Below are positions 1-64,000 of a stretch of DNA of 64,000 nucleotides, in pieces (the first letter of the stretch is position 1; every line of letters starts with the position of its first letter). The stretch comes from an uncultured Gammaproteobacteria bacterium (GTDB taxonomy: Bacteria > Patescibacteriota > Patescibacteriia > Patescibacteriales > WJLG01). Below the pieces are notes generated by a model. That model saw nothing but the letters and a program-made list of their open reading frames with translations, ran no database searches and was not told the DNA's origin. The stretch spans positions 19-64,018 of the forward strand of contig CAYNAR010000001.1 of NCBI GenBank assembly GCA_964395625.1. Direction: 5' to 3'. A program made the position numbers and the translations under genes.

Positions 1-44
1 ATTAGCAAAAAGTGCAATATGTGTGTGCACATTACCCATGAGAC

Positions 45-73
45 TTGACTTTTTTGCAATAAAGTTGTAATAC
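45..73 (+). promoter_or_regulatory. Candidate sigma70 promoter for the 134-1948 gene
   Basis: TTGACT (45-50), 17-nt spacer, TAATAC (68-73), about 60 nt upstream of the start codon. Confidence 0.4.
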
Positions 74-133
74 AATGGTACACGCGTCCTTTAAAATTTA
101 GCTGCTTTTAAAAACATAACTAGGAGGTTCCTA

Positions 134-1948
134 ATGCGTAAGATGTTTCTTGCGATGATTTTCGCTTTGTCGATCAGTAATGTCTTCGCCGGCGTCGTCG
201 GCGGTTCTGTTTCCGATTCATCTTCTTCTTTGAGTTTGAGCCTGGTCAAAGTAAAAATCGATGGCCCGGGCTTAAAGGATTCTACGTTTACCGATTCTTT
301 GGGTAAGTTCAGTTTTAAGACTCCTGTCAAAGTTTCCAATCTGCCTGTTAAAAAAATATCAGCGATGCCGAACATTCGTCATAGCGGTGATATGATTACT
401 TGGCGAGATGCACAGAGTCCTGTTTCCCTCATGGTCTTTAGTGCTTCCGGACGGTTAGTGGAAAAATTCTCAAGCAGTAATAGTCTTGGAAGTTTTTCTT
501 TGGCTAAACTGCCCAGCGGCATGTACTTGATGAAGATGAACGGACTTGTCTTTAAGTATCTTCGGTATGGCAATGGTCGAAGCTGGTCTGATATGAATCA
601 GGCGCTTCTCTCGTCGAGTTTTGATGTCTCTGCCGATGTCGGCGATGTCTACACTCTGTCTTTTATTAAAACTTCTTTTGACACGCAGAAAGTCGTCGTC
701 GCCGATGGCGTCGATAGCTTGAAGGTTGGAATGAAGTTTATCGCCAATGCCGTCTATCGTTTGGATTGTATCAATTTTAGCCCATACAAGAATGGTCAAA
801 ATCCGAACAACAAAGTTTTTATTCCTCGGCATCAGATAATTGAACGGATGAGTATCGTTAAGCCCTATACTAAAAGTATAAGAATATTCAGTACGCTTAG
901 CGGTCTTGGGGCTTCTTGCGAAGTCGCTCATAAATTCGGACTGAAGACTTTTGCCGGCGCTTGGATTGGTCGTGACACTGCAGTCAATCGTGCGGAAATA
1001 GATAGCTTGATCGCTATGTCTTTGCGTGGCGAGGTTGATACCGTCATAATCGGTAGTGAGGCCTTGCTAAGACAGGATATAAACGAAGATAGCTTGATCG
1101 CGCATCTTCAGCGTTTCAGGACTGCCGTGCCGAACGTACCAGTGACGACAGCCGATGTCTATGGAGAGTTGATCGGACACCCGAAAGTTTTGGCTGTCTG
1201 CGATTTCGTCTATGGTAATTTCTATCCTTACTGGGAAGGCGTCGACGTCAAATATGCCGTAGCCAGTCTGGACGCTTCTTATGAGAATCTCTTGGATACG
1301 TCCGGTGGCAAGAGGGTTTTGATATCGGAAGCCGGATGGCCTTCGGAAGGAACTCTTTACGGACAGTCTCTTCCTTCAAAAGAGAACGCCGCTTATTATT
1401 TCTTGAATCTAGTCTCTTGGAGTAGAGCTAAAAAAATCAGCATCAATTATTTCGAAGCCTTTGACGAGTCGTGGAAGACTAACGAAGGAACAGTCGGACA
1501 GCATTGGGGATTATTCGATACGGCCGGAGTAATGAAGGCCGGTATGGAAAAAGTCTTTCAAGGAGATACGATGGTCGACAATTGGACTGGTGATTTTTTA
1601 GTCGGAGGTGAAGGGGTTCCGGCGATAGATACTGTATTCGTTCCAAAAATTGGCACGTCTGACAATCTCCAAGGAAAAGTTCTCCATGTGAAGCCGAAGG
1701 ATTATGGTATAGTGGTTTATATAAATGTTCCTGGCGCTGGTTGGTGGATAAAGCCGACTTATGCGTCTCCGGTCACAAAAATAAACCCCGATGGTAGTTG
1801 GATCTGTGATGTTACTACCGGCGGATCCGATCAGACAGCCACTAAATTTCACGTCTTCTTGATTCCCAAGGACTATACCCCACCTTCATCGTATTCCACT
1901 TTTAATCAGGAGAAAAAAGTAGCTGAATTGCTAATCATTAGAGAATGA
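134..1948 (+). CDS. Secreted glycoside hydrolase family 17-like beta-1,3-glucanase with N-terminal beta-sandwich modules
   Basis: 604-aa ORF. AGGAGG lies 6 nt upstream of the ATG. Signal-like N-terminus MRKMFLAMIFALSISNVFA. GH17-type motifs GSEALLR, VLISEAGWPSEG and NYFEAFDESWK. Confidence 0.75.
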   Translation: MRKMFLAMIFALSISNVFAGVVGGSVSDSSSSLSLSLVKVKIDGPGLKDSTFTDSLGKFSFKTPVKVSNLPVKKISAMPNIRHSGDMITWRDAQSPVSLMVFSASGRLVEKFSSSNSLGSFSLAKLPSGMYLMKMNGLVFKYLRYGNGRSWSDMNQALLSSSFDVSADVGDVYTLSFIKTSFDTQKVVVADGVDSLKVGMKFIANAVYRLDCINFSPYKNGQNPNNKVFIPRHQIIERMSIVKPYTKSIRIFSTLSGLGASCEVAHKFGLKTFAGAWIGRDTAVNRAEIDSLIAMSLRGEVDTVIIGSEALLRQDINEDSLIAHLQRFRTAVPNVPVTTADVYGELIGHPKVLAVCDFVYGNFYPYWEGVDVKYAVASLDASYENLLDTSGGKRVLISEAGWPSEGTLYGQSLPSKENAAYYFLNLVSWSRAKKISINYFEAFDESWKTNEGTVGQHWGLFDTAGVMKAGMEKVFQGDTMVDNWTGDFLVGGEGVPAIDTVFVPKIGTSDNLQGKVLHVKPKDYGIVVYINVPGAGWWIKPTYASPVTKINPDGSWICDVTTGGSDQTATKFHVFLIPKDYTPPSSYSTFNQEKKVAELLIIRE

Positions 1949-1973
1949 GTGCGGTTTTAAACTTCATTCTATG

Positions 1974-2003
1974 ACGTCCAGGGTTTTCTCTGGACGTTTT
2001 TTA
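1974..2003 (+). terminator. Rho-independent terminator
   Basis: acgtccag / ctggacgt 8-bp stem followed by a T-run, 26 nt after the stop codon. Confidence 0.8.
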
Positions 2004-2095
2004 TTTGCACCATGCTAAGACCTTCGTTTTTAAGAAATATTTTTTTGTGCTATTATTATAGTGGTTATTATTGACGATAATTTATTTTTTTAAAT

Positions 2096-2500
2096 ATGTC
2101 GGAAAAATTCAAAATTCTTTTGATTGAGGACGATCCGATGGTCGTTAAACTGTATCAAAGGAAATTGACCATCGACGGACACGAAGTTTCCTTGGCCTTC
2201 AATGGCGAGGAAGGAGTGGCCGCTTTGAACAAAGAGCGTCCTGACATCGTTCTTCTTGATGTCATGATGCCGAAGATGAACGGTTTCGAAGTTTTGAAAA
2301 TCGTCAAACAAGACGAAAAACTCAAAAGTATACCGATAATAGTTTTGACCAATCTCGACGATCGTTCCGAGGACACGGAAAAAATAAGACAGCTCGGTGC
2401 CGATGACCATTTGGTTAAGGCTAACACATCCCTAAAAGAATTGACAGAGAGAATCAGATTGAACGTTGAGAAGGCGAGAGCAAAGGGGAACTCCAATTGA
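2096..2500 (+). CDS. Stand-alone response regulator receiver (CheY-like) protein
   Basis: 134 aa. REC motifs ILLIEDD and DIVLLDVMMPKMNGFEVL, a T in IIVLTNL and a K in HLVK. No output domain. Confidence 0.85.
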   Translation: MSEKFKILLIEDDPMVVKLYQRKLTIDGHEVSLAFNGEEGVAALNKERPDIVLLDVMMPKMNGFEVLKIVKQDEKLKSIPIIVLTNLDDRSEDTEKIRQLGADDHLVKANTSLKELTERIRLNVEKARAKGNSN

Positions 2501-2510
2501 TCGATAAAAA

Positions 2511-2545
2511 ATCGCGGCCGAAAGTTTCGGTCGCGATTTTGTTTT
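2511..2545. terminator. Bidirectional terminator between convergent genes
   Basis: atcgcggccgaaa / tttcggtcgcgat 13-bp stem (one G-U pair), flanked by an A-run and a T-run. Confidence 0.75.
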
Positions 2546-2984
2546 ATTCTTTTTTGACCTCTTGCTCCTTCTCTCTTTTTTCTGCGCATTTAGGGCAACG
2601 ACAGCCGTGAGGTTTTATGAAAGCGTCGAAATATTCTTTGCCGTAGTTATAAGTAAGCTCCTCTCCGGCTTTAATATTCTTTATCGATGAGATTATTATT
2701 CTCTTTCCTTTTATCTCCGGTTCGCAATTGGGTCGGCAGGAGTGATTTAAGTAGCGACTAAGGTTCTCGAGTTTTCTTCCGTCCATAGTCCAGCGAGAGT
2801 TGATATCGAACAAGTAGCGTCCGCCTCTCTTATTAGCCTCGTCGGCGGAAATCAATTCTCCGGAGTAGTCGAGAACGAACTCTCCATTTTTGATTGGTTC
2901 GTTCGCGAAGACTCCTAGGCCGGCCATGGATCTTTTGACCGATAACGAGAAAGGGGAGTTGTGTTTATATTTTTCCTTGGGCAT
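2544..2984 (-). CDS. SET domain protein (putative protein-lysine methyltransferase)
   Basis: 146 aa. SET signatures LNHSCRPNCE and ELTYNYG. Cys-rich post-SET segment GCRCPKC. Confidence 0.8.
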   Translation of the reverse strand: MPKEKYKHNSPFSLSVKRSMAGLGVFANEPIKNGEFVLDYSGELISADEANKRGGRYLFDINSRWTMDGRKLENLSRYLNHSCRPNCEPEIKGKRIIISSIKNIKAGEELTYNYGKEYFDAFIKPHGCRCPKCAEKREKEQEVKKE

Positions 2985-3068
2985 ATTTTTTATTTTTTTA
3001 TTCAGATGTTTATTATATCACAAGAGAGTGTCTGCTGTCCCTTTATGTTTTTGTCTGCGCCGGTTCAT

Positions 3069-3097
3069 TTGACATTTTTTTATTTTTATGATAAAAA
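3069..3097 (+). promoter_or_regulatory. Sigma70 promoter with extended -10
   Basis: TTGACA (3069-3074), 17-nt spacer, TGaTAAAAT (-10 at 3092-3097), upstream of the 3163 gene. Confidence 0.6.
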
Positions 3098-3162
3098 TTG
3101 ATTTCGTTCTTCGACAATATTGAAGAAATAAAATACCTATCATTTTCTAAAAAGGAGAGGCT

Positions 3163-4074
3163 ATGCTTAAAGCTTTTGTTTTGCTACTCGTCTCTTTGTC
3201 GTCTTTCGGACTTTCCGCCGACACCTATTTCGTTGAAAAGTCTCAGGATGGTTCCTATGTCAGGGTTCTTAAAGGGGCTACCGGTGCAGATATCTCCGTT
3301 AAAGAGAGCTTTGTTCCGATAGACTCTTTTCGTGTCGATTTTTCAGGCATCAATCTCGGTGTCTATGATATCGACACATCGGAGGCTATTATCGCCGCCG
3401 CTAACAAGGGTGGAGAGGTGGATAGTGAATACTTGCCGGCATTCCCGATGTCCTTCACGATAAAGTTTATCGAAAACGGACATGGTAAGGCTGTGCAGGG
3501 TTGGTTTCCTCCGGAATTTGTTAAGAGGTTGGATTATTTGAAGTACGAGAGAAGTCTTGATGGAGATTTGCCGACCGTGCGTTTTTTAGAGGAAAAAAGC
3601 ATTGGCGGAAAATTCTTTGTGAGTAAATCCATGTTATTGATTTTTTTACTTTTGACTATTTCCTTATTGATATTATTATTTGGATCGATTAGACATTTTT
3701 TTAAGCAAGGTGCGAGGGGGGAGTATGTCTTTGCTTCATTGTGTTCCGTGACGCTGTCGATGGCGGTTATGATTGTCGTTTATTTTGTCGCCTCTTTTTT
3801 ACAAGCCGAGACAGCTAGGGCAATCGTCGCCTATTCGCCGGTTATCCTTTTTTTCATTATTGCCGTATTAGTCTTTTTGTTCGGCAAGATCGATATTGGA
3901 TTGGTAATTGTTCTCGCCTCCGCTTATTTTCCGGTTTTGTCTATAGTCGCTATTGTTTCTATGAATTGGCGATGGGGAGTGATCTCGGTGGTTATTTTTA
4001 ATATTTCTTTTTTATTGGCACTTTTAGTGAAAGACAGCTTGCCGATCAAACGTTCTTTTGCGACTAAATACTGA
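3163..4074 (+). CDS. Membrane protein of unknown function (signal peptide, extracytoplasmic domain, about 5 C-terminal TM helices)
   Basis: 303 aa. GGAGAGG RBS. N-terminus MLKAFVLLLVSLSSFGLSA. Hydrophobic C-terminal half. Confidence 0.6.
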   Translation: MLKAFVLLLVSLSSFGLSADTYFVEKSQDGSYVRVLKGATGADISVKESFVPIDSFRVDFSGINLGVYDIDTSEAIIAAANKGGEVDSEYLPAFPMSFTIKFIENGHGKAVQGWFPPEFVKRLDYLKYERSLDGDLPTVRFLEEKSIGGKFFVSKSMLLIFLLLTISLLILLFGSIRHFFKQGARGEYVFASLCSVTLSMAVMIVVYFVASFLQAETARAIVAYSPVILFFIIAVLVFLFGKIDIGLVIVLASAYFPVLSIVAIVSMNWRWGVISVVIFNISFLLALLVKDSLPIKRSFATKY

Positions 4075-4182
4075 CATTGACTAAAGAGAGGATTATATAG
4101 CCTCTCTTTTTTATTGACATACTATTTACTTGCCCAGTCTCGTTTTTATTGTTAATATTTAAAGAGTAAATACATAAAAAGT

Positions 4183-4407
4183 ATGGAAAAAGAAATGGAT
4201 TTTTTTGCCAACGAAGAGAATGGTGAAAACAAGGTAGAAAATGCTAGAGAAAAAGCCTTAATAAAAAAGGCAATAGAGAAATATGGGGTAATACGCCCAT
4301 CCGGAACGAAAACAAGCTTTAAGGAGTGTTTTACTTCTGATGCCGGTAAGCTTGTTTTTTGGTTTAATACTGAAGACGATAGCACTCACGTGGTAATCGA
4401 GGATTAA
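4183..4407 (+). CDS. Small hypothetical protein
   Basis: 74-aa ORF in an otherwise empty gap. No recognisable motif and a weak RBS. Confidence 0.35.
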   Translation: MEKEMDFFANEENGENKVENAREKALIKKAIEKYGVIRPSGTKTSFKECFTSDAGKLVFWFNTEDDSTHVVIED

Positions 4408-4590
4408 GTGCATGAGGGCGTTTTTTGTCGGATTACTAGGTTTTTCCGTCTTTTTACGTCTTGCCTCTTGATTATTTTTATTTTTTGTGCTTTAATTAAC
4501 TTTTATCGGGTTAAAGGAGGAAATTAAGCTTCTTTATTGATTGTTTCCGGTAGAACCATTAATTCAAAACAATCAAGTAATTTTATTTTT

Positions 4591-5316
4591 ATGGGTAAAT
4601 TTGATCGTAACCGCGGTGGATTCGGCGGTTCAAGATTCGGTGGCCGTGATCGCGGCCCAAGACGCAGCGGCGGCTTTGGAGGCTCCTCCAACGGTGGCAT
4701 GCATAAGGCTATTTGCGCCGAATGCGGCGACGAGTGCCAGGTGCCTTTCCGCCCGACCGGCGATCGTCCGGTTTTGTGCAGTACCTGCTTCAAAGGTCCT
4801 GGACACAACGAACCGAGACGCGACGATCGTCGCAGTTTTGATCGCCCGAGATTCGAGGAGAAACAGATGTTCGACGCCGTTTGCTCCGAGTGCGGTAGCG
4901 ATTGCCAAGTTCCGTTCAGACCTACTCAGGGTAAGGACGTTCTATGCAGTGATTGCTTCGGCAACAAGGAAAAGGGCGGAGACCTCAAGATTTTCGATAA
5001 GTCTAGCAAGGGCAATAATGGCAATAGAAGCGATTATGAAAAGCAGTTCGAAGCTCTTAACGTCAAGATCAATAAGATTTTGGAATTGTTGAGCCCGACA
5101 GCTAAGGCCGAGGCTATCGAAGCCGTCAAAGAGGTCTATGCCGGCAAGAAGGCCGAGAAGGCTGAGAAGGTCGTCGAGGAAGTGAAGGAAGAGAAAGAAG
5201 AGGTTGCCGAGGAGGTCGAGAAGAAGGCTAAGAAGGCAGTCAAGAAGGTTGCCAAGAAAGCCGAGAAAAAGGAGGAAAAGGCTCCTGCTAAGAAAAAGGC
5301 AACTAAGAAGAAATAA
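4591..5316 (+). CDS. Protein with two CxxC-x17-CxxC zinc-ribbon domains, an RGG-rich N-terminus and a Lys/Glu/Ala-rich tail
   Basis: Two exact CxxC-x17-CxxC units: CAECGDECQVPFRPTGDRPVLCSTC and CSECGSDCQVPFRPTQGKDVLCSDC. I prefer the ATG at 4591 (MGKFDRNRGGFGG). The ORF track starts at TTG 4537, which lies 15 nt after an AGGAGG, so the start is uncertain. Confidence 0.75.
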   Translation: MGKFDRNRGGFGGSRFGGRDRGPRRSGGFGGSSNGGMHKAICAECGDECQVPFRPTGDRPVLCSTCFKGPGHNEPRRDDRRSFDRPRFEEKQMFDAVCSECGSDCQVPFRPTQGKDVLCSDCFGNKEKGGDLKIFDKSSKGNNGNRSDYEKQFEALNVKINKILELLSPTAKAEAIEAVKEVYAGKKAEKAEKVVEEVKEEKEEVAEEVEKKAKKAVKKVAKKAEKKEEKAPAKKKATKKK

Positions 5317-5342
5317 ATTCTTAAAAGAATTCAAATAAGAAA

Positions 5343-5376
5343 AAAGACGGGATATTGAAAGCCCGTCTTTTTTTTG
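5343..5376 (+). terminator. Rho-independent terminator
   Basis: aaagacggg / cccgtcttt stem followed by T8. It overlaps the ORF-track start of the next gene, which argues for the later ATG at 5412. Confidence 0.8.
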
Positions 5377-5411
5377 TTATAATATTGGTATCAATAATAA
5401 TTATAATAAAT

Positions 5412-6134
5412 ATGACAGAATCAAAAAATTTTTCAGCGGTCATTCTGGGTTTGGCTATAATAGCCAGCGCTGCGGTCTTTGGCTTCCTTTATCATTCCGC
5501 TCAGGCGGTAAATTCTAAGGACGTGTTAGCTGTTACCGGGTCGACCAAGACGCGTGTAACTTCTGATCAGGCTAAATTAGTCGTTAGTCTTAGTCGTACG
5601 GCGCGTCAAGAGGAATTGTCTAACGGCAAGAAAGAAATCGCTCGCGATCTGAGTTTGGTGCGTGAACTTTTTCAGTCGGCCGGCATCGATATGTCCGGTG
5701 TGAACGAGAGCCCGCTTTCCATGTATCAGGCCTATGATCAGTACAATACAGGTGTCGTTCGCTATCAGTTCAGTCAGTCGGTAACATTGCAGTCGTCCGA
5801 TGTTAATAAGATAACGGAAATCTCCAAGAAGATTCCCGACCTTGTCGACAAGGGGGCTTTAGTCTCGATACAGTCTTTAGAATACTATTATTCCAAGTTG
5901 CCGGATTTGCGCGTCTCTTTATTGACTGAGGCCGTTAAGGACGCCAAAGTGCGCGCCGACAAGATAGCCAGTGGAACAGGTCGTAGGGTTGGCGGTGTCC
6001 AGTCCGCTTCTATCGGAGTGGTACAGGTTGTGTCCCCGAATTCTGTCGACGTCTCCGATTACGGCAATTACGACACTTCTAGCATAGAGAAGGATGTGAT
6101 GGTGACTGTTAAAGCGACGTTTAGATTGGAATAG
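5412..6134 (+). CDS. SIMPL/DUF541-family periplasmic protein
   Basis: N-terminal TM or signal segment, then LAVTGSTKTRVTSDQAKLVVSL. Overall layout matches YggE/SIMPL proteins, including the C-terminal VMVTVKATFRLE. Confidence 0.65.
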   Translation: MTESKNFSAVILGLAIIASAAVFGFLYHSAQAVNSKDVLAVTGSTKTRVTSDQAKLVVSLSRTARQEELSNGKKEIARDLSLVRELFQSAGIDMSGVNESPLSMYQAYDQYNTGVVRYQFSQSVTLQSSDVNKITEISKKIPDLVDKGALVSIQSLEYYYSKLPDLRVSLLTEAVKDAKVRADKIASGTGRRVGGVQSASIGVVQVVSPNSVDVSDYGNYDTSSIEKDVMVTVKATFRLE

Positions 6135-6160
6135 TATAGAATCGAACGGATAAAAAGAAA

Positions 6161-6186
6161 CCCCTGCATGATTTGCGGGGGTTTTG
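6161..6186. terminator. Bidirectional terminator between convergent genes
   Basis: acccctgca / tgcgggggt stem, with an A-run upstream and a T-run downstream. Confidence 0.7.
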
Positions 6187-6199
6187 TTATAGTTTTTTG

Positions 6200-6877
6200 T
6201 TATTGTTTTTTTATCACTCTTTCTTTGAATTCGTTGAACACGTTTTCAGAGTTTACGTAGTCGTAAAGACCACTATTTCCAATCACACCACCAAGACTGT
6301 AATAAAAGGCAAGGATTTTTCCTTTGTCGGTGTCTACTTTTTTTGCGCCAAGCTCATAGTATGGCTCGGTTGTATCTTTGCAGACAGCTAGACTATCAGC
6401 GACCCATTTTTTTATCTTTTTGATCGTGCTTATCTGCTCGTCGTTCAGATTGTTGGATGTCGTCCTTATGGATATTTTTATTTTCGGAGACATTTTGTCT
6501 CTTGGGTTTTTGAAGAATCCGGAAAATCTGACAACCTGTTGTTGTGTCGTTTGCTTTTGGCGAACTTCCGCTTTTTTGGTTGTATCCGTGCTCTTTATTT
6601 TTTTGACAGTGTCGACTACTGCGGTGGTTTTTTTTGCAGCTTGTGCGGTGTCTGCTTTGGTAGTGTCTTTTTTTGTCAATTCAATGATTATTCCGGTAGT
6701 GCTGTCTTTTTTTACTGAGTCGACGGCCGATATCGGGACATCGATTTGCTTGACGTTGTCGACGACGGATGTTTGCGTTTTCTGTGCAGACTTGGACGTG
6801 TCGATTTCTTTATCGGCGGTGTTTTGCCCGAATGCCAATAGCGGTGCAGAGAGAATAATGATTTTAAAGAACTTCAT
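6200..6877 (-). CDS. Secreted protein of unknown function (Thr/Lys-rich linker)
   Basis: 225 aa. GGAG RBS. Signal peptide MKFFKIIILSAPLLAFG. Confidence 0.6.
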   Translation of the reverse strand: MKFFKIIILSAPLLAFGQNTADKEIDTSKSAQKTQTSVVDNVKQIDVPISAVDSVKKDSTTGIIIELTKKDTTKADTAQAAKKTTAVVDTVKKIKSTDTTKKAEVRQKQTTQQQVVRFSGFFKNPRDKMSPKIKISIRTTSNNLNDEQISTIKKIKKWVADSLAVCKDTTEPYYELGAKKVDTDKGKILAFYYSLGGVIGNSGLYDYVNSENVFNEFKERVIKKQ

Positions 6878-7003
6878 ATAGGACTCCTTTTGTTGGTTTT
6901 TTGGTGTGTTTCGTCTTTACATTGGCATAATTTTTATTTTTTGTCAATAAGCATTGGTCTTTTGTCGTTTAAGACTGTATAATCTAAATATAATATATTT
7001 TTT

Positions 7004-7477
7004 ATGAAAAAAGACATTGTTAAGTTGGCTGTCTCGATTGTGGCTTGCCAAATGGCCGGTTTTATCGGCTCGATATTCACGACTAAATCTATTCCGACTT
7101 GGTACGCTTCTTTGGAGAGGCCGAGTATCGCTCCGCCGAATTGGGTGTTCGCTCCGGTTTGGACTACGCTTTTCGTTTTGATGGGCATTTCGGCTTTTAT
7201 GATCTGGCGTTTAGGATTGAAACGTAAAGACGTTAAAGTCGCCTTGGGCTTTTTTATCGCTCAACTTGTCTTGAACACACTTTGGTCTGTAATATTCTTC
7301 GGCCTTCGTTCTTTAGGTGGTGCATTTTTCGAAATCGTAATACTGTGGCTATCGATATTATTTACAATAATCCTATTTTTCAAAATATCTCGGCCGGCGG
7401 CTTATCTGTTGTTTCCGTATATAGCTTGGGTTAGTTTCGCTTCTTATCTCACTTATTCATATTGGGCGCTTAATTAA
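7004..7477 (+). CDS. tspO: TspO/MBR family tryptophan-rich sensory protein
   Basis: 157 aa, 5 TM helices. Motifs WYASLERPSIAPPNWVFAPVWTTLFVLMG and a Trp-rich C-terminus. Confidence 0.85.
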   Translation: MKKDIVKLAVSIVACQMAGFIGSIFTTKSIPTWYASLERPSIAPPNWVFAPVWTTLFVLMGISAFMIWRLGLKRKDVKVALGFFIAQLVLNTLWSVIFFGLRSLGGAFFEIVILWLSILFTIILFFKISRPAAYLLFPYIAWVSFASYLTYSYWALN

Positions 7478-7480
7478 TAT

Positions 7481-7990
7481 ATGTTGACTTTTTTGTATAT
7501 CTCTTTTTTCATCGTAGCTCTTACCTTTGCCTATGCGGCGATCAAAGGTGCGCCATGGGTGCCGACTGTCGGCAAGGATTTAGAGCGTTTTTTGGCGTTA
7601 GCCAAGATTCAGCCCGGCCAGCGGATGTATGACTTAGGTTGTGGCGATGGTCGATTGGTCGTAGCGGCGGCCGAAGCCGGCGCTGAAGCGAGAGGGGTGG
7701 AGCTTTCTTTGTTTCCTTTCGCCATGGCCGTTTTTCGCCAGCTCCTTTCTCCGAGTCGCGCCAGAGTGAAGATCCTTTTTAGGGATATTTGGCATACCGA
7801 CCTTTCTGATGCCGATATCGTCTATTTTTTCCTGATGCCGAAGGTTTATCCAAAGCTCAAGGAAAAATTAGAGAAAGAGCTTAAAAAAGGCGCTAAGGTG
7901 ATAACATACGTCTGGGCGATGCCTGGCTGGCAAGCGGAGAAGGTCGATGAGGCCGAGGGGAGGGCGAAGATGTATTTGTATCAGAGGTAG
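7481..7990 (+). CDS. Class I SAM-dependent methyltransferase (membrane-anchored)
   Basis: 169 aa. N-terminal TM helix. SAM-binding motif I MYDLGCGDGRLVV. Confidence 0.7.
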   Translation: MLTFLYISFFIVALTFAYAAIKGAPWVPTVGKDLERFLALAKIQPGQRMYDLGCGDGRLVVAAAEAGAEARGVELSLFPFAMAVFRQLLSPSRARVKILFRDIWHTDLSDADIVYFFLMPKVYPKLKEKLEKELKKGAKVITYVWAMPGWQAEKVDEAEGRAKMYLYQR

Positions 7991-8014
7991 TAGTTATAAA
8001 AATTATTTTGCTTA

Positions 8015-8044
8015 AAATAGCCATTTTAATTGGCTATTTTTTTA
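8015..8044 (+). terminator. Rho-independent terminator
   Basis: aaatagcca / tggctattt stem followed by a T-run. Confidence 0.75.
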
Positions 8045-8064
8045 TTATGTATATGATTTTTATG

Positions 8065-8214
8065 ACATTTTAGCAAAAAACACCGTTTAAAAGACGCTCG
8101 ATTTTTTTCCTGCGAAAAAATCTCGCTCTCGTCCTCGCCGAAATTTTCGTTATTAAGCGAATCCAAGCAATTTCGGCTCCGGAAGCTTTTAAACGGCGTT
8201 TTTGCTAAAAAGTA
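8065..8214. other. About 150-bp inverted-repeat element predicted to fold as a three-way junction (candidate sRNA or MITE-like element)
   Basis: Outer arms ttagcaaaaaacaccgtttaaaag (8070-8093) and cttttaaacggcgtttttgctaa (8186-8208) pair over about 23 bp. Inner hairpins are gattttttt/gaaaaaatc (about 8099-8121, within the extended H1 stem at 8095-8127) and a perfect 9-bp gccgaaatt/aatttcggc (8137-8177). The element lies between a terminator and the 8232 promoter. Confidence 0.5.
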
Positions 8215-8231
8215 GCTAGACCATCCGTCTA

Positions 8232-8260
8232 TTGACAAAATTTCTTTTTTATGATATTAT
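8232..8260 (+). promoter_or_regulatory. Sigma70 promoter
   Basis: TTGACA (8232-8237), 17-nt spacer, TATTAT (8255-8260), 36 nt upstream of the ATG at 8296. Confidence 0.65.
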
Positions 8261-8295
8261 ATTAAGATTTATTAAACGTAATTTTTATATCTTTT

Positions 8296-10788
8296 ATGAG
8301 TATTATGACTAGAAAAAAAATTACAGTGTTCATGGCTCCAATGTTTTTAATTTTGGTGGCCGTTTTTTTTAACTGGACACTGATCACTTCTCCGGAAAAG
8401 GCCTCAGCCTTGGCCGCCACTAATTTGATAAACGGCGGAGGTTTTGAGGGCAATATCGATACTGATTGGATATTGTGGAATAATAATTCCTCGAGAGAAT
8501 ATCAATTGTCTCGTTCTTACGGTTTTCAGAATATGCCGACTGGCCTCGGTTCCTATTCGGCTCTGATAAGCGCCGAAGGAACTTCCGGTGATCGTTGGCA
8601 GACTGGAATTTCATCGAAGAAGGCTTTCGTTTTGGAAGCTAATAAAGATTATTACTTAACTTTCTATGCCAAGTCGCAGAATTCTCCTTTAGAAATTTTG
8701 GCGTATCTCAATGATGGCAGTGCTCCGACGACTGAAATAATCACCGTCACTATCGGTACCGATTGGGAGAAACACACCATCGCTTTCACTCCGACCAAGG
8801 GAGGTCAATCGTATTTCAGTTTCGTATTCGGCGATATGTCGGCCGGGTCGTTTATTATGGACGGCGTTGGATTGTATAAATCCGACATCAAGATTAGCAA
8901 TCCTGAAGTGAGAGGCTATATCGGCACCGAAGCCAGATTATCGGTTACCGGATTAGAGATGCTTTCAGCTAAAGAACTTAAAGTCGAGTTGCCGTATTTC
9001 GATTCTGTCAGTGGCGAGAAAAAGACTATTCAAATAGCTCCTAAAAAGATAGAGAACGGTTATATAACTTTTGATTTTCAATCCGGGACATATGCCGGAG
9101 TCGGTAAGATAATCGCTAACAACGAAGAGGTTGGTCTATTCAATTACAATGTTCAAATAAAATTGACCGCCATTCATCCCGAAGTAGTGCGCGCCGATGA
9201 GAGTATAACTATAGTCGGCACCGGTTTTCATCCGGACATCGCCAATAATGTCTACGTGATAATGAAGGCTGTGGATGTCGCCGGTAAGAATTATGAGCAT
9301 TGGGCCAAGCCGACGGTCATTGATTCGGCCTTGACTCAGATAACCGTCGCGACTCCTAACGGTATCATCCCCGATTCTTTGAGTGTCAGGGTTTCCTATG
9401 CCGACAAGGATAACGAGGTTAAGATAAACAAATCCAACTCTTTGGCCTATAAAGTCAAACCGGTCATTTACAGTGTCACTTGGAGCAAGAGCGGTTACGA
9501 TCAGGTGGGAGATAAGCTTAAGATATCCGGTAAAGGCTTAGGTTATCGCCCGAAAGTCATATTCTATGACATGAGCGACAAACAGATAGACTTCAAAGTC
9601 GGACAAATGACGGAAGTTTCCGATTCGGAATATGTCGAGGTCGTGTCCACTTCCAAAGTCAATCAATACAAGATAGCTGTCGCTGTCGGCAATATCGAGT
9701 CCGATGCTGCCAATATGGTCGAGTATGTAGCCAAACCAAAATTGCAATCAATAGCGACTTCATACGCTCGCGCCGAACAGAACAACAGAATCCAAGCGGC
9801 TAAAGTCGGCGATATCATAACTTTGAATGGAACAGGATTTTCTTCTTATAGTACTTCCGTAGAATTTTCCGGCATCAATTCCACAAGAGTGAGAGTCGGC
9901 ATCCCGACCGGAGACATTTCCGTCGGTGGCGGATCTCTTAAGGTTCAAGTCCCGGCCGGCGCCGTGAACGGTTATGTTGGCGTCGTGGTTAATGGACAAA
10001 CCTCTAACTACTTGTCCTTGGAAATAATTCCGACGATAGTAAGCTATAGTCCGGAAAATATGACTTCCGAATCGAGTATGACTATCGTCGCTTCCGGAGT
10101 CGGAACGGATCTTGATAAGATTACCGTCAACTTCGCGGCCAATGGCCAAAAGGACAGCGTCAAACCGCGCAGTGTCACTCATAGCGGAGGATATGCCAAT
10201 ATTTCTTTAACCACTCCGGCTTTAATCGCTAAGAATAGTGTCCTGTCTTTAACCTATGATAATTGGAGTTCTACGGTTAGTGCCATAGCCAACATCCGTC
10301 CGAATATCAAGAGTGCAGGTTTCAATGAAGACACTAAGATACTAACTATCAAAGGTAGTGGTTTCTCCAGCTTGATGAAAGACAATCAGATAACATATAT
10401 GTATGCTGACGCCGCCAAGACAGTCATAACTCCGAAGGCTAAGGTGCTAGGCATCTTCCAGACTGTCGATGGTCAAGAGATAAGAATACAGATCAGTGAT
10501 AATTATCATTACGGCTACGTGACCGTGACTTCCGGTGGAATAATCTCCAACGAAGCTCAGTTCGGTCCGGTCAATGTGACCAGAATCGCTCGTCGCGTCG
10601 AGTACGTCAAAGCCGATTCTCAGGTTATGGGAGTGCTTTACATCTCCGGTTACAATCTCGGCAAGAGGGGTGGTGTGAGAGTGGGCGATGTCTGGGCCAA
10701 TGTCCATTATCGCGACGACTTCTTCATAATCGCCGTAGTGCCTCAATCCGATACCAATAAGAATCCGGTCGTCGTGGCTCGCGAATAG
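8296..10788 (+). CDS. Large surface protein with an N-terminal anchor, a CBM4/9-like module and an array of IPT/TIG-like Ig domains
   Basis: 830 aa. TM segment ITVFMAPMFLILVAVFF. LINGGGFEG...W..W motif typical of CBM_4_9. Repeated TIG-style strands: ITIVGTGF, LKISGKGLG, ITLNGTGFS, LTIKGSGFS, YISGYNLG. Confidence 0.65.
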   Translation: MSIMTRKKITVFMAPMFLILVAVFFNWTLITSPEKASALAATNLINGGGFEGNIDTDWILWNNNSSREYQLSRSYGFQNMPTGLGSYSALISAEGTSGDRWQTGISSKKAFVLEANKDYYLTFYAKSQNSPLEILAYLNDGSAPTTEIITVTIGTDWEKHTIAFTPTKGGQSYFSFVFGDMSAGSFIMDGVGLYKSDIKISNPEVRGYIGTEARLSVTGLEMLSAKELKVELPYFDSVSGEKKTIQIAPKKIENGYITFDFQSGTYAGVGKIIANNEEVGLFNYNVQIKLTAIHPEVVRADESITIVGTGFHPDIANNVYVIMKAVDVAGKNYEHWAKPTVIDSALTQITVATPNGIIPDSLSVRVSYADKDNEVKINKSNSLAYKVKPVIYSVTWSKSGYDQVGDKLKISGKGLGYRPKVIFYDMSDKQIDFKVGQMTEVSDSEYVEVVSTSKVNQYKIAVAVGNIESDAANMVEYVAKPKLQSIATSYARAEQNNRIQAAKVGDIITLNGTGFSSYSTSVEFSGINSTRVRVGIPTGDISVGGGSLKVQVPAGAVNGYVGVVVNGQTSNYLSLEIIPTIVSYSPENMTSESSMTIVASGVGTDLDKITVNFAANGQKDSVKPRSVTHSGGYANISLTTPALIAKNSVLSLTYDNWSSTVSAIANIRPNIKSAGFNEDTKILTIKGSGFSSLMKDNQITYMYADAAKTVITPKAKVLGIFQTVDGQEIRIQISDNYHYGYVTVTSGGIISNEAQFGPVNVTRIARRVEYVKADSQVMGVLYISGYNLGKRGGVRVGDVWANVHYRDDFFIIAVVPQSDTNKNPVVVARE

Positions 10789-10903
10789 ATTTTCCCCAAT
10801 TCATATAACAAAAGAGCGTTTCCTGCAAAAGGAGCGCTTTTTTGTTTGGCGCGATTCTTTATAAGTGCTATAATTGGAATATAAGCTTAATAAAATTTAA
10901 ACT

Positions 10904-11941
10904 ATGAACAAAAAAATCATTGCCATTGGTTTGGCGGTTTTGGTTATCGTAGGCGGAGCTATTTCCGTGAAAGTGCTTACGGGGGGTCAGAAAAAAGTTG
11001 AAGGACCCTCTCCGGTCGTTATTGGTATCTCTCAAGGAAGTACCGTCGAGGAGCGTTGGAAGACCGATTGTGAATTATTCACTAAGAGGGCTAAAGAGTT
11101 GAACGCTGTAGTTAAGCATGTTATTTCGGACAACGATGTCGAGAAACAGATTTCTCAAATTGAGGGCTTGATCAAAGATGGCGTCAAAGTCATTGTCGTC
11201 ATTCCCTCCGATTCTGAAAAATTGGCTCCAGCTATCGCCAAAGCTCGAGAGGCTGGTGTGAAGATTATCGCCTATGATCGTTTGATTAAGAATAGTGATT
11301 TGGATTTTTACATATCTTTCGATAATGTGGCCGTCGGACAGATGGAAGCCGAGAGTATTTTAGCAAGGGTAAGTAAGGGGAAATTCGCCTATATCGGAGG
11401 TTCACCGACCGATAACAACGCCTTCCTGGTCAAAGATGGCTCTATGGCGGTGTTGAAGCCGAAGATACAGAGCGGAGATATTAAGTTGGTCGTCGATAAG
11501 TATATGAACAATTGGAGTCCTGAAGAGGCTTATACCACCATCAAGGAATATTTGGCTACCGGCGGAGAACTCGATGCTGTCGTAGCGGCCAATGATGGTA
11601 CCGCCTCCGGTGTCATCAAGGCTTTGACCGAGAAAGGTTTAGCTGGCAAAATACCGGTCTCCGGTCAGGATGCCGATTTAGCGGCTTGCCAGAGAATTGT
11701 GGCCGGTACGCAAACCTCTACCGTCTATAAGCCTATTAAAGCTTTGGCCGATAAGGCTGCTGAAATGGCTTTCGTCATCGCGAATGGTCGCAAGGCTGAG
11801 ACCAATAGCTTGGTCAACAATGGGAAGATCGATGTCTCTTCATACTTGATACAACCAACGATCGTCGATAAGGATAACATCGACGAGACGGTTATTAAGG
11901 ATGGTTTTCATACGCGCGAGAGTGTTTACGGACAAAACTAA
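10904..11941 (+). CDS. xylF: D-xylose-type sugar ABC transporter substrate-binding protein (XylF-like), membrane-anchored
   Basis: 345 aa. Long collinear similarity to E. coli XylF as I recall it: ERW..D...F.K.A; IIAYDRLI; DFYISFDN; GGSPTDNNA; SGQDADLAACQRIVAGTQTSTVYKPI; TVIKDGFH. Confidence 0.85.
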   Translation: MNKKIIAIGLAVLVIVGGAISVKVLTGGQKKVEGPSPVVIGISQGSTVEERWKTDCELFTKRAKELNAVVKHVISDNDVEKQISQIEGLIKDGVKVIVVIPSDSEKLAPAIAKAREAGVKIIAYDRLIKNSDLDFYISFDNVAVGQMEAESILARVSKGKFAYIGGSPTDNNAFLVKDGSMAVLKPKIQSGDIKLVVDKYMNNWSPEEAYTTIKEYLATGGELDAVVAANDGTASGVIKALTEKGLAGKIPVSGQDADLAACQRIVAGTQTSTVYKPIKALADKAAEMAFVIANGRKAETNSLVNNGKIDVSSYLIQPTIVDKDNIDETVIKDGFHTRESVYGQN

Positions 11942-11972
11942 TCTTTGCTTCGTATAGTTTAAAGTGCCTCAT

Positions 11973-12004
11973 ATCGCCAACCTTTGTTAAGGTTGGCGAT
12001 TTTG
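11973..12004 (+). terminator. Rho-independent terminator
   Basis: Perfect 10-bp stem atcgccaacc / ggttggcgat followed by a T-run. Confidence 0.85.
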
Positions 12005-12114
12005 TTGACAGTATGACTTTTGTGTGTTTAATTTATATAGTATTGTCTTCGTTATGATTGTTTTTTTAGACAATAAATCGTTCTTTGATAATTAAAACAA
12101 ACAGAGGAGGTTCT

Positions 12115-13320
12115 ATGTTTAAATGGTTGTTTTGGTTTGGCCTGTTGATTGTTTTTGTAGTCGGTTGCGCTAAGCCGAATTATTTGGAAGAGGATGAATA
12201 TGTGATAATCTCTGAGCCGGAGAATAAAAACGATAGTACTAAGATTAAGAAAGACACTAGCAGTACTGTTTTGGTTGATGGTGAAGGGAAATTGTATTTC
12301 GATATCGATTTGAACGATTTGAAAGTCGATTCCATAGGCGACACTAGCCTTGTCCTATCAAAAAGGAGTGCGGTTAAAGTTAACAAATTGGCATTGACTA
12401 ATTTCAGGAAGGGTAAGTCCTCTCAAGTGTATGTGGTGCTGTCGGATTCTTTGAAGAAAGAGCGGGAGTATTATTTTTTATTGAAAGATGGAAAATGTTC
12501 CGGTCAACTTTCTATTCCTGTCGGTTATAAGTATGAGATCGTGACGTATTTGAGGTATGCGGTAACTTGTCCTTGGGACACCTCATATCAATTGATAGAT
12601 GCTCCATTCTTCGCGCGCGACACTGTCGACTTCCGCTCCTTGTCCTCAGCCACTCTTGATCTGTCTTTTAAAGAAGTGACAGCTTTATCTTTTTTCTTCG
12701 AGCTTGCCAATCCGTCCGGATCTTATGTCGAAGGAGGTAAATATTATGTGCTGGAATCGGTAGGTAGAACTGGTCGTCCGGCTTTTTATCAGGGCGGAAA
12801 GCTGAAGCATTGGCTGTATATAGGTAATTTGAATGTGAATACCGCAAGCGTTCGCGTAGTGGATAGTAAGAACGACACTATAAATCTGGGGCTATCTTTT
12901 AATCTTGATACCTATGTGTCAAACAATTGTCTGGTGTCTATGGGGGACGCTAGCGTAAAGATCGGCACCATTGATTTTGATTATCAGAAGGCGCTGACCG
13001 TTGTCGATGCGGCTCCTTATTATGGCGGTATAAAGATATCCTATAATAAAACTTGCGACATCTATCCGGATTCGACGCAGAAACTTCGTATATACAAGAT
13101 GGTCGGGGCCGATAGCGTTAGAATCGATACACTCGGCACATTGACGGCTGATATAGGCTTCATTTGGTGGCATAAAAAGTCGCCGATAGAGCATTTAGAA
13201 GTCGGTAACTATGCTGTTAGGGCCGGTATTAATTTCGCTAAAGACGAGTATGATTTTAAACAAATTACGGCTTTTGCTCGTACTTTGACGGTAACCGCTT
13301 CCGATATCCCTAAACCTTAA
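12115..13320 (+). CDS. Lipoprotein of unknown function, paralogue of 23697-24659
   Basis: GAGGAGG RBS 4 nt upstream of the ATG at 12115. Lipobox FVVGC. Shares the conserved core G.KYEI...L.Y...CPWD and DTVD with the 23697-24659 product. Confidence 0.7.
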   Translation: MFKWLFWFGLLIVFVVGCAKPNYLEEDEYVIISEPENKNDSTKIKKDTSSTVLVDGEGKLYFDIDLNDLKVDSIGDTSLVLSKRSAVKVNKLALTNFRKGKSSQVYVVLSDSLKKEREYYFLLKDGKCSGQLSIPVGYKYEIVTYLRYAVTCPWDTSYQLIDAPFFARDTVDFRSLSSATLDLSFKEVTALSFFFELANPSGSYVEGGKYYVLESVGRTGRPAFYQGGKLKHWLYIGNLNVNTASVRVVDSKNDTINLGLSFNLDTYVSNNCLVSMGDASVKIGTIDFDYQKALTVVDAAPYYGGIKISYNKTCDIYPDSTQKLRIYKMVGADSVRIDTLGTLTADIGFIWWHKKSPIEHLEVGNYAVRAGINFAKDEYDFKQITAFARTLTVTASDIPKP

Positions 13321-13344
13321 CTGTTTGTCCGTACTTTTTATTAT

Positions 13345-13375
13345 CCCGTCCAAGGTTCTCTTGGGCGGGTTTTAT
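13345..13375 (+). terminator. Rho-independent terminator
   Basis: cccgtccaag / cttgggcggg stem (one G-U pair), 5-nt loop, T-run. Confidence 0.8.
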
Positions 13376-13426
13376 TTTTAAAGCGTTCTTTACTAAGTGA
13401 GAAAAATATGTTTAGATGTTAGTATT

Positions 13427-15130
13427 ATGAATGAATTAAAGGATAAAATAGTAGAAGCCATTACTAAGGCTACAGGCGTCGATTCGACCGCTCTTTTGGA
13501 ATTCGGCTCCGTGCCGGAAGGCAAAAAAGGCGATGTTTCCGTCAAGGTTTTTAGGTTGATGAAGAGTTTGGGCGGATTGCCGGATTTTGTAGTCTTAGAA
13601 ATAAAGTCTTTGAACGAAGTTAAAGACGCCGTAGTGGAAGGAGGATACATAAATCTGTTTCTGGACGACGACTTTTTATTGCGCCAAGTGAAGGCTGCTT
13701 CAGCGTCAGAATCTTCTTGCGGAAAGAAAGTTATGGTTGAGTATCTTTCGCCGAATACCAATAAGCCTCTGCATCTCGGGCATCTTCGCAACGGCTGTCT
13801 CGGCTCCTCGATGTCTAATATTTTCAAGTTCGTCGGTTGCGATGTGGTTCGTGCCAACTTGGTAAATGACAGGGGTATACATATTTGCAAGAGTATATTG
13901 GCCTGGCAGAGGTTCGGTGATGGGCAGACCCCGCAAAGCGCCGGAATGAAGGGTGATCACTTCGTCGGTAAATGGTATGTCGAATTCGCCAAGAGGTCCG
14001 AGAACGATTCGTCCTTGGACGAAGGCGCCAGAGAGCTTTTGTTGAAATGGGAGAACAACGATCCTGAAGTTTTGGAGATCTGGAGGAAGATGAACGGTTG
14101 GGTCTATGAAGGTTTCGAGGCCACTTATCGCAAAGTCGGCTTCGAATTCGACGTCTTCTATTACGAGTCGCAGGTATATAAGGCCGGCAAAGAGCTGGTT
14201 ATGCGCGGTTTGGAGGAGGGGATATTCCAAAAGAACGAGGATGGTTCTATATTCGCCGAATTGCCTCCGGATTTCGGACGGGACGAGAATGGCAATAATC
14301 GCAAAATAATAGTTTTAAGGTCCGACGGTACCAGTCTTTATGTGACGCAGGATTTATATTTGGCTGTGGCGAAGGCCTCGGATTTTGATTTGGACCGCTC
14401 CATTAACGTTGTCGGCAGTGAGCAGGATTTCCATTTCAAATGTCTATTCCATATTCTAAGTCGTTTCAAGAGCGTTAAAGTCGCCGACAACTACCATCTT
14501 TCTTATGGCATGGTCTATCTGCCGGACGGTAAAATGAAGTCTCGCGAGGGCAATGTCGTGGATATCGATATGTTCGTCGAGGACGTCAACAAGAGCGTTT
14601 TAGAGGAGATGAATAAGAAGGAGAAAGCCGATCGTCAGGTCTCCGCCGATATCATATCTTATAAGATCGCCTTGGCGGCTATAAAATTCTATCTATTGAG
14701 AGTGGGTGCTAAGCAAGACATTTATTATGATAAGAACGAGGCCATCTCCATGGAAGGCTTCACCGGCCCTTATTGCCAATACTCTTATGTTCGTGCCGCG
14801 AATATCATCAAGAAAGTCGGAGGCATCTCTGCCGGAGATGTGAACAGTCGTTTGTTTGGGAATCTTCCGGAGGATCGTTCTCTGCTCGTGGAACTGCTTT
14901 CTTTCAAGGACAGCGTCAAGCGCGCGGCAGATGATTGCAATCCGGCCTTAGTAGCTAACTACGTCTTTGCTTTGGCTAAAAAATTCAATCAGTTCTATCA
15001 CAGCTGCAATATCGTCAACGAAGAGAATGAGCAGTTGAAAAAAGCCAGATTATTCCTAGTCTCCAGTGTCGCCGAGGTCATAAAGAGGGGGTTGGAGCTT
15101 TTGGGCATAGAGACCGTCGAAGAAATGTAA
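13427..15130 (+). CDS. argS: Arginine--tRNA ligase
   Basis: Class I HIGH motif in YLSPNTNKPLHLGHLRN. KMSKS-equivalent GKMKSREGNVV. DALR-type C-terminus ending in M. The ATG at 13427 (MNELKDKI) is preferred over the upstream GTG. Confidence 0.9.
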   Translation: MNELKDKIVEAITKATGVDSTALLEFGSVPEGKKGDVSVKVFRLMKSLGGLPDFVVLEIKSLNEVKDAVVEGGYINLFLDDDFLLRQVKAASASESSCGKKVMVEYLSPNTNKPLHLGHLRNGCLGSSMSNIFKFVGCDVVRANLVNDRGIHICKSILAWQRFGDGQTPQSAGMKGDHFVGKWYVEFAKRSENDSSLDEGARELLLKWENNDPEVLEIWRKMNGWVYEGFEATYRKVGFEFDVFYYESQVYKAGKELVMRGLEEGIFQKNEDGSIFAELPPDFGRDENGNNRKIIVLRSDGTSLYVTQDLYLAVAKASDFDLDRSINVVGSEQDFHFKCLFHILSRFKSVKVADNYHLSYGMVYLPDGKMKSREGNVVDIDMFVEDVNKSVLEEMNKKEKADRQVSADIISYKIALAAIKFYLLRVGAKQDIYYDKNEAISMEGFTGPYCQYSYVRAANIIKKVGGISAGDVNSRLFGNLPEDRSLLVELLSFKDSVKRAADDCNPALVANYVFALAKKFNQFYHSCNIVNEENEQLKKARLFLVSSVAEVIKRGLELLGIETVEEM

Positions 15131-15149
15131 TTAAAATAAAAATAAAATA

Positions 15150-15794
15150 ATGTTGAAGATTTTTAAAACAAACGTCAATTTGGTGGTCAGGATTTTAGTT
15201 TTATCGGATTTTTTTCTTTTTTTCGCGACAGGTCTTTTGTCGCCGATCTATGCCGTTTTCGTTCTAGATAATATAGAAGGAGCCAGTTTGGAGGTTATTG
15301 GTTTTGCTACCGCTATATATTGGATATCTAGGGTGATTTCCGTTATACCTCTCAGTAAGTTAATGGACAGGATAAAGGGTGAGAAAGACGAGTATTATTT
15401 GATGATTCTCGGAACTTTGATTATATCTTCCATGCCTTTGTGCTATATTTTCATAGATAAGGCTTGGCAGATATACGTGGTGCAATTCTTCAATGCCGTG
15501 GCCTATTCTTTAGTCATTCCGGCTTGGCGAGTAATCTTTACTAAGAATATGGATAAGGATCGTGTCGGATATGAATGGTCCTTGGACGATGTCGGCGTCG
15601 GTATAGCTACAGCTATATCGGCTACTATAGGGTCTTTTATCGCTAGTCGCTTGGGTTTTGAGTATCTTTTTGTCTTTATATTTTTAGTTGGTTTCACTAG
15701 TGTTCTAGTGTTACTTATTCTCTATCGAGGGGAGGGTTCTTTTTTGGAATGGCTCAAGGATAGACGCAACGGGCACGGTAAGAAGGGGATTTGA
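15150..15794 (+). CDS. Six-TM membrane protein, MFS-like half-size transporter
   Basis: 214 aa with six hydrophobic segments and an MFS-like loop motif (LSKLMDRIKGEK) between TM2 and TM3. Confidence 0.45.
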   Translation: MLKIFKTNVNLVVRILVLSDFFLFFATGLLSPIYAVFVLDNIEGASLEVIGFATAIYWISRVISVIPLSKLMDRIKGEKDEYYLMILGTLIISSMPLCYIFIDKAWQIYVVQFFNAVAYSLVIPAWRVIFTKNMDKDRVGYEWSLDDVGVGIATAISATIGSFIASRLGFEYLFVFIFLVGFTSVLVLLILYRGEGSFLEWLKDRRNGHGKKGI

Positions 15795-15931
15795 CGACTC
15801 TTATTTTTTATGCTATTATAGAAAAACACATAGAGCCCGTTTGGCGTTTGTTTAATATTTTTTGCTAAAGTAAGACAAAAATCATTGAAAACGACCTTAT
15901 TCCGGGTCGTTATTATTATTTTTTGAAAAAA

Positions 15932-17479
15932 ATGGAACAGAAAAAACACGACAATGCGATTAGTTTCGATAATCTTGGTATAGCCGAGCGTCTTTTGCAT
16001 TGTTTGAATAAGAATGGATACGTCTCTCCGACGCCTATCCAACACCAGGCCATTCCTGTGGCTTTAAAGGGTAAGGATTTGGTCGGAATAGCTCAGACTG
16101 GTACCGGCAAGACTTTGGCTTTCGGTATACCGATGTTGCAACAGATCGCTTCTTTAAAGGGAAAGGGGCTTGTCTTGCTTCCTACTCGCGAATTGGCCGT
16201 TCAGGTCGAGGAGAGTTTGCATCGCATAGGTCAGGAATTCGGTTTGCGTACCGCCGTCTTGATCGGTGGCGATAGCATGGGAAGACAGTTGTCGTCTTTA
16301 AGGAAGAATCCTCACATCATAATCGCTACTCCGGGACGTCTTAACGATCACTTGGATAGAAAGACCGTCGATTTATCTGATGTCAGAGTATTGGTTCTTG
16401 ATGAGGCCGATCTTATGTTCGACATGGGATTCTTGCCTCAGATCGAGAAGATCATCGAGAAGACTCCTAAGAGCAGACAGACCATGCTTTTCTCCGCCAC
16501 TATGCCTGACGAGATAATCAAATTGGCCAAGAAGCATTTGGAGTCTCCTTTGCGCATCGAAGTCGCTTTCGCCGGCAAGACCGCCGATGGCGTCGATCAG
16601 GAGATCATAGTGATAAGGAAAGAGGATCGTTTCGACCAATTGGAGAAGATTTTGGGCGAGAACGATGGTTCCGTCTTGGTGTTTTGTCGCACTAAACGCG
16701 GAGTCCACGGTGTCGCCGCTAAATTGAAGGATCTTGGTTTCTTGGCCGGAGAGATACATTCCGATCGTTCTCAGGCTCAACGTCAGCAGGCTCTCAACGC
16801 TTTCAAACAAGGAAAGATAAGGATATTAGTGGCTACCGATATCGCCGCTAGAGGTATTGACGTCTCCGGCATCCAACTCGTCATAAATTACGATTTGCCT
16901 GAAGATAAGGCCGACTACGTGCATCGTATCGGTCGTACCGCGAGAGCCGGAGCTACCGGTAAAGCCATCTCTTTCGCTTGCCCTGATCAGATGGGTGATA
17001 TTCGCGAGATAGAGAGATTGATAAAGAAGAGCATCCCGACGACTAAATTGGCCAAGACCGTGGATGAAGAATTCAGAGCTCCGAGGAGAAGTTCCGGACG
17101 TAGTTATCGTTCCGGTGGCGATTCTGGCAAGGGGCGTCGTGATTCCGATTCTAAATGGGGAGCGAAGCGCGGTTTCGAAAGGGGAAGACAGGACAGACAA
17201 GGCAGGCAAGGCGATGATAGGTTCGAAAAGAAGGATGGTCGTCGCAGAGGTCGTTCCGAATCTAAATTCGGCGGTAAATCTTCGAGCCGTGGCAGATCGT
17301 CTCAAAACAATGACGATATCCTTTTGAATCCGGAAAGGTTCCTATTTACTGATCGCGATCGTTTTCGTGCCGCGGCTTTTGTTGGACGACAGGAGCATTA
17401 TAAATCGTTCAAGTCCCAGAAGGGGCCTCGTCGCAACTCCGGATCCGGTCGTCGTTCTGGTGGCCGTTCCGGCAGATAA
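15932..17479 (+). CDS. DEAD-box ATP-dependent RNA helicase with an Arg/Gly/Ser-rich C-terminal tail
   Basis: Q-motif region, AQTGTGKT, PTRELA, DEAD, SAT and HRIGRTARAG motifs. About 140-aa RG-rich tail. Confidence 0.9.
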   Translation: MEQKKHDNAISFDNLGIAERLLHCLNKNGYVSPTPIQHQAIPVALKGKDLVGIAQTGTGKTLAFGIPMLQQIASLKGKGLVLLPTRELAVQVEESLHRIGQEFGLRTAVLIGGDSMGRQLSSLRKNPHIIIATPGRLNDHLDRKTVDLSDVRVLVLDEADLMFDMGFLPQIEKIIEKTPKSRQTMLFSATMPDEIIKLAKKHLESPLRIEVAFAGKTADGVDQEIIVIRKEDRFDQLEKILGENDGSVLVFCRTKRGVHGVAAKLKDLGFLAGEIHSDRSQAQRQQALNAFKQGKIRILVATDIAARGIDVSGIQLVINYDLPEDKADYVHRIGRTARAGATGKAISFACPDQMGDIREIERLIKKSIPTTKLAKTVDEEFRAPRRSSGRSYRSGGDSGKGRRDSDSKWGAKRGFERGRQDRQGRQGDDRFEKKDGRRRGRSESKFGGKSSSRGRSSQNNDDILLNPERFLFTDRDRFRAAAFVGRQEHYKSFKSQKGPRRNSGSGRRSGGRSGR

Positions 17480-17672
17480 GGTGAGCGTTTACAAATCACG
17501 GTTTTTTCTGTTAGAATAGTGATATAAATTAAATTAGCTGAAAATAGGCATTTTCCTGGCACTATTGATTTGTGAAGGCTTGTTTAAAGATTTTTTTGCC
17601 GATGTCGCTCGGTATCGTCAAAAAGGTTTTTAAATTAAGCCCTCTCTTGATCTTTGGTGCTATTTTAGGGAA

Positions 17673-18734
17673 ATGCGTCTTTCGGCCTTTACAAAAATGA
17701 ATCCTAAAATCATGGCCAATGTCGGCCGCCGCAGTGCCGACTATGAATTGCTCAAGAAGATGTCTTTAGCCGGAGTGGAGATTTTTAGATTGAATTTTTC
17801 TCACGCCAGCAACGATCAGTTGATTGAGCTTAAGGAGAATATCAGAAAAATAAAAGAAGAGACTGGTAAGAAAGTTGAAATTTTTCAAGACCTTTGCGGT
17901 CCTCGTATCCGTATCGGTGTTTTGCCGGAAGATATTTTAATGAAGGACGGAGAGGTTTATTCTTTCGGTTTTGGTGCAGAGTGCAATATTGCCAATAAAT
18001 GCATCCCGATAGATCACGAGGGGCTTTATAACGATGTCCAAGTCGGACATCCGTTCTATTTGATCAATGGAGCCATCGAGCTCACTGTTATCGAAAAGAA
18101 AGACGGATTTATCATAGCTCGCGTAGAGAGAGGCGGTCATTTGTCCTCTAAGAAGGCCATTAATGTCCCTGCCACCAAGATTTCCGGCGGTGGATTGACT
18201 CCTAAAGACGAGAAAGACGCCGCTTTCGGATTCGAACAAGGCGTCGATCAGGTTGGTTTGTCTTTTGCTCAGAGCGCCGATGATATCAATAGATTGAGAA
18301 AGATCGTCGGTCCTGATATCAAGATTGTCGCCAAGATCGAAAGCGCTGTTGCCATAGATGTGGTCGACGAGATAATTCAGGCCGCCGATGGTATTATGAT
18401 CGCTCGTGGTGATTTGGGAATCGAGATGCCTATCGAAGAGTTGCCGATTTTGCAGAAAGAGCTTATTCGCCATGCTCATTGGCACAATAAGCCGGCTATC
18501 GTCGCCACTCAAATGATGCTTTCTATGGTCGAGAAATCTCATCCGACCTATGCAGAAGTGACCGATGTGGCCAATGCCGTCTTTGACGGTGCCGATGTCT
18601 TAATGCTTTCCGATGAGACCGCTGTCGGTAATTATCCTTTGGAATGCGTCCAGATCATGAAAAAGATCATCGATAAGACGGATGAATATTTCAATAAGAT
18701 CAATTATTGGGATAAGAACATCTGCAAGAAATAA
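17673..18734 (+). CDS. pyk: Pyruvate kinase, short form lacking the C-terminal regulatory domain
   Basis: RLNFSHAS, KIESAVAI, IMIARGDLGIEMP, VATQMMLSM and MLSDETAVGNYP motifs. The protein ends about 25 aa after the last motif (353 aa). An alternative start is ATG 17698. Confidence 0.85.
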   Translation: MRLSAFTKMNPKIMANVGRRSADYELLKKMSLAGVEIFRLNFSHASNDQLIELKENIRKIKEETGKKVEIFQDLCGPRIRIGVLPEDILMKDGEVYSFGFGAECNIANKCIPIDHEGLYNDVQVGHPFYLINGAIELTVIEKKDGFIIARVERGGHLSSKKAINVPATKISGGGLTPKDEKDAAFGFEQGVDQVGLSFAQSADDINRLRKIVGPDIKIVAKIESAVAIDVVDEIIQAADGIMIARGDLGIEMPIEELPILQKELIRHAHWHNKPAIVATQMMLSMVEKSHPTYAEVTDVANAVFDGADVLMLSDETAVGNYPLECVQIMKKIIDKTDEYFNKINYWDKNICKK

Positions 18735-18845
18735 GGAATATGCTTTTTAACCCTGACAAAATGGAGACGGTCTTTGCCAAGGTTCTCGTTCTTGAGTTCG
18801 TATCCTTGACCGCCATCATCATTCTTCTAAAAGTAGTCTAAAGAT

Positions 18846-19703
18846 ATGCCGGAATTACCGGAGGTTGAGACAATAAGACGCGACCTTACGGAAAGAATCG
18901 TCGGTCGCAAGATAAAAACAATAGAGGTCGTTGATAAAAAAATAAGCCAAGATGGAAAATTGGCTTATTTTTTATCCGGAAGAAATATGGTCTCTATTGA
19001 TCGTATCGGTAAGCTTTTGATATTCGATGTCGGAGGCGGAAGTTTTTTATTGATACATCTTCGCATGACCGGTCAGCTTGTCTATGTCGCCGATGGCAAG
19101 ATGACGACCGGAGGGCATTCTTTCGGTGGCAACGAATTCAAAGACGGTTTGCCGGATAAGCATACTAGGTTATGGATGGAGTTTTCCGGTGGTGGAAAAT
19201 TATTTTTCAACGATGCGCGCAGATTCGGATTGGCGAAGGTGGTGACGATGGAGGAGCTCGATGCGATAAAGAAGGAGTATGGCGCGGAACCGCTTCGTGA
19301 ATCTTTCACCTTCGATAATCTTAAGAAGATTTTTTCCAGATTAAGGATTACAGTCAAAGCGGCGTTGTTGGATCAAAAGAAGGTCGCCGGTATAGGTAAT
19401 ATCTATGCCGACGAGGTCCTTTTCGCGGCTGGTGTCCTGCCTTGGCGAGCGGCTTCTTCTTTGAGTGACGAAGAATTGAAATGCATACACAAAGAGTCGG
19501 AGAGAATAATCGCCAAAGCCATAAAATATCGCGGAACCACTTTTTCGGACTATGTCGATGCTGATGGCAAAAATGGTAATTTTACGGCTTTTTTACAAGT
19601 CTATGGCAGAAATGGAGAGAAATGTCCTAAATGTAGCGGTAAAATAAGCAAAAAAAGAGTTGCCGGCAGGGGGACCCATTTTTGTCCGGTTTGCCAAAAG
19701 TAG
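18846..19703 (+). CDS. mutM: Formamidopyrimidine-DNA glycosylase
   Basis: N-terminal MPELPEVE. H2TH region. C-terminal zinc finger CPKCSG...CPVCQ. Confidence 0.9.
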   Translation: MPELPEVETIRRDLTERIVGRKIKTIEVVDKKISQDGKLAYFLSGRNMVSIDRIGKLLIFDVGGGSFLLIHLRMTGQLVYVADGKMTTGGHSFGGNEFKDGLPDKHTRLWMEFSGGGKLFFNDARRFGLAKVVTMEELDAIKKEYGAEPLRESFTFDNLKKIFSRLRITVKAALLDQKKVAGIGNIYADEVLFAAGVLPWRAASSLSDEELKCIHKESERIIAKAIKYRGTTFSDYVDADGKNGNFTAFLQVYGRNGEKCPKCSGKISKKRVAGRGTHFCPVCQK

Positions 19704-19711
19704 GGGAATAT

Positions 19712-19739
19712 TTGACTTTTTAGCCTTTTTTGTTATAAT
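19712..19739 (+). promoter_or_regulatory. Near-consensus sigma70 promoter with extended -10
   Basis: TTGACT (19712-19717), 16-nt spacer, TGtTATAAT (-10 at 19734-19739). Confidence 0.65.
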
Positions 19740-19747
19740 TTATAAAT

Positions 19748-19786
19748 ATCAAAGGTGGTTAGCGTTGCCTCCTTGATGCTTTTTTA
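19748..19786 (+). promoter_or_regulatory. Hairpin plus T-tract between the promoter and rpmG (mutM terminator and/or rpmG leader attenuator)
   Basis: atcaaaggtgg / gcctccttgat imperfect stem followed by T6. It lies downstream of the 19712 promoter and 20 nt upstream of the rpmG ATG. Confidence 0.5.
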
Positions 19787-19806
19787 CTTTTTAAATTTTT
19801 CAATTT

Positions 19807-19962
19807 ATGTCACAGGATTTCATGATTAAGTTGGAATGCACCGAGTGCAAGACCATCAACTATTTTTCTCACAAAAATAAGAAGATCTTGAAGGAGCGTT
19901 TGGAACTTAATAAGTTTTGCAAGGGTTGCAATAAGCACACTTTGCACAAAGAGACTAAATAA
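19807..19962 (+). CDS. rpmG: 50S ribosomal protein L33 (zinc-ribbon form)
   Basis: My own translation: [51 protein letters not shown] (51 aa). It shows the L33 pattern C..C...Y...KN......LEL.K.C..C.KHT.HKE.K. Missing from the ORF track because it is under 60 aa. Confidence 0.85.
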
Positions 19963-19973
19963 TTTTCTTTAAA

Positions 19974-20411
19974 ATGGAACTTGGTGGGAGGCCAATTCAA
20001 AAGAAGATTATCAGAAGAGCCGCCGCTTTGGTTTTTTTACCTATGGCGGTTTTTTTGTTGTCAGGGTGTCAGTTGGGGCCCGTGCCGGAAAGGCTAAAAG
20101 AATTCGATAAGGCCTTGGGTAGGGTGGTCGATGGTGGCGATATTCAACAGAACGATTTATTGAAAATAATAATGGAGAAGAAGGAAGAGTCAAGGGTTGT
20201 CGCAACGACGACGAAGATTGATTTGAACGACGAACAGAAGGCGGCGATAGACGAGTGGTTAGAGGAAAGGGGATTGAATCGCTATGGTGACGACAAGAAG
20301 GCTTTCTATAAAGGCGGTACGCCGTTGTTCGATCCCGATACCGGAAAATCAATCGATCGTTACGATTATATACTGTTTCGTTATCCGAATTTATTAAGCG
20401 AATTAAAATAA
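19974..20411 (+). CDS. Lipoprotein of unknown function
   Basis: 145 aa. Lipobox LLSGC after a hydrophobic segment. Confidence 0.6.
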   Translation: MELGGRPIQKKIIRRAAALVFLPMAVFLLSGCQLGPVPERLKEFDKALGRVVDGGDIQQNDLLKIIMEKKEESRVVATTTKIDLNDEQKAAIDEWLEERGLNRYGDDKKAFYKGGTPLFDPDTGKSIDRYDYILFRYPNLLSELK

Positions 20412-20416
20412 AAAAT

Positions 20417-21463
20417 ATGAACAGAGTATTTTTGACAAGAATTTTTCTTTTTTTGCTTTTGGCGGCGGTCTTATTTGGGTGTTATTTGATTTTTAAGCCT
20501 TTTTTGGTTGTTATAATCGTTTCTACGGTTCTAACATCGGTGTTTTATCCAGCTTATGAGTGGTTAGTTAAGAAAACCGGAGGACGTCGTAATTTGTCTA
20601 GCGCCATAATGTGCGCCTTAATAACATTATGCATTATTATTCCTTTGACCAATCTCATTGCTTATGGTGCGCAAAAATCCATAGAGGCTTATTCTGATGC
20701 TATGAATTTTTTGAATAGTAATGGTGTTGAGGGGACGATTGGGGATGGAGTTTTTTCCAAGATTGGAGGGTGGTTTGATGTTAAGGGACTCGATATTAAG
20801 CCTATTCTTCTTGATGTCGCTCAAAAGTCCAGTAATTGGTTGGTTGGTGGCGCCACTAGTTTGGTCAAGGGGACCACTTCTTTTGTTGTTTCTTTGGTCT
20901 TGATAATCTTTAGTTTGTTTTTTCTTTTTGTCGACGGTCGAAAGATGTTGGAGAAATTAATGTATTGGACTCCACTTCCCGATAAGTATGATCATCGTAT
21001 ATTCAAAAAATTCAAAGATGTCAGTTATAGTTTGTTTGTATCTACTTTTGCCGTAGCCGCCTCTCAGGCTGCCACTTGCGCTCTTGGGTTTTACATCGTT
21101 GGATTGCCGGCTTTTTTCCCGGCCATTGCTACCGCGTTAACTTCTATAATTCCCTATGTCGGATCTTTTGTTGTTTGGTTGCCGGCAGCGATATATCTTT
21201 TTGCCACTGGACAAATTTGGCAAGGTATTTTTATGATTGTTTGGGGTTTGGTGGTTATTAGTAATATTGATAATGTGCTTCGTATGTTGATGATAAAAGA
21301 TAAAGCCCAGGCACATCCTTTGCTTATCCTTTTTTCGGTTTTAGGAGGTATTGTGGTTTTTGGTTTTTGGGGTGTCATAATCGGTCCCATGATAATAGCT
21401 TTAACAGTTACAGTGCTGGATATTTACGACGAGATAGAGTATAAGAAAATTTTGTGTAAGTAA
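20417..21463 (+). CDS. AI-2E family transporter (PerM/UPF0118)
   Basis: 348 aa, about 8 TM helices. Family-typical C-terminal core IPYVGSFVVWLPAAIYL...ISNIDNVLRMLM. Confidence 0.75.
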   Translation: MNRVFLTRIFLFLLLAAVLFGCYLIFKPFLVVIIVSTVLTSVFYPAYEWLVKKTGGRRNLSSAIMCALITLCIIIPLTNLIAYGAQKSIEAYSDAMNFLNSNGVEGTIGDGVFSKIGGWFDVKGLDIKPILLDVAQKSSNWLVGGATSLVKGTTSFVVSLVLIIFSLFFLFVDGRKMLEKLMYWTPLPDKYDHRIFKKFKDVSYSLFVSTFAVAASQAATCALGFYIVGLPAFFPAIATALTSIIPYVGSFVVWLPAAIYLFATGQIWQGIFMIVWGLVVISNIDNVLRMLMIKDKAQAHPLLILFSVLGGIVVFGFWGVIIGPMIIALTVTVLDIYDEIEYKKILCK

Positions 21464-21480
21464 GCCAATAAAGTAAGGAC

Positions 21481-21509
21481 TTGAAAAAAAGGAATGGTTT
21501 TGATATCAT
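21481..21509 (+). promoter_or_regulatory. Sigma70 promoter for tRNA-Trp
   Basis: TTGAAA (21481-21486), 17-nt spacer, TATCAT (21504-21509), 10 nt before the tRNA 5' end. Confidence 0.6.
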
Positions 21510-21519
21510 TTCTTTTGTT

Positions 21520-21593
21520 GCGGGCTTAGTATAATGGTAGTACAGAGGTCTCCAAAACCTTTAGCGTGGGTTCGATTCCTACAGCCCGTGCCA
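21520..21593 (+). tRNA. trnW: tRNA-Trp (anticodon CCA), CCA end encoded
   Basis: Hand-folded 74-nt cloverleaf. Acceptor GCGGGCT/AGCCCGT (G1-U72). D stem GTAT/GTAC. Anticodon stem GAGGT/ACCTT with loop CTCCAAA. T stem GTGGG/CCTAC with loop TTCGATT. Discriminator G, then CCA. Confidence 0.9.
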
Positions 21594-21601
21594 ATAAAAT
21601 T

Positions 21602-21634
21602 AAAAGACGGAGCTTTAAAAAGCTTCGTCTTTTA
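21602..21634. terminator. Bidirectional terminator hairpin after tRNA-Trp
   Basis: agacggagct / agcttcgtct stem (one G-U pair), flanked by an A-run and a T-run. Confidence 0.75.
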
Positions 21635-21640
21635 ATTTTA

Positions 21641-22010
21641 TATGGTTAGAGTAGGAATCGAACAGGTTGGAAACGAGGTTAGGTCTGCGAGGGAACGAGC
21701 AGGCCGACACCGAGTGCTCGACGAACATTCGGGGAATGTTCGTCGCCAACCCTGGACAAGTGAACGAGGAGCTATTCGGCGACGAGTGAGCGCGACAATC
21801 GTATGTAAGTCTTCGCTGTCTCTGGACAAGAGAGTGAGGCGGAAGCCGAACGAACGCGATGTTTCCATGAAACTTTTGGACAAGTGAACGAGGAGCTATT
21901 CGGCGACGAGTGAGCGCGATAATCATATACGAGTGGCAGGTCTTCGCTGCCTCTCCCGCAAGAGAGTGAGGCGGAAGCCGAACGAACGTGATATTCTTAC
22001 AGCCCATATA
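21641..22010 (+). ncRNA. GC-rich structured non-coding module of unknown class (candidate sRNA or integrative-element remnant)
   Basis: Marked local G+C and purine enrichment compared with all other spacers. Perfect 12-bp hairpin at 21719-21745. Stem ggtctgc/gcaggcc (21682-21705) has a U-G pair valid only on the + strand. Enclosing stem caggttgg/ccaaccctg. ORFs are open on both strands only because of the composition. Strand and class are uncertain. Confidence 0.45.
21753..21992 (+). repeat. Tandem duplication of a 124-nt unit
   Basis: Copy 1 is 21753-21876 and copy 2 is 21877 to about 21992. The first 42 nt are identical (tggacaagtgaacgaggagctattcggcgacgagtgagcgcga). A divergent middle follows. 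Both copies share tcttcgctg...aagagagtgaggcggaagccgaacgaacg. Confidence 0.9.
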
Positions 22011-22046
22011 TCAAGATATTGTTTTTACGGCCTTTTTTGAGCATAT

Positions 22047-22075
22047 TTGACTTTTTTCCATTTTTCTGTTATACT
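22047..22075 (+). promoter_or_regulatory. Sigma70 promoter for the 22147-23612 operon
   Basis: TTGACT (22047-22052), 17-nt spacer, TATACT (22070-22075). Confidence 0.65.
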
Positions 22076-22146
22076 GTAAATTAGTAAACAAGGGTTTTGT
22101 TTACCCTTTCATCAAAAAATCAAAAACCGTAAGGATAGGAGGATTG

Positions 22147-22761
22147 ATGAAGAAAGTTCTTTTCATTTTTTTCTCGGTGTTAGTCATCGGAATCATTCCG
22201 GCCCTTGCGGCTGAAGTGATATCCGGAAAGGTAAAGGATTCTGTGACGAACGAACCTCTTCCTGAGGTTAAGGTAGTCATCTCTGCTTGCACGACTTTCA
22301 CGGATAGTGACGGTAGTTTTTCACTGCTGTTGCCGTCGGTGTCGGTTATGGAGCGAAGTCGATATGAGACCGTGAGGTTGAATGTCGATGGTTTTCAAAA
22401 AGGCGCATTTGATATTATAAATATCGATGGCCGGAAAGTAAGTTCTTTCGAAGGACTATCTTCCGGTGTTCATATATTCGTTGTCGATGGGGTAGCCTCT
22501 AAAACTATTGGCGGAGGAAGTTTTCGCCAGGCAAAGGAGGCCCTTATCGATAAGGGGTGTGAGAAAGCCTTGAAGAAGACAGCAATGTTGGCCCTGGCTT
22601 ATTTTGAGAAGCCAGGATATGAGATTCTGGAAAGACCTCTTTCCAGTGGTGTTAATGAGGTGCGATTGATGAAATCAACCTCGGATGTCAAAATTAATAT
22701 CGATGTCGATACTCTCGGCGTCACTCAAATCAATATTGAAATCAAAGGAGATATCAAATGA
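22147..22761 (+). CDS. Secreted protein with a carboxypeptidase-regulatory-like beta-sandwich and a second beta-sandwich module
   Basis: AGGAGG 5 nt upstream of the ATG at 22147. Signal peptide. ISGKVKDSVTNEPLPEVKVVI....TDSDGSFSL is a CarboxypepD_reg-like pattern. Confidence 0.6.
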   Translation: MKKVLFIFFSVLVIGIIPALAAEVISGKVKDSVTNEPLPEVKVVISACTTFTDSDGSFSLLLPSVSVMERSRYETVRLNVDGFQKGAFDIINIDGRKVSSFEGLSSGVHIFVVDGVASKTIGGGSFRQAKEALIDKGCEKALKKTAMLALAYFEKPGYEILERPLSSGVNEVRLMKSTSDVKINIDVDTLGVTQINIEIKGDIK

Positions 22762-23612
22762 AAACGATTCTTAATATTCTTGTTGCAATCGTAGCATTGC
22801 TTGCGTATGGTTGTTCTTCGGTAAGCCCTGTCTCCAGTTCGTTTGGTGATGGGAGTTCAGTTGTTAATCTTAATGTTACTGTTAAGTCGCTTGGCGTTCT
22901 TGGTAAAGTAGCTGCCAGTAACTACCCAGACGCCCCGTCCAAAATTCTGTTCTCTACCAGTCCAATGCGGCCTGGTCATGTGACAGACACTCTTTATCTT
23001 ACCGGAGCAGGGCCATCGTATTCTTGTTCTCTTCTCGGCTTTGAGAGAAATAAAGATTATGTCATTACGGCAATGGCTGTTAGCGCTGATTATGGTCAGA
23101 TGGGTACGTCCAAAATCTTAGGGATAGAATACAACATTGGTTCAGTTAGTGTTTCGATTGGTAATAGTGCTGAAGTCAGTGCTAATCTTGCTATGGGGGC
23201 TATCGCTCACAAGGTAAGAGTAAATATCCCAATCAAGGGAACGCCATCGGGTTTGTCGGCTTGTAAAGTCAAGCTGATTCTTAGTTCTAGTGATCTTGCC
23301 AGTGGTGCGCCCTATCGTGATACCGTAGAGACGGCGTTCGCTGTAAATACCGTCGATACGGTTAAGTTGGATAGGATTATTCCGCTCAATTCGCTAAGAA
23401 CGAGCACCCCGACTAGTTATAATGCCGAAATCATTATTGATAATGGTGACGGTACTTACTATAAGGGGAATAGCAATATTGCACTTTCTCCCTCTGTCGG
23501 ATCTTCGGCAACAATCACTCTTGTAAAAGTTGGTGATACCTCTTCATTGATGAAGATGACGATTACCATGACTCCTATAGGTGAAGCTGTATTAACGGCT
23601 TCATACTCTTGA
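22758..23612 (+). CDS. Lipoprotein of unknown function, translationally coupled to 22147-22761
   Basis: ATGA start/stop overlap with the upstream gene. Lipobox LLAYGC. 284 aa, Ser/Thr/Val-rich and beta-rich in composition. Confidence 0.6.
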   Translation: MKTILNILVAIVALLAYGCSSVSPVSSSFGDGSSVVNLNVTVKSLGVLGKVAASNYPDAPSKILFSTSPMRPGHVTDTLYLTGAGPSYSCSLLGFERNKDYVITAMAVSADYGQMGTSKILGIEYNIGSVSVSIGNSAEVSANLAMGAIAHKVRVNIPIKGTPSGLSACKVKLILSSSDLASGAPYRDTVETAFAVNTVDTVKLDRIIPLNSLRTSTPTSYNAEIIIDNGDGTYYKGNSNIALSPSVGSSATITLVKVGDTSSLMKMTITMTPIGEAVLTASYS

Positions 23613-23621
23613 ACATTAAAT

Positions 23622-23652
23622 AGACCGTGGTTTAACAACCATGGTCTTTTTA
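23622..23652 (+). terminator. Rho-independent terminator
   Basis: agaccgtggtt / aaccatggtct stem (one G-U pair) followed by T5. Confidence 0.8.
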
Positions 23653-23659
23653 ATTATAA

Positions 23660-23695
23660 AAAAGCCCTCTTATTTTTTAAATAAGAGGGTGTGTT
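23660..23695 (-). terminator. Rho-independent terminator for the convergent minus-strand gene
   Basis: ccctcttat / ataagaggg stem, with a T-run on the minus strand. Confidence 0.7.
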
Positions 23696-23696
23696 T

Positions 23697-24659
23697 TTAT
23701 TCGTCGTATCTTTTATGTTCGGGTACACCGTCGAGCGGTATCTCGTCTATTCCTGGTCGGTAAATGTGCCCCGCAACGATATCTTTGCTCGCCACTTCAA
23801 CTACTCCGTCACTTATGATGTTCATAAGATTGGGATAGAAGGATATTATTACTTTTCCGGTGTCGCAAACAAAGGTTATCTCTGAAGCGTATTTTCCGTT
23901 AAGGTCTCTCGAGAAATAGTTGCACATCATCATGTCGTTGCGGTATAAGGCAGGTATCGCGAAAGAGTCTATGCACGATTCATAGGTTTTGCCATTCGTC
24001 CACTTGCCGATCGATTTCGGTATTTGCAGTGTTACAAAAAAACGCATTCTTTGTGATTCGCGGAATAGAGCGTGCAGTGTATCCGAGTTTTTGGTCGATA
24101 AGTCGACCGTATCCAAAGCCGAGAAAGATCTGTCGGACAGATTGTAGTCGTCCCATGGGCATTTTTTCAAATACCACAGACTTATTAAGATCTCATATTT
24201 TTTACCAGATGGAATTTTGACTACCTTTGTCGTGCATATGCCATTTACGATGTTGAAGGAAAAATTCAACGTGTCGCTTTCTCCGGTGAGCGATATCGCC
24301 TGCAAGGTCATGGCGTTTACAGAGCTTAATCTGAAATTGCAAAGAGATGTCCTATTGATGGCGGTTTTTGCCAGTGTGGCGATTGTGGGTTTTAGCAGTA
24401 TGCTATCGGTGGTTTTGATGAAGAAGTATACACTCGCCAAAGAAGAGGTGTCTCCGATTCCGGCAACGGTGCTAGGCGGTATCGTGTCGCTATAGAAGTT
24501 TTTAAGCGAATCTCCTCCTAGACGGTCAGTTAAGGTTTTGTCGATTATCGTGTCCTGTGGGACATTGATGTATTCATCGTAGTCTTCTACCGTAGTTGGA
24601 TTTCTGTCGCAACTCGACATTACAACAATGACTATAAGCAAAACGATTTTTTTAAACAT
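23697..24659 (-). CDS. Lipoprotein of unknown function, paralogue of 12115-13320
   Basis: TAGGAG RBS. Lipobox VMSSC. Shared core PSGKKYEILISLWYLKKCPWDD and LDTVDL compared with PVGYKYEIVTYLRYAVTCPWDT and RDTVDF. Own TTGACA-17-TTAAAT promoter upstream. Confidence 0.7.
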   Translation of the reverse strand: MFKKIVLLIVIVVMSSCDRNPTTVEDYDEYINVPQDTIIDKTLTDRLGGDSLKNFYSDTIPPSTVAGIGDTSSLASVYFFIKTTDSILLKPTIATLAKTAINRTSLCNFRLSSVNAMTLQAISLTGESDTLNFSFNIVNGICTTKVVKIPSGKKYEILISLWYLKKCPWDDYNLSDRSFSALDTVDLSTKNSDTLHALFRESQRMRFFVTLQIPKSIGKWTNGKTYESCIDSFAIPALYRNDMMMCNYFSRDLNGKYASEITFVCDTGKVIISFYPNLMNIISDGVVEVASKDIVAGHIYRPGIDEIPLDGVPEHKRYDE

Positions 24660-24744
24660 AAATACTCCTATTGCGGATGGTTGTTTTTAAAAGAGCTGAA
24701 TGATATTTAATCATTATTTATGTTATTTGTCAATTTATTTGTTT

Positions 24745-24789
24745 CGTAAAATAAAATCCCCCTATTTTCGTTAAATGAAAACAGGGGGG
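24745..24789 (-). terminator. Rho-independent terminator of the 24805-25284 gene
   Basis: Plus-strand ccccctattttc / gaaaacaggggg long stem (one mismatch), followed by a U-rich tract on the minus strand. Confidence 0.7.
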
Positions 24790-24804
24790 TTGTTTGTTTT
24801 GCCC

Positions 24805-25284
24805 TTAGGCGATTCTTGGATTGGCGACCGCACTACGCCGAAGTTTCCTCCGAAAAAGATTTAATAGCCATAATTTGGTCAATGTCAGTTTCAGGGAAAT
24901 TCCACGACAAGTGTTGTCTTTGAAATTCTTGTGCAAAAGTTCTGCCGATGGAAAGATATCCTTCACTCCTTTGTCCACGTCTTGCCATTTGAAACGCTGG
25001 CAAGAATGGACGAGTATAACGAATCCTCCAACGACATTTCCAGCCTTTGTCTCTGGCCAGCTGTCAGTGCTCATGATCGACGTCATCAGCGGTTGATTGA
25101 CGCTGAAGGCGTTGAATCCGGCGATCTCCGACGGGAGCTCATCTATGGTCATCTTGCCTAGAGCTCTCATTCCTATAGCCTCTCTTACTGAGTCAGTCAT
25201 TTTTGCGAGATTTTCCTTAGTTAAAGACTGATATGAAAGTCTGTAGGTTAAGACTGCCACAAGCGATGGGAAGATTTTTTCCAT
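24805..25284 (-). CDS. Cytoplasmic protein of unknown function
   Basis: 159 aa. AAGGAG RBS 8 nt upstream of the ATG. No signal peptide or TM helix. No motif I recognise. Confidence 0.6.
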   Translation of the reverse strand: MEKIFPSLVAVLTYRLSYQSLTKENLAKMTDSVREAIGMRALGKMTIDELPSEIAGFNAFSVNQPLMTSIMSTDSWPETKAGNVVGGFVILVHSCQRFKWQDVDKGVKDIFPSAELLHKNFKDNTCRGISLKLTLTKLWLLNLFRRKLRRSAVANPRIA

Positions 25285-25511
25285 CTTCTATTTTCTCCTT
25301 TTTTAAAAAGAACAATTATTATTTTAAAAACTATTTTCCAAAAATAAAAAACCAGCCAAAGCGACTTGGCTAGATTACTCCCTCCTTCATCCCACTATCT
25401 CACAAAAATTTCGTCCGCCTGATAAGGTGCGAACAACGGAAATTTTCATCTCTCACTTAGTGAAATTGTTTTTGCTGTTGTCAGCGAAACTCTCTCATAA
25501 AAATTGATTAC
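25285..25511 (-). promoter_or_regulatory. Long 5' leader with an intrinsic terminator and a 6-codon mini-ORF (candidate attenuator or riboregulator)
   Basis: Minus-strand transcript from the 25518-25546 promoter. Purine-rich repeats UGAGAGA, UGAGAGA and UGAGAUA. Helix AAAAUUUC/GAAAUUUU. Mini-ORF AUG AAG GAG GGA GUA AUC UAG (25390-25370), whose stop codon overlaps terminator stem AGCCAA/UUGGCU (about 25355-25371), which is followed by GGUUUUUUAUUUUU. Confidence 0.5.
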
Positions 25512-25517
25512 AAGGTT

Positions 25518-25546
25518 ATGATAAAATATTTTTTAAAATTTGTAAA
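25518..25546 (-). promoter_or_regulatory. Sigma70 promoter (minus strand)
   Basis: On the minus strand: TTTACA (plus 25541-25546), 17-nt spacer, TATCAT (plus 25518-25523). Confidence 0.55.
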
Positions 25547-25574
25547 GACTTTTTTCTTTTTTTCGACATTGAAA

Positions 25575-25604
25575 TAAAAAACAGGGTTTTGAGCCCTGTT
25601 TTTC
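25575..25604. terminator. Terminator after the PspC-domain gene
   Basis: acaggg / ccctgt stem flanked by an A-run and a T-run, immediately after the stop codon at 25608. Confidence 0.7.
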
Positions 25605-25607
25605 TTA

Positions 25608-26645
25608 TCAATCCTTGATGCTTCGCTCGATATTTTCAGCTAAGTCTTTGAACCAGAGAAAGAAGTCGTGGGAGACCGGTATGAAATGCCATATTAAGTA
25701 GCCGGACAATATCAGCCAGCCAAGAGAGGCTAAGCCTCCCAGACAACCGCCATTTCCGCATTTAGGGGTGGACAGAGCGCTGATTATGATTACGAAGACA
25801 AAAGCCCAGCCGATAATCACCGCCCAGATCGGCCAGGCGATCGGCAGTATCATGCCGAATATTGCCCCGCTTGTGATTATCGAGACGAGTCCGAAAATCC
25901 AAAGGACTATGAAGGCGACTATCAATAGACCGTATGGACTGGAGGAATTTTTCCAGTTACCGCAACAACCGCCCCATTTCATTTTTTCCATCTTTTCGCT
26001 CCATTCCAGCTTTTGAAGTCTGATTCGGTCTTTAATTTCTTTTTTTTTCCTCTTCCAATCGTTTTTATCGGAGAATTCGGACATCTTCTCCTTTGCGCGG
26101 TTGATGAATTCTTGAGCCGTCTTGGGTTCTCCGTGGGCAGCGGCCATCTGTTCTGAGGTGGTCGCTATCGGAACGATCACTAATAGCACGATATAGGCGA
26201 TAATACCGGCGCCTTGGGTCAGTAATGTCAAAAGTATAAAGACGACTCTGACTACTACGACGTCTATGTTGAAATAGGCGGCTAGGCCGGTGCAGACTCC
26301 CGCTATCATCTTTCCCTCATAGATGCGATAGAGTCTCTTGACCGGTTTTTTATCCTCACCGTCCTTTTTGTTTTCATTTTTTTGCTCCTCCGGGCTTTCT
26401 ACTGGTCCCATTTCTTTAATGATCTTCTCGACTTCTTCGTCGGTGGCTACATTTTTGCCGGCGTTCAATAAACGGTTGATTTTTTCGGCTATCGCTTGCT
26501 CGAGGTCGTTGATTATCTCGGTTTTGTCCGGGTCGGAAGCTAGGCGCTCGGCCGCTTTCTCCAAATAGTCCTTTAATAAGTTGTATCCGTTCTCTTCCAA
26601 TTGATAGGCTCGTCCGCCTAAATTGATGGAAATGATTTTGTTCAT
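25608..26645 (-). CDS. PspC domain-containing membrane protein
   Basis: 345 aa. PspC domain LYRIYEGKMIAGVCTGLAAYFNIDVVVVRVVFILL. Extra C-terminal TM bundle. Confidence 0.8.
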   Translation of the reverse strand: MNKIISINLGGRAYQLEENGYNLLKDYLEKAAERLASDPDKTEIINDLEQAIAEKINRLLNAGKNVATDEEVEKIIKEMGPVESPEEQKNENKKDGEDKKPVKRLYRIYEGKMIAGVCTGLAAYFNIDVVVVRVVFILLTLLTQGAGIIAYIVLLVIVPIATTSEQMAAAHGEPKTAQEFINRAKEKMSEFSDKNDWKRKKKEIKDRIRLQKLEWSEKMEKMKWGGCCGNWKNSSSPYGLLIVAFIVLWIFGLVSIITSGAIFGMILPIAWPIWAVIIGWAFVFVIIISALSTPKCGNGGCLGGLASLGWLILSGYLIWHFIPVSHDFFLWFKDLAENIERSIKD

Positions 26646-26673
26646 ATTTTGAGTTTATGATTATCTGATAGCG

Positions 26674-26994
26674 TTAAAAGTTTTTTATGGTCTTGTCCAG
26701 CTCTTCCCAGTAATCCAAAAGGTCTTGCAATCGTTTTTTTCCGCTGGCGGTGAGGGAATAATATTTGCGCGGTGGTCCGGACTCCGACTCTACCCATTCG
26801 TACGACAAGAGCTGCTCTCGTTTGAAGCGAGAGAGTAGTGGGTAGAGCGTCCCGTCTTGCGTGGAGAATTCCGTCGTCTTTAATTTTTCCAAGATGTCGG
26901 CCGCATAGACTTTATCGTTCTTGATTATTTTTAAGACGATCAATTCCAATAATCCTTTGCGGATTGGGCCGAATTTGTCTTCGTTGTTTTCCAT
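26674..26994 (-). CDS. PadR family transcriptional regulator
   Basis: 106 aa. Winged-helix motifs LELIVLKII...YAADI and GTLYPLLSRFKREQLL...PPRKYYSLT. Confidence 0.85.
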   Translation of the reverse strand: MENNEDKFGPIRKGLLELIVLKIIKNDKVYAADILEKLKTTEFSTQDGTLYPLLSRFKREQLLSYEWVESESGPPRKYYSLTASGKKRLQDLLDYWEELDKTIKNF

Positions 26995-27000
26995 ATTTAG

Positions 27001-27020
27001 TACCTTTATATAAAAAGGTA
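27001..27020. promoter_or_regulatory. Perfect palindrome overlapping the padR RBS and -10 region (candidate PadR operator)
   Basis: taccttt-atataa-aaaggta (7-bp arms), 7 nt upstream of the padR ATG. On the minus strand, TTGACT lies 17 nt upstream of TACCTT. Confidence 0.45.
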
Positions 27021-27116
27021 GCAGGCATTAAAAAATAAGTCAAGTTTTTTATTTGCACCGTATTTCGTTTTGTGTCATAATTGATTTATAAGATTCAAAA
27101 AATAAAAATACAAGTT

Positions 27117-27266
27117 ATGGCTAAAAAGAAAAAAACCTTAAAAAAACTTTCCAAGAGGGGGTATAGCGCCAGTGGTGTTTTTACCTTCGCTTTGTTGACC
27201 TTGTTTGTCGTATCCTCAGCTGTCGTCTTTTGCTTTTTTGTGATTCCGAACTTACCGACCATTTAA
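27117..27266 (+). CDS. Small membrane protein (Lys-rich N-terminus, one TM helix)
   Basis: 49 aa from the ATG at 27117 (MAKKKKTLKKLSKRG... then a hydrophobic helix). No family recognised. Confidence 0.3.
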   Translation: MAKKKKTLKKLSKRGYSASGVFTFALLTLFVVSSAVVFCFFVIPNLPTI

Positions 27267-27381
27267 GATAAAAAAAGAAAACACTCGTTAATCGTTATGC
27301 ATGCTTTGCCGTCGGTGGGGGATGTTTTCTTTACTTTTTAGCAAATATTGTCTATTATTCTACTATTAAGCAAATAAATAT

Positions 27382-28632
27382 ATGAAACAATCATTTCTAT
27401 TCACCAAAACAAGAAAAGAGGATCCAAAAGATGAAGTCAGTCGCAATGCGCAATTGTTGATCAGGGCCGGTTTTGTTAATAAAGAATTAGCCGGCGCGTA
27501 TGCTTATTTGCCCTTGGGTTTACGTGTTTTTAATAAGATAGCCAATATCATTCGCGAGGAGATGGACGCTGCCGGAGGACAGGAGGTTACGATGACGGCC
27601 TTGCAGGAAAAAGAGACTTGGGAGAAGACTAATCGTTGGAGCGATGAAGTTGTTGATAATTGGTTCAAGACAAAGCTGAAGAGCGGTGTGGAGCTCGGGC
27701 TCGGTTTTACTCATGAAGAGGCTTTCGCTCGCTTAATGAAGAATCATATCAATTCCTATAAGGATTTGCCGGTCTATGTCTATCAGATTCAGACCAAATT
27801 CCGCAATGAGACGCGCGCTAAATCCGGATTGATGCGCGGTCGCGAGTTTTCTATGAAGGATCTTTATTCCTTCTCCAGAAGCAAGGAGGAGCACGAGACT
27901 TTCTATGAAAAGATGAAGGACGTCTATATGAAAGTGTTTACTCGTCTCGGCATGGGCGACAGGACTTATATCACCATATCTTCCGGCGGATCATTTTCCA
28001 AGTATTCCTATGAATTCCAGACATTGTCCGAGGCCGGCGAGGATGTGGTCTATATCGTCGATGAGGAGAAGAAGATCGCTATCAATAAAGACGATTTCAA
28101 CGACGACGTTATCAAAGATTTCAACTTGACGACTTTGGATAAAGAGAAATTGGTCGGACATAAGTCCATCGAGGTCGGAGACATCTACACCTTGGGTTAT
28201 AAATATTCCGAGGCTTTTGATTTGAATTTCCGTGACCAAGAAGGCAAGGAAGAACCGGTATTTATGGGTTCTTACGGCATGAGTCCGTCTCGCTTGATGG
28301 GAGCCGTAGTGGAATTGAATAACGACGAGAAGGGAATCGTCTGGCCGGAGGCTGTTTCTCCTTTCGCCATCCACTTGATCAGTTTGGGTCAAAATGAAGA
28401 GGCGGAAAAAGTCTATAACGAATTATTGAAGAATAAGATAGAAGTGCTGTACGACGATCGCGAGGCCAGCGCCGGAGAGAAATTCGCCAACGCCGATTTG
28501 ATCGGCATCGGTCGTCGCCTTATCGTTAGTGGCAAATCTTTGGCCGCCGGCGGATACGAATTGGGCTGGAGGAAGAACAAAGAGACAAAAATAGTTACTT
28601 TGGAACAATTAATAACAGAATTAGATAAATAG
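27382..28632 (+). CDS. proS: Proline--tRNA ligase, short bacterial-type form lacking the INS editing domain
   Basis: YAYLPLGLRVFNKI, FTHEEAF, and motif 2 YQIQTKFRNETRAKSGLMRGREFSMKDLYSF. C-terminal anticodon-binding domain. Only 416 aa. Confidence 0.85.
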   Translation: MKQSFLFTKTRKEDPKDEVSRNAQLLIRAGFVNKELAGAYAYLPLGLRVFNKIANIIREEMDAAGGQEVTMTALQEKETWEKTNRWSDEVVDNWFKTKLKSGVELGLGFTHEEAFARLMKNHINSYKDLPVYVYQIQTKFRNETRAKSGLMRGREFSMKDLYSFSRSKEEHETFYEKMKDVYMKVFTRLGMGDRTYITISSGGSFSKYSYEFQTLSEAGEDVVYIVDEEKKIAINKDDFNDDVIKDFNLTTLDKEKLVGHKSIEVGDIYTLGYKYSEAFDLNFRDQEGKEEPVFMGSYGMSPSRLMGAVVELNNDEKGIVWPEAVSPFAIHLISLGQNEEAEKVYNELLKNKIEVLYDDREASAGEKFANADLIGIGRRLIVSGKSLAAGGYELGWRKNKETKIVTLEQLITELDK

Positions 28633-28672
28633 ATTTTAATTGGTTCTTTAACATTACGATGGAGGCTTTAAA

Positions 28673-29125
28673 ATGGAAGGATGGTTTAGTTTTGTTTCTA
28701 ACAAGAAAAGACTTTGGGTTTTTTTAATCGTCGGGGCGATAGCTTCGATTTTGGAAGTTGTTTTGCATGTCGTGATTTCCGAAGGGGTTAGGGAAAGCTA
28801 TAAAAGTGTTTTTTCTAACGTTTCTTATGTTTTAATGTTGCTTATTGTTATTGTCGGCAGGGGATTCTTTTATGGCTTTTTAGCACTTTTTTCCAGGGCA
28901 AATATGGAAAAAGCCATCAAAAATGGAAAATTAAAAATTAAAAAGACGAATGAAAATTTTTTTGTCGCTTGGATTGTTTTTATTTTCTGTCTTTTTTTGG
29001 GTGTTTTAACCTTGCCATTGGGGAGTGTTATAATAAGAACTTTTTTATTTACCGTCGCCATCTTTTTCGTTTTAGAAGTCGCCGGTTTTGCGGAAAAGTT
29101 TTTTAAGATTGATTCAGGGAATTGA
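28673..29125 (+). CDS. Membrane protein of unknown function (4 TM helices)
   Basis: 150-aa hydrophobic ORF. GGAGG RBS. Confidence 0.5.
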   Translation: MEGWFSFVSNKKRLWVFLIVGAIASILEVVLHVVISEGVRESYKSVFSNVSYVLMLLIVIVGRGFFYGFLALFSRANMEKAIKNGKLKIKKTNENFFVAWIVFIFCLFLGVLTLPLGSVIIRTFLFTVAIFFVLEVAGFAEKFFKIDSGN

Positions 29126-29222
29126 GAGTAGGGATTGTCGCGCGCTTGCCATTTTGGCCGGCGCGTTTTTATTTTTGTTATTATTGTGTTATTATTACTA
29201 TATAATTATTAACCGCAAAAAA

Positions 29223-30269
29223 ATGGAAGACTTAAGAAAATTGAATATCAACTGGCCGAAGGCTATCAAGATTTTTGGCATAGTTCTTTTGGCTCTAGTG
29301 GTTTTGTCCATTGCCGTTAACTTGGTGGTTAAGCCTATCATGTCTCAGGTTCGCATGGGCTCGTCCTTTGGTAATTCCTCTTCCGTGATGAAATACCAGT
29401 CGGCATCTCCTATGAATGCCCCTATGGCAAGCTACGATTACGCCAAGGAAGAGGGAGTTAGTCTGTCTTTTCGCAATACTGCCGGCAGCGTCGGATATTC
29501 GGATTCGATGTCTACTCCCCAGACTTCTAATGGTGCTTATGAGGTCATGAACTACAATGCCACGATCGAGACCGGAAAATTGGAGAAGGATTGTTCCAGT
29601 ATTTCCGAATTAAAAGGATTGGATTATGTGGTGTTCAATAATTCCAATATCGGCAAGAAGAATTGTAATTTCAGTTTTAAAGTCGAGAGAGAAAAAGTCG
29701 ACGAGGTCTTGGGCATGATCAAGGGTTTGAAGCCTCGTGATATGTCGCAGAACGTCGAGACTATCAAGAAGCAGATAGAGGACTTCACTAGTCGCGAAGA
29801 GATATTGAAGAGTAAACAGGCTTCGATCGACGACACCTTGAAGAACGCCATCGCCTCTTACGACGAGATAAGCAAGTTGGCCACCAAGACCAGCGACGCC
29901 GAGAGTTTGACTAAGGTTATCGATAGTAAGATAAGCATTTTGGAAAGATTGACTTCGGAGCGTTTGCAGGTCAGCAATGAATTGGAAAGTCTCGGCAGGG
30001 CTAAAGCCGAACAGTTGGATCGTTTGAAGTACGTCGATTTCTACGTCTATATCTATGAGAATAAAGTCATCGATGGTCAAGAGTTCAAAGATTATTGGGT
30101 AGCTTCTTTCAAGAGTTTCGTTCTCGATATAAATCAATTGCTTAAAGACTTGAGTCTCGGCTTGGTCGCTTTCGTGATGGTGGTGGTCAAGTATTTGGTC
30201 TATATATTCTTACTATTCGTCGTCGGTAAATTCTGTTGGGAGGCGGGTAAGAAGATTTGGAAAAAATAA
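29223..30269 (+). CDS. DUF4349-like membrane protein (N-terminal TM, coiled-coil ectodomain, C-terminal TM)
   Basis: The ATG at 29223 (MEDLRKLN) is preferred over the upstream non-ATG start. The architecture and central heptad-rich region resemble DUF4349. This is a weak call. Confidence 0.5.
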   Translation: MEDLRKLNINWPKAIKIFGIVLLALVVLSIAVNLVVKPIMSQVRMGSSFGNSSSVMKYQSASPMNAPMASYDYAKEEGVSLSFRNTAGSVGYSDSMSTPQTSNGAYEVMNYNATIETGKLEKDCSSISELKGLDYVVFNNSNIGKKNCNFSFKVEREKVDEVLGMIKGLKPRDMSQNVETIKKQIEDFTSREEILKSKQASIDDTLKNAIASYDEISKLATKTSDAESLTKVIDSKISILERLTSERLQVSNELESLGRAKAEQLDRLKYVDFYVYIYENKVIDGQEFKDYWVASFKSFVLDINQLLKDLSLGLVAFVMVVVKYLVYIFLLFVVGKFCWEAGKKIWKK

Positions 30270-30288
30270 TTTCATCGCTTGCAAAAAA

Positions 30289-30318
30289 ATACCGCTCCGA
30301 TGTGGGCGGTGTTTTTTT
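30289..30318 (+). terminator. Rho-independent terminator
   Basis: ataccgctc / gggcggtgt stem with two G-U pairs valid on the + strand, followed by T7. Confidence 0.75.
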
Positions 30319-30329
30319 ATTTCATCGAA

Positions 30330-32081
30330 TCAGCTATTGACTGTTAGCCACTCGTCTTCCTTTTCGGCGATGGCCTTCTTTACTTCTTCCAAGTCTTTGG
30401 CTTTTTGAATGTCGTATTCGACGGGATTGGCGAGGAAGTACTCTAATAGCTCGAGTTGTTTGGTGTTGAGTTTCTCTAATTGTTTTTCGATAGAGGCTGA
30501 TTTTTTTCTGTTTTCTCTGCTATTCTCTTGATTATTTTGTTTGCTCGGTTCGTCCTTTGATGTATCCTTCTCGTTCTTTTCTCTATCGGCGGCCAGTTCT
30601 TCTTCCAGCTTTTCGACATATTCGTCGTAGTCGTCCAGACGGCGTTTGGCTTGTCCGTTTTTCACTTCTATCAAGGCGGTCGCTATCAAGCTGGAGAAGG
30701 TTCTGTCATGACTGGCGAACAATATCGTTCCTTTGAATTTATTCAAAGCTTCTCCCAGGGCTTCGACCGTCTCGAAGTCGAGATGACAGGTCGGTTCGTC
30801 CAGGATTATTATGTCGGGGTGGGAGAGTAGTAGTCCGGCTAAGAGTAGGCGCGACTTCTCTCCGCCGGAAAGCATGGAAACCGATTTTTTCAGGTCATGT
30901 CCCTTGAAAAGGAAGTTTCCGGCCATTTTCATGATCGTTTCCCTTCTTTGAGATTGTCCGGCCATTCTGGATAAGTATTCTTCCACTTGCTCCTTTTCAT
31001 TCATCTTATTGATCGGGTCCGGACCGTGATAGGCCAATTTAGTGTCGCTGGCCCAGCGGAAGGCCCCTTCTATCGGCGGTAGTTCTCCGGCCAATGTCTT
31101 CAAGAGTGTGGTCTTGCCTTGTCCGTTCAATCCCAGAATAGCCAATTTTTCCCCGGAACGGCAATCGAAATTTATACCGGAGACGATTATCTTGTCTTGG
31201 TAACCGATGGAAAGATTCTTTATCTTTAAGGCGAAGTTCTTTTTATTCTCGACCGGCGGAATGATGATGCGAGTGATGCCGGCGCGATGTTCGATGGCGA
31301 TGCGTTTTTTCTCTAGCTTGTTTATCTTTCTAATGAAGGCTTGGGCCTGGGTGGCTTTGGAGGCTTTGTAACGAAAGCGGTCGACAAAGTCTTGCAAATG
31401 TTCTTGTTGACGTTTGATTCCTTCGTTGGCCTTGGCTATGGTGGATAATTTTTCTTCTTTAAAAGCCAGGTAGTTCTCTATTTTTCCAGGATAGTGGTAA
31501 CAGCCGGAAGAGGATATCTCGATAGTCTCTTCGCAGGTCTTTTTCAAAAATTCGCGATCATGGGAAATTATCATGAAACTGCCCTTGTATGAATCTAAAT
31601 AGTTTTCTAATAATAGCTGTGTATCCAAGTCGAGGTAGTTCGTTGGTTCGTCGAGTAGAAAGATATTAGGGTTGCTAAGAAGCATTGCGACTAATTTTAA
31701 GCGCATCCTCCAGCCTCCGGACAGGCTTTCGGCCGCTTGACCCAAGCGCTCGTCGTTTATCCTGAATTTGCTAGCGATTTTTTTAACAGTCCATTCTTCC
31801 TGCTCACTTTGTCTTTTGAGATAATCGAGAGAGCTTTCTTCTTTGATGAAGTCGTCGTTTTGCTTCAAATAGCCGAGTCTGGCTTCGCTGCCGACGATGA
31901 CTTTTCCACTGTCGGCCATCTCTTCGCCGATCAATATTCTGAATAGTGTCGATTTTCCAGCTCCATTACGACCGATAACGCCTATTTTTTGTTTTTTACC
32001 CACGCTAAAAGAAAGGCCGGAGAAAATTTTCACTCCACCATATTCCTTGCTTAAATTACTACCTTGCAAAAGTATGGACAT
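30330..32081 (-). CDS. ABC-F family ATPase (Uup/EttA-like translation factor type)
   Basis: 583 aa. Two ABC cassettes (GRNGAGKST / LSGGWRMRL / LLDEPTN and GLNGQGKTT / LSGGEKSRL / ILDEPT). No TM domain. C-terminal coiled coil. Confidence 0.9.
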   Translation of the reverse strand: MSILLQGSNLSKEYGGVKIFSGLSFSVGKKQKIGVIGRNGAGKSTLFRILIGEEMADSGKVIVGSEARLGYLKQNDDFIKEESSLDYLKRQSEQEEWTVKKIASKFRINDERLGQAAESLSGGWRMRLKLVAMLLSNPNIFLLDEPTNYLDLDTQLLLENYLDSYKGSFMIISHDREFLKKTCEETIEISSSGCYHYPGKIENYLAFKEEKLSTIAKANEGIKRQQEHLQDFVDRFRYKASKATQAQAFIRKINKLEKKRIAIEHRAGITRIIIPPVENKKNFALKIKNLSIGYQDKIIVSGINFDCRSGEKLAILGLNGQGKTTLLKTLAGELPPIEGAFRWASDTKLAYHGPDPINKMNEKEQVEEYLSRMAGQSQRRETIMKMAGNFLFKGHDLKKSVSMLSGGEKSRLLLAGLLLSHPDIIILDEPTCHLDFETVEALGEALNKFKGTILFASHDRTFSSLIATALIEVKNGQAKRRLDDYDEYVEKLEEELAADREKNEKDTSKDEPSKQNNQENSRENRKKSASIEKQLEKLNTKQLELLEYFLANPVEYDIQKAKDLEEVKKAIAEKEDEWLTVNS

Positions 32082-32084
32082 TTT

Positions 32085-32585
32085 TTAATCGATCTTTATG
32101 ATTTTGTATTCGACGACTTTGTCTTTTAATTTGACCAAGGCGCTTTGGCCGACATTTTTTCCAAGTAGGGCCGAGCCGAGCGGGGAGCTTTTGGAGATGA
32201 TGCCTCGGGATGGATCGCTTTCTTCCGAGCCGAGGATGGTGTAGGTCTTGGTCTTGCCGGCGGATTCCACGGTTATCGAACTACCCAAAGAGACGACCAG
32301 ATTATTTTTGCTGGGCTGTATTATCTCGGCCTTTTTTAGTAATTCTTCTATATCGGTGATGCGCTGGTTGATGCCTCTCAAACGTCCTTTGGCGATCTGG
32401 TAGGCGGCGTTTTCGGAAAAGTCGCCGTCCGAAGCCGCTTTCTTCACGTCTTCGGCCAGCCTTGGGCGGACTGTTTTGGTTAATTTTTCCAATTCCGCGC
32501 TTAATTCTTGGTATCTTTTGGCCGTCATAAGGCCGTCGCCCTTGGGCAAAAGGTATTTATCGGCTTTTCTTGTTGGAACACGCAT
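32085..32585 (-). CDS. greA: Transcription elongation factor GreA
   Basis: 166 aa. Coiled-coil N-terminus with the DFSENAAY acidic tip. C-terminal FKBP-like domain. Confidence 0.85.
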   Translation of the reverse strand: MRVPTRKADKYLLPKGDGLMTAKRYQELSAELEKLTKTVRPRLAEDVKKAASDGDFSENAAYQIAKGRLRGINQRITDIEELLKKAEIIQPSKNNLVVSLGSSITVESAGKTKTYTILGSEESDPSRGIISKSSPLGSALLGKNVGQSALVKLKDKVVEYKIIKID

Positions 32586-32659
32586 AATTTTGTCGGTTAT
32601 TATTCAATAATAGCAAGAAAATAAGGAAAAAGGAAAGGGGTGATGAAAATCATCATATA

Positions 32660-32688
32660 TTGACAAAATGTTTAATTTATGCTATCAT
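32660..32688 (+). promoter_or_regulatory. Sigma70 promoter with extended -10
   Basis: TTGACA (32660-32665), 17-nt spacer, TGcTATCAT (-10 at 32683-32688). Confidence 0.65.
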
Positions 32689-32785
32689 TAAGCACGAACG
32701 GTGAGGCGAATGTTTCATCGGTCTTATTCAATCGTTTTTTACAATTAAATATTTTTAACCATTTATAAGGAAAGGGGTAGGCTTA

Positions 32786-34936
32786 ATGAAAAAGCTTATC
32801 GGTTTTGCGGTCGTGTTGTTTTTGGTTTGTTGTTTGTCGGTTTTTGCCGGGAGCGCTAATGATACTTATAAAAGTTTTGTTGGCGATAACTCAGTTCTGG
32901 CTGTATGTGTTGTTAAGGATACTATTTGTATTGGAACGAACGGTGGTCTTGAGCTTTTTCAAAAAGACAGTACGAAAAAATTCAGCAACGGTTTGTCCTG
33001 GCAGGTGTTCACAACGCTGAACAGTCCTTTGCCCAGCAATTATGTGCGTGCCGTCGCCATGGACTCCTCTGGTAATATTTATGCAGGCGGAGATGGTTGG
33101 ATGGTGTGCAAGTCTGGAAATAGTTGGACAAGGATACCGGCTCAGCAAGTGGAGCAACTTTTAATTGTTTCAGATGGTCCGAATTATGTTAAATGGGCTA
33201 TTATGACTCGGGACAATAAGCATGGTCTTTATGTCGACAATGGTATGGGCTTTATGCTTGTGCCGCTGCCATCAACTATTCCTCTCTCGGATTGCTCAGT
33301 TGGGTTTTCTAAGATTGCGGTTGGTAATTATGGTAATGGTCTGGACAGTTCGTATCATGCTCTTTGGGGAACATTTCCTAACGGGGTATACTCATACGAT
33401 CTTATTTCTGGGAATTGTAAAGTGTGGTTGGTTGGAACTGATTTGATTGCCGGAGCCCCGCTGAATATCGCCGCTAGTGGTGATACGGTTGTGGTTACTG
33501 GCGAATCAGGGGTTTATTTTTTCGCTAACGGGAAAAATTCCAACCCGGTCGTCATTGCCTATCCGTCTCAAGTCTCGACTCAGACGCAGCCTCCTTCGAT
33601 GCCTCGTAATAATGCTGGTTCAATTGCTATTATGGGAGGAAATATCTATGTTGCCAGCAGGGATGGTCAGCTTTATCGATCTTCTTTTTCTGGACCATTT
33701 TCTGTTGCCTATGGCAATAATGCCGGTGGTGATGATCGTGTCGGCGCTAATTGTTTGATAACGGACGGTTCAAAGCTTTATTGGGGAACGGATTGGCATT
33801 TAATGGTTTATCCACCTTTAGTAAATCGATCGATTACCGGTATTCGTTATCCGCATGACAACAACATAACGCATATTAATCGCGACAATACTGGCCGTAT
33901 TTTGGTCGGAGGTTATTTCGGAGGATATCGTTATGAAAATAACAGTCAGTCGCCAATACTGAATAATGGTGAAATGAATGTTTCTGGACCGGTTTTAGCA
34001 TCTTTCGTCGATAATAAAAATGCTGAATGGGTTTGGGAAAACACTAAGCTAACCAGAAACGGAGAAGCGGTAAACCTGCCAGTTTCTACAACCGGTCTTA
34101 ATTATCCTTTCTGGCTCCTTCAGGGGCCGAGTTCCAGCGCCAGTGACCTTTGGCTTTTAACTAGTGACCCTGTTCATCGTCTGCAAGTTTATGCAGGCGA
34201 AGGAACTTGGGGTAATCAATTAAACACCCCGGAAGAACTAGCTAAAGAAGAAATTCTTTCTGCTTCTTCGAATGGAAAGAAGCTTTGGATCGGTACTGAC
34301 AGTGCTGTTTACTCTTATGACTTTATTGGGAGTTGGACACGTTATGAAAGGGGATATTCAAGAAAAAGATTCGTAATCGGCGCAGACGAAACAGTTTATG
34401 TTTTTGATTATGACAATTTAAATAATTGTTATCGTTTGTGGGATTTGGAAAACAGAATAGGAACAAAAAGTTTCCCGCAAGGAAGAGAAATAAATTCAGT
34501 CTATAAAAAAGACTCTACTTTCTGGATTGCCACTAATTCAGGTGCTTACTATCTTAATTTAAAAGAGGATGAGCGTATTGGCTCTTTCTGGCAAGATGTT
34601 CCGCTGCGAATCGAGTCTGGATATAGTCACACGCTCGCCGATGATTACGTTAATACGATTTACGTTGATTCGGCGACGAATTCCGTGTGGTTCGGCACGC
34701 AAGGTGGCCTGACCGTTTGGCATCGCCCGCAAGCGACTTCGGTCAAGCAGGCCTTGAAACCGGCGATTAAATTGCAACAGCAAAGTAGGTTTTTCGATTC
34801 TAAAACCATTGACTTACGAGGTCGGAAAATCGGCTCAAGCGATTATCGCTCCGCATGTGGAGTTAATATTGTTCAGTTGCCGAATGGAGGAATGGTTAAA
34901 AATTTGAACCTTAACCGATCAGCGAAAAGGCGCTGA
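32786..34936 (+). CDS. Secreted beta-propeller repeat protein (two-component-regulator-propeller-like repeats)
   Basis: 716 aa. Signal peptide. Recurrent motifs of the type V.A...D..GN.W.GT..GL (for example VRAVAMDSSGNIYAGG and VNTIYVDSATNSVWFGTQGGLTVW). Confidence 0.6.
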   Translation: MKKLIGFAVVLFLVCCLSVFAGSANDTYKSFVGDNSVLAVCVVKDTICIGTNGGLELFQKDSTKKFSNGLSWQVFTTLNSPLPSNYVRAVAMDSSGNIYAGGDGWMVCKSGNSWTRIPAQQVEQLLIVSDGPNYVKWAIMTRDNKHGLYVDNGMGFMLVPLPSTIPLSDCSVGFSKIAVGNYGNGLDSSYHALWGTFPNGVYSYDLISGNCKVWLVGTDLIAGAPLNIAASGDTVVVTGESGVYFFANGKNSNPVVIAYPSQVSTQTQPPSMPRNNAGSIAIMGGNIYVASRDGQLYRSSFSGPFSVAYGNNAGGDDRVGANCLITDGSKLYWGTDWHLMVYPPLVNRSITGIRYPHDNNITHINRDNTGRILVGGYFGGYRYENNSQSPILNNGEMNVSGPVLASFVDNKNAEWVWENTKLTRNGEAVNLPVSTTGLNYPFWLLQGPSSSASDLWLLTSDPVHRLQVYAGEGTWGNQLNTPEELAKEEILSASSNGKKLWIGTDSAVYSYDFIGSWTRYERGYSRKRFVIGADETVYVFDYDNLNNCYRLWDLENRIGTKSFPQGREINSVYKKDSTFWIATNSGAYYLNLKEDERIGSFWQDVPLRIESGYSHTLADDYVNTIYVDSATNSVWFGTQGGLTVWHRPQATSVKQALKPAIKLQQQSRFFDSKTIDLRGRKIGSSDYRSACGVNIVQLPNGGMVKNLNLNRSAKRR

Positions 34937-34951
34937 TTAAGAAATAGTTTT

Positions 34952-34988
34952 GAGCCGCGGATGAATTTTCATCCCGGCTCTTTTATTT
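34952..34988 (+). terminator. Rho-independent terminator
   Basis: gagccgcggatga / tcatcccggctc stem followed by a T-run. Confidence 0.8.
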
Positions 34989-35116
34989 TGGTTGAATATT
35001 AGAATAAAATATGAAAAATAGCCTATTTTAAATGCGTAGGGCTTATTTATTATCCTTTCTTTTTTACTAGCGATTTGCTAAACTTAACTCAAGAGACCGC
35101 TAAGCGGCTTATTTTT

Positions 35117-35563
35117 ATGTTTATCAAATTCATCAAATATCTTTGGTCGCTCAAAAGGCAATTCGTCAAATATTTCATAGTCGGAGTTTCCGGCTTGGTG
35201 GTAGATTTTGTATTTTTGGTTTTTTTTAAAGAAATAGCTGGGTTGGATCCGATTTGGGCTGGTGCCTTGAGCCAGGTTTTTTCCATCACTTTTATTTTTT
35301 TGGCTAACAAATATTGGTCTTTCAACTCTTCTTTTCAGGCTCGCAAGCAGCTTATCAGATATTTCATCGTGCTAGGCTTCGATTATCTGTATTGTTTTTT
35401 TGCCATGTATGTCGGCACGAAGGTTTGGGATTTTGATTATCGCTTAGTTCGTCTTATAACCGTCGCCATTATGGTTTCTTGGAATTTTTTCTTATATAAA
35501 TATTTTGTCTATCGCAAGCCGCCAGTTGTTGTCGAAAAGATCGACGAGGCTCCGAAGGTTTAA
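35117..35563 (+). CDS. GtrA family membrane protein
   Basis: Four TM helices. GtrA-like start FVKYFIVGVSGLVVDFVFLVFF and the NKYWSF motif. Confidence 0.75.
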   Translation: MFIKFIKYLWSLKRQFVKYFIVGVSGLVVDFVFLVFFKEIAGLDPIWAGALSQVFSITFIFLANKYWSFNSSFQARKQLIRYFIVLGFDYLYCFFAMYVGTKVWDFDYRLVRLITVAIMVSWNFFLYKYFVYRKPPVVVEKIDEAPKV

Positions 35564-35582
35564 TAAAGAAATAAATAAAAAT

Positions 35583-36305
35583 ATGATCAAAAATAGCGAA
35601 TTAGAGCATGACAAAAAAATCTTGGAGGGCGCTGAAAAGGTTTGGGGGCGTTCTGGCGAGGCGGGAAAGCGTCGCTTGAAGCGTCGTGCTGAAATGGTTA
35701 TTGAGTATTGCGGGATAGACTCCGGTAAGAGAGTCTTGGAGATCGGGTGTGGCACTGGAACGTTGACAGAAAGTCTTGTGGCTACCGGCGCCGAGCTTGT
35801 TGCCACCGATATCTTTGAGGATTTTTTAAAGGTGGTGGAGGGTAAGATCGGTCATAATAAAAATGTTTCTTTTAGAATTGTTGATGCGGAAACTTTGGAT
35901 GGTTTTGCCGACGAGAGTTTTGATGCTGTCGTGGGTCTTTCTATATTGCATCATTTGGATATCGATAAGACTTTCGCTTCCATAAAAAGAGTTTTGAAAC
36001 CTGGCGGTAAGCTGGCTTTTGCCGAGCCGAACATGATGAATCCTCAGATAGTCGTGCAAAAGAACATTCCACCGATAAAGAAGATTATGGGCGATTCTCC
36101 GGAGGAGACAGCTTTTTTCCGTTGGCCCTTGGCCAATAAGCTTAAGGGGTTGGGTTTTAGCGAGATAAATATAGTGCCCTTTGATTTTCTGCATCCGTCT
36201 GTACCAAACTTCTTAGCACCTATAGTTGATAAGCTTGGTTTTTTCCTTGAAAAATTACCAGTAAGAGAAATCGCCGGCTCGTTGTTTGTCGGCGCTAAGA
36301 AATAA
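35583..36305 (+). CDS. Class I SAM-dependent methyltransferase
   Basis: ATG at 35583. Motif I VLEIGCGTG. Post-I ATDI. Motif II/III VVGLSILHHL...LKPGGKLAF. Confidence 0.8.
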   Translation: MIKNSELEHDKKILEGAEKVWGRSGEAGKRRLKRRAEMVIEYCGIDSGKRVLEIGCGTGTLTESLVATGAELVATDIFEDFLKVVEGKIGHNKNVSFRIVDAETLDGFADESFDAVVGLSILHHLDIDKTFASIKRVLKPGGKLAFAEPNMMNPQIVVQKNIPPIKKIMGDSPEETAFFRWPLANKLKGLGFSEINIVPFDFLHPSVPNFLAPIVDKLGFFLEKLPVREIAGSLFVGAKK

Positions 36306-36309
36306 AACT

Positions 36310-36951
36310 ATGAAAGAATTGATTTTGCCAAAAAAGTTCTACAACACCAACGCCGAAGATCCGACATTGTACTATCGTTTACCTTTGATAGGTTATGTGT
36401 ATCAAAAGCGTTTGGAAAATACTCTGCAGTTGACGGAAAAAGTCGATGGTAAAATATTGGACGTCGGTTATGGTAGCGGCCTGCTTTTCCCTTCCTTGTT
36501 AAAGAAGTGCTCTTCTTGCTATGGTATCGAGACGCATGGCAATGAGGGCAAGGTGCGCTTGATGCTTGATAATGAAAAGATTTCGGCCGATAAGGTGACG
36601 CTCGTTTCGGGCAGTATTCTGGAAATGCCCCTTGAGGACGATTTCTTTGACGAGATAGTTTGTGTCAGCACCCTTGAACATATAGTCGAATTGGATAAGG
36701 CCATGTTGGAGATGAAGAGGGTCTTGAAAAGTGGGGGAGTGGCGGTGCTTTCTTTTCCTGTCAGAAACAAGATAACAGATGTCTTTTATAGAATTTTTGG
36801 CTACGACCCGCGCAAACTTCACCCTTCTTCTCATCGCGATATAATCTCTTCGGCCGAGAAGTTCTTTAAGGTTGAGAAGATTCTGTCTTTTCCGAAGATG
36901 TCCAATCTGGATTTGTCGTTGTATTGTACGATAGTGGTGCGCAAGGCTTAA
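36310..36951 (+). CDS. Class I SAM-dependent methyltransferase
   Basis: ATG at 36310. Motif I ILDVGYGSG. Also VCVSTLEHI...LKSGGVAVLSF. Confidence 0.75.
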   Translation: MKELILPKKFYNTNAEDPTLYYRLPLIGYVYQKRLENTLQLTEKVDGKILDVGYGSGLLFPSLLKKCSSCYGIETHGNEGKVRLMLDNEKISADKVTLVSGSILEMPLEDDFFDEIVCVSTLEHIVELDKAMLEMKRVLKSGGVAVLSFPVRNKITDVFYRIFGYDPRKLHPSSHRDIISSAEKFFKVEKILSFPKMSNLDLSLYCTIVVRKA

Positions 36952-36973
36952 ACTATTTTTAGAATACACAAGG

Positions 36974-37006
36974 ACACCGGGCGTCGTAAGGCTCCGGTGT
37001 TTTTTA
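36974..37006 (+). terminator. Rho-independent terminator between convergent genes
   Basis: acaccgg / ccggtgt stem followed by T6. Confidence 0.75.
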
Positions 37007-37708
37007 TCCTTTGGCTACGACCAAGCCCCAGACTGTTTTTGCGCCATGTTTTTTTAAGGTCTTAGCCGCTTCTTCTAGTGTCGCACCGGTCGTGACAACG
37101 TCATCGATCAGTATTATTTTCTTTCCATTCAAATTTTCTCCGTTGTATTCGAAGCATTCGCGAAGATTATCCTTTCTTTTTTGTCCTGATAATTTGGCCT
37201 GCGGTTTGGAATTTTTCTTTTTTATGAGACCTGGTAGTACTTGCCAATTTTTCGTTGCCGCTATTTTTTCGGCTAGTAAGGAAGATTGGTTGAATCCGCG
37301 CCATCTTTCCCTTTGTTTGCTTAGCGGTATTGGCATTAAGAAAAATTCTCCTTTGAAAAGTTCGCCATTGACCATTTTATGCTTCTCTAGATTTTTAAGA
37401 ATGAAAAGACTAAGCTCGTTAGACAACGTCTTTATGAAATTATATTTCAAGTGCTTTATCGATTCTTTTAATTCTTTCTGTTCGTAGTTTCCGGCGGAGA
37501 ATATGCCGTCCAGGTGGAAATTCTTTCGGCAGGATTGGCAAGTCTTGCCGTTGACGTCGATTTTTTTACAGAATGGGCAGTTTTGCGTAGTCGTTTGCGC
37601 GATTTTTTCGAAACAGTCTTTGCAGATAATTTCACCCTCCTTTTTGCAGATGATGCATTCTATCGGGAAGATAACATTTAATATTGAGACAAGACCCCTC
37701 CTTATCAT
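37004..37708 (-). CDS. comFC: ComF family protein (phosphoribosyltransferase-like, competence-associated)
   Basis: N-terminal double zinc motif C..C...C..C plus CPFC...C..C. C-terminal PRTase motif KKIILIDDVVTTGATL. Confidence 0.8.
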   Translation of the reverse strand: MIRRGLVSILNVIFPIECIICKKEGEIICKDCFEKIAQTTTQNCPFCKKIDVNGKTCQSCRKNFHLDGIFSAGNYEQKELKESIKHLKYNFIKTLSNELSLFILKNLEKHKMVNGELFKGEFFLMPIPLSKQRERWRGFNQSSLLAEKIAATKNWQVLPGLIKKKNSKPQAKLSGQKRKDNLRECFEYNGENLNGKKIILIDDVVTTGATLEEAAKTLKKHGAKTVWGLVVAKG

Positions 37709-37718
37709 TTTTGTTTTT

Positions 37719-37746
37719 TAAAAGCCGGATTGCTCCGGCTTTTTTT
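37719..37746. terminator. Terminator hairpin
   Basis: agccgga / tccggct stem flanked by an A-run and a T-run. Confidence 0.7.
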
Positions 37747-38983
37747 ATAATTTTATCTTTCTTATTAAAGAGTCTTTGCTGTCGGTGAAGTAAATGGTTT
37801 TCTCGTCGTCGCTTACTATTAGATTCGTTATGCCATATCCTTCTTCGGTTGTTGCGATCAGCTCTTTCACGCCTGTCTTTATGTTTATTCTGTATAAGTC
37901 GTCGGCCGTATCGTTTGCCATTTCCGGGAATATACCGGATCCTTCCGGCAATGTTTTTGGTACACCGCAATACATCGTCTCCGTGTCGTGGAAAGTGCAT
38001 TTTGATGCCCATGTCTGCACATTCAGTTTTTTTCTATTCGATCCTATATCGTCGCCTTGGCCATCGACGACCCATAGTTCCGGTTTGCTCTCCTCGTTTA
38101 ATGAATAGACGCTGTAGGCCAGCTGTTGTCCGCTCTTAGACCAGAGTGGCTCGAAACCGCGACCTTCGACTATTGTAGATTTGAAGTTTTCTTTATTTAA
38201 TCCGACGAAGAAGACTTCTTTTCTGTTGAAGTCAACTCCTTCGGTGTACATAGCGACCGTTTGATTGTTCGGTGACCAGGAAGGAATGACGGTGTCGGCG
38301 TTTTTGCCGATAAATTCTAGCGGTTTAGAACCGGAGCCGTCGCTATTGGATATCGCTAGCCAACGATTTTCGACGTCCACTCCGATACTTTTCATGATTA
38401 ATTGTTCGCCGTCTGTCGAAAAATCGAATTGTTCCCAGTGCTTTGGTAGTGTGACTTGTTTATTGGAATTGAAGTCGTAGACGATGTTTGATCCATCCGG
38501 GTATTCCAAAACCGCTTTATTCTTTTTAGGCGACCAAGTGACTTTGTCCACATTGTAGAAGGTTTTGTCTGTAAGAAGGGAGATATTGCCGTTTTCGTCG
38601 ACTCTGTAAAATTTTCCGTCGTTCCTATCGTAAAAGTTGACATCTTTACCGTTAGCGCCTAAAGAAGGACTTAGAGCCGGGTTTTGTGTGACGGTGGTAG
38701 TCTTTGTTAATCCACCATTAGCCTCTTCGGAAGGTTTCTCTGTGTTTGTCGCGACTATTTTCTCTGTGCCGGTATCATCTATGATTACTTGTGGCTGTCC
38801 AGTCTGAGAGCTTGTCAGTTGCCCCTGTTGTGTGGTTGCGCTGGTCGTAGCTCTGATTCCTTCCGGCGGATTCGCGACTATTCCTTTGAAGAAGTTAATG
38901 TATAGCAGATAGGCTATCAGGACTATAAAGCCCAGAAAGGCAATAATGATAAAGACCCTTTTATATTTTTGGAAGAAGTTCAT
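37745..38983 (-). CDS. Membrane-anchored TolB/PD40-like beta-propeller protein
   Basis: 412 aa. N-terminal TM helix. Repeated W-SP-type blades (VTWSPKKNKAVL, PSWSPNNQTVAM, PLWSKSGQQLAY). Confidence 0.65.
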   Translation of the reverse strand: MNFFQKYKRVFIIIAFLGFIVLIAYLLYINFFKGIVANPPEGIRATTSATTQQGQLTSSQTGQPQVIIDDTGTEKIVATNTEKPSEEANGGLTKTTTVTQNPALSPSLGANGKDVNFYDRNDGKFYRVDENGNISLLTDKTFYNVDKVTWSPKKNKAVLEYPDGSNIVYDFNSNKQVTLPKHWEQFDFSTDGEQLIMKSIGVDVENRWLAISNSDGSGSKPLEFIGKNADTVIPSWSPNNQTVAMYTEGVDFNRKEVFFVGLNKENFKSTIVEGRGFEPLWSKSGQQLAYSVYSLNEESKPELWVVDGQGDDIGSNRKKLNVQTWASKCTFHDTETMYCGVPKTLPEGSGIFPEMANDTADDLYRINIKTGVKELIATTEEGYGITNLIVSDDEKTIYFTDSKDSLIRKIKL

Positions 38984-39151
38984 TTTTTTATTTTACCCCC
39001 GCTAAAATATTGGCGGAGGATATTATCGGCCAATGGTCGCAAGGTTTCTTATGTCGATAAACCTTTGTCGTTTCCACTGGTCTTATGCTATAATATATTA
39101 TATAATAAAAGATGATATATTTCAAAGAGATAAAATAAAGATAAAAAGATT

Positions 39152-40183
39152 ATGCCCAACGGAGGATATATAGGAGTCGACATAGGAACGTCTTCCATTA
39201 AGATGGTCGAACTATCTAAGAGTGGTGGAAAATTGGAGTTGGTGACTTACGGTTACAGTGAGAATGCCCATGAAGGGGCAATGGAAGGATGGACTAAGAA
39301 TACCGACTATGTCGTCAAAGTCATAGACAGCATCTACAAGAAGATGGAAGCTTCTACTAATAAAGCAATAGCCACATTGCCGGCTTTTTCCGTATTCTCT
39401 TCTATAATAAACTTACGCAATGTGGACAAGAAGACGATGGCTTCTGCCGTGGAGTGGGAGGCTAAGAAGTTCATTCCATTACCGCTAGAGGAGATGATTT
39501 TGGATTGGAAGTTGATTTTTAATGGTAAAGGCGTCAATAAGGACGGTCAAATGGTGTTTTTAACCGGGTCTCCTAAAAAGTTAGTGAAAAAATATGTAGA
39601 TATATTCAGAAAGACGATGGTTAATCTCGTTAGTCTGGAGACTGAGACTTTCTCTTTGATAAGATCTCTCTTGGGCGACGACAAGTCTACTGTCATGATG
39701 GTAGAGATGGGCGCTAGCAATACCGATATTTGTATAGTCAAAGAAAGTATTCCGATGGTTTCGCGCAGTTTGGATCTTGGTGGTAGGACTATAACTAAAG
39801 CTATATCTTCGACTCTTGGCATAGGGCAATTTAGGGCCGATCAATTCAAGCGAGACCTCGGTTTCGCCAGCGCTCAGGGTAGCGATGGTGTGATACCTAA
39901 GACGATTTCTAATTCCGTAAATCCGGTGGTCGATGAGATTAGATATCTTTTAAATCTTTTTCAAAGCAAGAATAACGAGAAGGTCGAAAAGATAATTTTA
40001 TCGGGGGGCTCCGTTCTTTTGCCCGGTTTAGTCGATCATCTAAGGGAGAAATTGGGCATGACCATTGTTATAGGCGACCCATGGGCAAGAATTTCCTATC
40101 CTCCAGAGCTGAAGCCTATATTGACAGAAATAGGTCCTGGTTTCGCTGTCGCCATAGGATCGGCTATGCGTGAAATAAATTGA
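39152..40183 (+). CDS. pilM: Type IV pilus assembly protein PilM (actin-like ATPase fold)
   Basis: 343 aa. IGVDIGTSSIKMVEL N-terminus. Actin/FtsA-like phosphate motifs. First gene of the pilus operon, after a TGcTATAAT promoter. Confidence 0.85.
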   Translation: MPNGGYIGVDIGTSSIKMVELSKSGGKLELVTYGYSENAHEGAMEGWTKNTDYVVKVIDSIYKKMEASTNKAIATLPAFSVFSSIINLRNVDKKTMASAVEWEAKKFIPLPLEEMILDWKLIFNGKGVNKDGQMVFLTGSPKKLVKKYVDIFRKTMVNLVSLETETFSLIRSLLGDDKSTVMMVEMGASNTDICIVKESIPMVSRSLDLGGRTITKAISSTLGIGQFRADQFKRDLGFASAQGSDGVIPKTISNSVNPVVDEIRYLLNLFQSKNNEKVEKIILSGGSVLLPGLVDHLREKLGMTIVIGDPWARISYPPELKPILTEIGPGFAVAIGSAMREIN

Positions 40184-40185
40184 TT

Positions 40186-41067
40186 ATGGATATATCTTTT
40201 TCTTCAAAAAAGAACGAAGAGGATCCGAGTGATAGGAAGATAGAATTTGGCAAGAAGTTTGATCCTAATCTTGGAGAGGGGCACAAAAAAGGTCCTACTC
40301 TTTCGGATTTGGCTAAAGGTGTTGCGATCGAAGATATAGTGCTTGGGAATGATAAGAAAGATGATAAGAAAAAGGACGATATTCCATTGGGTGATGTTTC
40401 AGATAGTTCGGGAAAAGAAAGTGTTTTTAAAGAATACCTCGATAAGTTTTTGGCGAACTTTAAAGAGATGTTCAGCAAGAAAGAGGTTTCTCTAGGTAGT
40501 GGGGTGTTAGAAGTCAATTTGGTGAAGGAGGAGATAGTCAAGTTTTTTGATTGGCAAAAGGGTGTACTTTTGTGTTTTTTGGTGATTTTTGCCTCTTTAT
40601 CTGTAATAAGTCTGGCAGATTGGGGTATTTCTTGGTGGGGAAATACGAAGAGACGCGACAAGGATGTGGAATATGAAAAGAATTTTGAAAAAATGGTTAA
40701 AGAGATAAAAGATAGTGAATCCAAAGTCGACGAGGTATTGGTTTTTAAGAAGCAGGTGGATATTGCCAATTTCTTATTACAGAATCATATATATTGGTCT
40801 AATTTTTTTGATTTTTTGGAAGAGAATACTTTATCCAACGTTTATTTTTCGGCTTTTTCCGGAAATGTGAACGGTACCTATGTCTTGTCGGCCACTAGTG
40901 ACAATTTTGATGCTATAAATATCCAGACTAAGAAATTTCTAAACAATCCGTATGTTAGGGCGGCCAAGGTTGATGCCGGACAGATTCAAGGGGCTAATGG
41001 TGATGTTGAAGTTTCTTTTAATTTCGTATTTGAATTGGACCCTGAGGTTTTTCTAAAGAAGAAATAA
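40186..41067 (+). CDS. Bitopic pilus-operon membrane protein (PilN-like by position)
   Basis: Start overlaps the pilM stop. Single TM (VLLCFLVIFASLSVISL) followed by a periplasmic domain. The call rests on gene order only. Confidence 0.45.
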   Translation: MDISFSSKKNEEDPSDRKIEFGKKFDPNLGEGHKKGPTLSDLAKGVAIEDIVLGNDKKDDKKKDDIPLGDVSDSSGKESVFKEYLDKFLANFKEMFSKKEVSLGSGVLEVNLVKEEIVKFFDWQKGVLLCFLVIFASLSVISLADWGISWWGNTKRRDKDVEYEKNFEKMVKEIKDSESKVDEVLVFKKQVDIANFLLQNHIYWSNFFDFLEENTLSNVYFSAFSGNVNGTYVLSATSDNFDAINIQTKKFLNNPYVRAAKVDAGQIQGANGDVEVSFNFVFELDPEVFLKKK

Positions 41068-41068
41068 A

Positions 41069-41743
41069 ATGATCGAAGAATTATCAGTAGAAGAAAAAGA
41101 GAAGGAGGAGAAAATGATGCGAGCGCAAAAAGTTAAGCGCCGTGTCAATTTGATATTGAATAATTATTTCGGTTTTATTTTGATCGGAATAGCGGTTGTT
41201 GTGTTGTCTCTTGGGTATTTTTTACTTATTGGCCCAAAATACGACAAAACTATTAAAGCTATCGATGTTTACAACAGGCAAGAAGAAGCGAATTTTACAG
41301 CAAAGAAGAAGGAGCTTTTAAAGGTTAGGGACATGCTCAAGACTTATAACGACGTCGACGATGATTATAAGAAAAAGGTGTATTCGATAGTTCCGGTGCG
41401 CGAGAACAAAGAGGAGATTTTTTCCGAGATAAATTATTTGGTTGGTAGAAACGGATTGATTTTACAGTCTGTATCCTTGAATGAGGCTGGAGGTAGATCG
41501 CCCATAGATTTTATTCCTAAAGAAGAGGATAACTACATAACCAGAAATGAGATAAAGAAGATAAGTATCAGTTTAAGTGTTAGAGGGACGGATTACGAGG
41601 CATTCAAGAACTTCCTATCCGCGATGGAGAATAATCTGCCAGTCATGGATGTAATAGATTTGAATTTTGATCCCACAGGTGAATCTTCCACTTTTCTCAT
41701 AGACACATATTATATACAGGCCGATAAAGAAAAAGAATCTTGA
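41069..41743 (+). CDS. Bitopic pilus-operon membrane protein (PilO-like by position)
   Basis: Single TM (FILIGIAVVVLSLGYFLLI) plus a coiled-coil and ferredoxin-like region. Positional inference. Confidence 0.45.
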   Translation: MIEELSVEEKEKEEKMMRAQKVKRRVNLILNNYFGFILIGIAVVVLSLGYFLLIGPKYDKTIKAIDVYNRQEEANFTAKKKELLKVRDMLKTYNDVDDDYKKKVYSIVPVRENKEEIFSEINYLVGRNGLILQSVSLNEAGGRSPIDFIPKEEDNYITRNEIKKISISLSVRGTDYEAFKNFLSAMENNLPVMDVIDLNFDPTGESSTFLIDTYYIQADKEKES

Positions 41744-41747
41744 AAAT

Positions 41748-42023
41748 ATGACAGTTTCTAGAAAAAAACAAATGATAATTTATGCTTCTTTGCTGTTTTT
41801 AGGCATAGTCTTTTTCGTTTATTTTTATTATAAGGCTTCCATGATAGAGCCTTTAGATGTTCCAGAAGGTAGGACTAGTGTCGATGTCAATAAAAAATTA
41901 ATGGGAGACGTAAAGATAAATGCGGAATTATTCGACACCGATAAATTCAGAAATTTGCGGTTCGATAAGTTGCCGGCTGTTTCATTTCCTGTCGGAAAGA
42001 GAAATCCTTTTAAAACTTATTAA
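41748..42023 (+). CDS. Small bitopic pilus-operon protein
   Basis: 91 aa, one TM helix, tightly packed within the operon. Confidence 0.45.
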   Translation: MTVSRKKQMIIYASLLFLGIVFFVYFYYKASMIEPLDVPEGRTSVDVNKKLMGDVKINAELFDTDKFRNLRFDKLPAVSFPVGKRNPFKTY

Positions 42024-42074
42024 ATTCTTTTGTAGCGACAATGGCTCAGAGGCTCTGTCGCCCCACTTGTTAAA

Positions 42075-43844
42075 ATGATTGATGAGAGAGGAGAACAATT
42101 ATTATCATACTTAGTCCAAAAGGGAATAATCAGCCAACAAAAGATGGATGAAGTCGTTAGTGGTGCCTCCGACTCGCAAAAAAGGGCGGAGGATATTTTG
42201 ATAGAGCAGAAAATAATCGGCTCGGAAAAGATGGTCGAGTTGAAGGCGGAAATGATGGGCATGGCCTATATTAACGTCGATGGTCAGAATATTCCGGAGG
42301 AATCGCTCAATGTGATACCTTTCGAGGTGGCGCAGAATTATAAAATCGCTTGTTTCGAAAAGATTGGGTCAAAGATAAAAGTTGGTATGCTTGACCCCTT
42401 CAATGCGAAGGCGGTCGAAGCCGTTAATTTTTTGGCGCAAGAGCAGAATTTGGAAGTAGAGTATTATTTAATTTCCGAGGATAGTTTAAATAGTTTATTC
42501 ACCCAGCATCGTAATTTGGCGAAAGAGGTTTCCACTGCCTTGGAAAGTAAAGCTCGCGAAAGCAAAGAGGAGGGTGATTTTACTGAAGAGGAGGAGGGCA
42601 ATGAAGAATTGCTCGATGACAGTGTGGCTACAGCTCCCGTGGCAAGAATCGTCTCTGTTATTATTCGTCATGCTGTTGAAGAGAAAGCCTCGGATATACA
42701 TATAGAACCTATGGCTCGTGAGACACGTGTTCGTTATCGTGTCGATGGTCTCTTGAGGACATCTTTAGTTTTACCGAAGAGTATACATTTCGCCGTTGTT
42801 TCTAGGATAAAAGTTTTGGCGAAGTTGAAATTGGACGAGACTCGTATCCCTCAAGATGGGCGTATAAGGCTCATAGTCAACAAGAAAGAAGTCGATTTTC
42901 GTATTTCCATCATGCCTTTGGCCGGAGAGGAAAAAGTCGTTATCAGAATCTTGGATTTGGCTCGCGGTATCCCTAAATTGGAAGATTTGGGTTATTCTCA
43001 TCACGCTCTCGAGGTCATTAAGACGAATATACAAAAAACTTTCGGGTTGGTTTTGATAACCGGTCCGACAGGTAGCGGTAAATCGACCACATTAGCATCG
43101 GTATTGAGCATGCTTAATAACGAAGAGGTTAACATAGTGACACTAGAAGATCCTGTCGAATATCATATAAAGGGTGCAAATCAATCTCAGGTTAGGCCAA
43201 GCATCGGGTATACTTTTGCCAGTGGTCTTCGTTCTATTTTGCGCCAAGACCCCGATATAGTTATGGTCGGTGAGATTCGTGATAACGAGACCGCCGAATT
43301 GTCCATTCATGCCGGTTTGACCGGTCACTTTGTTCTTTCCACTTTGCACACTAATAACGCTATCGACGTCATCCCTCGTCTCTTGGATATGAAAGTCGAG
43401 CCTTTTCTTCTTTCTTCGACATTGAATACTATAGTAGCTCAGCGTCTTTCTCGTAAAATATGCTCCAATTGCAAGACCAAGGCTTCCGTATCACTGGGTC
43501 TCCTGGAACAGATTAAGAAGGAATTGAGAACCGTCAATCCGAAGATACTTCAAGAGAGGATTCCAGGTATTCAGACGGTGGACGACATAAAGGCCGATAT
43601 GTTCTATGAAGGTGCCGGTTGTCAATATTGTAAGAATACCGGTTATGGCGGTCGTGTTGCCGTAGTCGAAGTCATCGACGTCAATCCTTTCATTCAAAAT
43701 TTTATCATGAAGTCCGATCAGCTCCTGACCGACGACGTAGTGCGCGAGAATCAATTGTATACTACAATGAAGGAGGACGGCTATATTAAAGTTTTGCAAG
43801 GGCTGACTACGATAGAGGAGGTCTTAAGAGTAATACAAGACTAG
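42075..43844 (+). CDS. pilB: Type IV pilus assembly ATPase PilB (GspE family)
   Basis: 589 aa. N-terminal MshEN/GSPII_E_N-like domain. Walker A GPTGSGKST. Asp box LEDPVE. LRQDPDIVMVGEIRD. His box TGHFVLSTLHTN. Tetracysteine C..C...C..C. Confidence 0.9.
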   Translation: MIDERGEQLLSYLVQKGIISQQKMDEVVSGASDSQKRAEDILIEQKIIGSEKMVELKAEMMGMAYINVDGQNIPEESLNVIPFEVAQNYKIACFEKIGSKIKVGMLDPFNAKAVEAVNFLAQEQNLEVEYYLISEDSLNSLFTQHRNLAKEVSTALESKARESKEEGDFTEEEEGNEELLDDSVATAPVARIVSVIIRHAVEEKASDIHIEPMARETRVRYRVDGLLRTSLVLPKSIHFAVVSRIKVLAKLKLDETRIPQDGRIRLIVNKKEVDFRISIMPLAGEEKVVIRILDLARGIPKLEDLGYSHHALEVIKTNIQKTFGLVLITGPTGSGKSTTLASVLSMLNNEEVNIVTLEDPVEYHIKGANQSQVRPSIGYTFASGLRSILRQDPDIVMVGEIRDNETAELSIHAGLTGHFVLSTLHTNNAIDVIPRLLDMKVEPFLLSSTLNTIVAQRLSRKICSNCKTKASVSLGLLEQIKKELRTVNPKILQERIPGIQTVDDIKADMFYEGAGCQYCKNTGYGGRVAVVEVIDVNPFIQNFIMKSDQLLTDDVVRENQLYTTMKEDGYIKVLQGLTTIEEVLRVIQD

Positions 43845-43846
43845 TT

Positions 43847-44260
43847 ATGACTTATAGAGATTTAAACATTAACGAGAAAAAGGGTGATGTGAGAGTTCTG
43901 TTGTTGGAGGACGACCCTTATCTTTCTAAATTTTATCAAGATCGTTTCAAGGCTTTCGGGTTTGATCTTTTTGTCGAGGATGATGAGGATGAGGGGTTCG
44001 ATCTCGCCGTTTCCTGCCGTCCGGATGTTATCGTGTTGGATATAAGTTTGCCGAAAAGCGACGATTTAGATTTTATAGAAAGGGTAAAAAAACATATAGA
44101 GCTGTCAAATACACCGATAATGGTTTTGACCGACCTTAATGACGAGTATGATAAAAAGAGGGGGTTGGCGGCCGGGGCTAAAGAGTATTTGGTCCGTGAC
44201 GATTTGCCACTCAAAGACGTAGCTGATAAAATTCGCGCCTTGGCGGCGCTTAATAGATAA
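43847..44260 (+). CDS. Stand-alone response regulator receiver protein embedded in the pilus operon
   Basis: 137 aa. LLLEDD, DVIVLDISLP, IMVLTDL and AKEYLV receiver motifs. No output domain. Confidence 0.8.
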   Translation: MTYRDLNINEKKGDVRVLLLEDDPYLSKFYQDRFKAFGFDLFVEDDEDEGFDLAVSCRPDVIVLDISLPKSDDLDFIERVKKHIELSNTPIMVLTDLNDEYDKKRGLAAGAKEYLVRDDLPLKDVADKIRALAALNR

Positions 44261-44263
44261 AAT

Positions 44264-45313
44264 ATGGAATCACCAGTAGATTTTTTCAAACGATTGCTTT
44301 TAGAGATGGTAAAGAGAAGTGCCTCCAGCCTTCACTTGGTGGTGGGAAGTTCGCCGTTGTTTCGCGTTAACGGACGTTTTGTGTTCGATTCGGAAGATGT
44401 GATTTTGAAGAGTGATGATTTGGTTAAGATAATAAACTCTTTTCTCACCGAGGGTGAGGTTATAGAATTGGAGGATAAAAGAGAGTTGTCTATGGTTAAG
44501 GATTTTGGTGAGAATTTTCGTTTTCGTGTGAGTATATATTATCAGAGGGGCACTCTTTCAATGGCTGTCAACTATATTTCCGACGAGATAATCGATTTGG
44601 ATAGGCTTGGTTTTCCAAAAAGTTTCGTTAGGGGTTTATCGAGGGCAAGCGGCCTTTTGATAGTGGCCGGTCCTCCGTCTTCAGGTAAGACTATGACAGC
44701 TTCCAGTATTATCGATAGGGTCAACAACGAGCAAAGAAAATTGATAGTTACTTTAGAGAGTCCGATAGAAAAGATATTTATCGGCAAAAAGAGCGTGGTG
44801 GTTCAGCGTCAAGTTGGGCAGGATGTGAGTTCTTATACCGCTGGTTTGAAATATTATCTGAGTGATGATGTGGATGTGGTCTATATCGACGAGGTACGAG
44901 AAGATTTCGACAAGGCGCTGCCTTATATCTTGGAGCTTGCGACAGGCAATACTTTGGTTATTCTGGAGATTAATGCGGAAAATTCTATAAGGGCATTGGA
45001 AAAGATAATGAACACTAACTGTTCGTCTTTGGGGCGTGAGTCGATTCGCTATCTACTGGCCGATGTTCTTTATGGTGTGATAGCGCAAAGATTGTTGCCT
45101 AATCGTGAGAGCGGTCTATCTCTGGCAGTCGAGATTTTGGTTTCGAATTTCGCCGTCAGGTCGCTGATTCGTGACGGCAATATTTATCAATTGGAAAACG
45201 TCATGCAAAATTCCGGAGAAGAGGGGATGGTTAGTATGGAAAAGTCGATCAAAGACCTTCTTTTATCAGGAGAAATAGATCGCGCGGATGTAGGACATAG
45301 TGTGGATGTCTAG
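44264..45313 (+). CDS. pilT: PilT-like hexameric ATPase with divergent catalytic motifs
   Basis: 349 aa, collinear with PilT (ASSLHLVVGSSPLFRVNG; Walker A GPPSSGKT; IVTLESPIE; VVYIDEVRE). The His box reads TGNTLVILEINA, and the RxDPD arginine is replaced (LSDDVD). Confidence 0.75.
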   Translation: MESPVDFFKRLLLEMVKRSASSLHLVVGSSPLFRVNGRFVFDSEDVILKSDDLVKIINSFLTEGEVIELEDKRELSMVKDFGENFRFRVSIYYQRGTLSMAVNYISDEIIDLDRLGFPKSFVRGLSRASGLLIVAGPPSSGKTMTASSIIDRVNNEQRKLIVTLESPIEKIFIGKKSVVVQRQVGQDVSSYTAGLKYYLSDDVDVVYIDEVREDFDKALPYILELATGNTLVILEINAENSIRALEKIMNTNCSSLGRESIRYLLADVLYGVIAQRLLPNRESGLSLAVEILVSNFAVRSLIRDGNIYQLENVMQNSGEEGMVSMEKSIKDLLLSGEIDRADVGHSVDV

Positions 45314-45330
45314 GTTTTTAATAAAAAAAT

Positions 45331-46536
45331 ATGCCAACATATAGTTATAAAGCGATCAATTCCCACGGTCTTAGCGTTCAAGGAACTATCAATGCCTTTA
45401 ACGACCGTGCCGCAATCGAGCGTCTGGATGAGAGGGGGTTGAAGTCGATCAAACTCAGAGACAAGACCGATAGCCTGTTACTAAAAGTCATGACCTTGAT
45501 TATGCCTGTCAAGGTTAAGGATTTGGTGGTTTTTTCTCGTCAGTTCTCGGTGATGATTTCAGCGAACTTGGCCCTGGTTCAGGCTTTGAAAATTTGTGCC
45601 GAGCAGACCGAGAACGCAACTCTCAAGGCTGTGGTTTTCGAGTTGGCCTATGAGGTCGACGGTGGGTCTTCTTTGTCCGCCGCGATGCTTAAGAGACCGA
45701 AGGTTTTCACTCCTTTTTTTACTAACGTCATTCGTTCCGGTGAGACTTCCGGGCGCTTGGACGAGGTTTTGACTTATTTGGCCGACGAGATGGAAAAGGA
45801 TTATGATATGTCCAGTAAGATAAAAGGTGCAATGATATATCCGGCTTTCGTGTTGTCGATGTTGTTCGGTGTCGGTATTCTTATGATGGTGTTTATTGTT
45901 CCGAAATTGACCAATATAATGACGGAAACCGGTGCCAAATTGCCGGTTTCTACTAGGATCATAATAAGCATATCCGATTTTTTAGTCGATTTTTGGTGGA
46001 CTTTGGCCTTTATTATCGGTGGAGTTTTCATCGGAGTTAGATCGACCCTGCGAACCGAAAAGGGGCGAAGGATTTTTGATAGGGCGAAACTCCATTTACC
46101 GGTCTTTGGTAGATTGTTCCAGCTTATATATATAGTTCGTTTCTCTAGGTCGTTAAGTACTCTGATAACCGGTGGTGTCGCTATAGCCAAGAGTTTGGAT
46201 GTTATAGCTGATATAGTGGGTAATCAGATATTTCGCGATTTGATAATTGCCAGTAAGAATTCTGTCGAGGAGGGTGGATCGCTGGCTAAGCCTTTTATGG
46301 CCAGCGAAGAAGTTCCGAAGATGGTTCCGCAAATGATAGTAGTCGGTGAAAAAACCGGTAAGTTGGATTTAGTCTTGAAGAGAATATCGGATTTTTACAG
46401 CAGAGAGATATCGGCTTTTTTGGCCAACGTCATGACCTTGATGGAGCCTTTAATAATGATATTCATGGGTGTTGGCGTGGGAATGATGGTCGCCGCAGTC
46501 TTGATGCCTATGTACAACATGGCTAGCCAGTTTTAA
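45331..46536 (+). CDS. pilC: Type IV pilus platform protein PilC (GspF family)
   Basis: 401 aa. Duplicated T2SSF domains and three TM segments. Confidence 0.9.
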   Translation: MPTYSYKAINSHGLSVQGTINAFNDRAAIERLDERGLKSIKLRDKTDSLLLKVMTLIMPVKVKDLVVFSRQFSVMISANLALVQALKICAEQTENATLKAVVFELAYEVDGGSSLSAAMLKRPKVFTPFFTNVIRSGETSGRLDEVLTYLADEMEKDYDMSSKIKGAMIYPAFVLSMLFGVGILMMVFIVPKLTNIMTETGAKLPVSTRIIISISDFLVDFWWTLAFIIGGVFIGVRSTLRTEKGRRIFDRAKLHLPVFGRLFQLIYIVRFSRSLSTLITGGVAIAKSLDVIADIVGNQIFRDLIIASKNSVEEGGSLAKPFMASEEVPKMVPQMIVVGEKTGKLDLVLKRISDFYSREISAFLANVMTLMEPLIMIFMGVGVGMMVAAVLMPMYNMASQF

Positions 46537-46612
46537 AAAAATACAAAATAATGTATAATCTAGGTGTTGTTTATTACGACGCCGTTATTATTAAATAGAC
46601 AGGAGGTGATTT

Positions 46613-47047
46613 ATGAATAAAAAAATAAATACACAAAAAGGTTTTACTCTTATAGAGTTGCTGGTGGTCATCGCAATCATTGGCCTATTATCGACTTTAT
46701 CCGTCGTCGCGTTGAGTAGTGCAAGAGAGAAAGCCAGAAACGCTAGACGCGTCGCAGATATAAAACAGGTTCAGACGGCTCTGGAGCTTTATTATAACGA
46801 TAATAATTCTTATCCGACTAGTGTCGATTTTTCCGGTTCAGGCACTATCGCAAATGCCGGTATCACCTACATGACCGCCGTTCCGGTGAATCCGACTCCT
46901 TGGAGTGAGGGGGGGTGCACTAATAGCAACTACATATACGAGACCGCTGATGTTAATACGTACTCTATTTATTATTGCATAAGCGATAATACTGGAGGAA
47001 TTACAGCTGGCGTGAATCACGCCACTCCAGCTAGTATAAGCAATTAA
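46613..47047 (+). CDS. pilA: Type IV pilin (prepilin with N-terminal methylation motif)
   Basis: AGGAGG RBS. Leader MNKKINTQKG|FTLIELLVVIAIIGLL. C-terminal Cys pair (GGC...YYC). Confidence 0.9.
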   Translation: MNKKINTQKGFTLIELLVVIAIIGLLSTLSVVALSSAREKARNARRVADIKQVQTALELYYNDNNSYPTSVDFSGSGTIANAGITYMTAVPVNPTPWSEGGCTNSNYIYETADVNTYSIYYCISDNTGGITAGVNHATPASISN

Positions 47048-47139
47048 CGTTGTTTCTATTTTCTTTTGATTGTGGTATAATTAAATACAGAATGTTTTTT
47101 GCCTGTGGATAATTAACGCCTTTATTATTTTTTTATCAT

Positions 47140-47571
47140 ATGATTAAAAATCGCAAGGGTTTTACCCTCATCGAGCTTTTGGTGGTTATCGCCATCATTG
47201 GCTTGTTATCAACCCTTTCTGTCGTTGCTTTGAACAGCGCCAGAGAGAAAGCTAGGAATGCCAGAAGAGTTTCCGATGTTAAGCAGGTGCAGACCGCTTT
47301 GGAGCTCTACATGAACGATCTCGGAAGTTATCCGACTACCGGTGCCGTGGTTTTTGCTACAACCGCTTCAATCGTGGGTGGTGGCAAGACTTATATGGCT
47401 TCGGTTCCTTCCAATCCGATCCCTATGAACGACGGAAATTGCCCAAACAGCAATTATGATTACAGTCGTCAAGGTGTGACCACTTACACCATCACCTATT
47501 GCTTGTCTGAGGCTACCGGCGGCATCGCTGCCGGCACCAGATACGCCACTCCAGCCGGTATCGACGATTGA
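47140..47571 (+). CDS. Type IV pilin, paralogue of 46613-47047
   Basis: MIKNRKG|FTLIELLVVIAIIGLL. The N-terminal 60 aa are nearly identical to the upstream pilin but with many synonymous DNA differences. Own TGgTATAAT promoter element at about 47083-47091. Cys pair GNC...TYC. Confidence 0.9.
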   Translation: MIKNRKGFTLIELLVVIAIIGLLSTLSVVALNSAREKARNARRVSDVKQVQTALELYMNDLGSYPTTGAVVFATTASIVGGGKTYMASVPSNPIPMNDGNCPNSNYDYSRQGVTTYTITYCLSEATGGIAAGTRYATPAGIDD

Positions 47572-47584
47572 TTTCTTGTGTTCA

Positions 47585-47660
47585 AACCCCTATCCCATCC
47601 ATTGAATATTTAGCCAATTCTTGGTTAATGGACAATGGTTGGGGTGGGGGTTTTATTTTT
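47585..47660 (+). terminator. Long-stem rho-independent terminator after the pilin genes
   Basis: The 20-nt arms 47585-47604 and 47633-47652 pair at 19 of 20 positions. Two of the pairs are U-G, valid only on the + strand. An inner ccaa/ttgg hairpin and a following T-run complete it. Confidence 0.85.
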
Positions 47661-47686
47661 CTTAAAAGTGATGTTATAATGCTTCT

Positions 47687-49990
47687 ATGAAAGAAAAAGC
47701 TATTAAAATTTGCCAAGGAGTTATCGATTTTTCAATATTTTCTATTGTTTTACTAGTGCCAGTGCTATTTTCCGCTTTTAGTGAGTCGTGGAACGCTTTT
47801 GAGCTTCCCAAGATGGTTTTATTCAGGTTTTTATTGGCCACTGGTATAATCGCTTGGATTTCTAAAAGTTTTTTGCAGGGATATTTTAAAATACGTTTTT
47901 CAAAACCATTGTTTTTTCTGCTTTCTCTATTGCTCGTATCTTTTTTTGTATCCAGCATATTTTCCATTCATCCTTTGACAAGTTTTTGGGGTAAATATCA
48001 TCGCTTGCAAGGTTTTTCCTCTTTCTTGTCTTATTTTTTATTCTTTTGGTTGTGTTTTTTTGAAGTAAGAACCTGGGCAATGGTAAAGAAGTGTCTTTTG
48101 GCTGTAATTATATCCTCGGTTTTCGTTTGTTTCTATGGGGTAATACAATTTCTATATCTAGATCCTTTTAATTGGGCGGAGCCATTTTCTTATACCAGAA
48201 GAATATTTTCAACCATCGGTCAGCCAAATTTTTTAGGCCACTATCTTATAATGGTGATTCCGGTCACCGTTTTTTGGTTAGTGTTTGTGTCTAAAAAAAT
48301 TATCGCCCGCACTTTATTGTCGGTACTTCTTGTTTCGCAAATGTCTTGTCTTTATTTTACTTGGAGTCGTTCGGCTTTACTCGGATTATTCGTTCAGGGG
48401 TGGGTGTTTTTGATATTTTTCTTTTGGCTAAAATGTAGGCGCATTTTTAAGGTGTTTTTAATCATATCCACAATACTTGCTTTGCTGTTTGCAGCCTTGT
48501 TTCTTGTTCCCAAAAATGGCAATAATGATTTTTGGATGAAAAGTCGCTGGATTAGTTCATTCAATCTCAATATTGGATCAGCAAAGACAAGAATGCTTTA
48601 TTGGTCTGGCGCCACGAAACAATTTTTGAATGCCTCCCCAGGGAGAAAAGTGTTTGGTTTTGGGCAGGATGTTCTTTCCAGTTTTACTGTAAGGTGGTAT
48701 GACAGCGAGTGGGCCAACTTTGAGAAGTTGAATTTGTGGCCCGATAGAATGCATAATTTATTTTTTGACGCCTTAATGTCCACTGGCGTTTTTTCTGTTT
48801 TGGTATACTTCGCTATTTTTATTCTGTTCGCCTTTTATGTTTTTAGATATATTCGCAATAGAAACAATAGCAATGAATATTTTTTTGTTCTGACTTTAGT
48901 GGTTTCTTTTGCTGGCTATTTAATGAATAATTTTTTGAGTTTTTCTTTGACGGTTTTGTTTATTTATTTTTACCTTTTTTTGGCCCTGCTTGCGTCATTA
49001 GTCATTCCTTGGAAAGAGAGGGAATTTAAGGTGCTCCTTACGCCATTTTCAAAGATTATTATTGTTGTAGCATTTTTTTTCTTTATAACAGTGTTTATTT
49101 TTTATAAGGGTGTCATGATGTTGAAGGCTGATAGTTACTTCATGGATACACGAAATAAAGAGAGGATATCCAATTGTGCGGCACTGCCATCAAGTCGTTT
49201 GGCTATGGTCACTAATCCAGACGAGGGCGTGTACCGTGAGGAATATATCTATAATGCGCTCAATTGTTTGGAGGTTATTGTTGATAACGAAAATAAAAAA
49301 GCTTTGATGGATAATATAGATTTAGTTTTAGCTGATATTCCGCCAAAGGAGGTTAATTATTTCTTGAAGGTTGAAATAGCCAATAGTCTTTCCGTAAAAG
49401 GACGATATTTTGATAAAAGTTATAATGAAAAGGCTGAGAATGCTTTTTTGGGCTTAATTAAAGAGTATCCTAACGTTAGTCAAGTCTATTTTTATTATGG
49501 TTTCCATAAACTGCGCCTTGGCGATTACGAGGGAGTGCTGTCCTTAGTTTCAAAAGTAGATAGTATTTTGCCACAATTAAAATTGCCAATATATTCCTTA
49601 AACATTGAACATTGGCAGACAATAGCTGATGAGCGTGTTCGTTTTTATGATCTAGCCGCTAGCGCTAGCGAGAAGAAGGGCGATTTAATGGGCGCTGCTG
49701 ATTATTATCTTAAAGCTGTTAAGGCTAGTCCATATAGATTAGTTGATTACAAAAGGAGAGCGGATATGTATTACTTGAGCGGACAAATAGACGATGCTAT
49801 TACTTGCAATCAGCGTGGTTATTCAATGTCGCGCAAGGACTACTCTTGGCCGCTAGCCATAAGTCTTTTATATGACGAGAATAAAAATGGTGAGATGGCT
49901 GTTGAGTATGCTAATCAAGCTTTGGCCATAAATGAAGCAGCAACTTCAGCTCTTAAGATTTTGGAAAAATACGGGAAGTCAAAGAGATGA
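47687..49990 (+). CDS. O-antigen ligase (Wzy_C)-like polytopic membrane protein with a C-terminal TPR domain
   Basis: 767 aa. At least 10 TM helices. Wzy_C-like segment YFTWSRSALLGLFV. C-terminal 250 aa are TPR-like (YYLKAVKASP, YYLSGQIDDAI). Confidence 0.65.
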   Translation: MKEKAIKICQGVIDFSIFSIVLLVPVLFSAFSESWNAFELPKMVLFRFLLATGIIAWISKSFLQGYFKIRFSKPLFFLLSLLLVSFFVSSIFSIHPLTSFWGKYHRLQGFSSFLSYFLFFWLCFFEVRTWAMVKKCLLAVIISSVFVCFYGVIQFLYLDPFNWAEPFSYTRRIFSTIGQPNFLGHYLIMVIPVTVFWLVFVSKKIIARTLLSVLLVSQMSCLYFTWSRSALLGLFVQGWVFLIFFFWLKCRRIFKVFLIISTILALLFAALFLVPKNGNNDFWMKSRWISSFNLNIGSAKTRMLYWSGATKQFLNASPGRKVFGFGQDVLSSFTVRWYDSEWANFEKLNLWPDRMHNLFFDALMSTGVFSVLVYFAIFILFAFYVFRYIRNRNNSNEYFFVLTLVVSFAGYLMNNFLSFSLTVLFIYFYLFLALLASLVIPWKEREFKVLLTPFSKIIIVVAFFFFITVFIFYKGVMMLKADSYFMDTRNKERISNCAALPSSRLAMVTNPDEGVYREEYIYNALNCLEVIVDNENKKALMDNIDLVLADIPPKEVNYFLKVEIANSLSVKGRYFDKSYNEKAENAFLGLIKEYPNVSQVYFYYGFHKLRLGDYEGVLSLVSKVDSILPQLKLPIYSLNIEHWQTIADERVRFYDLAASASEKKGDLMGAADYYLKAVKASPYRLVDYKRRADMYYLSGQIDDAITCNQRGYSMSRKDYSWPLAISLLYDENKNGEMAVEYANQALAINEAATSALKILEKYGKSKR

Positions 49991-50124
49991 GAATGTTTTA
50001 ATGGTTGATTTATTGAATTTGATTGAATAGTTGAAAAGAGTGTAAATTTTGTATTTTTTATTACTCGCAAAAGATAAGAATAATAGGTTGATAGTATTTA
50101 GTTATTATTTAGATTGGAATAGCT

Positions 50125-50685
50125 ATGAGTGAGAAAAATTTAAAATTAAATCTTGGTTGTGGTCGCAACTATTTATCCGGTTGGGTTAATATAGATAACA
50201 ATAAAAGCGTGAACTCCGATGTTGTTTGTGATTTGAATTCTTTCCCTTATCCATTTGCCGATAGTTGCGCAAAAGAGATTTTAATGGAGCATGTTCTCGA
50301 GCATTTATCTGATCCATTGGCTGTAATGGCGGAAATTTATCGCTTGGCGCAAGATGGCGCTGTCGTGACCATAAAATCACCACATTTTTCATGTAATTGG
50401 CTTCACCCGGGACATAAATCAGCAATCAGTACCAAATTGTTTGATTTTTTAAATACAAAAAATGAGGAGTATTACGGGTGCACTGAATTCGTCGTGAAAA
50501 AAAAATATTTACACTGGATGCGTGGTGGCGCAAAGGGGAAAAAGGGCTCGTGGCCGATACTTGCTTTAAGTTTTATTATTAATTTTTTGGCAAATATCAA
50601 TCCGGCTGTAACCGAAAGAATTTGGTGTTATTGGGTTGGGGGATTTGAGGAGCTTTCTTTTTTTGTCTCGGTCCGTAAAAAATAA
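50125..50685 (+). CDS. SAM-dependent methyltransferase (Methyltransf_11-like)
   Basis: 186 aa. Motif I LNLGCGRNYLSGWVNID. Also EHVLEHL. Confidence 0.65.
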   Translation: MSEKNLKLNLGCGRNYLSGWVNIDNNKSVNSDVVCDLNSFPYPFADSCAKEILMEHVLEHLSDPLAVMAEIYRLAQDGAVVTIKSPHFSCNWLHPGHKSAISTKLFDFLNTKNEEYYGCTEFVVKKKYLHWMRGGAKGKKGSWPILALSFIINFLANINPAVTERIWCYWVGGFEELSFFVSVRKK

Positions 50686-50694
50686 TTTTTAAAT

Positions 50695-51489
50695 ATGTTG
50701 TATGTCTTTTTACTCACCGTCATAGGCTTACTTATAGGAAGTTTCACGAATTGTTTTGTTTGGCGTTTGTACAAGAGTGAGAGCTTGATGAATAGGTCCT
50801 ACTGCCCAAAATGTGGCAAGATGATATCTTGGCATGACAATGTTCCGGTGCTTAGCTTCTTGTTGCTTAGGGGGCATTGTCGTCATTGTAAGGGTTCTAT
50901 AAGCTGGCAATATCCGATAGTCGAGATATCGACGGCTTTGTTATTCGGTGCCGCGGCCTATTCTTTGATAGATAAATTTGGTGGGAATTGGCCTTACCTC
51001 GTTTTTCTCGATAATTATTTCACATTGCTTCTGGCGAGGAATCTTTTTATAATTTTTGTTTTTACGGTCGTTTTTATTTACGATTTCCGTTGGTTTTTAG
51101 TCTCTGACAGGTTTGTTCTCCCTGCAGCGGCCGTTCTACTAACTATGAACCTAATGCTTGGTAGCGATTGGCGCTGGGCCGTCGCCTCGTCTTTTCTCGG
51201 AGCTTTGTTTTTCTTTATTCAATTCGCCGTTTCTCGTGGTAAGTGGGTCGGTGGCGGGGACATAAGACTAGGACTCTTGGTGGGTGCGGCTTTTTGCAGT
51301 TTGGATTATTTGTTGGTTGTTTTGATGATAGCTTATTTTGTCGGGTCTTTGGTTGGGATAACTCTCATGTCGTTTAAGAAAAAAGGTTGGAAATCAGAGC
51401 TTCCTTTTGGCGTTTTTTTGGCTATTTCTAGTGTTTTTTGCTTATTCTTTGGTCGGACCATAATAGATTGGTATTTGGGCATGATTTGA
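50695..51489 (+). CDS. pilD: Prepilin peptidase (A24 family) PilD
   Basis: 264 aa. CPKCGKMISWHDNVPVLSFLLLRGHCRHC zinc motif. GGGDIRL catalytic Asp motif. Multi-TM. Confidence 0.9.
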   Translation: MLYVFLLTVIGLLIGSFTNCFVWRLYKSESLMNRSYCPKCGKMISWHDNVPVLSFLLLRGHCRHCKGSISWQYPIVEISTALLFGAAAYSLIDKFGGNWPYLVFLDNYFTLLLARNLFIIFVFTVVFIYDFRWFLVSDRFVLPAAAVLLTMNLMLGSDWRWAVASSFLGALFFFIQFAVSRGKWVGGGDIRLGLLVGAAFCSLDYLLVVLMIAYFVGSLVGITLMSFKKKGWKSELPFGVFLAISSVFCLFFGRTIIDWYLGMI

Positions 51490-51582
51490 TATTGGCAAGA
51501 GGATTTTTATATTGTATAATTTGTAGTATAAGATATAAATTTTCTTTTTGCTTTTGGGGAATATAATTTTCCAGAATTTTTT

Positions 51583-52839
51583 ATGAAAGATGAACTAATA
51601 GCAGGTTTGGACATCGGTTCTGTCGAGGCGAGGATAGTCGTCGGGCAAAGAGTCGAGGGTAGTAATAGAATACAGATAATCGGTGCCACCGACATAGCTT
51701 CTGATGGTATGAATAGAGGTGTGGTCAAGAGCATTGACGATGCCACTTCTTGTATTTCCGCCCTCTTGGAAAAGGCCGAAAGATTGATAGGTGTTCCGGT
51801 GTCGGATATCTTTTTAAGTATTAGCGACCCATATATAAAATGTGAGAGGAGTAAGGGGGTTGTCGCCGTCGGAAAGGCCAATGGAGAAATAAGTGCCGAT
51901 GAGGTCGAGAGGGCTATAGAGGCGGCCAGAGCGCTCAATGTCCCACCTAATTATGAGATACTTCATGTGATACCTATTAAATATAAAGTGGATAATCAAG
52001 AGGATGTTCGCGATCCGGTGGGCATGAGTGGTATAAGGCTCGAAGTCGAAGCCTTAATAATACAAGGTATGTCCAGTCAGGTTAAAAATTTGACTAAGGC
52101 GGTATATCGCACAGGTCTTAATATAAATGATTTGGTTTTAGCTCCGATGGCTCTTGCGGAAGCGGTTTTAACCCCCAAACAAAAGGATCTTGGCGTGGCC
52201 GCTATCGGTTTGGGTGCCTCTACCACGACAATGGCGGTTTATGAGGAGGGGAAGCTTATTCATTCCGCCGTGATACCTATAGGCTCTGAACACATCACTT
52301 CCGATATCGCGATAGGATTGCGTTGCCCTATAAATTTAGCTGAAAGGATTAAAGTCGAGTATGGCAATGCTGATCCTGAGAATTTTGACGAAAAGGACGT
52401 TGTCGATCTAACCGAATTGGCTAAGGAGGAGGGTGTCGATGGTGAAGTGGAGACTATTGAAGCCAGATATCTTGCCGAAATAATTCAAGCTAGGGTCGAG
52501 GAGATATTCGAGAAAGTCGATGAGGAGTTTAAGAAGATCGATCGTAGCGGTCTTTTGCCCGCTGGTGTGGTATTGGCTGGTGGTGGTGCTAAATTAGCCG
52601 GTCTTTGCGATGTGGCTAAAGCAAGTTTGAGACTTCCTGCCGTGATAGGATCTTGTCGTAATGCCGACTTGGTATTCGACAAGGTGAACGACCTTAAATA
52701 TTTGACAGCTCTGGGGTTGGTGGTTTGGGGAAATTCTGTGGCCACCCGGAAGGGTAATGGTCTCTTGGGTGGTGTTGGGGGGATATTCGGTAATATTTTT
52801 GAAAAAGCCAAGGGTATTTTTTCAAAATTCACTCCATAA
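51583..52839 (+). CDS. ftsA: Cell division protein FtsA
   Basis: 418 aa. GLDIGS start, SHS2 insert, actin-like motifs, and a C-terminal amphipathic tail (GIFGNIFEKAKGIFSKF). Confidence 0.9.
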   Translation: MKDELIAGLDIGSVEARIVVGQRVEGSNRIQIIGATDIASDGMNRGVVKSIDDATSCISALLEKAERLIGVPVSDIFLSISDPYIKCERSKGVVAVGKANGEISADEVERAIEAARALNVPPNYEILHVIPIKYKVDNQEDVRDPVGMSGIRLEVEALIIQGMSSQVKNLTKAVYRTGLNINDLVLAPMALAEAVLTPKQKDLGVAAIGLGASTTTMAVYEEGKLIHSAVIPIGSEHITSDIAIGLRCPINLAERIKVEYGNADPENFDEKDVVDLTELAKEEGVDGEVETIEARYLAEIIQARVEEIFEKVDEEFKKIDRSGLLPAGVVLAGGGAKLAGLCDVAKASLRLPAVIGSCRNADLVFDKVNDLKYLTALGLVVWGNSVATRKGNGLLGGVGGIFGNIFEKAKGIFSKFTP

Positions 52840-52923
52840 GGAAGAGTCTTGAATTATTGGGCTTTATGGGATAGGATAAGAACGGAAGTTATAAAATTTC
52901 AAAAAAGAGGGTAATAAAAATTT

Positions 52924-54156
52924 ATGGCTGAAATAAAACCAACAGCTGAAACATTTGCCAAAATCAAAGTGGTAGGTATTGGAGGCGGAGGAGGAAGCGC
53001 TATTTTAAGGATGGTTGAAAAAGGTATTCGTGGCGTTGAATTCGTGGCTATCAATACAGATGTTCAGGCTCTTCATTATAATAAAGCCGGGGAGAAGTTG
53101 CATATCGGTCGCTCCGTTACCAGGGGTCTTGGTGCCGGCATGAATCCAGATCTTGGCAGGCAAGCTGCTGAAGAGTCTCAGAACGAGATTAGAGATATTT
53201 TAAAGGGGTCCGACATGGTTTTTATAACAGCCGGTCTTGGTGGAGGCACTGGAACTGGTGGTGCTCCTGTTGTGGCTGAAATAGCTCGTGACCTCGGTGC
53301 TTTGACTGTCGCTATTGTTACTAAGCCATTCTCTTTTGAAGGGGGGCAGAGGAAGTCTATAGCAGAGCGCGGTTTTGCTGAATTGGCTGATAAGGTTGAT
53401 ACGATAATTACAATTAATAATGACAAACTTTTACAGTTAATCGATAAGAAGACTTCTTTGCTCGATGCCTTTATCACTGCCGATGATGTCTTGCGCCAAG
53501 GCGTTCAAGGCATAGCGGAGGTAATAACCATCCCTGGAATAATAAATGTTGACTTCGCCGATGTTAAGGCTGTCATGTCCAATGCCGGTTCGGCTTTAAT
53601 GGGTATAGGAACGGCCACTGGAGAGAATAGGGCTATAGAGGCCGCTAAGTCGGCTGTCAATTCGACATTATTGGATATGTCCATCGACGGTGCTCGCGGA
53701 ATAGTCTTTACCATCACTGGTGGACCATCGTTGAGCATGAGTGAAGTCAACGACGCCGCGAAGCTGATAACCGCTTCGGCCGATTCCGATGCCAAGATAA
53801 TATTCGGAGCCGTTATCGACGAAAAACTTAAAGATGAAATAAAGATAACAGTTGTCGCCACCGGATTCGATGGAGATAATAATGATCTTAAGGCCCGCCC
53901 GAATAGAGCCTATACGCCAAATCAATTCATCGAACAGGCGGCTATTAAAAAGGAAGACCCATCTCCGGCTCCTGTAAAAAATTCTTGGTTCGGCAATAAT
54001 AATGCGATAAAGAATAAGGCCGAGGTTCTTGCCTCCGAAATGCCAAAAAAACCGAAAGTTTCACCAATAAGAATGGTTCAACAAGAGGTTTTACCGGATG
54101 AGAATGAAGATGGAGAGCTCGGAATACCGGCGTTTATTAGAAAAAAAATGAAATAG
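52924..54156 (+). CDS. ftsZ: Cell division protein FtsZ
   Basis: 410 aa. Tubulin signature GGGTGTGGAPVVAEIA, the NTD motif, and a conserved C-terminal peptide (GIPAFIRKK). Confidence 0.95.
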   Translation: MAEIKPTAETFAKIKVVGIGGGGGSAILRMVEKGIRGVEFVAINTDVQALHYNKAGEKLHIGRSVTRGLGAGMNPDLGRQAAEESQNEIRDILKGSDMVFITAGLGGGTGTGGAPVVAEIARDLGALTVAIVTKPFSFEGGQRKSIAERGFAELADKVDTIITINNDKLLQLIDKKTSLLDAFITADDVLRQGVQGIAEVITIPGIINVDFADVKAVMSNAGSALMGIGTATGENRAIEAAKSAVNSTLLDMSIDGARGIVFTITGGPSLSMSEVNDAAKLITASADSDAKIIFGAVIDEKLKDEIKITVVATGFDGDNNDLKARPNRAYTPNQFIEQAAIKKEDPSPAPVKNSWFGNNNAIKNKAEVLASEMPKKPKVSPIRMVQQEVLPDENEDGELGIPAFIRKKMK

Positions 54157-54163
54157 TTTATAT

Positions 54164-54199
54164 AAAAAAAGAACTTCCCAACAAGGAAGTTCTTTTTTT
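54164..54199. terminator. Bidirectional terminator between convergent genes
   Basis: gaacttcc / ggaagttc stem flanked by A7 and T7. Confidence 0.85.
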
Positions 54200-54223
54200 A
54201 TACTTTCAAAAGACAGGTATTTT

Positions 54224-55204
54224 TTAGAACGAGAATGACAGGAAGGATTTTAATGAGGATTCTTTTTTGACTTGTTGTTTGACTTTTAGTTGTTTTTTTC
54301 CTGTAAAAATTTGATAAGCGTCCTCGACCGAGTAATCATATAGGGATATGGCTGAGATGGCATTGGCCATTCGTACGGCCTCGTCTAGCGGGCGTTGGTA
54401 GATGTTACGTCCGATGGCAACACCGCTTGTCTCTGAAATATGTCTTTGATTATGAATTTGTTGGAGGAATTTTTTTTCTGGCATTTTGCTTCCGCCTATG
54501 CAAATTACGCCAGTCCTTCCGGCAGCGAGAGTTACCTCGCGGAATTTTTTAGCCGTTTCTATTGTTGGCGATTTGTATGGATAGGCTATTTTGACGAAAT
54601 CAGCGCCAAGGCACACGGCTACTCCGGCGCCTCCGGCTAGAAGATGTAAATCCTCTTCGTTCTTAACGGATTTTCCTCGTGCGTACATCCATATCACAGC
54701 TAGTAATCCTTCTTGATGGGCTTTGTATACGATACGAGCTGCTTGGCCAAATGATTCGGATTCGTAAGAGCTTCCTATATATACGGTATATCCTACACCA
54801 ACTATGTTTAAACCAGAATTCTTTTTAAAGTTTATTATGTCCGCCATTGGCAACCAGCGGTTGGAGAACGGGTCTCGATCTTCGCGTCTTATGAGATTTG
54901 TTTTTGAATTTGCTTTTATGAGTAATGGAATGTTGTCGCAGATATCGGAATATTTCGATATTAAACCTGTCTGAGCGGCCATAACGCCTATGTGGGCTCT
55001 TTTTGCTATTTCAAAATAGTGCTTCGGATCGGCGACTTCTTTTGGTATTCCTTCACCGTAAAAATCATCGTTCAAATGTTCTACTTTTTGGTCACAGGCA
55101 AACATCATTAGATTCCCCGTGCCATGAGTTGCTATTTCCCAGTTTTTTAAGTATTCAGCCTGTTTGGCTTTTGGAACGTCGGCTGGGATGTGAGTTTTTG
55201 GCAT
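54224..55204 (-). CDS. fbaB: Class I fructose-bisphosphate aldolase, DhnA/FbaB (archaeal-type) family
   Basis: 326 aa. Collinear with FbaB-type aldolases as I recall them (MFACDQKVEH; LIKANSKT; TVYIGS; AVIWMYARG; Schiff-base Lys context GADFVKIAYP; IGGSK; GVAIGRNIYQ). Confidence 0.75.
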   Translation of the reverse strand: MPKTHIPADVPKAKQAEYLKNWEIATHGTGNLMMFACDQKVEHLNDDFYGEGIPKEVADPKHYFEIAKRAHIGVMAAQTGLISKYSDICDNIPLLIKANSKTNLIRREDRDPFSNRWLPMADIINFKKNSGLNIVGVGYTVYIGSSYESESFGQAARIVYKAHQEGLLAVIWMYARGKSVKNEEDLHLLAGGAGVAVCLGADFVKIAYPYKSPTIETAKKFREVTLAAGRTGVICIGGSKMPEKKFLQQIHNQRHISETSGVAIGRNIYQRPLDEAVRMANAISAISLYDYSVEDAYQIFTGKKQLKVKQQVKKESSLKSFLSFSF

Positions 55205-55271
55205 AAGTTGTCCGATATGTTAATATATTGATATAGGGATTATAACATATTTTTTTTCACTCGCCAAATTT

Positions 55272-56864
55272 ATGAAGATAGTCAAACCAGTTGTTTTGGT
55301 CATTCTTGATGGTTGGGGCGATTGGGATATGGAAAAGGGAAATCCAGTCAAAAAAGCCTATTTGCCTACCATAGATCGCTTGAATGATCATTACCCGAAA
55401 ACTTATTTGCAGGCCTCTGGATTATCGGTTGGTCTCCCTTGGGGGGTGAGGGGTAATTCCGAAGTCGGACATCAGACGATAGGGTCTGGTCAAATTATAT
55501 TTCAATATTTGCCAACTATAGCCGCTGCCATCAGTGACGGCTCTTTTTTTAAGAACAAACAATTTCTCTCGGCATTCGATTGGGTAAGACAGAATAATTC
55601 CGATTTGCATATTTTCGGACTTCTTTCCGATGGTGCGGTGCATTCTCATATAGAGCATTTGTTTGCCTTTTTGGAGATGGCAAAAAGCAATAATGTAAGG
55701 GAGGTGTTCATTCATGCCGTTTCTGACGGTCGCGACACACATCCGCAAAGCGTTCATAATTTTTTGGCTATGTTAAAGAAGAAGACGCAAGAGATAGGCA
55801 TTGGTAGATTGGCCACCATTAGCGGACGTCTTTACACGATGGATAGAAACAATAATTGGGATAGGGTTAAAAAGGCGTTTTTGGCCATGACGGCGGGAGA
55901 AGGGATTAAGGCCACTACAACCGAAGAGGCTGTCGATAGTCAATATGCCAAAGGCGTCTTCGATGAGTACTTAGAGCCGGTCGTGATGGTCTCGGAGGAT
56001 GGTCGCCCGATAGGCGCTATAAAGGATAATGATGCCGTAGTTTGTTTTAATTTTCGCAAGGACCGTGCTCGTCAAATAACAAAAGCCTTTGTAGCCGAAG
56101 ATTTCCCGGAGTTCAGTGATATTACAAGACCTAAGAATTTAAAAGTGGTATGTTTTGCTCAGTATGAAGAAGGGCTACCGGTCGACGTGGCTTTTTCACC
56201 GCAAGATATAAGCGTTAGGCTTGGAGAGGTTCTATCCAAGAATTGGAAAAGACAGCTCCGCATAGCTGAGACCGAGAAATATGCCCATGTCACTTACTTT
56301 TTTAACGGTGGAGTCGAGCAACCTTACTTTTATGAAGATAGGGTATTAGTTCCCTCTAAAAACGTAAACTCCTATGCCGAGGCTCCGGAAATGAGTGCTA
56401 ACGAGGTGACTGAAAAACTACTCGATGCCATAAACAATCATAGTTACGATTTTATTTTGGTCAACTATGCAAATTCCGACATGGTTGGTCATACTGGTAA
56501 CTACAAGGCGGCAATCAAGGCCTTGGAGGTGGTGGACTTTTGTCTCGAAAAGGTCATAGATGCCGTAATAAAGAAGAATGGATGCCTGCTTGTTACCGCC
56601 GATCATGGTAATGTCGAGGAGATGGTGAATATATATAATGGTGAACCGGATACACAACACTCCAAAAATCCTGTCCCGTGTTGGTATGTCGCGCTCGATA
56701 GCTTTAAGAGTAGGAAGGCTGTCGAAAGAAGGAAGATAGAAGCCGAGGGGTTGCTTATAGATTTAGCCCCTACCATACTCGAGTTGCTTGGGTTGGAAAA
56801 GCCGGCTGCGATGATAGGACGGAGTTTGATGGGGCAATTCAAGAGTCAGTTCGAAGAAGAGTAG
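55272..56864 (+). CDS. gpmI: 2,3-bisphosphoglycerate-independent phosphoglycerate mutase
   Basis: 530 aa. VVLVILDGWG, GNSEVGHQTIGSG, DGRDT and TADHGN motifs. Confidence 0.9.
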   Translation: MKIVKPVVLVILDGWGDWDMEKGNPVKKAYLPTIDRLNDHYPKTYLQASGLSVGLPWGVRGNSEVGHQTIGSGQIIFQYLPTIAAAISDGSFFKNKQFLSAFDWVRQNNSDLHIFGLLSDGAVHSHIEHLFAFLEMAKSNNVREVFIHAVSDGRDTHPQSVHNFLAMLKKKTQEIGIGRLATISGRLYTMDRNNNWDRVKKAFLAMTAGEGIKATTTEEAVDSQYAKGVFDEYLEPVVMVSEDGRPIGAIKDNDAVVCFNFRKDRARQITKAFVAEDFPEFSDITRPKNLKVVCFAQYEEGLPVDVAFSPQDISVRLGEVLSKNWKRQLRIAETEKYAHVTYFFNGGVEQPYFYEDRVLVPSKNVNSYAEAPEMSANEVTEKLLDAINNHSYDFILVNYANSDMVGHTGNYKAAIKALEVVDFCLEKVIDAVIKKNGCLLVTADHGNVEEMVNIYNGEPDTQHSKNPVPCWYVALDSFKSRKAVERRKIEAEGLLIDLAPTILELLGLEKPAAMIGRSLMGQFKSQFEEE

Positions 56865-56879
56865 AGTTGTTTGGCGGTT

Positions 56880-56915
56880 AAAAAACAACCACCTATTTAA
56901 GTGGTTGTTTTTTTG
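56880..56915. terminator. Bidirectional terminator between convergent genes
   Basis: aacaaccac / gtggttgtt 9-bp stem flanked by an A-run and T7. Confidence 0.85.
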
Positions 56916-56922
56916 TTGTTTG

Positions 56923-57099
56923 CTATTCTTCGACGAAGATAGCTTCTACTGGGCATTGATCGGCGGCTGAGAGTGCGCAATCTTTGTTTTCACCGATCAC
57001 TTCCGATTTCCCTTCGGCGTTAAGCTTGAAGGTGTCAGGGCAGACCTCGGTGCAACGCCCGCATCCTATGCATTTATTGTGGTCAACTTTGATAACCAT
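56923..57099 (-). CDS. Small single-cluster ferredoxin
   Basis: My own translation of the minus strand: MVIKVDHNKCIGCGRCTEVCPDTFKLNAEGKSEVIGENKDCALSAADQCPVEAIFVEE (58 aa). CxxCxxCxxxCP...C...CP pattern. Absent from the ORF track because it is under 60 aa. Confidence 0.8.
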   Translation of the reverse strand: MVIKVDHNKCIGCGRCTEVCPDTFKLNAEGKSEVIGENKDCALSAADQCPVEAIFVEE

Positions 57100-57255
57100 T
57101 GTTTTGAGTTTAATTTATTGACACTAGAATTATAGCATACATAGCGTTAAATTTGAATACTTTTATAAATCTTTTGAATAGGAGGGTAAAGATTATTTTG
57201 TTTTATATGATATTTTAAGGCTTACTTTAGTTAAAAAATAAGATATTGAGACGGC

Positions 57256-57283
57256 TTGACATTTTTAGTATTTATGATATTAT
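57256..57283 (+). promoter_or_regulatory. Sigma70 promoter for the rplJL operon
   Basis: TTGACA (57256-57261), 16-nt spacer, TGaTATTAT (-10 at 57278-57283). Confidence 0.7.
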
Positions 57284-57291
57284 ATGGATAA

Positions 57292-57408
57292 ATCAAGCCA
57301 TAGACAGTAGGCGACGAGGTAAAACCTCCAATAAGACCTGCCGAGGCAAAAAAGAACGACTTTCGTTTTTATTTGTAATCTGTGGTTTTAGGGCCAGAGA
57401 TTTTTTTT
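57292..57408 (+). promoter_or_regulatory. Ribosomal protein L10 leader (autoregulatory rplJ 5' UTR) with terminator-like hairpins
   Basis: GACAGUAGG...GAGGU-AAA-ACCUC...CCUGCCGAGG resembles the conserved L10-leader core (GUAGG/CCUGC helix followed by CGAGG). It is followed by aacga/tcgtt plus a T-run and tctgtgg/ccagaga plus T8. Confidence 0.6.
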
Positions 57409-57483
57409 ATGCATTATAAATTGCGAATGATGTCTATGTGTTTTGATTCGTAGCTTATAATTCATAATTCATAATTTAATATT

Positions 57484-58011
57484 ATGCCAAAAACAAAAGA
57501 GCAGAAAAAGGCGATTTTGGGTGAATTGTCTGAAAAGGCATCTCGCGCTAAATCCGTCGTTTTCACTAAGTTCGAGAAGTTGAATGTGGCTGAAAGCGAG
57601 GCCTTGCGCCGTCGTTTGAAGGCCGAGGGCAGTGAATATTTCGTTGCCAAGAAGACTTTGCTCAATTTGGCCTTTAAAGAGACTCATCCGGAAGTTTCCC
57701 TAGGTGAACTAGATGGAAAAGTCGCTGCCGTCTTCGGCTTCAATGACGAAGTGGCTCCGGCTAAAGTAGTGGATGATTTCAAAAAAGGCTTGGAAGAGGA
57801 GAGGATCTTCTTCTTGGGCGGTATCCTTGAGAATCGCTTCATCTCCAAAATGGATGTTGAAAGCTTGGCCAAGCTCCCTTCTAAACAGGAACTTTTGTCC
57901 AAGTTGGTCGGTTCGTTGAACGCTCCGGCTTCCGGATTCGTCAACGTCTTGGCCGGCAATTTGCGCGGTTTAGTCTGTGCTTTGAAGGCGATTGGAGAGA
58001 AAAAAGCTTAA
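57484..58011 (+). CDS. rplJ: 50S ribosomal protein L10
   Basis: 175 aa. Typical L10 N-terminus and position upstream of rplL. Confidence 0.9.
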   Translation: MPKTKEQKKAILGELSEKASRAKSVVFTKFEKLNVAESEALRRRLKAEGSEYFVAKKTLLNLAFKETHPEVSLGELDGKVAAVFGFNDEVAPAKVVDDFKKGLEEERIFFLGGILENRFISKMDVESLAKLPSKQELLSKLVGSLNAPASGFVNVLAGNLRGLVCALKAIGEKKA

Positions 58012-58092
58012 GTAAGATTAATTAATTTATAAAAATAAATAACTCAAGCCCATGTTTCACATTTCGTGTTTCACGAGGCTTGAAATAAAACT

Positions 58093-58494
58093 ATGGAAGA
58101 GCAAAAGAAAATCGAGGTTCCGGCCAAATTCGAGAAATTGGTCAAGGAGATCGAAACTATGAGCGTTTTGGACTTGGCTGAATTGGTCAAGGTTTTGGAG
58201 GAGAAGTTCGGTGTTTCCGCTTCCGCTCCAGTTATGGCTGTCGCCGCTGCCGGTGCTGCCGCTCCTGCTGAAGAAGCTAAGGATTCTTTCGATGTCGAAT
58301 TGACCGATGCCGGTGCTAACAAGATCAACGTCATTAAGGCTGTCAGAGCCATCAACCCAGCTTTAGGCTTGAAGGAAGCTAAGGATTTGGTCGACGGTGC
58401 TCCGAAGGTCGTCAAGGAAGGCGCTAAGAAGGAAGAGGCCGAGACTATCAAGAAGCAGTTGGAAGAGGCTGGTGCCAAGGTCACTTTGAAGTAA
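58093..58494 (+). CDS. rplL: 50S ribosomal protein L7/L12
   Basis: 133 aa. Ala-rich hinge. C-terminal KINVIKAVR...[37 protein letters not shown]. Confidence 0.95.
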
Positions 58495-58506
58495 TATCTT
58501 CACAAT

Positions 58507-58549
58507 AAAAAAAATACCGCGCCGTTATCTCGGTGCGGTATTTTTTTTA
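58507..58549. terminator. Bidirectional terminator between convergent genes
   Basis: ataccgcgccg / cggtgcggtat stem flanked by A8 and T8. Confidence 0.85.
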
Positions 58550-60799
58550 TTTGGAGAATTTAGCTTGGTAGATGCTTTGTTTTGATAGCGCGTAAATCAC
58601 TCCCTTGCTATCATCTGCTGCGAAATCGATAACTTCTTCCAGATCGGAGAATACGTATTGTCCCTTGAAAGAGCCTTGTTGATCGAAGATCGCGACTCTT
58701 TTTCGGGACGGCTCGAATATGAAGATGTGGTCTTGCCCGACGGATATCTTGGAGGCGTCATCTATTGGCGGGTCTATCTGATTTATTGAAAGGTTTTCCT
58801 TTTGTCCTTTGAGGTATTTTTCGATAGCTCCATTTTTCTTTAATACATAGATATTGCCATCGATAAATATGTTGCGCGCATCTGAGAGGTCGGCATTGGC
58901 GTTGAGCCATTTTTCCGGAGAGTTGAAGTCGTTCTCGCCTCTATTGTAGCGGAGAATTTGTCCGCCACGCCTATCCACTAAGTAGAGCCTTTTCCCATAG
59001 GCTGCGATTCCGCCAATCTCTTCCGGTGCTTGCGTGATAGCTAGTTTTTTAAAGGATCCGTCTCCTCCTATTATGACTACCGATTTGCCATCAAGATAGA
59101 AAATTCCTTCCTCCGATGATGCTGGGCTTATCATCTCTCCGACTTCGCCGAGATTTCGCGAGGCGGTTACGATATTCTCCTTCAAGTCGACTTGATATAT
59201 GGTTTTTTCGTTTGCCGAGGCCGCTAACAGTTTTTCATTGGCCAAGATTAGGTTGTCTGGGCTTGCGGCTTGGTCTAGGTTACTGAAGTCGGCTATTTTT
59301 TCAGGGGAAGAAATCACGGAGACTTTTCTAATTTTTTCTAATTGTTCGACTTGTTTTGCTACGAGTTGTTTGATGTCTTCGCGGTTGTTTTTATCCTCAC
59401 CGGGGATTTTTTCTAGTAGTTCTTCGTTTCTTTTCCATAGATCGCGGGCATCGTTCTCGTTGCCGTATATCAAGGAAGATTCTATTTTGTTTTGATTCCT
59501 GTCTATTTCCGATATTAGAGAGTTGAAGTCTGCGAGTATCTTGTCTTTTTCTTGTCTTTTCTTAGTAAAGTATATATTGGTAGAGGTTCCGGCTATGATT
59601 AAAATCACCAAAACAAGTATCACCCCGGCAATTTTTCTGTTAAAGAACGACCACTTTCCTTTGCCGATAGTCTCTTCACCCGTCTCTATTACCTCTTCTT
59701 GTCTTTTTGGTGATAATATTTTTTTGGCTATTTCGAAAATTTTAAAGGATAGTTGCGATATTTTTTCAAAAGACAGGATGGGTGATCTTTTTTTGAAAAA
59801 GATCTTGTCCATAAAAGAGAAACTTTTGTCGTCTTTCTGGCTGGTTTTGCCTCTGCTTTTTTTCGATGGATTGCCTTTTATCGCTCTACTCAACGCCGTC
59901 CCCAGCCTTTTCATGCTTATCGCACCGGCCGGATTCAGTATGGCTTCCGTCTTCTCTTCGGTCGTGACTATCTCCGGCTTATTGTCCCAGTTCTTTATCT
60001 CGTTCTCCAGTTGTTTTTTTAAGTCTTCGTCGCTTAGCCCGGCCACGGAGGTGTTCTTTATGAGAACTCCGAAGAAGGATGCGTAAGAATTGACTTTTTC
60101 CAGGAGGTTGCGGATTTGTTCCATGGCTCCGGTCGGGGACAGGTGTGTTATTATATCCGTCAATTGTTTCGGCGATATGTATTCGGAAAGGGCCTCGTTG
60201 GCCGCTACGAAGTATCCGCCAGGAGGTATTTTTCCACTCAATACTTCGGCGAATATCTTGTTTATCGTGATGGCTTGATTATCTTCTTCGTCCGCCTTGC
60301 TTATATCGGCTATCTTGTATTCGGTTTTTTCAGTTTTTTCTTCTCGTAATTTTATATTTCTCGCTTGCGTTTTATCTTTGTAGACTAGGAGATTTTTATT
60401 TTTCCCTAAATTGGAGATGTATAGCTCGTTCTTGTGTATCACTCCGACAGTCAAGTTGAAGGAGTAGGGGGTAATCTTTATTTTTTCTCTGGTTAAGAAT
60501 TCCAAGAGGTCTTTGTTGGTTTTAGCCAGAGCCCCTTCAAAGATGCTTTCGACGGATATAGTGTCTATCCTTTCTCTTAAGATGACTTTCTCGTTTTGGT
60601 AATAATTGTGATTGATGTTGTTGATAAGAAAATCTAAAATCTTCGCACCTTCGGATTTTTGCGATTCTATCTCGATCATTATAAAAAGCTTCCCGACCAG
60701 AGCTTCTTTGGCCGTGTCCGGTTGGGCGATAAAAATATCGGCTATGGAATTGTTTTTTTGCCCGCCGTTAAGGATTAGCGAGGCTATTTTGTAGTGCAT
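58547..60799 (-). CDS. Large bitopic protein with a cytoplasmic alpha/beta domain (possibly PP2C-like), one TM helix, and an extracytoplasmic coiled coil plus beta-propeller-like repeats
   Basis: 750 aa. TM helix IAGVILVLVILIIAGTS near residue 400. C-terminal repeated blades (IFYLDGKSVVII, LYLVDRRGGQILRY, IYVLKKNGAIEKY, IFIFEPSRKRVAIFD, IYALSKQSIYQ). The N-terminal domain call is weak. Confidence 0.55.
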   Translation of the reverse strand: MHYKIASLILNGGQKNNSIADIFIAQPDTAKEALVGKLFIMIEIESQKSEGAKILDFLINNINHNYYQNEKVILRERIDTISVESIFEGALAKTNKDLLEFLTREKIKITPYSFNLTVGVIHKNELYISNLGKNKNLLVYKDKTQARNIKLREEKTEKTEYKIADISKADEEDNQAITINKIFAEVLSGKIPPGGYFVAANEALSEYISPKQLTDIITHLSPTGAMEQIRNLLEKVNSYASFFGVLIKNTSVAGLSDEDLKKQLENEIKNWDNKPEIVTTEEKTEAILNPAGAISMKRLGTALSRAIKGNPSKKSRGKTSQKDDKSFSFMDKIFFKKRSPILSFEKISQLSFKIFEIAKKILSPKRQEEVIETGEETIGKGKWSFFNRKIAGVILVLVILIIAGTSTNIYFTKKRQEKDKILADFNSLISEIDRNQNKIESSLIYGNENDARDLWKRNEELLEKIPGEDKNNREDIKQLVAKQVEQLEKIRKVSVISSPEKIADFSNLDQAASPDNLILANEKLLAASANEKTIYQVDLKENIVTASRNLGEVGEMISPASSEEGIFYLDGKSVVIIGGDGSFKKLAITQAPEEIGGIAAYGKRLYLVDRRGGQILRYNRGENDFNSPEKWLNANADLSDARNIFIDGNIYVLKKNGAIEKYLKGQKENLSINQIDPPIDDASKISVGQDHIFIFEPSRKRVAIFDQQGSFKGQYVFSDLEEVIDFAADDSKGVIYALSKQSIYQAKFSK

Positions 60800-60891
60800 T
60801 AAAAAGGGTTGACTGTTTGACGGTCTTTTTACTATTATATTATACTATAAATGAAGCTTTTGGTTAAGGGCTTCTTATTTTAAATAATCAT

Positions 60892-61497
60892 ATGCTTTCC
60901 AGCCTATTTGGTTCAAACGCTAGGGTTAAGATTTTGAAGCAGTTTTTGTTCAATCCGGACGGCAGTTTTTACATCCGCCAATTGGCTAGAGACTTGGATC
61001 TGCAGGTCAATTCCGTTCGTCGTGAATTGGAGAATTTGGAGGAATTCGGCCTATTGAAGTCGGAGACCGGCAATGGCGATTCTACCGGAGATGTGCCGGA
61101 AAAGGCCGCCAAGCAAGAGAAAAAGTACTATCGTGTCAATAAATCGTTTGCTTTATATGAGGATATCAAGGCGTTGGTCGCCAAATCGCAAATACTATAC
61201 AAGGACGACCTTGTCAAGAATATAATCGCTTTGGGTAATGTTAAATTCTTGCTTTTGACAGGTGTTTTTGTGAATAAATTCAATTCTCCGATAGACCTTC
61301 TGATCGTCGGACGTGTGAATAAAGACAAGTTGACCGAAGCTATAAAGGAAATAGAGAGTAATTTAGGCAGGGAGCTCAACTATACCGTCATGGAGGCGAC
61401 TGAATTCAAATACCGTCGCGATATAACGGACATCTTCCTTTATGATATCTTGGAAGGGGAGAAGATTGTCGTGGTTGACGAATTGGGTGTTTTTTAG
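60892..61497 (+). CDS. Winged-helix (ArsR-like) DNA-binding protein with a C-terminal alpha/beta domain
   Basis: 201 aa. ARVKILKQFLFNPDGSFYIRQLARDLDLQVNSVRRELENLEEFGLL is a wHTH pattern. Confidence 0.6.
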   Translation: MLSSLFGSNARVKILKQFLFNPDGSFYIRQLARDLDLQVNSVRRELENLEEFGLLKSETGNGDSTGDVPEKAAKQEKKYYRVNKSFALYEDIKALVAKSQILYKDDLVKNIIALGNVKFLLLTGVFVNKFNSPIDLLIVGRVNKDKLTEAIKEIESNLGRELNYTVMEATEFKYRRDITDIFLYDILEGEKIVVVDELGVF

Positions 61498-61509
61498 TCT
61501 TTTAAAAAA

Positions 61510-61538
61510 TTGAATAAAGTTTTCAAATTTGCTATCAT
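61510..61538 (+). promoter_or_regulatory. Sigma70 promoter for the atp operon
   Basis: TTGAAT (61510-61515), 17-nt spacer, TGcTATCAT (-10 at 61533-61538). Confidence 0.65.
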
Positions 61539-61578
61539 ATAATGTTGAGCAGTTTCATTAGCTAAATGAAAATTGGAT

Positions 61579-61866
61579 ATGAATATTGGCATTGATAAAA
61601 AGATTGGCGACAAGGGTAATTTTAAGGCTTTTGCCATAGCCTCGTCTTTATATGGCGGCTTATCGATGCTTGGTCCGATGATATTGTTCGGTGGAGGAGG
61701 CTATCTTTTGGATAAAAAGATAGAAACGGGCCACCTTTTTTTTATTTCCGGAATGATAGCGGCTTTTTTGGTTACCAATGTACTCCTTTTTAAAAAAGCC
61801 CTGTCTTTGACCAAGGAGATGGAAAAGCTTTCGCCGGCACCGGTCGAAGAGGAAGACGAAAATTAA
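61579..61866 (+). CDS. atpI: AtpZ/AtpI-like small membrane protein of the ATP synthase operon
   Basis: About 95 aa with two TM helices. First gene of the atp operon. Call based on position and topology. Confidence 0.55.
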   Translation: MNIGIDKKIGDKGNFKAFAIASSLYGGLSMLGPMILFGGGGYLLDKKIETGHLFFISGMIAAFLVTNVLLFKKALSLTKEMEKLSPAPVEEEDEN

Positions 61867-61876
61867 TCGATTTTTT

Positions 61877-62680
61877 ATGGATATCTCTCTATCGCCAGAG
61901 ATTTTATTTTATTTTCACGGATTTCCGGTAACCAATTCGTTTATCTGGATGCTGGTTTTGAGTTTTTCGATAATAGTATTCTCTTTGATTGTTACCAGGA
62001 GGCTTAAAATGGTGCCTTCTCGTGCGCAAAGTATTGTCGAATTGGTGTTCGAGGGTGGGTATGACATGGTGCTGGGGGTCGTTGGTAACAAGGAAAGGTC
62101 TCGCAAGGTTTTCCCGTACGTATTCACGATATTCGTTTTTGTGCTTTTGGCTAATCTGGTGACTCTCATTCCAGGTCAAAGCGCTTTTTTTGTGAAGAAA
62201 GCCGAAGGTACGGCACCGCTTTTTCGAGCCGTCATGGCCGACTATGGCCTAGTGTTCGTCATGACAATCGTCTCTGTTATAATAATGCAGGTAGTTACCA
62301 TTGCTGTCATGGGGCCTTTGGGTTATGTCGGAAAATTCATCAATATAAAGAACTTGTTGTTGTTTTTTAAATCTTTATCGGTTTTTCGTCCCAAATTCGG
62401 TCTTCTTGCGCAAGGCGCCTTGGATGTCTTTTTGGGTTTTATGGATTTAGTCGGCGAATTAGCCAAAGTGTTCTCCTTGTCTTTTCGTCTTTTTGGAAAT
62501 GTTTTCGCCGGAGAGGTGCTTGGAGCCGTCATGCTTTTCCTTTTGCCGTTTTTCGGCCCTCTACCTTTCCTTTTTCTGGGGCTTTTGAGCGCCTGCGTTC
62601 AAGCTTTCGTTTTTTCCGTCTTGACGTTGGTATTCGTTAACATAGCCAGTGAATCTGGTAATTCCAGTGATAAGAATTAA
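61877..62680 (+). CDS. atpB: F0F1 ATP synthase subunit a
   Basis: 267 aa. Essential-Arg motif LSFRLFGNVFAGE. Confidence 0.9.
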   Translation: MDISLSPEILFYFHGFPVTNSFIWMLVLSFSIIVFSLIVTRRLKMVPSRAQSIVELVFEGGYDMVLGVVGNKERSRKVFPYVFTIFVFVLLANLVTLIPGQSAFFVKKAEGTAPLFRAVMADYGLVFVMTIVSVIIMQVVTIAVMGPLGYVGKFINIKNLLLFFKSLSVFRPKFGLLAQGALDVFLGFMDLVGELAKVFSLSFRLFGNVFAGEVLGAVMLFLLPFFGPLPFLFLGLLSACVQAFVFSVLTLVFVNIASESGNSSDKN

Positions 62681-62698
62681 TTAATTAAAATAAAAAAT

Positions 62699-62926
62699 AT
62701 GGATCAAGAAGTTTTTAAATTGTTGGCCGCCGGCATCTGCATGGGCTTGGGTGCCATCGGCCCGGCTATCGGAGAAGGTTATATCGGCGCCAAGGCATTG
62801 GAGGGCATAAGCCGTAATCCGGAGGTTGCCGGAAAGATAACGCCATTGATGTTTGTTGCTATGGCTGTTACCGAATCGACCGGTATCTATGCCTTGGTCG
62901 TTTCTTTGATCATCCTCTTCGCTTAA
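62699..62926 (+). CDS. atpE: F0F1 ATP synthase subunit c
   Basis: 75 aa hairpin. GxGxGxG-like helix 1, RNPE loop, and ion-binding helix 2 AVTESTGIYALV. Confidence 0.95.
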   Translation: MDQEVFKLLAAGICMGLGAIGPAIGEGYIGAKALEGISRNPEVAGKITPLMFVAMAVTESTGIYALVVSLIILFA

Positions 62927-62989
62927 AAGGTTGAGGGGCGCTCCTTGTCTTTTGATTGGGGGCGAGGCTTAATCTTTTATTTTTGATAT

Positions 62990-63484
62990 ATGGGTTTAAT
63001 AGAAGTTTTAGGTATCGATTGGAGAGTCTTGATTGCGCAATTCTTCAATTTCGCAATTTTATTATTTGTCCTTTATAAATTCGCCTATCGTCCGATGTTT
63101 AAGATGTTGGACGAGAGAAGAAAGAAAATAGAGGATGGTATAGAGAATTCTTTACGGGCCGAGGAAAGATTGGCCAAGATAGAGGCTTCCGAGAAAAATA
63201 TAATCAAGAAAGCTAAGATGGAAGCCGCGGAGATAATAAAGAAAGCCAAGAACGATTCGGAGGAGATGAGAAAGATGGAACTGGCCAAGACAAAGGAGGA
63301 GATAGGAAAGATGATGAGTCAGGAGAGGGAGAATATGAGGATTGAGAAGACTAAGGTCCTGCGTGAGATAAACAAGGAAGTCTCCGGTTTGGTGTCTTTG
63401 GCCCTTGAGAGGGTTTTGGGTGAGAAATTCAGCGAAAAAAAGGATGAAGATTTTATAAAGAAAGTCATCACAAAAATAAAATAG
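62990..63484 (+). CDS. atpF: F0F1 ATP synthase subunit b
   Basis: 164 aa. N-terminal TM helix followed by a long charged helix. Confidence 0.85.
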   Translation: MGLIEVLGIDWRVLIAQFFNFAILLFVLYKFAYRPMFKMLDERRKKIEDGIENSLRAEERLAKIEASEKNIIKKAKMEAAEIIKKAKNDSEEMRKMELAKTKEEIGKMMSQERENMRIEKTKVLREINKEVSGLVSLALERVLGEKFSEKKDEDFIKKVITKIK

Positions 63485-63486
63485 TT

Positions 63487-63885
63487 ATGAAGGCTAATTC
63501 TAAACAGTATGCTAGAGCCCTCTTGGAGTCTTTGGAGAAGAGGTCGGGAAAGGAAAAGGAGATAGTAGAGCGTTTTTTTTCCCTTCTCGTGTCCGATGGC
63601 AAAATATCTTTGGTCGATGACGTCATCGAGTCTTTTAAGCGTCAATGGAATAATAAGAATGGTGTCATTGATGCGGAGTTCGTCTTTTCGCACTATCCTA
63701 GCGAGAAGACGATGAAGACGATTAAAAAAGTCGTAGCTGGTTTGTCGAAGGCTAAGAAGATAGGTTATGTAGAGTCTGTGGACAAGGATATCCTCGGTGG
63801 GATGGTGTTGCGTTATGGCGATAAGGTGCTGGATTTAAGTTTGAAGAATAGGCTCGAGGAGTTGAAAGCGGATTTAAGCGATTAA
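63487..63885 (+). CDS. atpH: F0F1 ATP synthase subunit delta (short, 132 aa)
   Basis: OSCP-like N-terminus KQYARALLESL. C-terminal ILGGMVLRYGDKVLDLSLKNRL. Position between atpF and atpA. Confidence 0.8.
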   Translation: MKANSKQYARALLESLEKRSGKEKEIVERFFSLLVSDGKISLVDDVIESFKRQWNNKNGVIDAEFVFSHYPSEKTMKTIKKVVAGLSKAKKIGYVESVDKDILGGMVLRYGDKVLDLSLKNRLEELKADLSD

Positions 63886-63918
63886 TTTTTTTCATCATTC
63901 ATTCATTATTTTAAAAAT

Positions 63919-64000
63919 ATGTCCGATATAAAAGATTTCGTTGTCGAAGAGATAAAAAAGAAGATCGCCGATTTCAAGTCGGCTCCGAAGGAGAAGAATT
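63919..64000 (+). CDS. atpA: F0F1 ATP synthase subunit alpha, 5' fragment (runs off the window)
   Basis: The ATG at 63919 gives MSDIKDFVVEEIKKKIADFKSAPKEKN. Called by operon position and an AtpA-like N-terminus. Confidence 0.65.
   Translation, partial: MSDIKDFVVEEIKKKIADFKSAPKEKN

Follow-up and report, generated by a model that had tools for sequence, protein, structure and literature searches.

A protein-less folded module beside tRNA-Trp in Patescibacteria, placed as if inserted in the tRNA T-loop

The spacer downstream of the tRNA-Trp gene in the window, which is the whole 64,000-nucleotide stretch of Patescibacteria DNA analysed here, represents an undescribed family of protein-less, strongly folded DNA/RNA modules that lie beside Patescibacteria tRNA genes as if inserted in the T-loop. 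The architecture of the element, its homology at two tRNAs, the covariation of its stems and its presence or absence among relatives are observed directly. The preferred reading, to which we give a probability of roughly 45%, is that the module is a non-autonomous element, inserted site-specifically at the tRNA T-loop/3' end and carrying a structured non-coding unit. The initial annotation had proposed either an integrative element or a structured small RNA (sRNA), and these are probably two aspects of one thing: elements of the integrative reading are supported by the relatives and elements of the structured reading by the covariation of the stems P1, P2 and P3. The case for a free-standing sRNA gene is weakened, and no copy has an integrase nearby.

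Patescibacteria have tiny genomes with few recognised mobile elements and, to our knowledge, almost no non-coding RNAs have been described in them. A module that tracks tRNAs and encodes no protein would be the smallest tRNA-targeting integrative element described or a new class of tRNA-linked structured RNA, and under either reading tRNA-Trp would be a recombination hot spot in this lineage.

The tRNA-Trp locus and the borders of the module

The tRNA-Trp gene (CCA), which has an encoded CCA end, is found at 21520-21593 of the + strand by ARAGORN and matches the Rfam tRNA model with 64.5 bits. It has a promoter-like site (TTGAAA-17-TATCAT) at 21481-21509 and is followed at 21594-21641 by a long, bidirectional intrinsic-terminator hairpin, an inverted repeat with 23-nt arms that are 96% complementary, at whose foot the encoded CCAAU is paired with AUAUGG. 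The promoter-like site of the downstream gene, at 22047-22075 of the + strand, is context only and gives the outer limit of the module.

The tRNA is the source of the copies at the module borders. Its T-loop, 3' T-stem and the start of its 3' acceptor strand occupy 21570-21587 (+), where 21570-21582 is the partner of an inverted copy (IR) and 21575-21587 is the first copy of a direct repeat (DR1). The IR, at the left border (21651-21663, +), is a perfect inverted copy of tRNA positions 53-65 (GTAGGAATCGAAC), identical to the T-arm segment at 13 of 13 positions, and terminates in ...TCGAAC, the complement of position 53. The second direct copy, DR2 (ATTCTTACAGCCC), lies at the right border (21993-22005, +) and matches the 3' part of the tRNA at 12 of 13 positions. 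Two direct 13-mers with at most one mismatch are observed, against a mean of 0.05 in shuffled sequence, and none of 100 shuffles reaches two. Both the inverted and the direct tRNA 13-mers described in the initial annotation are real and above chance. DR2 pairs with the IR over 8 bp, with one G.U, and closes the module. No third copy of the tRNA end is present elsewhere in the 64-kb window.

The conserved folded unit

The module (21642-22010) has a GC content of 0.53 and 59% purines on the + strand, against 0.41 and 50% in its flanks, which agrees with the GC- and purine-rich spacer first noticed; the purine skew of the + strand is 59-63% in all six modules compared. In the window the module holds one intact unit (D1), then two decayed, tandemly duplicated units.

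D1, at 21658-21768 of the + strand, matches the covariance model of the unit with 125.7 bits and has a fold z-score of -3.4. Its stem P1 pairs AGGTTGG (21664-21670) with CCAACCCT (21746-21753) and encloses the P2 arm, whose tip hairpin (21682-21705) is formed by GGTCTGC and GCAGGCC with one U.G pair and the loop GAGGGAACGA, and P3, a perfect 12-bp hairpin at 21719-21745 with the loop GGG. The conserved CUGGACAAG comes after P1, P2 and P3. The folded 5' domain proposed at the outset, with its closing stem and both hairpins, is upheld (MFE z-score -3.4).

Homologues covary strongly in P1, P2 and P3 within a small data set of only about eight loci. Among eight P3 hairpins, 99% of the cells are paired (95/96, only two of them G.U), none of 500 shuffles equals this, and 8 of the 12 pairs have double-sided changes; P1 has three compensatory pairs. 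RNAalifold predicts P1, P2 and P3 independently, with 18 of 30 pairs compensated. This covariation supports the structured reading. The unit model also scores units outside its training set, at 63 bits in L006 and at 45 and 44 bits in L022. Run against the 64-kb window and about 100 kb of DNA that lies away from tRNAs in relatives, it detects no further copy. The model can be used for surveying CPR genomes.

Conserved loops and junctions with covarying stems are a hallmark of functional RNA and not of att arms, which weighs against the preferred reading and favours its main rival, in which the module is a structured RNA resident in the transcription unit of the tRNA. Such a 3' trailer RNA would be made by terminator read-through from the strong tRNA promoter, closed by the IR and DR and processed via its tRNA-like 3' end, and might function in protein binding; all conserved loops contain GGA or GGAA. 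The purine skew and the G.U pairs that hold for the + strand alone (in P2, in the closing stem of the window and two in P3) also favour it, but the folding energy of the minus strand is as good as that of the + strand. We regard a trailer RNA as somewhat unlikely.

The presence of GGA or GGAA in all conserved loops also raised the idea of a CsrA sponge. No CsrA gene occurs in the DNA examined from the window and its relatives, and GGA is not enriched beyond composition.

Tandem duplication in the window

The 124-nt tandem duplication reported in the initial annotation is present, with both copies (21753-21876 and 21877 to about 21992; the initial 43 nt identical), a motif TGGACAAG that occurs three times (21753, 21823 and 21877) and that the initial annotation put forward as a possible integrase arm-type site, a common 3' block AGAGAGTGAGGCGGAAGCCGAACGAACG (21829-21856 and 21961-21988) and both small hairpins, TCTCT-GGACA-AGAGA at 21819-21833 and CTCT-CCCGCA-AGAG at 21951-21966. 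Shuffled sequence gives no comparable matches. TRF does not report an array in the module, which has fewer than two clean copies and contains indels. The 124-nt unit is not the functional unit of the module: it is a decayed copy of the conserved unit of about 110 nt, and this copy is missing the 5' arm of its long hairpin.

The first copy, D2a (21753-21876, +), which holds the hairpin at 21819-21833, retains only GTCTTC of the 3' arm of the long hairpin (21809-21818), has a GGC-GGAA-GCC hairpin at 21838-21847 and the right-end motif GAACGAACGCGAT at 21848-21860, and is not recognised by the unit covariance model. The second, D2b (21877-21992, +), which holds the hairpin at 21951-21966, retains GCAGGTCTTC (21937-21949), the 3' arm of an L006-type hairpin, and carries GGC-GGAA-GCC (21970-21979), followed at 21980-21992 by GAACGAACGTGAT, the conserved right terminus. 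Both D2 units are decayed and recently duplicated, and their missing hairpin arm counts against a resident trailer RNA. Since only D1 is intact, the window copy is probably immobile now. The module is not an assembly artefact, because independent Logan assemblies from other samples match its right half exactly.

Related modules in other Patescibacteria

Five to six related contigs from Patescibacteria carry a homologue of the window module behind tRNA-Trp. L003, L004, L006 and L009 have a homologous module 3' of tRNA-Trp, L012 keeps at least the terminator and the IR, and L008 has a module remnant. L022, a metagenome contig, has two tandem modules after tRNA-Glu. Over 138 nt the window module shares 81.9% identity with L022 (E = 1e-15), and L009 shares 88% with it over 101 nt. 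The IR is found in 7 of 7 module-bearing loci and in none of 6 module-less relatives, and the module is always co-oriented with the tRNA, as a trailer RNA would be. In every locus a long intrinsic terminator separates tRNA and module, which speaks against a trailer RNA; the hairpins of L003, L004, L009 and L012 are homologous to the window terminator, with compensated GC cores. Motif-related GC-rich hairpins are also found in the transcribed 5' leaders of tRNAs in L003, L005, L006 and L022, in favour of the trailer RNA.

The borders mostly match the local tRNA. The IR agrees with the local T-arm at 13 of 13 positions in the window and in L006, whose T-stem is different (CCCTC), and at 12 of 12 at the tRNA-Glu of L022, and the DR agrees with the local tRNA at 18 of 18 positions in L006, 17 of 17 in L022 and 12 of 13 in the window. 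In these three loci the DR begins at T-loop position 57-58 and extends to the tRNA 3' end, and all three tRNAs are called intact. The IR of L009 (GGGGATCGAAC) mismatches the T-arm beside it, which is what one would expect of an IR carried along by the element. The integrative reading is supported by the occurrence of one module family at tRNA-Trp and at tRNA-Glu with IR and DR that match each tRNA; a trailer RNA leaves unexplained why the IR and the unpaired acceptor part of the DR equal the local tRNA at both. The preferred reading has difficulties of its own here, as a plain attP x attB reaction leaves the IR unexplained, and so are the tRNA-Glu units with their re-matched IR and 3' end, unless there are separate lineages for each tRNA.

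The IR ends in ...TCGAAC in all loci and, with the DR start at 57-58, brackets a TCGA core. This arrangement would also result from a local, non-mobile rearrangement, in which fold-back or template-switch errors occur at the palindromic TCGA core of the T-loop and the GC-rich hairpins are functionless, expanding local repeats. The near-perfect complementarity of P3 is that expected of DNA-templated palindromes, and tandem duplication is active in the window, but the 82-88% identity of internal units between the tRNA-Trp and tRNA-Glu loci and the conserved loop and junction sequences with covarying stems are unexplained by such errors, which makes both parts of this explanation highly improbable.

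At the internal junction of L022, a degenerate DR (CTCCCAGGGACCAAC), 10 nt and a partial IR (AGTCGAAC) form the pattern expected from two successive insertions, which supports the integrative reading. Further support comes from L001, which shares 99.95% identity with the window across the 1993 nt that end at 21591 and is then unrelated; its sole mismatch is tRNA position 66, the divergence starts inside the 3' part of the tRNA, and L001 is without this type of terminator, the IR and the module. The downstream gene of L001 also differs from that of the window, and for this reason L001 does not count as a clean empty site of only the module. The lack of the module in so similar a strain and its truncation or decay in close relatives are arguments against a resident trailer RNA. 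Decay, truncation or change of copy number, observed in L003, L005, L008 and the D2 units of the window, which are without a hairpin arm, fit a dispensable selfish element. On the other side, all Trp-linked copies fall within one clade (AI-2E neighbour at least 70% identical), relatives whose neighbour is at most 67% identical are without the module, and a resident feature passed on vertically would produce the same pattern as the preferred reading.

The genes downstream of tRNA-Trp form a variable island and differ among the window, L001, L003, L004 and L006. Together with the DR layout, which is typical of T-loop integration, and the unrelated DNA after the IR of L012, this fits a deletion remnant of a larger element, a prophage or genomic island once integrated at tRNA-Trp, of which the non-coding ends near the att sites survived and the folded units would be leftovers of an origin or packaging region. 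Seven loci, however, have small modules only (about 90-600 nt), never with a gene between IR and DR, the units at tRNA-Glu are likewise gene-free, a third tRNA-end copy is missing from the 64-kb window, and the compensatory changes seen between relatives whose proteins are about 70% identical imply later selection on the module itself; we consider a deletion remnant, and this origin of its units, unlikely. A large island between tRNA-Trp and the L10 leader is ruled out, as ordinary chromosomal genes are found there.

Two leads to more copies were discarded. The TsaD neighbour of L022 did not give further tRNA-Glu loci, as the gene order lacks conservation and no tRNA turned up. Other GC-rich hairpins picked out by simple patterns, in L022 (3637-3679) and in L026, have the look of ordinary terminators or of a leader unrelated to the module.

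Coding capacity, transcription and known families

The module does not code for protein. Its open reading frames of 81 amino acids (+ strand) and 130 amino acids (minus strand) have no Pfam match and no homologues, and substitutions track the hairpins and not the codons: those that compensate in hairpins are non-conservative in the 130-aa frame (ATNIPRMFVEHS versus AVSIPRMLTDRS), and indels between homologues of this region are not multiples of 3. The 130-aa frame is a hypothetical protein in the public assembly, for which a protein search returns only itself, and the module accounts for a spurious annotation. A HMMER scan of 1.84 billion representatives gives one further short ORF, a copy of D1 (P0242); its remaining matches are unrelated repeats.

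Rfam searches of both strands, suggested with the initial annotation, match tRNA only, at E <= 10 in the window and E <= 1 in four relatives, and a known RNA family is rejected on this basis; the lack of any match, RtT included, is a point against the trailer RNA. Group I introns, known ribozymes and tmRNA are rejected, since cmscan on both strands gives tRNA only and ARAGORN finds no tmRNA. A minus-strand tRNA, tmRNA or intron-containing tRNA is also rejected, as the minus strand, which reads GTTCGATTCCTAC-TCTAACCA, has no acceptor partner or 5' half and ARAGORN and Rfam are empty for it. The group I introns published for Patescibacteria tRNAs are at position 35/36 and are unrelated to the module (PMC13011429).

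In the window, L006 and L022, neither strand has a sigma-70-like promoter between the tRNA terminator and the promoter of the next gene. An sRNA gene standing alone is weakened by this lack of an own promoter and by the strong terminator ahead of the module, and both points also count against the trailer RNA.

The initial annotation suggested a look for copies next to tyrosine recombinases. Pfam searches of the neighbours of each locus find no integrase, transposase or other recombinase beside any copy. No autonomous relative is found in viral, phage and plasmid collections, where scans of viral contigs with four motifs give chance matches only, inside phage ORFs, and phage and plasmid BLAST is empty. 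Both results count against the preferred reading.

Proposed mechanism

The layout of the element is the tRNA 3' part, the long terminator hairpin, the IR, one to four units of about 110 nt and a conserved right terminus (CGARYGAMYGYGA) before the DR, which runs from T-loop to 3' end. Each unit consists of P1 enclosing P2 and the 12-bp P3, then CUGGACAAG, GAGYGA and a small GGAA-type hairpin. In the preferred reading, we infer that the element would enter through site-specific recombination around the T-loop, in the manner of T-loop-targeting integrative elements, and that insertion would regenerate an intact tRNA with its own terminator, the original 3' part being displaced to the far side as the DR. 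As the element encodes nothing, it would have to be moved in trans, and the number of units may change afterward by local tandem duplication and decay. The folding nucleic acid may be RNA or DNA: if still active, the window copy would act either as single-stranded DNA or through a folded transcript of the + strand that arises by read-through.

A further proposal, which we consider improbable, is that the inverted T-arm copy is a guide and the unit of about 110 nt a candidate catalytic or recombinase-recruiting nucleic acid. The unit would locate its targets, tRNA genes or tRNAs, through base pairs that span the T-loop (positions 53-65), and the guide would be written anew for every tRNA (Trp CCTAC, Trp CCCTC and Glu). 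If true, this would be a new nucleic-acid-guided, protein-less insertion system.

Comparison with known systems

A close likeness in layout is with T-loop-targeting integrative elements, which have a tyrosine integrase, and their CIME derivatives. CIME-like elements have attL- and attR-like repeats and no recombination module, and a cognate autonomous element acts on them in trans; in the module, such repeats are present and a recombination module is absent, and the viral, phage and plasmid collections give no autonomous relative. Like the module, these elements are inserted at a tRNA gene with regeneration of an intact tRNA, show tandem accretion, as in L022, and strain differences that start inside the tRNA 3' part, and have a direct repeat from the T-loop to the tRNA 3' end. 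This repeat is 13-18 nt in the module, whereas the attP core of mycobacteriophage Ms6 has 26 bases that overlap the tRNA-Ala 3' end and include the 7-base T-loop (PMC1762012). The module differs from them by having no nearby integrase, a whole size of only about 170-600 nt, an added inverted T-arm copy on the tRNA-proximal side, and an interior that is made of covarying hairpin units and not of genes and is the same at two tRNAs, with borders that match each.

The repeats of 178 nt distal to E. coli tyrT-tyrV, with RttR (RtT), are also non-coding repeats just 3' of a tRNA, with a tRNA 3'-end copy and a variable copy number. They are transcribed with the tRNA and freed by processing. Their 19-nt overlap with the tRNA 3' end and the annotated sRNA RttR that they carry favour a trailer RNA. 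The module, however, has no sequence or structure match to RtT in Rfam and a strong terminator stands between its tRNA and its repeats, which led us to reject an RtT/RttR-type repeat RNA, and it has an inverted T-arm copy, while the tRNA copy of the window module is only at the end of the last unit.

BOX elements (pneumococcal boxA-boxBn-boxC) and REP/BIME elements are similarly protein-less, hairpin-rich, intergenic and dispensable, with a variable number of internal units and mutually complementary ends, as the module IR and DR are (8-9 bp). They occur as numerous copies scattered over many intergenic sites, unlike the module, which has one copy in 64 kb, is always beside a tRNA, has ends derived from the tRNA and makes no MITE-type target-site duplication. 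A MITE was rejected because, despite the complementary IR and DR, the flanks are not duplicated and no dispersed copies are found in the 64 kb and in about 100 kb of tRNA-distant DNA of relatives.

The IR also resembles the internal guide sequence of group I introns and the IS110 bridge RNA, as it borders a conserved fold on the 5' side and is complementary to tRNA positions 53-56 and 57-65, which flank the apparent insertion point. The module has no match to group I or II introns or ribozymes, its units fall short of group I intron size, and there is neither a U.G at the junction nor a DEDD recombinase gene, so that the likeness to group I introns and IS110 is one of logic only and not of homology.

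A GC-rich module behind tRNA-Trp

In the window, ARAGORN and Rfam identify one tRNA-Trp gene, CCA end included, at 21520-21593, preceded by a consensus promoter (21481-21509) and followed by a bidirectional terminator hairpin with 23-nt arms (21594-21641), the module (21642-22010) and then a promoter-like site (22047-22075). The features that the initial annotation described here are borne out. The + strand of the module has a GC content of 0.53 and 59% purines, against 0.41 and 50% in the flanks. The 124-nt tandem duplication (21753-21876 and 21877 to about 21992) is identical over the first 43 nt and then has a common 28-nt 3' block, and the TGGACAAG motif occurs three times in the module. 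The 5' domain folds through a stem (21664-70/21746-53) that encloses two hairpins, one of them a perfect 12-bp hairpin (21719-21745). The tRNA-derived brackets exceed chance: the inverted 13-mer at 21651-63 matches the T-arm (21570-82) at 13 of 13 positions and the direct 13-mer at 21993-22005 matches 21575-87 at 12 of 13, where 0.05 matches are expected for the direct copy and two were reached in none of 100 shuffles. The module sequence is real, since its right half is identical in independent Logan assemblies from other samples.

No Rfam family matches the module, RtT, introns, ribozymes, tmRNA and Y RNA included, and searches of viral, phage and plasmid collections give nothing similar. 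The module family appears undescribed. Elsewhere in the window, rplJ is preceded at 57280-57416 by an ordinary feature, the leader of ribosomal protein L10 (Rfam RF00557, 53 bits).

Module-bearing and module-less relatives

The AI-2E transporter encoded upstream is most similar to proteins from Patescibacteria MAGs; contigs encoding these homologues were fetched and graded by the identity of that protein. Relatives with at least 70% identity (L003, L004, L006, L008, L009 and L012) present the order tRNA-Trp, homologous terminator, inverted T-arm copy and homologous GC-rich module. The module is about 185 nt in L004, about 170 nt in L006, at least 118 nt in L009, where it runs to the contig end, about 90 nt and truncated in L003, and a remnant of about 30 nt in L008; in L012 the terminator and inverted copy are followed by unrelated DNA to the contig end. 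The module is absent, and another terminator stands behind tRNA-Trp, in L010/L011, L015, L016 and L017 (AI-2E identity up to 67%), as well as in L005 (70%). L005 has a short GC-rich segment (CCGACGAACAGGGTGATGGGACGGAAGCGACCC, 4740-4830) within an AT-rich hairpin after tRNA-Trp, with no bracketed module, which may be a relic of the family.

The interval between tRNA-Trp and the conserved ABC-F/GreA or PspC genes (22144-30269 in the window) has a different gene content in each of L003, L006 and L008; its genes encode mostly secreted or lipoprotein-like proteins of no family, and it is a variable island starting at the module. Small stand-alone GIY-YIG ORFs, which may be homing-endonuclease remnants, lie by tRNA-Trp in L003 (5997-6236, 79 aa) and by an aminoacyl-tRNA synthetase gene in L026 (5538-5825, 95 aa). 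TsaD is predicted as two consecutive ORFs (about 215 aa and 86-133 aa) in the Patescibacteria contigs L025 (1254-2119) and L026 (3001-4149), which could reflect a frameshift, an intervening sequence or an assembly error.

A strain contig from another sample (L001, Logan) matches window 19599-21591 at 99.95% identity and is wholly different beyond, with an AT-rich terminator and another next gene (MKKTLIFSLS...) past tRNA-Trp; the inverted copy and module are absent (L001 1922-2135 versus window 21520-21733). The one mismatch in 1993 nt falls at tRNA position 66, where the A of the window pairs with U7 and the C of L001 mispairs with it, and the tRNA-Trp of L001 lacks the encoded CCA, so the breakpoint lies inside the tRNA 3' part, as expected if that part travels with a downstream insert. 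The divergence past the 3' end marks tRNA-Trp as a strain-level recombination hot spot. L001 is no clean empty site, because its downstream gene differs too, and it may carry a further inserted element of its own.

Scanning metagenome contigs for motifs yielded a single locus, L022, in which the family sits behind tRNA-Glu instead of tRNA-Trp. From left to right, it carries a terminator, GGGGAGTCGAAC (perfectly complementary to the local T-arm), a module of about 400 nt with three units, CTCCCAGGGACCAAC (the tRNA-Glu 3' end in degenerate form), 10 nt, AGTCGAAC (a partial inverted copy), a second module of about 170 nt and ACTCCCCTAGGGACTAC, which repeats the tRNA-Glu 3' end exactly over 17 nt. 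L022 is 81.9% identical to the window over 138 nt (E = 1e-15) and 88% identical to L009 over 101 nt.

The folded unit and its decayed copies

The alignment of five units and RNAalifold agree on one architecture: an enclosing stem P1, a P2 arm with the conserved loop GAGGGAACGA, the 12-bp hairpin P3 and then the invariant CCCUGGACAAG. The covariation to be sought in homologues is present, with three compensatory pairs in P1 (AGGUUGG/CCAACC; UUGG/CCAA, UCAG/CUGA, UUGC/GCAA) and compensatory changes in 18 of the 30 pairs predicted by RNAalifold. Across eight aligned P3 hairpins, 95 of 96 cells are paired and 8 of 12 pairs change on both sides; 0 of 500 shuffles reach this pairing, and slid controls are 26-54% paired. 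A covariance model from the five units picks up units outside its training set in L006 (63 bits) and L022 (45 and 44 bits) and no further ones in the 64-kb window or the other loci.

L006 holds a single complete module closed by a 9-bp stem between its two brackets, with a fold z-score of -3.4; its minus strand folds equally well (-4.0). The + strand is favoured by purine skew in all modules, by a modest surplus of G.U pairs over A.C mismatches (about 5 to 1) and by an orientation always shared with the tRNA. With no more than two G.U pairs, the near-perfect P3 stems would be compatible with RNA and single-stranded DNA alike.

The functional core is the unit of about 110 nt (21658-21768 in the window) rather than the 124-nt duplicate, which gives no match to the unit model. 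Judged by sequence, the 124-nt copies are decayed units. Of the long hairpin seen in L006 (GAAGACCTGC-TGGGG-GCAGGTCTTC) and in L022 unit 2, GCAGGTCTTC is all that survives in copy 2 and GTCTTC all that survives in copy 1, and AT-rich filler replaces the 5' arm. The 3' block is kept (CUCU-GGACA-AGAG, GAGUGA, GGC-GGAA-GCC and the right-terminal CGAACGAACGYGAT); L004, L006 and L022 conserve it too, with minor compensated differences (CCCU/AGGG; GGCGGAAUUCCGCC; UCCGCCCAGGGCGGA). The duplication is found in none of the relatives and is specific to the window lineage; it is recent, because its first 43 nt are identical. The window copy of the module looks partly decayed.

The module does not code for protein. 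The public assembly annotates a 130-aa minus-strand ORF across it (21615-22007, cluster P0121), but this ORF belongs to no family and lacks homologues, and where it departs from the L022 frame the changes track hairpin compensation, not codons; the annotation is almost certainly spurious.

The main alternative to insertion is an RNA in the tRNA trailer, which the conserved loops, covariation and strand skew favour. It would be analogous to E. coli RttR, where the 178-nt repeats distal to tyrV share 19 nt with the tRNA 3' end. GC-rich hairpins with related motifs, present in the transcribed leader 5' of the same tRNAs (L003, L005, L006, L022), point the same way. As the sole explanation it is weakened by the terminator between tRNA and module, by the module being dispensable and by borders identical to the tRNA.

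These leader hairpins, of 40-90 nt between promoter and tRNA 5' end, lie at L006 1130-1201, L005 4600-4667, L003 6240-6280 and L022 690-752 and use the motif vocabulary of the module; the tRNA of the window has no such leader. The L006 leader ends in GATGGACAAG directly before the tRNA, that of L022 contains CTCCGCCCCTGGCGGAGCGAAG, that of L003 has a CCTGC...GCAGG hairpin, and GGATTTRAGCGGGCCTTGC, which resembles the tRNA 5' end, is common to L005 and L006. Module-like motifs (CCCGCCCGAGGCGGA and GAACGTCGCGAACGTGA) also occur in the intergenic DNA preceding a class I aminoacyl-tRNA synthetase gene (L026 4200-4330), where the unit model gives no match.

tRNA-derived borders and the nature of the module

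The inverted T-arm copy (IR) is found in 7 of 7 module-bearing loci versus 0 of 6 module-less loci. It invariably ends in ...TCGAAC, the complement of tRNA position 53, and is identical to the local T-arm in each of three sequence versions (Trp-CCTAC, Trp-CCCTC and Glu), with the exception of L009 (GGGGATCGAAC versus local GTTCGATTCCTAC). At loci that reach the right end, the direct copy (DR) spans T-loop position 57-58, the acceptor 3' strand and the discriminator, and matches the tRNA at 18 of 18 positions in L006, 17 of 17 in L022 and 12 of 13 in the window. Its acceptor part varies by locus (AGCCC, ATCCC, TAGGGAC), tracking the local tRNA, and has no partner inside the module. The brackets are a family trait, at two different tRNAs. 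Stem closing alone would not demand tRNA identity, so tRNA sequence must have been copied or recombined at the DNA level at least twice.

The most parsimonious account, with a probability of roughly 0.45, is that the module is a small non-autonomous element inserted site-specifically at the tRNA T-loop/3' end and carrying a structured non-coding payload; its unit number would drift through tandem duplication and decay. Insertion is argued for by the DR running from T-loop to tRNA 3' end, the matching borders at two tRNAs, the degenerate internal junction of the L022 tandem pair, the L001 divergence starting inside the tRNA 3' part and the L009 IR that mismatches its local T-arm. It is weakened by the lack of an enzyme beside the copies and by the IR, which has no part in standard attP models. 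Matching both IR and tRNA 3' end anew at another tRNA requires separate lineages or a templating step, which weakens it as well, as does the restriction of the Trp-linked copies to one clade, where vertical descent of a resident feature is possible.

The initial proposal of an integrative element or a structured sRNA is partly supported; no recombinase adjoins any module copy, and no promoter-like site for the module is present on either strand in three loci. Insertion and a trailer RNA are compatible, since a folded RNA could be the cargo of a mobile element or the element itself. The DR layout is the same as that of elements that integrate at the T-loop, such as Ms6, whose attP/attB core comprises 26 bases at the tRNA-Ala 3' end with the 7-base T-loop included, and in which editing of the core redirects integration to other tRNA-Ala genes (PMC1762012).
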